Part shown: positions 1-17,800 of the stretch, in pieces
How positions within the stretch are numbered: position 1 is the first letter of the stretch
How the letters are laid out: each line of letters opens with the position of its first letter
Assembly: GCA_020833025.1 (NCBI GenBank)
Contig: JAJHRB010000030.1
Location: 1-17,800, forward strand
Origin: Thermoproteaceae archaeon
GTDB lineage: Archaea > Thermoproteota > Thermoprotei > Thermoproteales > Thermoproteaceae
Direction of reading: 5' to 3'
Length of the DNA stretch: 17,800 nucleotides
Translations under genes and position numbers: made by a program
The notes under the pieces: generated by a model
What the model was told of the DNA's origin: nothing
Databases searched by the model: none
The model's input: the letters and a program-made list of their open reading frames with translations, nothing else

Positions 1-2
1 AC

Positions 3-365
3 GGCAAGTGCGCCCGCGCTGATTCGTTCGGCAGTGCCGCGTTCGAGCTAGAGGAGGAGCGCCGCGCGGTCAGGGCAGAGGCCGAGTACGACGTGCCCAG
101 CACAAGGATAGGGTACAGCGGTGAGAGGGATATTTACATCTCGGGCGACGCATCAATTGACGTCGAGCTGAGGCCTGAGAGGTTCGTCTACGCGCTGACT
201 CGCTCTGTCAATCTTGCCGAGGTAGATCGTAGTCCGCTACGTAGTGCTCGACGGCACGCCCCCCCCCCCCAAGCGCCCCTGCAGCAGGTCTACATTGACG
301 GGGTCAGCCCGAGTCTGTGCCGGCAGCGCGGCGGAATACTTAAGGGCTGCCGAGAGGGCGCCTAG
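3..365 (+). CDS. C-terminal part of a hypothetical protein (5'-truncated by the window edge)
   Basis: Frame 3 is open from base 3 to TAG at 363-365, so the ORF-track start at 93 is internal. No recognisable motif. Codon usage looks off-frame at about 225-270. Confidence 0.5.
   Translation, partial: GKCARADSFGSAAFELEEERRAVRAEAEYDVPSTRIGYSGERDIYISGDASIDVELRPERFVYALTRSVNLAEVDRSPLRSARRHAPPPQAPLQQVYIDGVSPSLCRQRGGILKGCREGA
259..270 (+). repeat. C12 homopolymer inside the partial CDS
   Basis: Twelve consecutive C counted directly; no comparable run was seen elsewhere in the window. Confidence 0.9.
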
Positions 366-397
366 GGTCCAAGAATCTCCAGGGAAGGGTTGAAGGC

Positions 398-1486
398 TCA
401 CCAGCCGTGGCCGGGTCTCAGAATGGTGCCGGCGGGGACTCTAGACCCCCGCGGCACCAGCGCCCCGAGCTTGTAGTACCTGCGCCCCCTGACCTCGACG
501 GGCTCCAGCCTCTCCCTGCCCTCCCGGAGGACGGACATCGTTATCACGCCGGGCTCGACCACGGCCTCCTCGCCGATAACGCTGTACGAGATGAACGATG
601 CGCGGCCTATCGTGGTCCGCTCGCCCACTAGGCTGTGGCTCACCTCTGCCCCGCTCCCGATAACCGCCTCTGCCTCAACGTCGGCGTAGTTGCGCACGAG
701 CGCGTGACTGCCCACGAAGGCGCCGCGGCCGACGTACGCCGGGCCCTTGATTACCGCGTAGTGGTCGATCTCGGCGCCCTCCTCAATGCGGACGGGGCCC
801 TCTATCACGGCAGCCGGGCTTATCCTCGCGCCGCTAGCTATGCACGTCTCGCGGGGCGCTACGTGCTCGAGCAGCGCTATCAAGTCCTCGGGGTAGCTGA
901 CCTCGTGCCACGCGCCAGCCCACGGCACTACTACAATCTTCCTAGTCTCTGCTGCCTCGCCGAGCGCCTCGCCGAGCTGCCTCCCGTCGAGCGCCTCGAT
1001 CACGTCGCGCGGGAGCAGCGCGGCCCCGCCGAAGACCAGCTGGCTCTCCCCGCCCACGCCGGCGAGCAGCTCCTCGCCTTTCGTCCTCAGGGTGATGTGA
1101 CCTGCGGTCGCGCTGCGTGGTACTGCGAGCACAGCGCCGTCGGCTCCCGCCGACGCGGCGCCCTCTACCAGTGCAGCGAAGGCCGCCGGCCCCACGTACA
1201 CCTCCCCGCGCGCGAAGAGCACGTGAGTCTCCGTCCCGAGGTGCGCGCCGGCCTCCAGCAGGGCGCCCTCGAGCGTCTCCGAGTGCCCCTCAATGGGAGT
1301 GTACGGGCCCGCGCCCGGCTGCGGCGTCACGACATAAACCCTGCCGAATAGTCTCAGCAGCGCGTCAGCAGCGTACTGGTAGAGTCTCTTGCCGCTCACC
1401 TTAACGTGGCTGCCGGGAAGGCCGCCGGTCAGTCCCTCGAACGCCCCGGGCCTCCCGCACGCGAGAACCACTGGCGCCACCCTCAT
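398..1486 (-). CDS. GlmU-like protein (sugar-phosphate nucleotidyltransferase fold plus left-handed beta-helix) with degenerate catalytic motifs
   Basis: N-terminus VVLACGRPGAFEGLTGGLPGSHVKV aligns with the NTP-transferase signature (ILAGGxGxRLxPxTxxxPK). C-terminal hexapeptide repeats (IEGPVRIEEGAEID, IKGPAYVGRGAFVG). Lies directly downstream of glmS. Confidence 0.8.
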   Translation of the reverse strand: MRVAPVVLACGRPGAFEGLTGGLPGSHVKVSGKRLYQYAADALLRLFGRVYVVTPQPGAGPYTPIEGHSETLEGALLEAGAHLGTETHVLFARGEVYVGPAAFAALVEGAASAGADGAVLAVPRSATAGHITLRTKGEELLAGVGGESQLVFGGAALLPRDVIEALDGRQLGEALGEAAETRKIVVVPWAGAWHEVSYPEDLIALLEHVAPRETCIASGARISPAAVIEGPVRIEEGAEIDHYAVIKGPAYVGRGAFVGSHALVRNYADVEAEAVIGSGAEVSHSLVGERTTIGRASFISYSVIGEEAVVEPGVITMSVLREGRERLEPVEVRGRRYYKLGALVPRGSRVPAGTILRPGHGW

Positions 1487-1490
1487 CGCC

Positions 1491-3302
1491 TCACTCGACA
1501 GTCACAGTCTTCGCGAGATTCCTCGGCCTGTCGGGATCCAGCCCCCTCTCGACCGCGACGAAGTACGCGAGCATCTGCAGCGGTATTACGTGGAGGGCAG
1601 GCGAGGCTACCTCGCCTGCGTCGGGCACCCTAATTGCTGCGTCGAGCGCCCTGGCGGCATCACTGCCGGCCGGCACCGTGCCTATGGTGTACGCCCCCCT
1701 CGCCCTCACCTCGGCCACGTTATTCAGCGTTTTCTCTCGCGTCAGCGGGTCCGAGAGCACGAACACGACGGGAAAGCCCTTCTCGACCAGCGCGATGGGC
1801 CCGTGCTTCATCTCGCCCGCCGGGTATGCCTCGGCGTGGAGGTACGCGACCTCCTTCAACTTCAGCGCGCCCTCCATGGCGACGGGAACCGAGAGCCCCC
1901 TGCCCAGGTAGTACGCGCTCGCCTTGCCCTTTATTCTCCTTGCGACATCCCTCACCGTGCCCGCCGCTCCCTCGATTGTCCTTCTCGCGAGCTCTGGCAG
2001 CATCTTCAGCTCTCGCTCGCGCTCGGCGGTGTCCGCGCCCACGAGCCTCATTACTGATATGTACAGTGCCGAGAGCACGGCCACTTGCGTCGTGAACGTC
2101 TTCGTCGCGGCTACGCCTATTTCCGGCCCCGCCCTTGTGTAGATCACCGCGTCGCACTCCCTCGCCACCGTGCTGCCCACGACATTTGTCACGGCAATGA
2201 CCCTCACCCCCCTGCCCTTCATGACTCTCACGGCCTTTATCGTGTCTATCGTCTCCCCGGACTGCGATATTGCAATGGCAACGTCCCCGCGGTCGAAGAG
2301 ATTTTCATAGCTCGCGCATTCGGCCGCCACGATGGGCATTGAGGGAATTCTGACGCGCCAGAGGAGGTGCGCCAGGACCAGGCCCGCGTGATACGACGAG
2401 CCGGCGCCCACCACGTACACACCCCTCGCCGAGAGCAGCGCGCTGGCAGCTGTCTCGAGCCTCGGCCACTCCAGCCCGGCAATCGTGAGCGCGAGGGACT
2501 CGGGCTGCTCGTATATCTCCTTGAGCATGAAGTGCGGGTAGCCGCCCTTGCTTGCCATCTCGGCAGTCCACGGGATCTCCTCCACGCGGAGCGAAACGTC
2601 TTGCGGCACGCCGTCGTGCTCGATGTAGACTGCCGTAGGGGTGATGTAGCCGCACTCGCCGTCTCTCACCACGACGACGCGTCTCGTGAAGTCGAGCAGC
2701 GCCGGTATGTCGCTGGCTATAACGTTAAACCCGTCGCCGAGGCCGATCACGAGCGGGGACAGGTTCCTGGCAAAGTAAATCGCGGCGGGGCTCCCGGCGT
2801 CTATGACTGCAATCGCGTACGCGCCGCGGAGGCGCGCAACGGCTCTCTTAAATGCCGCGAAGGCGTCGAGACCCTGCCGCCTGTACTCCTCGATGAGGTG
2901 CGCCACAACCTCTGTGTCTGTCTCCGAGCGGAATGCGTGACCGCGCATCTCGAGCTCCTCCCTCAGCTCTGCGTAGTTCTCCACAATTCCATTGTGAGCG
3001 ACGGCAATCGTTCCGGTGCAGTCGAGGTGCGGGTGCGCGTTCTCGCGGCTCGGCCTCCCGTGAGTCGCCCAGCGCGTGTGCGCGATGCCGGCAATGCCGT
3101 TGAGAGAGCGGAAGCCGTGGCGCGCGGAGACCTCGGCCACCTTGCCGGCGTCCTTCCTCACCACTATCACGCCCCCGTCTGCGACGGCCACGCCCGCCGA
3201 GTCGTAGCCTCTGTACTCAAGCCTGTGAAGGGCCATGGTCAGCATCTCGCCGAGGGGACTCTTCGGCCTCTCAGCGAAGACCGCTCCGAATATTCCGCAC
3301 AC
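1491..3302 (-). CDS. glmS: Glutamine--fructose-6-phosphate aminotransferase (isomerizing)
   Basis: MCGIFG with the N-terminal catalytic Cys, RGYDSAG, HTRWATHG, HNG, SETDTE, SQSGET, ATKTFT, KHGP, C-terminal PRNLAKTVTVE. Confidence 0.98.
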   Translation of the reverse strand: MCGIFGAVFAERPKSPLGEMLTMALHRLEYRGYDSAGVAVADGGVIVVRKDAGKVAEVSARHGFRSLNGIAGIAHTRWATHGRPSRENAHPHLDCTGTIAVAHNGIVENYAELREELEMRGHAFRSETDTEVVAHLIEEYRRQGLDAFAAFKRAVARLRGAYAIAVIDAGSPAAIYFARNLSPLVIGLGDGFNVIASDIPALLDFTRRVVVVRDGECGYITPTAVYIEHDGVPQDVSLRVEEIPWTAEMASKGGYPHFMLKEIYEQPESLALTIAGLEWPRLETAASALLSARGVYVVGAGSSYHAGLVLAHLLWRVRIPSMPIVAAECASYENLFDRGDVAIAISQSGETIDTIKAVRVMKGRGVRVIAVTNVVGSTVARECDAVIYTRAGPEIGVAATKTFTTQVAVLSALYISVMRLVGADTAERERELKMLPELARRTIEGAAGTVRDVARRIKGKASAYYLGRGLSVPVAMEGALKLKEVAYLHAEAYPAGEMKHGPIALVEKGFPVVFVLSDPLTREKTLNNVAEVRARGAYTIGTVPAGSDAARALDAAIRVPDAGEVASPALHVIPLQMLAYFVAVERGLDPDRPRNLAKTVTVE

Positions 3303-3320
3303 TGCCGGAGTGGCGCGGGC

Positions 3321-3330
3321 CTTTTTTACT
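3321..3330 (-). promoter_or_regulatory. TATA-like box of glmS (leaderless)
   Basis: Minus-strand AGTAAAAAAG about 28 nt before the GTG at 3302, the same spacing as other promoters in the window. Confidence 0.6.
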
Positions 3331-3333
3331 GTG

Positions 3334-3383
3334 TCAGCGCCGCTGAAGGCCTATCACCGCTCGCCTGAACCTCTACTCATCAC
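3334..3383 (-). ncRNA. Box C/D 2'-O-methylation guide sRNA (no. 1)
   Basis: Minus strand: C GTGATGA (3383-3377), guide GTAGAGGTTCAG, D' GCGA, spacer GCG, C' GTGATAG, guide GCCTTCAGCGGCG, D CTGA (3337-3334). Core is 50 nt. The C box overlaps the DHH stop codon. Confidence 0.85.
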
Positions 3384-4312
3384 GCCCAGATAGACGTGCA
3401 CGGCAGTTTTAAACCGCTACACGCGCCCAGCACGTAAACCGCGCGCGGCCTGACCGCCTCGAACAGATCGTGAAGCGGCTTGTGCCGGCGCAGCAGCGGA
3501 GCCCTAATCGTCGCGCCCGCGGCGTACCTGTGCCCCCCGCCGCCGAAGCGCGCGGCGAGCTCTGTGCAGTCGTACCCGCTGTCTCTGCGGGCCCCGCAGT
3601 AAAGCCTGTAGCTCACAAGCCCCCTTCTCACCAAGATATTGACAAACTTCGAGCCCCTCCTCTCGAGCTCCAGCACCATCAGGCGGTAGGAGACGCCGAG
3701 ACTCCGCGGGCTGTACACCAGCAGTGCCTCATCGGGCGGGATTCTCTCTACTATCTTGCGGATAATTTCGTGTCTCTCGAGCCCCCTGCGCGCCGTGGAG
3801 GCAAGCGGCTCCTCGTCGAGCGCCGAGAGCCCATTGCGCGCGAGCAGCTCCACCGCGGCTAGCCTCTCCCCGTACGATGCGTACCTTATGGCTAGGTCGA
3901 GCATCCACACCCTGCGGTCGGTCACGCTCGCCGTGTCTGCCTGCACCGCGGCGTCCACCAGCTGCTGCGCGAGCGGGTCCCCCTCGAGCCCGAGCGCCTT
4001 GACTGCAAGCGCGGCGGCCGCGGGCGCGTCGGGGTCGTAAAACTCGACCTCGGCGCAGGGGGCATTCGTCTTGTGGTGGTCTGCCCTGAGTCTGGCTCTC
4101 GGCGGGCACGGCAGGTCGGCCACGAAGTCCCACGGGACTGCACGCACCCAGAGCCTCCTGACGTCAGAGGGGGCGCCGAGCACCACCGCGCCGTTGGGGT
4201 AGGCGCGCTTGAAGAGCGCGGCGCAGACAAGCCCGTCGACGTCGCCGCCGTCGCACAGGGCCACGGGCCTCCCCCTCAGTCTGGCGGCGAGCACCGCGAG
4301 AGGCCTGAGCAC
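3380..4312 (-). CDS. DHH/DHHA1 family phosphoesterase (NrnA/RecJ-like superfamily)
   Basis: Motifs DGGDVDG (DxD), ADL, ADHH, QADT and the DHHA1 signature GGGGHRYAAG. Confidence 0.9.
   Translation of the reverse strand: MLRPLAVLAARLRGRPVALCDGGDVDGLVCAALFKRAYPNGAVVLGAPSDVRRLWVRAVPWDFVADLPCPPRARLRADHHKTNAPCAEVEFYDPDAPAAAALAVKALGLEGDPLAQQLVDAAVQADTASVTDRRVWMLDLAIRYASYGERLAAVELLARNGLSALDEEPLASTARRGLERHEIIRKIVERIPPDEALLVYSPRSLGVSYRLMVLELERRGSKFVNILVRRGLVSYRLYCGARRDSGYDCTELAARFGGGGHRYAAGATIRAPLLRRHKPLHDLFEAVRPRAVYVLGACSGLKLPCTSIWA
3407..3413 (-). promoter_or_regulatory. TATA box for C/D sRNA no. 1, embedded in the DHH coding sequence
   Basis: Minus-strand TTTAAAA about 30 nt before the C box, formed by AT-rich codons GGT TTA AAA. 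Confidence 0.65.
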
Positions 4313-4332
4313 GCGCTAACGACGCGCGGCCA

Positions 4333-4342
4333 ATATTTATAT
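4333..4342. promoter_or_regulatory. AT-rich bidirectional TATA element between divergent genes
   Basis: ATATTTATAT lies about 29 nt from both the minus-strand GTG at 4312 and the plus-strand TTG at 4364. Confidence 0.7.
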
Positions 4343-4363
4343 CCGTCGGGAGGCTCTCGCGCG

Positions 4364-4993
4364 TTGATACTCGGCTATTTCGGCAGGAGGAGCATATACG
4401 AGGTGTTGAGGAGGCTCGCGCTGAACGTTGCTATGTTCGAGCGCGGGGACGTGACAATAGTGGACGCGGGGTACAGAGAGCGCGGGGATGTCGTGCTGGA
4501 GTGCTCAGACTTCTCCTGCATTGCAGTCAAGCTCTTCTCGAGCCTGCCCGGAATAGTCGGCGGCGGGAGGCTCGGGCTCGATCCCGGCGCTGTGAGAAAC
4601 GGCGTGGTGTACGCGCTAGGCGGCGAGCCCGTGCTGCACGCAGTGCTGGGAGCGGGCGCCGTGAGGGAGATTCTGGCGCGCGCCGGCTGCGTTGACGTCC
4701 ACGTCGGCGCGTCGCAGTACGCCAGCATTGCCGAGGCCCTCTTGCTCTCGCGCTGCGCCACGCTGCACGTAGTTGACGAGCCCGCCGCGGCGCGCATGAG
4801 GGGCTTTCTGAGGGCGAGGTACCCGGAGTTGAAAGAGGACGAGATCGACGCGCTGTCGTTCACGTACCACGACGGCATCGTGATTGAGAGGCGCGCTGCA
4901 GTGCCGGGGGGCTCCGCAAGACGCCCCCCGCGGCCTCGCGCTGCAGAAACCCTAATAAGGATGCTGGGAGTGCCGGAGTATGTTTATCGTTAG
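4364..4993 (+). CDS. Hypothetical protein (209 aa)
   Basis: 3' part of ORF-track 4073..4993. Start moved to TTG 4364 from TATA spacing and because the upstream extension is antisense to the DHH gene. No recognisable family. Confidence 0.7.
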   Translation: MILGYFGRRSIYEVLRRLALNVAMFERGDVTIVDAGYRERGDVVLECSDFSCIAVKLFSSLPGIVGGGRLGLDPGAVRNGVVYALGGEPVLHAVLGAGAVREILARAGCVDVHVGASQYASIAEALLLSRCATLHVVDEPAAARMRGFLRARYPELKEDEIDALSFTYHDGIVIERRAAVPGGSARRPPRPRAAETLIRMLGVPEYVYR

Positions 4994-5168
4994 GTGCGAC
5001 TCGTGCGGCTTCGTGCTGTACAAGGGAAGGGAGCCCAGGACCGTCGAGGCAGTCCTTAAGATGTGGGGCGGCGTCTGCCCCAAGTGTATGTCGCCCCTAG
5101 AGAGGAAGCCAATAAGGATGGCCGTCGGCCTCATCAGCGGCGCGGGCAGAGAGGGCGGGAGGAAGTAG
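4980..5168 (+). CDS. Small zinc-ribbon protein (two CxxC)
   Basis: CDSC and CPKC pairs. GGAG just upstream of the ATG. Overlaps the previous gene by 14 nt. Confidence 0.8.
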   Translation: MFIVRCDSCGFVLYKGREPRTVEAVLKMWGGVCPKCMSPLERKPIRMAVGLISGAGREGGRK

Positions 5169-5190
5169 CGCGCGGCCCCGCCGGACTCAC

Positions 5191-7503
5191 ATGAGCAGAG
5201 CAGAAAGGCTGGCTGTAATTTCGTCGCTGCTCGCGTCGTTCTCAATCGCGCTTTACCTGAGACTCTACAGGGTGTTCGAGTGGGGCTGGTGGCTAGACGA
5301 GTTCGACCCCTACATCAGGTATTACCTGGCTGAGCACACGCTGAGGCACGGGCTTGCGTGGTGGTGGTCTGGCGGCCACTTCGTCGAGTTCTGGCACCCC
5401 CACGGCGTTGACTGGAGCAGGGTGCTGCTGCCCGGGACGTCGCTCTACGGGCTCTTCGTCTACGCGCTGCTGAGCCCGCTCGGAGTCGATCTCTGGCGCG
5501 CCGTGATAATCGCGCCCGCAGTTTTCGGCTCCATGGCCGTGCTCTCCATGTTCTACCTCGGCTACAGGGTGGGGTCCGAGCTCGGCGCGCCGCGAGGCGG
5601 CGAGACGGTGGGCCTGGTGTCTGCAATGCTGACTGCTATAGCGCCGGCCTTCATCGAGCGGGGCCTCGGCGCGTGGTTTGACGACGAGCCCGTCAGCCTG
5701 TTCTTGATACCGCTCGGCCTGGCCCTCATACTCGAGGGCCTCAAGAGGCCGTGGGCGGGCGCTCTCGCCGGCGCTGCCCTGGGCTATGTCGCCTGGACGT
5801 GGGGCGCCCACTTTTACGTGTGGAATCTACTGGGGCTTTACGCCGCGGCGCTTCCTGGCTACTACTACCTCAGACGCGCGCTCTCTCGCGCGCCCGCCGG
5901 CAGTAGGCGCGCGAGGGCGCCCGGCGAGCCCCCGCTGCCCTTCTCGGCCAGGAACCTCCTCGCGTCCTATCTGTTGTTTTACTTGGTTTACGCGGCCTTT
6001 GTGGCGTCGGTGCCCAGATACGGGCCGCACGCGCTAACAAGCGCGTTCAACATACTGCCGGCCTTCGGCCTCGCGTCGGCGGTCCTGACGTGGCTGCTTG
6101 AGGAGAGGCCGGCGCTTAGGAGGGCGCTGAGGCTGCGCCTGTGGGTCGTGGTAGCGACTGCGGCAGCCGCCGCGGCTGTTTTCGCGGCCGCGGTTGCCGC
6201 GGGCTTGATAGGCGGCAGGTTCCTGGCAGTTCTGCTGCCGGCAGCCCGGCCCGCGCTGGTGGCGAGCGTGGCAGAGCACAGCGCGTCGTCCTTCATGCAG
6301 GTGGCGGTGAGGTACGGGCCGCTCGCCCCCTTCATCATTGCGGCAGTGCCCGGGCTCCTCACGCCACAGGGCCTCCTTATTCTTACCTACCTGATTACGG
6401 CAGGCTACTCGGCAGTCTCAATGGTGCGCCTGCTGGTGCTGATGGCGCCGGCCGCAATCGCGGCAGCTGCCGTCGGCATTGTTCGCGCGCTCGGCGCGCG
6501 CAGGCTCGGGGCGCTTGTGGCTGCTGCGGCTGCGGTGTCTGCAGTATTCTGTCTTGCAATGTCAGTCGGAGTGGCCAAGGCGCCGATGCAGGTCACGGTC
6601 TCGGCCGTGGGGACCGTGTCGGACGACTTCCTGGACGCGCTGCTGTGGCTGAAGACCAGGCTGCCGCCGCTGGAGCCTGTCGCCTCGTGGTGGGACTATG
6701 GGTACTGGATTACGGTAATTGGCAACAAGAGCAGTCTTGCCGACAACTCGACGATCAACGCGACTCAGATAGGCGTGGTAGCCACGGCATTCATGTCGCC
6801 GCCGCGCGTCGGCTCGGCGATTTTCGAGAGACTCGGCGCCAGGTACGTGCTGGCCATAATGCCGTATGTCGTCGCGCCGGCCCAGCTCCGCACCGGGGAG
6901 GCGGCCTACATCCTCTATCACGAGCAGCCGCCAGGCGGGGACTTCCTCAAGTCTTACTGGATGGCGCGGATAGCGCTCGAGAACGTCAAGGGCGCGGCCT
7001 CCGTGCTCGGCGCGGACAGCGCCAGCCCCGAGGACTTCATCTACAGCAGAGTCATGTCGTACCCGGGACCTCCGCCGCGCCGGGAGTACGCGTACTTCAT
7101 GGTGGGGGACTACTACTACCCGGTGCCCCTGGACCTCAACCGCACGCTCTACGCAATGCTATTCTCCAAGGTCAGGTTCGTGCCAATTTACGGCAGTGAG
7201 GCCGGCCGCCTCTCCTGGGTCTTCGAGGGGGTGTACGCGCAGGGCTCTTACGTCACGCTGAGGCAAATAGGAGTTGTGGGCGGCAACGTCTACCTGCCCG
7301 TGGACGCGCCGCGCGAGGCTGAGCTGCTCGGCGCTCATGTGATCCGCGGCTGGACGCCTGAGGGCATTGACGTCGTCGAGGACCCGCTGACGGGGAGGGC
7401 GGCCCGCATAGCGCCCGCTACCGCGGTGCCGGAGTTCATGAGGCCCGTGTACGTCTCAAGGCCTCACGGCTGGGTGGTCGTTTACGAGCTCTCGCCGCCG
7501 TAA
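5191..7503 (+). CDS. aglB: Oligosaccharyltransferase AglB (STT3 family)
   Basis: EFDPY, many hydrophobic helices, WFDDE, SVAEH, WWDYG, DNST and the DK motif DFLKSYWM. Confidence 0.96.
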   Translation: MSRAERLAVISSLLASFSIALYLRLYRVFEWGWWLDEFDPYIRYYLAEHTLRHGLAWWWSGGHFVEFWHPHGVDWSRVLLPGTSLYGLFVYALLSPLGVDLWRAVIIAPAVFGSMAVLSMFYLGYRVGSELGAPRGGETVGLVSAMLTAIAPAFIERGLGAWFDDEPVSLFLIPLGLALILEGLKRPWAGALAGAALGYVAWTWGAHFYVWNLLGLYAAALPGYYYLRRALSRAPAGSRRARAPGEPPLPFSARNLLASYLLFYLVYAAFVASVPRYGPHALTSAFNILPAFGLASAVLTWLLEERPALRRALRLRLWVVVATAAAAAAVFAAAVAAGLIGGRFLAVLLPAARPALVASVAEHSASSFMQVAVRYGPLAPFIIAAVPGLLTPQGLLILTYLITAGYSAVSMVRLLVLMAPAAIAAAAVGIVRALGARRLGALVAAAAAVSAVFCLAMSVGVAKAPMQVTVSAVGTVSDDFLDALLWLKTRLPPLEPVASWWDYGYWITVIGNKSSLADNSTINATQIGVVATAFMSPPRVGSAIFERLGARYVLAIMPYVVAPAQLRTGEAAYILYHEQPPGGDFLKSYWMARIALENVKGAASVLGADSASPEDFIYSRVMSYPGPPPRREYAYFMVGDYYYPVPLDLNRTLYAMLFSKVRFVPIYGSEAGRLSWVFEGVYAQGSYVTLRQIGVVGGNVYLPVDAPREAELLGAHVIRGWTPEGIDVVEDPLTGRAARIAPATAVPEFMRPVYVSRPHGWVVVYELSPP

Positions 7504-7712
7504 AACTCACGCAAGATCTTCTTCCTGGCCTCCTCTCCCAGCGGCAGCCTGCCGCTCAGGAGCTTCTGGAGGATGCGGTACTTCTGGTATCTGTCCTCGG
7601 GGGAGAACTTCGGCGGGTGCGGGACTCTGACCTCGCCCCCGCACCTCGGGCACCTGTCCCTTGACAGGGTGTAGGCCCCGCACTTGACGCAGCGCCTGAG
7701 CAGCGACCTCAC
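7482..7712 (-). CDS. nop10: H/ACA RNP protein Nop10
   Basis: RRCVKCGAYTL...CPRCGG...PHPPKFSPEDRYQKYR signature; follows aIF2alpha as in the conserved archaeal order. Confidence 0.96.
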   Translation of the reverse strand: MRSLLRRCVKCGAYTLSRDRCPRCGGEVRVPHPPKFSPEDRYQKYRILQKLLSGRLPLGEEARKKILREFYGGESS

Positions 7713-8509
7713 CCGCCCTCGAGTCTCTGGAGGGACGCTATTATGTTGTACTTCTTCTGCAGTGCCTGCAGTATGTTCTTGGCCTCGTTGAACGCGGCCT
7801 CCACGTGCCTCGCCCCCCTGCCCGTAATGTCTATTCTGTACCTGGGCGGCCCCACCGCGTACACTCTGAACGAGAGGTCGGGGAACTTGCCGCGGAGGGC
7901 TCTTGCGAGCTCCTCGAACGCCCCTCTCAGCTTCTCGACCCCGTTGCCGTCAATGCTAGCGGCCTTTATGATGCCCGACACTCTAACTGTCGGCGTCTCG
8001 ACGTGCTGCACGGCGAGCTCCACCAGAGCCGCCTTCAACTCGCCGTCGAGCTCCAGCCTCCCGAGCGCCTCGGGCCCCGCCCTCGCCACCTCCTCAAAGG
8101 CCTTGAAGGGATCCCCGAAGTGCTCCTCGAGAAGCCACAGCACCTTCAGCGCGCCCTCTCCCGGCCTGTTGAGCCTCTGCATTGCAACCTCGATTATTTT
8201 GAGCGCGCGTATCTTGCGGCGATACGCGAGCATCTTCCGCTCCTTGTCCTCGGGCCGCACGCGCTTCAGAGAGACCTCGACAACTCTCATCCTAGGGTTG
8301 ACGCTGACGACCTTGAAGACTGTCTTGAGCCCCTCCTTCACGTAGTCCCGTATCGAGTGGAACCAGGACTGCACAATCTCGTGAATTGGGGCGAAGGCCT
8401 CAACGTCGTACTCGTCGAGGTGGACGTAGGCGCCGTGGTCTGCTATCTTCCTGACAGTGCCTATGACCAGCTCGCCCACGTCCGGCAGCTCCTTGCCGGC
8501 GAGTCTCAT
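7709..8509 (-). CDS. eif2a: Translation initiation factor 2 subunit alpha (aIF2alpha)
   Basis: ELPDVGELVIGTV S1 domain, GAYVHLDEY, VGPPRYRI in the C-terminal domain. Confidence 0.96.
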   Translation of the reverse strand: MRLAGKELPDVGELVIGTVRKIADHGAYVHLDEYDVEAFAPIHEIVQSWFHSIRDYVKEGLKTVFKVVSVNPRMRVVEVSLKRVRPEDKERKMLAYRRKIRALKIIEVAMQRLNRPGEGALKVLWLLEEHFGDPFKAFEEVARAGPEALGRLELDGELKAALVELAVQHVETPTVRVSGIIKAASIDGNGVEKLRGAFEELARALRGKFPDLSFRVYAVGPPRYRIDITGRGARHVEAAFNEAKNILQALQKKYNIIASLQRLEGG

Positions 8510-8530
8510 CGCGCGCTAGTTGTGCCGCAT

Positions 8531-8539
8531 GTATAAAAA
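8531..8539 (-). promoter_or_regulatory. TATA box of aIF2alpha-nop10
   Basis: Minus-strand TTTTTATAC about 29 nt before the ATG at 8509. Confidence 0.7.
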
Positions 8540-8615
8540 GCCTCCCACTCTCCTCGCCACCCTTCTGTGGCGTTCTCGCCGCGACTCGGCGGCTGCTGCC
8601 AGGCCCGGCAGCGCC

Positions 8616-8819
8616 TCAGTCCAGTATCTTGATTGTGTGCCCTGCAATCTTGGCCTTCCCCCCCGTGGGCTCTGCGAGCGCGCGGCCGCAGATGAGGCAG
8701 CGGACCGCCATGGCTGCGTGCGAGAACACCACTTGCTCGTTCCCGCAGTCAGGGCAGCGCACCTTGATGAACTTCGAGCGCGGCTGCGGGATGAGAACCT
8801 TGCTGAACCTCTGCGGCAT
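8616..8819 (-). CDS. rps27e: 30S ribosomal protein S27e
   Basis: [25 protein letters not shown]...CLICG...PTGGKAKI. Confidence 0.97.
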
Positions 8820-8820
8820 G

Positions 8821-9099
8821 TCACCCGACCAGCTCTATCTTCTTGAGTCTCGCGATGCCCTTGACGGTCTTGTAGCCGCACTTGCTGCACTGGAACACCA
8901 GCGTGGCGGTCTTTGTCGTCTTGGCGAATCGCTTCTGTTTGGGCTTGCGCGACGACCCGTAGCCCTTGCACTTGCGCTCGTACCTCCTCTGGCCCTCGGC
9001 CAGCGACCGCCTCTTGCCCTGGTGGTACACCGACACGTTGTGCGGCGTGTACGTATTGCAGCGCGGGCAGTACTTACTCACGACTTTTGGGAACCGCAC
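8821..9099 (-). CDS. rpl44e: 50S ribosomal protein L44e
   Basis: [20 protein letters not shown]...GYGSSRKP...KTTK...QCSKCG. Confidence 0.97.
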
Positions 9100-9118
9100 G
9101 GCCCGTGCGGGGGAGGGA

Positions 9119-9126
9119 TTAAAAAG
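9119..9126 (-). promoter_or_regulatory. TATA box of rpl44e-rps27e
   Basis: Minus-strand CTTTTTAA about 28 nt before the GTG at 9099. Confidence 0.65.
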
Positions 9127-9136
9127 CTCCCGCCCG

Positions 9137-9616
9137 TCATAAGTACAGGAACCTCCTGACGACGCCCCTCTCCTCCAGGTCCTTCGCGTCCCTTGTGGGG
9201 AGCTTGGCCAGGTCCCCCCTGGCGAAGGGCCCCACCTGCAAGAAGTCCTCGGTGATTATCGCCGGGTGGGGCATTAAGAACTGGACTATCACGTAGTCCT
9301 GCGACTTCTTCCGCGCGCCGGCTTGCTTTATCTTCAGGACGGGCCTCACTAGCCTCTCCTCCTCTGCCGTCATCCTCTCGGTCACTCTGCCCTGGCCGAG
9401 CTCCCACAGTATCTTTCTGAGCCTGAGCTCCATCAGCGTGAGGAGGGCCGACGAGACGTACTCCCTGACGCCGTCCGCGACGCTCTGGGGTATCGGCTGC
9501 GACTGGAGCTCCCGGAGCAGGCGCTCAGCCACCTCCGCGTAGGAGCTAAACGGCGGCTCGGCCAGCACGCGCGATGCGACCTCGGCGAGCAGCCAGAGCC
9601 TCAGCTTCTCAATCAC
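9137..9616 (-). CDS. GINS complex subunit (Gins15/Gins51 type)
   Basis: Helical A domain (ELRLRKI, MTAEEE) followed by a beta-rich B domain ([12 protein letters not shown]). Position between priS and rpl44e matches the known archaeal cluster. Confidence 0.85.
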
Positions 9617-10559
9617 AGATCTTTCCGTATTCCTGGAGCTCTAAATACACCGAAACGTGAGCCGGCAGCACCCTCACGTCGCCCCTCCCGGCCTCCACCC
9701 TCTCGAAGAGAACGACGGCCCTCAGCGGTTTCTCGAGCCTGAGCTTTAAGTACCCCTTCCTGAAGGCTATCGCGCGCTCCACCACGCTCTCGACGCCCCT
9801 CTCTAGGTCTCCCCTGCTCAGCGGCAGGGCCACGAGCCCCGTCTTCCCGTTGAGAGAGCCGGGCACCCTCATCAGTCTGTGCACGTCCTGCGTCACCTTC
9901 TCGTCTATCTCCACCCTGAGCGCCCTGGGGTCCTCCAGCCCCCGCCGCAGCCTCTTGAGATTGCCGGCGTCCTCCAGCTCGTAGAGCGGCGCGCCCCTCT
10001 TTCGCGAGCCCCTTCCCGGCCCGACTACAAACTTTGAGAGGTCGAGCCCGACGGCCCTCAGGTAGTTCACGAGCTCCCTCCGCTCCCTCTGTCCCAGCGA
10101 GAGCACCTCACGCTCCGAGACGTAAATGTGAAATCCTCTGTGCCCCGAGAACGCAATGCGCGAGGGGCTCACGCCGAGCTCCTCCTCGAGGATGTCCACG
10201 AGTTTCAGGGCCTCTCTCCTTGCGTCGTCAAGGCACTCGAGAGTCACGAGCTCTCCGCCCCTGCACGCCTCAGTTTCGAGGTGGTCGCCGTCTATGTCAA
10301 ATACCAGGTCAGCCCCTAGCCATCCCTTGCGCTCCATGTCGCTCTCGTCGGGTCTCTCGTAGTACGCAGACGAGAAGTACACGTGGCGCGGGGTTCTCTC
10401 CACGACGTATTTTCCCAGCTCCTCGATGCCTCTAAATGCCTTGTGCCTAATGACGGCGCCGCTGAACAGCTGGAATGCCAGCTCCCTCCTCTCAATGGCG
10501 TCTACCTCCAGCCTGGCGCGGTTCCTGTAAAAATTCCTGAAGAGTACCTCAACTATCAC
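9609..10559 (-). CDS. priS: DNA primase small (catalytic) subunit
   Basis: [14 protein letters not shown] (DxD), [33 protein letters not shown]. Confidence 0.97.
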
Positions 10560-11305
10560 TCCACTCTCGGGGCCAGGTAATACGATATCCTGCCCCCTGC
10601 CGGTATGTCGAATGTCAGCAGCATGGGCTTTGCCGTCGCTAGCTCCACCGTCACTATATCGCTAATCTTTGCCGTCTTGCTGGTTATGTCGATCAAGTAC
10701 TCCAGCGAGTAGCGGGCGGACGCGGGCTCCTTAACCTCGAACTCGTACACGAACTCGCTGTTCCTGTCGAGGCGGATCTCGACGTCTCCCTTGTCGCTCG
10801 ACGCCGATATCACCAGCGCCTCCTCATTTGCCTCGAACTTTACCTCGTCGGCTACCGCGTCCGCGTCCCTCATGGCCCCGGCGAGGACGTCGCTCGCGGT
10901 CTTTACCATTGCCGTGAACGTGACCTTGGGGGTGGGGAGCTCCTCGCCGACTACCTCTATGCTCGGCAGGGTTATCGACCTGACCGACTTCCCCACCAGC
11001 CTCACCTTGATCCTGCCCTCCTCGAACTCCAGCGATACCTTGTCGCCCTTCTTGACGCGCCTTATGATTTTCTTCAGCTCCTTAAAGTTAATGCCGACGC
11101 GCAGCTCCCCCGCCTCGGGGAACTCCTCAAATGCCTCTCTGGGCATTGTGAGATCCACCATTGCCGTCCTCGACGCGTCCAGAGCCCTCAGGTAAAGCCC
11201 GTCCTGCCTCACCGCCAGAGCCGCCTCCTCGACGAGCACAGATATTGCGTCCACTATGTACACAAACTCCTTGGCGTCCAGGTACGTGAGCGCGCGCCTC
11301 GACAT
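10556..11305 (-). CDS. pcn: DNA polymerase sliding clamp PCNA
   Basis: [43 protein letters not shown]. Confidence 0.97.
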
Positions 11306-11327
11306 TCAGGCATGCACGCGCGGCGGG

Positions 11328-11334
11328 TTAAAAG
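11328..11334 (-). promoter_or_regulatory. TATA box of the pcn-priS-gins unit
   Basis: Minus-strand CTTTTAA about 29 nt before the ATG at 11305. Confidence 0.65.
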
Positions 11335-11376
11335 CATGAGAGTGCCTGCGCGGTGTTCTTCCCGGCATGTCCGGCC

Positions 11377-11703
11377 CTACTCGTACTCCCTCCAGGTGTG
11401 GCCGCACTTAACGCACCGGTAGAACCTCGTCGGGGGCTCGTCCGCCGCCCTGGTCTGCTGCGCCCAGAAGTAGGCCTCGTCGTGACCGCACCTCGGGCAC
11501 CCCCTGGTCTTCACCCGCGGCAGGTTCGCGGCCTCTCCGGCCAGCACCACTATCGCACTCTTGTTCTCCACCGACGCCCTGCTGCGGTACTCCGCGCCGC
11601 CGTGCGCGTCCTCCTCGTAGCCGCACCTGGGGCACCGCAGAGCTGCCCTGCCGCCCCTCCTGACCGGCAGGAGCAGGCTCCCGTCCCTCGGGCAGAACTT
11701 CAT
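11377..11703 (-). CDS. tfs: Transcript cleavage factor TFS (RpoM/TFIIS family)
   Basis: MKFCP N-terminal zinc ribbon and QTRAADEPPTRFYRCVKCGHTWREY with the catalytic DE intact. Confidence 0.95.
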   Translation of the reverse strand: MKFCPRDGSLLLPVRRGGRAALRCPRCGYEEDAHGGAEYRSRASVENKSAIVVLAGEAANLPRVKTRGCPRCGHDEAYFWAQQTRAADEPPTRFYRCVKCGHTWREYE

Positions 11704-11725
11704 GGCATTGACAGCCCCCAGGCCG

Positions 11726-11763
11726 CTTTTATAAGGTGTCCGGCGCCGAGAAGCTTATTAAAA
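11726..11763. promoter_or_regulatory. Back-to-back promoters for tfs (minus) and rps19e (plus)
   Basis: CTTTTATAAG (11726-11735) about 31 nt from the tfs ATG. CTTATTAAAA (11754-11763) 29 nt before GTG 11783. Confidence 0.65.
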
Positions 11764-11782
11764 TGTGCCACGAGGCCCGCCC

Positions 11783-12265
11783 GTGACGGCAGTGAAGGAC
11801 GTGCCGGCAGACGTGCTGATAGCCGAGGTCGCCAGGTACATCAAGGAGAGCGTGCCCCAAGTGAGGCCGCCCGTCTGGGCTGATTGCGTCAAGACAGGTC
11901 CCAACAAGACGAGACCGCCCGCAGATCCAGACTGGTGGTACGTCAGAGCCGCGTCGGTGCTGCGAAAGCTCTACCTCCACGGCCCTGCCGGCGTCGGCAG
12001 GCTGAGAGGCGCGTACAGCTACAGGGCTAAGGTAGGGAGGTACAAGACGAGGCCCGAGAGAACCAGGAAGGCCGGCGGCGCCGTAATAAGGAAGATACTG
12101 CAGCAGCTCGAGCAGGCAGGGCTCGTTGCGAGGGGCAGGAGGGGGAGGTCCCTGACGCCTGAGGGGAGGTCGCTGCTCGACGCGATTGCCGCCAAGATTG
12201 CGAGAGAGCTCGCCAGGGCGCGGCCCGAGCTCCTGAAGTACACGGCCCCGCCGAGGGGGCAATGA
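11783..12265 (+). CDS. rps19e: 30S ribosomal protein S19e
   Basis: [36 protein letters not shown]-like [18 protein letters not shown]. Start moved from 11765 to GTG 11783 by TATA spacing. Confidence 0.96.
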
Positions 12266-12585
12266 CGGAGCAGGACAGAGAGCTGGAGGAGCTGCGCCGC
12301 AGGAAGCTGGAAGAGCTGCAGAGGAGAGTTGAGGAGGAGAGGAGGGCGCAGATAGAGGCCGCGCAGCGGAGGGTGGCGCTCAAGAAGATACTGACTCCCG
12401 AGGCTCTCGCGAGGCTCGACAACATAAGAGTCGTGAGGCCCGAGCTCGCCGCCGCGCTCGAGCAGCAGCTGATAGGCCTGGCCGCGAGCGGGAAGGTAAA
12501 GGTGCCCGTGGACGAGGAGACGCTGAAGAAGATACTCGAGATGGTGTACAGCAGGACGAGGCGCGAGTTCAGGATAAAGCTCTAG
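12262..12585 (+). CDS. PDCD5-like double-stranded DNA-binding protein
   Basis: [53 protein letters not shown]. Usual position after S19e. Confidence 0.92.
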
Positions 12586-12597
12586 CGCCGGCCAATT

Positions 12598-12624
12598 CTT
12601 AAAAACGCTGCGGGGCCGCAGCGT
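12598..12624 (+). promoter_or_regulatory. rpl39e promoter: TATA (CTTAAAAA) followed by a perfect 20-bp inverted repeat
   Basis: TATA at 12598-12605, 29 nt before GTG 12627. ACGCTGCGG-GG-CCGCAGCGT at 12605-12624. Confidence 0.6.
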
Positions 12625-12626
12625 CC

Positions 12627-12782
12627 GTGGCCCGCAACAAGCCCCCCGGCAGGAAGCTCAGGCTCGCGGCAGCGCTGAGGTCAAACAGAAACCCGCCGGT
12701 GTGGGTCGCGATTAAGACAAAAAGGAGCGTGGCGAGATCCCCGGCGCGCAGGCACTGGCGCCGGGTGAAGCTCAAGGCCTAG
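12627..12782 (+). CDS. rpl39e: 50S ribosomal protein L39e (51 aa, absent from the ORF track)
   Basis: My translation: [51 protein letters not shown], with the L39e PxWV and RRHWRR signatures. Confidence 0.96.
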
Positions 12783-13512
12783 CGGCGGCCTTGACAGCCC
12801 TGACTATTTCGGCGAGTCTCTCGGGCCTCTCCTCGGCTATTGTCCCCGTCACCACGACGTTGGGCCTCTCCCTGGCTATGGAGTAAGCCGCCTCGCCGCT
12901 CCTAATGCCGCCGCCCACTATGAGCACTCTCGGGAAGGCCTCTCTGGCGGCCCTGACGGCTTCCGGCGGCACGGGCCTCTGAGCGCCGCTGCCCGCCTCG
13001 AGGTACAGCGCGCTGAAGCCAATGTAGCGCGCGGCGAGCGCGTAAGCGGCAGCTATGTCGGGCCTCTCGTAGGGCACGGGCCTCGCCATGGACAGGAAGC
13101 CCGCGGCGCCTCCGTCGCCAACTATGACGTAGGCCGTCGAGATGACCTCGAGGCTCTTGAACCGCTTGGCTATAAGCACGGCTCCCTGGACCTGCGCGCC
13201 GACAATGAAGTACGGGTCCAGCGAGTTGAGCACGCTCAAGAATAGAACTCCGTCTGCCTCGCCTGTGAGCTGGGCTACCGACCCCGGGAATAGAATTACG
13301 GGCACGCTAGCCACGGACTTTATGTCCCTCACCACCTCCGCCATCTGGCTCTCGCAGACGCCCGTAGACCCCCCGACCAGTATGCCGTCAGTGCCGGCCT
13401 CTACCGCGAGCCTCGCAATCCTGACGGGATCCGCGGTCTTGTCGGGGTCTATCAGCGTGAAGTGCTTCACTCCCTCGAGGAGGTACTCGTACAGCCTACC
13501 CGCCTGTCTCAT
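12772..13512 (-). CDS. Geranylgeranylglyceryl phosphate (GGGP) synthase
   Basis: [45 protein letters not shown]. Confidence 0.95.
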
Positions 13513-13780
13513 GCCCGCTCCCCTCCGGCGCGCCCCGCGCTGCCTGTACCCTTCCCTCTAGGTACAGGTCGACGAGCGCGTTGTAGTAGTCGACGGGCAT
13601 CCAGCCGGGCCTGGGCTCGAACTCGTGGCGCAGGCCGCAGCCGCCGCACACTACAGCGTAGTTCCTGCCCACCCTCTTCACGGAGACTAGCTGCGCGCCG
13701 CAGTGCGGGCACGTGAATATTTTGGGAAGTCTCTTCTTCGGCTTCAGTACGAGTTTCCTGCGCTTGCGCCTCTTGCCCAC
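13496..13780 (-). CDS. elf1: Transcription elongation factor Elf1
   Basis: MGKRRKRRK...[11 protein letters not shown]...VCGGCG...VDYY. Start moved to GTG 13780; minus-strand TTTAAA at 13806-13801 gives the usual spacing. Confidence 0.92.
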
Positions 13781-13813
13781 GGCCGCTGGTGGGGCAAGCA
13801 TTTAAAGTGAGCG

Positions 13814-13863
13814 TCAGCCGTAGCGCCTCCGGTCACCCGTCACCGTAACCCTGACCGCATCAC
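13814..13863 (-). ncRNA. Box C/D guide sRNA (no. 2)
   Basis: Minus strand: C GTGATGC (13863-13857, one mismatch), guide GGTCAGGGTTACG, D' GTGA, spacer CGG, C' GTGACCG, guide GAGGCGCTACGG, D CTGA (13817-13814). Core is 50 nt. TTTTTTA lies about 29 nt upstream. Confidence 0.78.
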
Positions 13864-13885
13864 CCGGCCGTGCGGCGGCGCGGGC

Positions 13886-13892
13886 TAAAAAA
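13886..13892 (-). promoter_or_regulatory. TATA-like box for C/D sRNA no. 2
   Basis: Minus-strand TTTTTTA 29 nt before the C box. It may also act as the T-rich terminator of the PRTase gene. Confidence 0.55.
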
Positions 13893-13905
13893 GTGCTCGC
13901 GCCGG

Positions 13906-14568
13906 CTACGCCCTGCACCTGCTCAGCTTGACCTGCCCCCTTTCTGCCAGCATCCTGAGCGCGTGCATTATCTGCGCGAACCTCCTCTCCACGTATTCGC
14001 TCCCGTACCACTCCACGTGCGCCTCGATCAGCTCGTCGAGGCACCACTCCGACCTTCCTGTCTCTCTGGCAATTCTCAGTATGAAGCCGGCCGCGTCCTC
14101 AACTGCCGTCCACGGGTATGCAAACCAGACCCAGTCCTTGACCTCAATTGCGTAGTAGTCTGGCATGAACTTGGCGACGCTGGTGATGACCTGCAGCGCT
14201 GCCGTTCTGACCTCCGCCGGCCTGCAGCACTCCTCCACGCTCTTCTTCGCCAGCGCGACGCTGTCCCCCGTGTCCACAATGTCGTCAACCACGAGAACCC
14301 GCCTGCCGCTCAAGTCCGCGCTCAGCGAGTGCTTCACGCGCGCCCTCTCTGCGACCTGCGCCGCCGACGGCCAGTGAAGCACTTGAATGCTCAGCAAGTC
14401 GTCGACGCCGAGCCAGTCACAGAGCAGGCGGGCCGGGACGTAGCCGCCTCTGGCAATTGCGACTATGACGTCGGGACTCCAGCCGCTGGCCCTCACTCTC
14501 TCCGCCAGCCTCCTGGACCACTCGACTATCTCTTCAAACGTGACTACCCTCACCGGCACTCTCGGCAC
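13906..14568 (-). CDS. Type I phosphoribosyltransferase (purine salvage, Gpt/Hpt-like)
   Basis: IVAIARGGYVPARLL, PRPP-binding VLVVDDIVDTGDS, WVWFAYPW. Start moved to GTG 14568 (TATA-like CTTTAATT at 14595-14588). Confidence 0.9.
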   Translation of the reverse strand: MPRVPVRVVTFEEIVEWSRRLAERVRASGWSPDVIVAIARGGYVPARLLCDWLGVDDLLSIQVLHWPSAAQVAERARVKHSLSADLSGRRVLVVDDIVDTGDSVALAKKSVEECCRPAEVRTAALQVITSVAKFMPDYYAIEVKDWVWFAYPWTAVEDAAGFILRIARETGRSEWCLDELIEAHVEWYGSEYVERRFAQIMHALRMLAERGQVKLSRCRA

Positions 14569-14597
14569 GGCGGCCAGCACTGGCAGAAATTAAAGGT

Positions 14598-15611
14598 TTA
14601 TTTACACGGCTCCACAGCCACAAACCGGCTTGCCAGCGCGCTGCATTTAACGGCTCCCTTAAACTCGAAATCCCACGTCCTAACAATGCCGCAGTCCATG
14701 TCGACGCACTGGTTGAAGCGCAGCCTCCCGACAGTGCACCTGTCGCCGTCACAGGAGGCGTACTTGTCGCGCCTCCTCGCGCCCTCGACCATCACGTTTA
14801 TGTTGCCCGCTGCAGCGTAGAGCCCCGCGGAGTTGAATGCAACGATCCACCTCCCCATGACGCGCGCGACGAGGTAGGGCAGCGCCCTGAGCACGTCCAG
14901 ACTCAGCGCGACGCCGCCTGGCACTACGACGGGGTCCAGCGCGGCGTAAATGCCGAAGAGGAGGAGCCAGGAGTCGGGGCCTGGCGGGAGCCTCCACGTC
15001 AGCGCGCTGTAAATGCCGTAGCGCATGGCCACTGCGAACCCCCTCCACGACCTGCTGACTGACTCCAGCGCATCGCCGAAACGCAAGAGCCCGAGCAGGG
15101 CGCCTGTCTCTCTGTCCAGCGCGGGCGGGGAGTAGGGCCTGCGCTCCCTCAGCCCCCTGGCCACCAGAACGCCGAGAATCTCGCGGCACTCGCCGGGGGG
15201 CCTCGCGCCCCTCCTGTAGTAAATGTCCCACAGGTACGGCGCGCCCCTAATTATGTCGCGGAGGTACCTCGCCAGGCAGTTCCCGCCGTTCAGCTCGCTC
15301 GTTGCGTGAAGCTCGGCAACTCTCAGCATGGCGTTGAGGCAGCGGTCCTCGGCGAATATCTCCCTGTAGAGAAATCTCGGCACGTCGGGGGGCCCCGCGC
15401 ACAAGTAGGTCCCGCGGACCCTCACCGGGCACCTCAGCGCGCGCCTGAAGACGACGAGGGAGCCGTCGACGTAAATTCCGCCGGCCCCTATCTCGACCCT
15501 GCCCGCGATGCTGCTGCCGCCGAGCCTCAAGCCTCCCTCCCAGACGTAGAGCGTCCTGCCCGGGGAGATCCTGACCTCAATGGGAAGTGCGGAGGGCGCG
15601 TTGCACTCCAC
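14598..15611 (-). CDS. Hypothetical protein (337 aa, Cys-rich ends)
   Basis: Long ORF with host-like codon usage filling the gap. No motif recognised; start codon uncertain. Confidence 0.75.
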   Translation of the reverse strand: MECNAPSALPIEVRISPGRTLYVWEGGLRLGGSSIAGRVEIGAGGIYVDGSLVVFRRALRCPVRVRGTYLCAGPPDVPRFLYREIFAEDRCLNAMLRVAELHATSELNGGNCLARYLRDIIRGAPYLWDIYYRRGARPPGECREILGVLVARGLRERRPYSPPALDRETGALLGLLRFGDALESVSRSWRGFAVAMRYGIYSALTWRLPPGPDSWLLLFGIYAALDPVVVPGGVALSLDVLRALPYLVARVMGRWIVAFNSAGLYAAAGNINVMVEGARRRDKYASCDGDRCTVGRLRFNQCVDMDCGIVRTWDFEFKGAVKCSALASRFVAVEPCK

Positions 15612-15625
15612 GCCGGCGGGAAGCG

Positions 15626-15672
15626 TCAGCGTTCAAATCCCCGATCACCGGTCACCCGCAGCCCTTCGTCAC
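15626..15672 (-). ncRNA. Box C/D guide sRNA (no. 3), predicted tRNA Cm56 guide
   Basis: Minus strand: C GTGACGA (15672-15666), guide AGGGCTGCGG, D' GTGA, spacer CCG, C' GTGATCG, guide GGGATTTGAACG, D CTGA (15629-15626). The D guide is complementary to tRNA G53-UUCRAAU-CCC63, and its fifth base from box D pairs with C56. Confidence 0.88.
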
Positions 15673-15695
15673 CTGGCCTCCCGCTGCGGGCGGCC

Positions 15696-15703
15696 TTAAA
15701 AAC
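15696..15703 (-). promoter_or_regulatory. TATA box for C/D sRNA no. 3, overlapping the SWIM gene stop codon
   Basis: Minus-strand GTTTTTAA about 31 nt before the C box. Confidence 0.6.
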
Positions 15704-16094
15704 TCTGACTCCCCGCGCCGGGCTTCTTGAGCCACCCGAGCCTCGAGAGATCTACGCGCTTCCCCAGCTTCAGCAGCGAGACAACGCACCACGTTATGAG
15801 GCCGATTACTATGTGCTTGCACGTCCTGTTGCGCACGACGTTCCACTTGCACGTGCACTTGGCGCCGTAAATCCCGACCGCGACGTAGTACCAGGTGCCG
15901 CGGCTGCTGGCAGATCTGACCGAGAGCCTCACCCCGACGATCTCGCCGCCCCTCTCGACGATGTCGAGTATCCTGACAGTCTCGGGGGAGACGTAGGAGT
16001 ACAGGTCCAGCACTCTCTCGTGGCGAATTCCCAGCGCCCTGGATATCTCCAGCAGCGCGCTCTTTACCTGGTCGCTAATCTGCGAGCGCTGCAT
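15696..16094 (-). CDS. SWIM zinc-finger domain protein
   Basis: WYYVAV...KCTCKW...RTCKHIV matches the CxC-Xn-CxH SWIM pattern. Confidence 0.85.
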   Translation of the reverse strand: MQRSQISDQVKSALLEISRALGIRHERVLDLYSYVSPETVRILDIVERGGEIVGVRLSVRSASSRGTWYYVAVGIYGAKCTCKWNVVRNRTCKHIVIGLITWCVVSLLKLGKRVDLSRLGWLKKPGAGSQSF

Positions 16095-16830
16095 TTACGA
16101 ACTCCTCGTCCCCGGCTATTAGGGAAATGCGCGAGTCGAGGGAGTCACCCCCGCGTATTACGTACTTAAACCCGCGGATGTACTTGCCGAAGGTCAGCGC
16201 GCCCGCCACGTCCACGGCCCTGAGCCTTCCCCTCAAGTCGACGAATCCCCTCGCCGCGCCGCACGCCGTCAGCACGAGCTCTGCCGCGGAGCTGCCGAGG
16301 CTCCTCCCCTTGAGCCCCAGCCTCCTGAGCGCCCTGAAGACCCTATCGTGCGCGTTGCTGTCAATTGCCACGAACACTATGCCGCCCCGCCCCGCCGGCC
16401 TCACGGGCACTCCGTTCTTGAGCGCGCCGGCCCCCGGGCCTGCGGTGTAGATATCGCCGGCGGGCAGTACCGATACGGCGGCGTACTGAAGGTCGCCCAG
16501 CGTGCCGGTGCTGTAAGTGCCGGCGGCGAGCGAGACCGAGAACATCGGTATGCCCGCGGCGTAGTTGAGCGAGCCGTCGAGGGGGTCGAGCGCGAATAGG
16601 TAACGCTCGCCTCCCCACCTGTAAACTCCGCGCTCCTCGGCGTACATCACGCCCCCCTCGCTGAAGTGCTCGCGGAGCAGCCTGTATGCCAGCTCCTCCG
16701 CGGCCAGGTCTATCTCCCGCGTCACGTCGTCGCCCCTCCTCGCGACAATGCCGGTGCCCTCCCCCGACCTGAATTTCTCGAGGATGTAGCAGGAAAGCCG
16801 CGCGACGACGGCCTCTAAAACTTTGAGCAT
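16075..16830 (-). CDS. Inositol monophosphatase / fructose-1,6-bisphosphatase (archaeal bifunctional family)
   Basis: DVTREIDLAAE, AEE, LDPLDGSLNY, RSLGSSA, DLRGRLRAVDVAGA. Start moved to ATG 16830 (TATA-like CTTAATAAAT at 16863-16854). Confidence 0.92.
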   Translation of the reverse strand: MLKVLEAVVARLSCYILEKFRSGEGTGIVARRGDDVTREIDLAAEELAYRLLREHFSEGGVMYAEERGVYRWGGERYLFALDPLDGSLNYAAGIPMFSVSLAAGTYSTGTLGDLQYAAVSVLPAGDIYTAGPGAGALKNGVPVRPAGRGGIVFVAIDSNAHDRVFRALRRLGLKGRSLGSSAAELVLTACGAARGFVDLRGRLRAVDVAGALTFGKYIRGFKYVIRGGDSLDSRISLIAGDEEFVNAALAD

Positions 16831-16878
16831 ACTCACGCGCCCTGCCGCCCGCATTTATTAAGCTGACGCCGCTCCGCG

Positions 16879-16894
16879 CGAAAAAGATAAAAAG
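16879..16894 (+). promoter_or_regulatory. BRE/TATA-like promoter upstream of the tRNA half
   Basis: CGAAAAAGATAAAAAG. Applying the ~29-nt spacing seen elsewhere puts the transcription start near G16915. Confidence 0.6.
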
Positions 16895-16914
16895 CGGGAG
16901 CCCGGAGCGGGCGG

Positions 16915-17014
16915 GCTCGGCGGGACGCCGCGCAGGCCTCGTAACGGCGCGGCGGGAGAGCGGGAGGTCCCGGGAGGGCGCCTCCCGGGAGTTCGAATCC
17001 CGGCCGGGGCTCCA
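16915..17014 (+). tRNA. 3' half of tRNA-Thr(CGU), positions 30-76, with leader and two cis introns (37/38 and 53/54); candidate split tRNA
   Basis: Exons 16936-16943 (GC CTCGTA), 16959-16974 (A GCGGG AGGTC CCGGG) and 16992-17014 (TTCGAAT CCCGG CCGGGGC T CCA). Introns 16944-16958 (15 nt) and 16975-16991 (17 nt) each form a 4-bp central helix with 3-nt bulges. U73 fits archaeal Thr. Positions 1-29 are absent. Confidence 0.82.
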
Positions 17015-17051
17015 CCTCTCACCAATATAAATCGCGGGAGTGCCGCACTCC

Positions 17052-17408
17052 GTGTCGGCCGGCAGGGCCTCCGAGGGGGCAGTGTTCATGTCGCTGTCCG
17101 AGCTCGAGCGCCTGCTGGCAGCGCTGAGGGGAGGCGCAGAGAGATACAGGGAGAGCAGGCCCCTCCTCGAGAGCATGGAGGAGAGGTGGGCCAAGTTCGT
17201 CGAGCTCGCCGCAGCGTTCGGCGTCGAGCTGAAGCCGGCTGAGGGAGTCGAGTTCTACGCCGGCGGCCCGCTGCCTGACAACGCGGAGTTCATAAGGAGG
17301 CTCGACAGGATGATAGCCGCGCTCAAGAAGCTCAGGGACGTCTACGGCGACTTGAAAGTAATAGTGCACCTAGACGTGGAGATCAAGAAAATTGCCATCA
17401 AGATATGA
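17052..17408 (+). CDS. Hypothetical protein (about 107-118 aa)
   Basis: Host-like codon usage. Start is either GTG 17052 (29 nt after CAATATAAAT at 17023-17032) or ATG 17088 (after GAGGGGG). Confidence 0.8.
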   Translation: MSAGRASEGAVFMSLSELERLLAALRGGAERYRESRPLLESMEERWAKFVELAAAFGVELKPAEGVEFYAGGPLPDNAEFIRRLDRMIAALKKLRDVYGDLKVIVHLDVEIKKIAIKI

Positions 17409-17539
17409 CCGCGGCGCCGCCGGCCGCCTGCTGCGCGCGGATTGCGCCGAGGCCATTCCGGCGAGCTCTCCCGGAGCCGGCTTTCAGCGCGCTCAGAGCA
17501 GCCCGCAAGTCCGCCCGACCCCCTCCTGCAGACCTCCCG

Positions 17540-17800
17540 ACAGCTCGGCGAGCGCACTCCGAGCCAGCAGACGTCCCTGACGGCGGTGTCGCGGCCGGGG
17601 TAGATGGATACTACCCCCTGGATCCCGCCCGCCGTGCTGATACTGGCGGAGGGCCAGGGCCGCCGCGCCTCTCGATGCCCTCTGAGCCCTCCCCGCGCCC
17701 TGCCGCCAGAGCTGCCAGGAGCGACCTAAATGCATGGAGCGCCTTGCCGGCAGCATTCCGGGCGTGACCCTCGCTCAGCAGGAGGAGCCCGCTCTCGGCT
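17540..17800 (-). pseudogene. Frameshifted PaREP1-family (HEPN-like) remnant, 5'-truncated by the window edge
   Basis: Three minus frames carry consecutive PaREP1-like blocks: AESGLLLLSEGHARNAAGKALHAFRSLLAALA, then LALRQYQHGGRDP (about 17660-17620), then GVVSIYPGRDTAVRDVC (about 17617-17567). Family recognised from memory of the RNAAGKAFQAWKALLAALA motif. Left boundary approximate. Confidence 0.65.

Follow-up and report, generated by a model that had tools for sequence, protein, structure and literature searches.

The window analysed here, the whole 17,800-nt stretch, is the entire contig C91 of assembly G000, a metagenome-assembled genome from a deep-branching Pyrobaculum-like archaeon, 1.558 Mb in 126 contigs with 62.6% G+C, 93.9% completeness and 0% contamination. 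It carries positions 30-76 of a tRNA-Thr(CGU), followed by an encoded CCA, at 16936-17014. A 259-aa protein is encoded next to this piece, and a search for other assemblies encoding it found none. ARAGORN reported no tRNA gene in the window, and Rfam returned no hit at gathering thresholds and no tRNA match even at E ≤ 10. We read these blanks as a limit of the detectors, not as evidence of absence.

An earlier note on this DNA had divided the tRNA piece into three exons and two introns, and its coordinates and sequence matched when the window was re-read (Table 1). The exon letters are AGCGGG AGGUC CCGGG after the 37/38 intron and UUCGAAU CCCGG CCGGGGC U CCA after the 53/54 intron. Both cis sites satisfy the bulge-helix-bulge rule: the central helix pairs 4/4, and each of the two bulges has 3 nt. 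The rule was checked by a program that reads, on each strand, four central-helix bases, two bulge bases, the cut, one bulge base and the outer helix. The note had also claimed that the 5' part of the tRNA is missing, and a search for GCCCCGGTAGCTCAGCC, the 5' acceptor strand together with the D arm, with up to three mismatches gave no match on either strand of the window.

Upstream of G30, a GC-rich stretch that ends in GCCGCGCAG at 16935 follows an A/T-rich promoter-like box. This box fits the AAAnnTTAAAwA type, as read upstream of other tRNA pieces printed from this assembly. By the 21-nt box-to-start spacing of the 5' half described below, transcription of the window piece would start near 16915, which is the point where the leader/trailer helix begins, and the leader is about 21 nt long. 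Between the box and the predicted leader start lies a 7-bp GC hairpin (GAGCCCG...CGGGCUC, 16898-16918). We considered the A-rich box and hairpin as a minus-strand terminator and rejected this reading, as there is no gene on the minus strand that ends at this point. Neither the window piece nor the 5' half on contig C34 is followed by a clear oligo-T terminator.

Table 1. Features of the tRNA-Thr half-genes and of other candidate split tRNAs in assembly G000. Window coordinates are those of contig C91; a vertical bar marks a cut site.
Feature	Position	Strand	Basis
BRE/TATA-like promoter box, A/T-rich (AAAAAGATAAAAA)	window 16881..16893	+	sequence reading; likeness to boxes of other tRNA pieces
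Leader segment, predicted to pair with 5'-half trailer C34:9035-9051 (outer helix h' of the trans bulge-helix-bulge)	window 16914..16929	+	RNA duplex folding
3' end of leader, six bases: GCGC (pairs with G24-C27 as central 4-bp helix), then AG of bulge AG|G30	window 16930..16935	+	motif check
Exon, tRNA positions 30-37 (GC CUCGUA), anticodon CGU	window 16936..16943	+	sequence; ARAGORN on joined exons; relatives' exons
Cis intron, canonical 37/38, 15 nt	window 16944..16958	+	central helix CTCG/CGGG 4/4; bulges TA|A, AG|A
Exon, positions 38-53: anticodon-stem 3' strand, variable loop, T-stem 5' strand	window 16959..16974	+	joined product; relatives' exons
Cis intron, 53/54 in T arm, 17 nt	window 16975..16991	+	central helix CCCG/CGGG 4/4; bulges GG|A, AG|T; intron helix of 3 bp
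Exon, positions 54-76: T loop, T-stem 3' strand, acceptor 3' strand CCGGGGC, U73, encoded CCA	window 16992..17014	+	sequence; joined product; relatives' exons
BRE/TATA-like box of 5' half	C34:8969-8981	+	sequence; spacing agrees with window box
Second 3' half, tRNA-Thr(UGU)	C88:12830-12962 (locus L002:231-363)	+	BLAST of mature sequence; G30 at 12883
tRNA-Thr(GGU), interrupted at 29/30, halves in tandem	C74:17519-17829 (locus L003:220-530)	+	motif and pairing analysis
Candidate Asn(GUU)	C20 with C74		single best partner, 4/4 central helix
Candidate Trp	C46 with C28		single best partner, 4/4 central helix
Candidate Arg(UCU)	C89:28993 with C13		single best partner, 4/4 central helix
Candidate Lys(UUU)	divergent pair on C81		single best partner, 4/4 central helix
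Candidate Lys(CUU)	tandem pair on C31, halves ~300 nt apart	same strand	single best partner, 4/4 central helix
Candidate Leu(CAA)	C89:55050 with C34		single best partner, 4/4 central helix
Weaker candidates: Met(CAU), Leu(GAG), Leu(UAG), Leu(CAG), Gln(UUG), Gln(CUG)
3' pieces (3' ends; minus strand marked)	C74:5845, C28:19256(-), C13:7391, C81:446(-), C31:66(-), C34:22788, C102:3234, C89:48568, C89:53495(-), C19:684(-), C89:493, C13:7130(-)
5' pieces (starts; minus strand marked)	C20:13302(-), C46:7391(-), C89:28993(-), C81:627, C31:372(-), C100:10465, C89:55050(-), C14:10839

The missing 5' part is present on another contig. The earlier note had predicted that the 5' half would read GCCCCGGTAGCTCAG...GAGCGCCC and continue, after a single base, into a trailer able to pair with the leader, and a scan of the assembly for GCCCCGG followed by T located it at C34:9003-9033 on the plus strand. 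From position 9003 the sequence reads GCCCCGGTAGCTCAGCCCGGTCGGAGCGCCC|A-GGCAGCCCCGCCGGGCC; the 31-nt exon GCCCCGGTAGCTCAGCCCGGTCGGAGCGCCC covers tRNA positions 1-29 and is followed by AGGCAGCCCCGCCGGGCCGCCGC. The TATA box foreseen for this half is also there, with AAAGTTTTAAATA ending 21 nt upstream of the exon. The 31-nt exon occurs once in the assembly. It lies mid-contig (9003 of 36,318), as does the window piece (16936 of 17,800), so the two are not neighbours, and the 5' and 3' parts of tRNA-Thr(CGU) are encoded at separate loci.

Transcripts of the two loci could be brought together by base pairing. Leader GCGC (16930-16933), which had been proposed to pair with G24-C25-G26-C27 of a then hypothetical 5' exon, does so at all four positions with the exon on C34, leaving the bulges CC|A and AG|G30. 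Beyond this central helix, trailer and leader are complementary for about 16 bp. The first 3 bp join GGC of the trailer to GCC of the leader (16927-16929); past a bulged A comes a single pair, then an A.C mismatch, and a final run of 11 bp, one of them G.U, reaches 16914. The intron-side helix is present at the 29/30 junction. The exon-side helix h is absent, both here and at 53/54, and the motifs at these two sites are therefore of the relaxed form, which calls for a broad-specificity heterotetrameric endonuclease.

With the splicing motif enforced, the C34 and C91 halves fold at -38.2 kcal/mol against a free minimum of -40.8, which places the Thr(CGU) motif fold 2.6 kcal/mol above a competing local register. 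Trailer-leader duplex energies are -46.2 kcal/mol for C91 and -41.3 kcal/mol for the C88 piece described below, against a background of random genomic 32-mers with a mean of -22 kcal/mol and an SD of 7, and non-cognate pairs reach -37.5; duplex energies in this GC-rich genome are only moderately specific. When leader and trailer were compared by BLAST with 40 relatives, exons alone were matched, and no close relative with either element was found. A metagenome scan with a 27-nt pattern across leader and exon returned nothing, and a looser 17-nt pattern gave 120 chance matches, none of them in a tRNA context.

Joining the 31-nt C34 exon to the three window exons produces a 78-nt molecule that ARAGORN folds as a clean tRNA-Thr(cgt) cloverleaf, with the predicted sequence ...GAGCGCCC|GCCUCGUA|AGCGGG... 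across 29/30 and 37/38. At all 75 of 75 positions the joined exons agree with those of tRNA-Thr at 16 loci from Pyrobaculum, Thermoproteus and Vulcanisaeta. A BLAST search with the mature sequence detected no intact gene for tRNA-Thr(CGU) and none for tRNA-Thr(UGU) in the 93.9%-complete, 126-contig assembly. The 5' half, the three splicing motifs and the product support that note's proposal of a split tRNA that depends on one trans and two cis splicing events. On this evidence, all of it drawn from sequence, we consider that window 16881-17014 is probably (at about 0.87) a gene in its own right, which encodes the 3' half of a tRNA-Thr(CGU) made by trans-splicing.

We envision the following pathway. 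The 3' half would be transcribed from a BRE/TATA box of its own, with a start some 21 nt ahead of G30, and a second transcript, from C34, would consist of the 31 nt of tRNA positions 1-29 with a GC-rich trailer behind them. This trailer would anneal to the leader over its ~16 bp, with the acceptor strands able to pair as well, and this annealing would build the bulge-helix-bulge at 29/30 from the G24-C27/GCGC central helix and the bulges CC|A and AG|G. Following the established archaeal pathway, the splicing endonuclease would cut both trans bulges and the cis motifs at 37/38 and 53/54, and RtcB would presumably ligate the exons into a 75-nt tRNA plus CCA. The genome encodes a splicing endonuclease catalytic subunit with N- and C-terminal domains (C61:40093-40611; E = 9e-29 and 3e-16), a second endonuclease-like frame of 127 aa with a weak match only (C29:11828-12046; E = 0.0015), and an RtcB ligase on C60 (E = 6e-151). 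The RtcB family match (C60:4614-7331; loci L172 and L173) is divided into two blocks that a gap of about 1.4 kb separates inside a single 961-aa open frame, which suggests an intein-like insert.

The same 5' half may serve more than one tRNA. A second promoter-bearing 3' half, for tRNA-Thr(UGU), lies on contig C88 with its own TATA-like box (AAAAATTAAATAT), a 37/38 intron identical to that of C91 and an 18-nt 53/54 intron; the C88 and C91 pieces are 94% identical across leader and gene. The C88 leader, CUGGCCGGCGGGGCGCCGCGCAA, fits the C34 trailer better than the C91 leader does, and for this pair the unconstrained local minimum-energy structure is the splicing-motif structure itself, at -41.3 kcal/mol. 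Because no other 5' exon with C27-C29 was found in the assembly, the C34 half most likely is common to the Thr(CGU) and Thr(UGU) 3' halves, and its transcript would then be spliced to either.

The third threonine isoacceptor, tRNA-Thr(GGU), is also interrupted at 29/30, with its halves on one strand of C74, 196 nt apart. The spacer carries a TATA-like box, there are 17 bp between trailer and leader, and two more cis introns interrupt the gene. With its tandem halves, this arrangement looks intermediate between an intron-bearing and a split gene. The end of C74 is repeated at the start of contig C75.

Comparison with relatives points to the origin of the split. An exact search for the 31-nt exon, with one genome per species, returned 27 stretches in Pyrobaculum, Thermoproteus and Vulcanisaeta, most of which consist of the exon, a short cis 29/30 intron (typically AGGGGCNNAGCCCCGCGCAA) and the rest of a Thr(CGU) or Thr(UGU) gene. 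All 16 loci with 75/75-identical exons carry a cis intron of 20-36 nt at 29/30, some of them with a 37/38 intron as well, and we therefore derive the split from the 29/30 cis intron. The ends of the relatives' intron (AGG... and ...GCGCAA or ...GCGCAG) resemble the start of the C34 trailer (AGG) and the end of the window leader (GCGCAG). In Thermoproteus sp. AZ2, all three of the sites that are interrupted here (29/30, 37/38 and 53/54) hold cis introns. Among the matches listed, most genomes of the same genus have two copies of the 5' exon, against one copy plus a distinct Thr(GGU) exon in this genome.

Synteny suggests that the 5' half lies at the ancestral site. A ribosomal-protein operon beside the C34 half is present in 17 of 17 other genomes of the genus, and an intact tRNA-Thr follows it immediately in the five locus-A relatives that we examined, at the position where this genome has only the 5' half. 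The operon is at most 72% identical in DNA to that of any of the 17 genomes, and the perfect conservation of the exons despite this divergence argues for function and not decay. The split would thus have arisen from a cis 29/30 intron that relatives carry in both genes, with the 5' half still at its ancestral place. For the 3' half, relative locus L038 (which resembles genome G014) has an intact Thr(CGU) gene in a region whose synteny is with 14.6-16.8 kb of the window; this gene lies some 1.2 kb away from the position that corresponds to the C91 piece. A T-loop-like motif, TCAGCGTTCAAATCC, lies in an intergenic gap of the window (15625-15645) and recurs in inverted orientation in the matching gap of L038, the one with the intact gene; this motif pair may be a trace of local rearrangement. 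Elsewhere, locus L049 of the Pyrobaculum metagenome-assembled genome CTOTU25734 (DAITPC010000031.1) has an identical Thr 5' exon with a promoter that runs into unrelated sequence, with no 3' part within the 8 kb fetched; here too a Thr gene may have been disrupted, in a separate lineage.

These comparisons bear on other explanations of the window piece. It could be a non-functional remnant, a partial 3' copy of a tRNA-Thr gene left by an att duplicate or another duplication while the working gene lies elsewhere. tRNA-Thr genes are integration targets in another archaeon (PMC3293823), att-like remnants apparently exist in this genome as partial tRNA-Ser 3' copies beside intact genes, and the ~6% of the genome that is unassembled has room for a complete Thr(CGU) gene or a further 5' half. 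Yet neither Thr(CGU) nor Thr(UGU) has an intact gene in the assembly, and the first base of the piece coincides with the conserved intron site at 29/30. The piece has a leader complementary to the trailer of a 5' half with its own promoter box, and the two build a 4/4 bulge-helix-bulge; the tRNA-Ser copies have no such leader. Every exon base is conserved in a deeply diverged lineage. The neighbouring genes are of the housekeeping kind and encode inositol-monophosphatase-like, ribosomal, EamA, HTH, SPFH and peptidase S24/S26-like proteins, and we found no integrase or other mobile-element gene among them. The earlier note had held an att-site origin less likely, a judgement that the lack of an intact copy and of a nearby integrase and the complementary leader bear out, and we consider a remnant very improbable.

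An assembly or binning artefact, with the gene contiguous in the chromosome or the halves taken from different strains in contigs that are chimeric at a tRNA repeat, seems to us similarly implausible. The genome is a fragmented one of metagenomic origin, and assemblers can go wrong at repeats such as the near-identical Thr(CGU) and Thr(UGU) genes, but a breakage of this kind does not account for two mid-contig pieces with a correctly spaced TATA box and with a leader and trailer whose mutual complementarity exceeds the length of the intron hairpin in any relative. The same design recurs in about a dozen further tRNAs elsewhere in the assembly, on other contigs, and estimated contamination is 0%. 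Still less credible is a single very long cis or permuted precursor from which both halves are co-transcribed and cis-spliced. Read-through is conceivable where halves lie close together on the same strand, as for Thr(GGU) (196 nt) and Lys(CUU) (~300 nt) in this genome, and a low-level read-through precursor has been reported for the Aeropyrum split tRNA-Asp (PMC3218864). By contig geometry, however, the Thr(CGU) halves are at least ~9.8 kb apart if permuted and ~44 kb apart if collinear, protein genes on both strands flank each half, and each half has a promoter box of its own. We thus favor trans-splicing of two independently transcribed Thr(CGU) halves.

Split tRNAs have been reported in seven hyperthermophilic archaeal genomes, for 12 anticodons and with at most six tRNAs per organism (PMC4033280, PMC4390854); the known cases come from Nanoarchaeum, Caldivirga and four Desulfurococcales, and no tRNA-Thr is listed among them (PMC3218864, PMC4033280, PMC4390854). 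A survey of five Pyrobaculum genomes found none with trans-spliced tRNAs (Chan, Cozen and Lowe, 2011; PMC3218864), and our full-text literature search found no report of a split tRNA-Thr or of a split tRNA in Pyrobaculum. The closest parallel is the Caldivirga system of 2009, as summarized in later papers (PMC4390854, PMC4033280). According to these summaries it shares with the present genome separate half-genes with complementary leaders and a bulge-helix-bulge, the use of one 5' half for two synonymous isoacceptors that differ at position 34 (C/U), and leaders that correspond to same-position introns of related species. The present case differs from what they describe in its amino acid (Thr), its family and genus, and the two cis introns in the 3' half.

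Nanoarchaeum equitans (Randau et al., 2005; PMC3491384; PMC4390854) likewise trans-splices independent halves with a heteromeric endonuclease and relaxed motifs. In that reduced symbiont it is the 3' half that is shared, whereas here the 5' half would be shared and the anticodon resides on alternative 3' halves; Thr is not among the six split tRNAs of N. equitans. For the "recently split" Desulfurococcales tRNA-Asp(GUC) and tRNA-Lys(CUU) (PMC3218864), as here, synteny ends inside the tRNA gene and relatives are unsplit; halves that are neighbours or in tandem resemble intermediates there, and so do those of Thr(GGU) (C74) and Lys(CUU) (C31) in this genome. What sets the present case apart from them is that the relatives' unsplit gene has a cis intron at the exact split site, which makes the route from intron to split explicit. 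The multi-intron tRNA-Thr genes of Pyrobaculum, Thermoproteus and Vulcanisaeta (loci L015 and L024-L050) agree with this genome in exons, the three interrupted sites, intron ends and bulge bases, but all three interruptions are in cis there and each isoacceptor has its own 5' exon.

Whether fragmented tRNA genes are ancestral or intron-derived has long been debated, and split tRNAs are central to this question. The candidate described here would add a split tRNA-Thr in a genus where the earlier survey found none (PMC3218864), one 5' module for two isoacceptors and one tRNA with one trans and two cis splicing events. Its history is unusually clear, with 16 relatives that have identical exons and a cis intron at the split site and with a 5' half that remains at the ancestral locus.

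The threonine genes appear to belong to a broader pattern. We sought further 3' pieces as a T arm, acceptor strand and CCA that lack the 5' strand in cis, many of which bear promoter-like boxes, and ran a matching scan for promoter-bearing 5' pieces with GC-rich trailers. Greedy or unconstrained pairing of halves was noisy; limiting partners to halves with fitting acceptor strands gave a unique partner for each half. An anticodon-loop regular expression with free intron length was far too unspecific in this GC-rich genome, and because ARAGORN accepts many wrong variants from brute-force intron removal, we relied on identity to relatives' exons. The breaks of the other half-genes fall at 30/31, at 29/30 or in the D loop. 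Read by eye, the Leu and Gln 3' pieces seem to draw on single 5' pieces. At least nine split tRNAs look well supported, with up to 15 candidates in all, an apparent number that compares with six in the summaries of Caldivirga.

By a slight margin, we favor the view that the intron-bearing tRNA set of this genome has largely turned into half-genes, with about 15 tRNAs made in trans (three Thr, four Leu, two Gln, two Lys, Arg(UCU), Asn, Trp and Met(CAU)) from ~10 5' and ~15 3' pieces, and with single 5' modules for two isoacceptors (Thr, Gln) or up to four (Leu). This would be the most fragmented tRNA set known. If the pattern holds genome-wide, it would provide a natural record that split tRNAs arise from cis introns and not the reverse, as well as a system for studying how tRNA fragmentation spreads and how shared halves are balanced. 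Standard tRNA finders miss all these pieces, and such genomes therefore look short of essential tRNAs. The tandem and divergent neighbouring halves look like evolutionary intermediates.

Other partial tRNA copies in the genome are of a different kind. Partial 3' copies of tRNA-Ser(GCU) and tRNA-Ser(CGA), beside intact genes, occur at C12:492-579 and C12:11322-11399, at C17:1-130 and C17:10494-10581, and at C78:4323, those on C12 being direct repeats 10.8 kb apart; these look like att duplicates of integrated elements and not like split tRNAs. No partner was identified for an odd 5'-like piece on the minus strand at C89:50115 (GCCCCGGTAGCACAGCCCGGAC...), which combines a Thr/Cys/Glu acceptor strand with an aberrant D arm.
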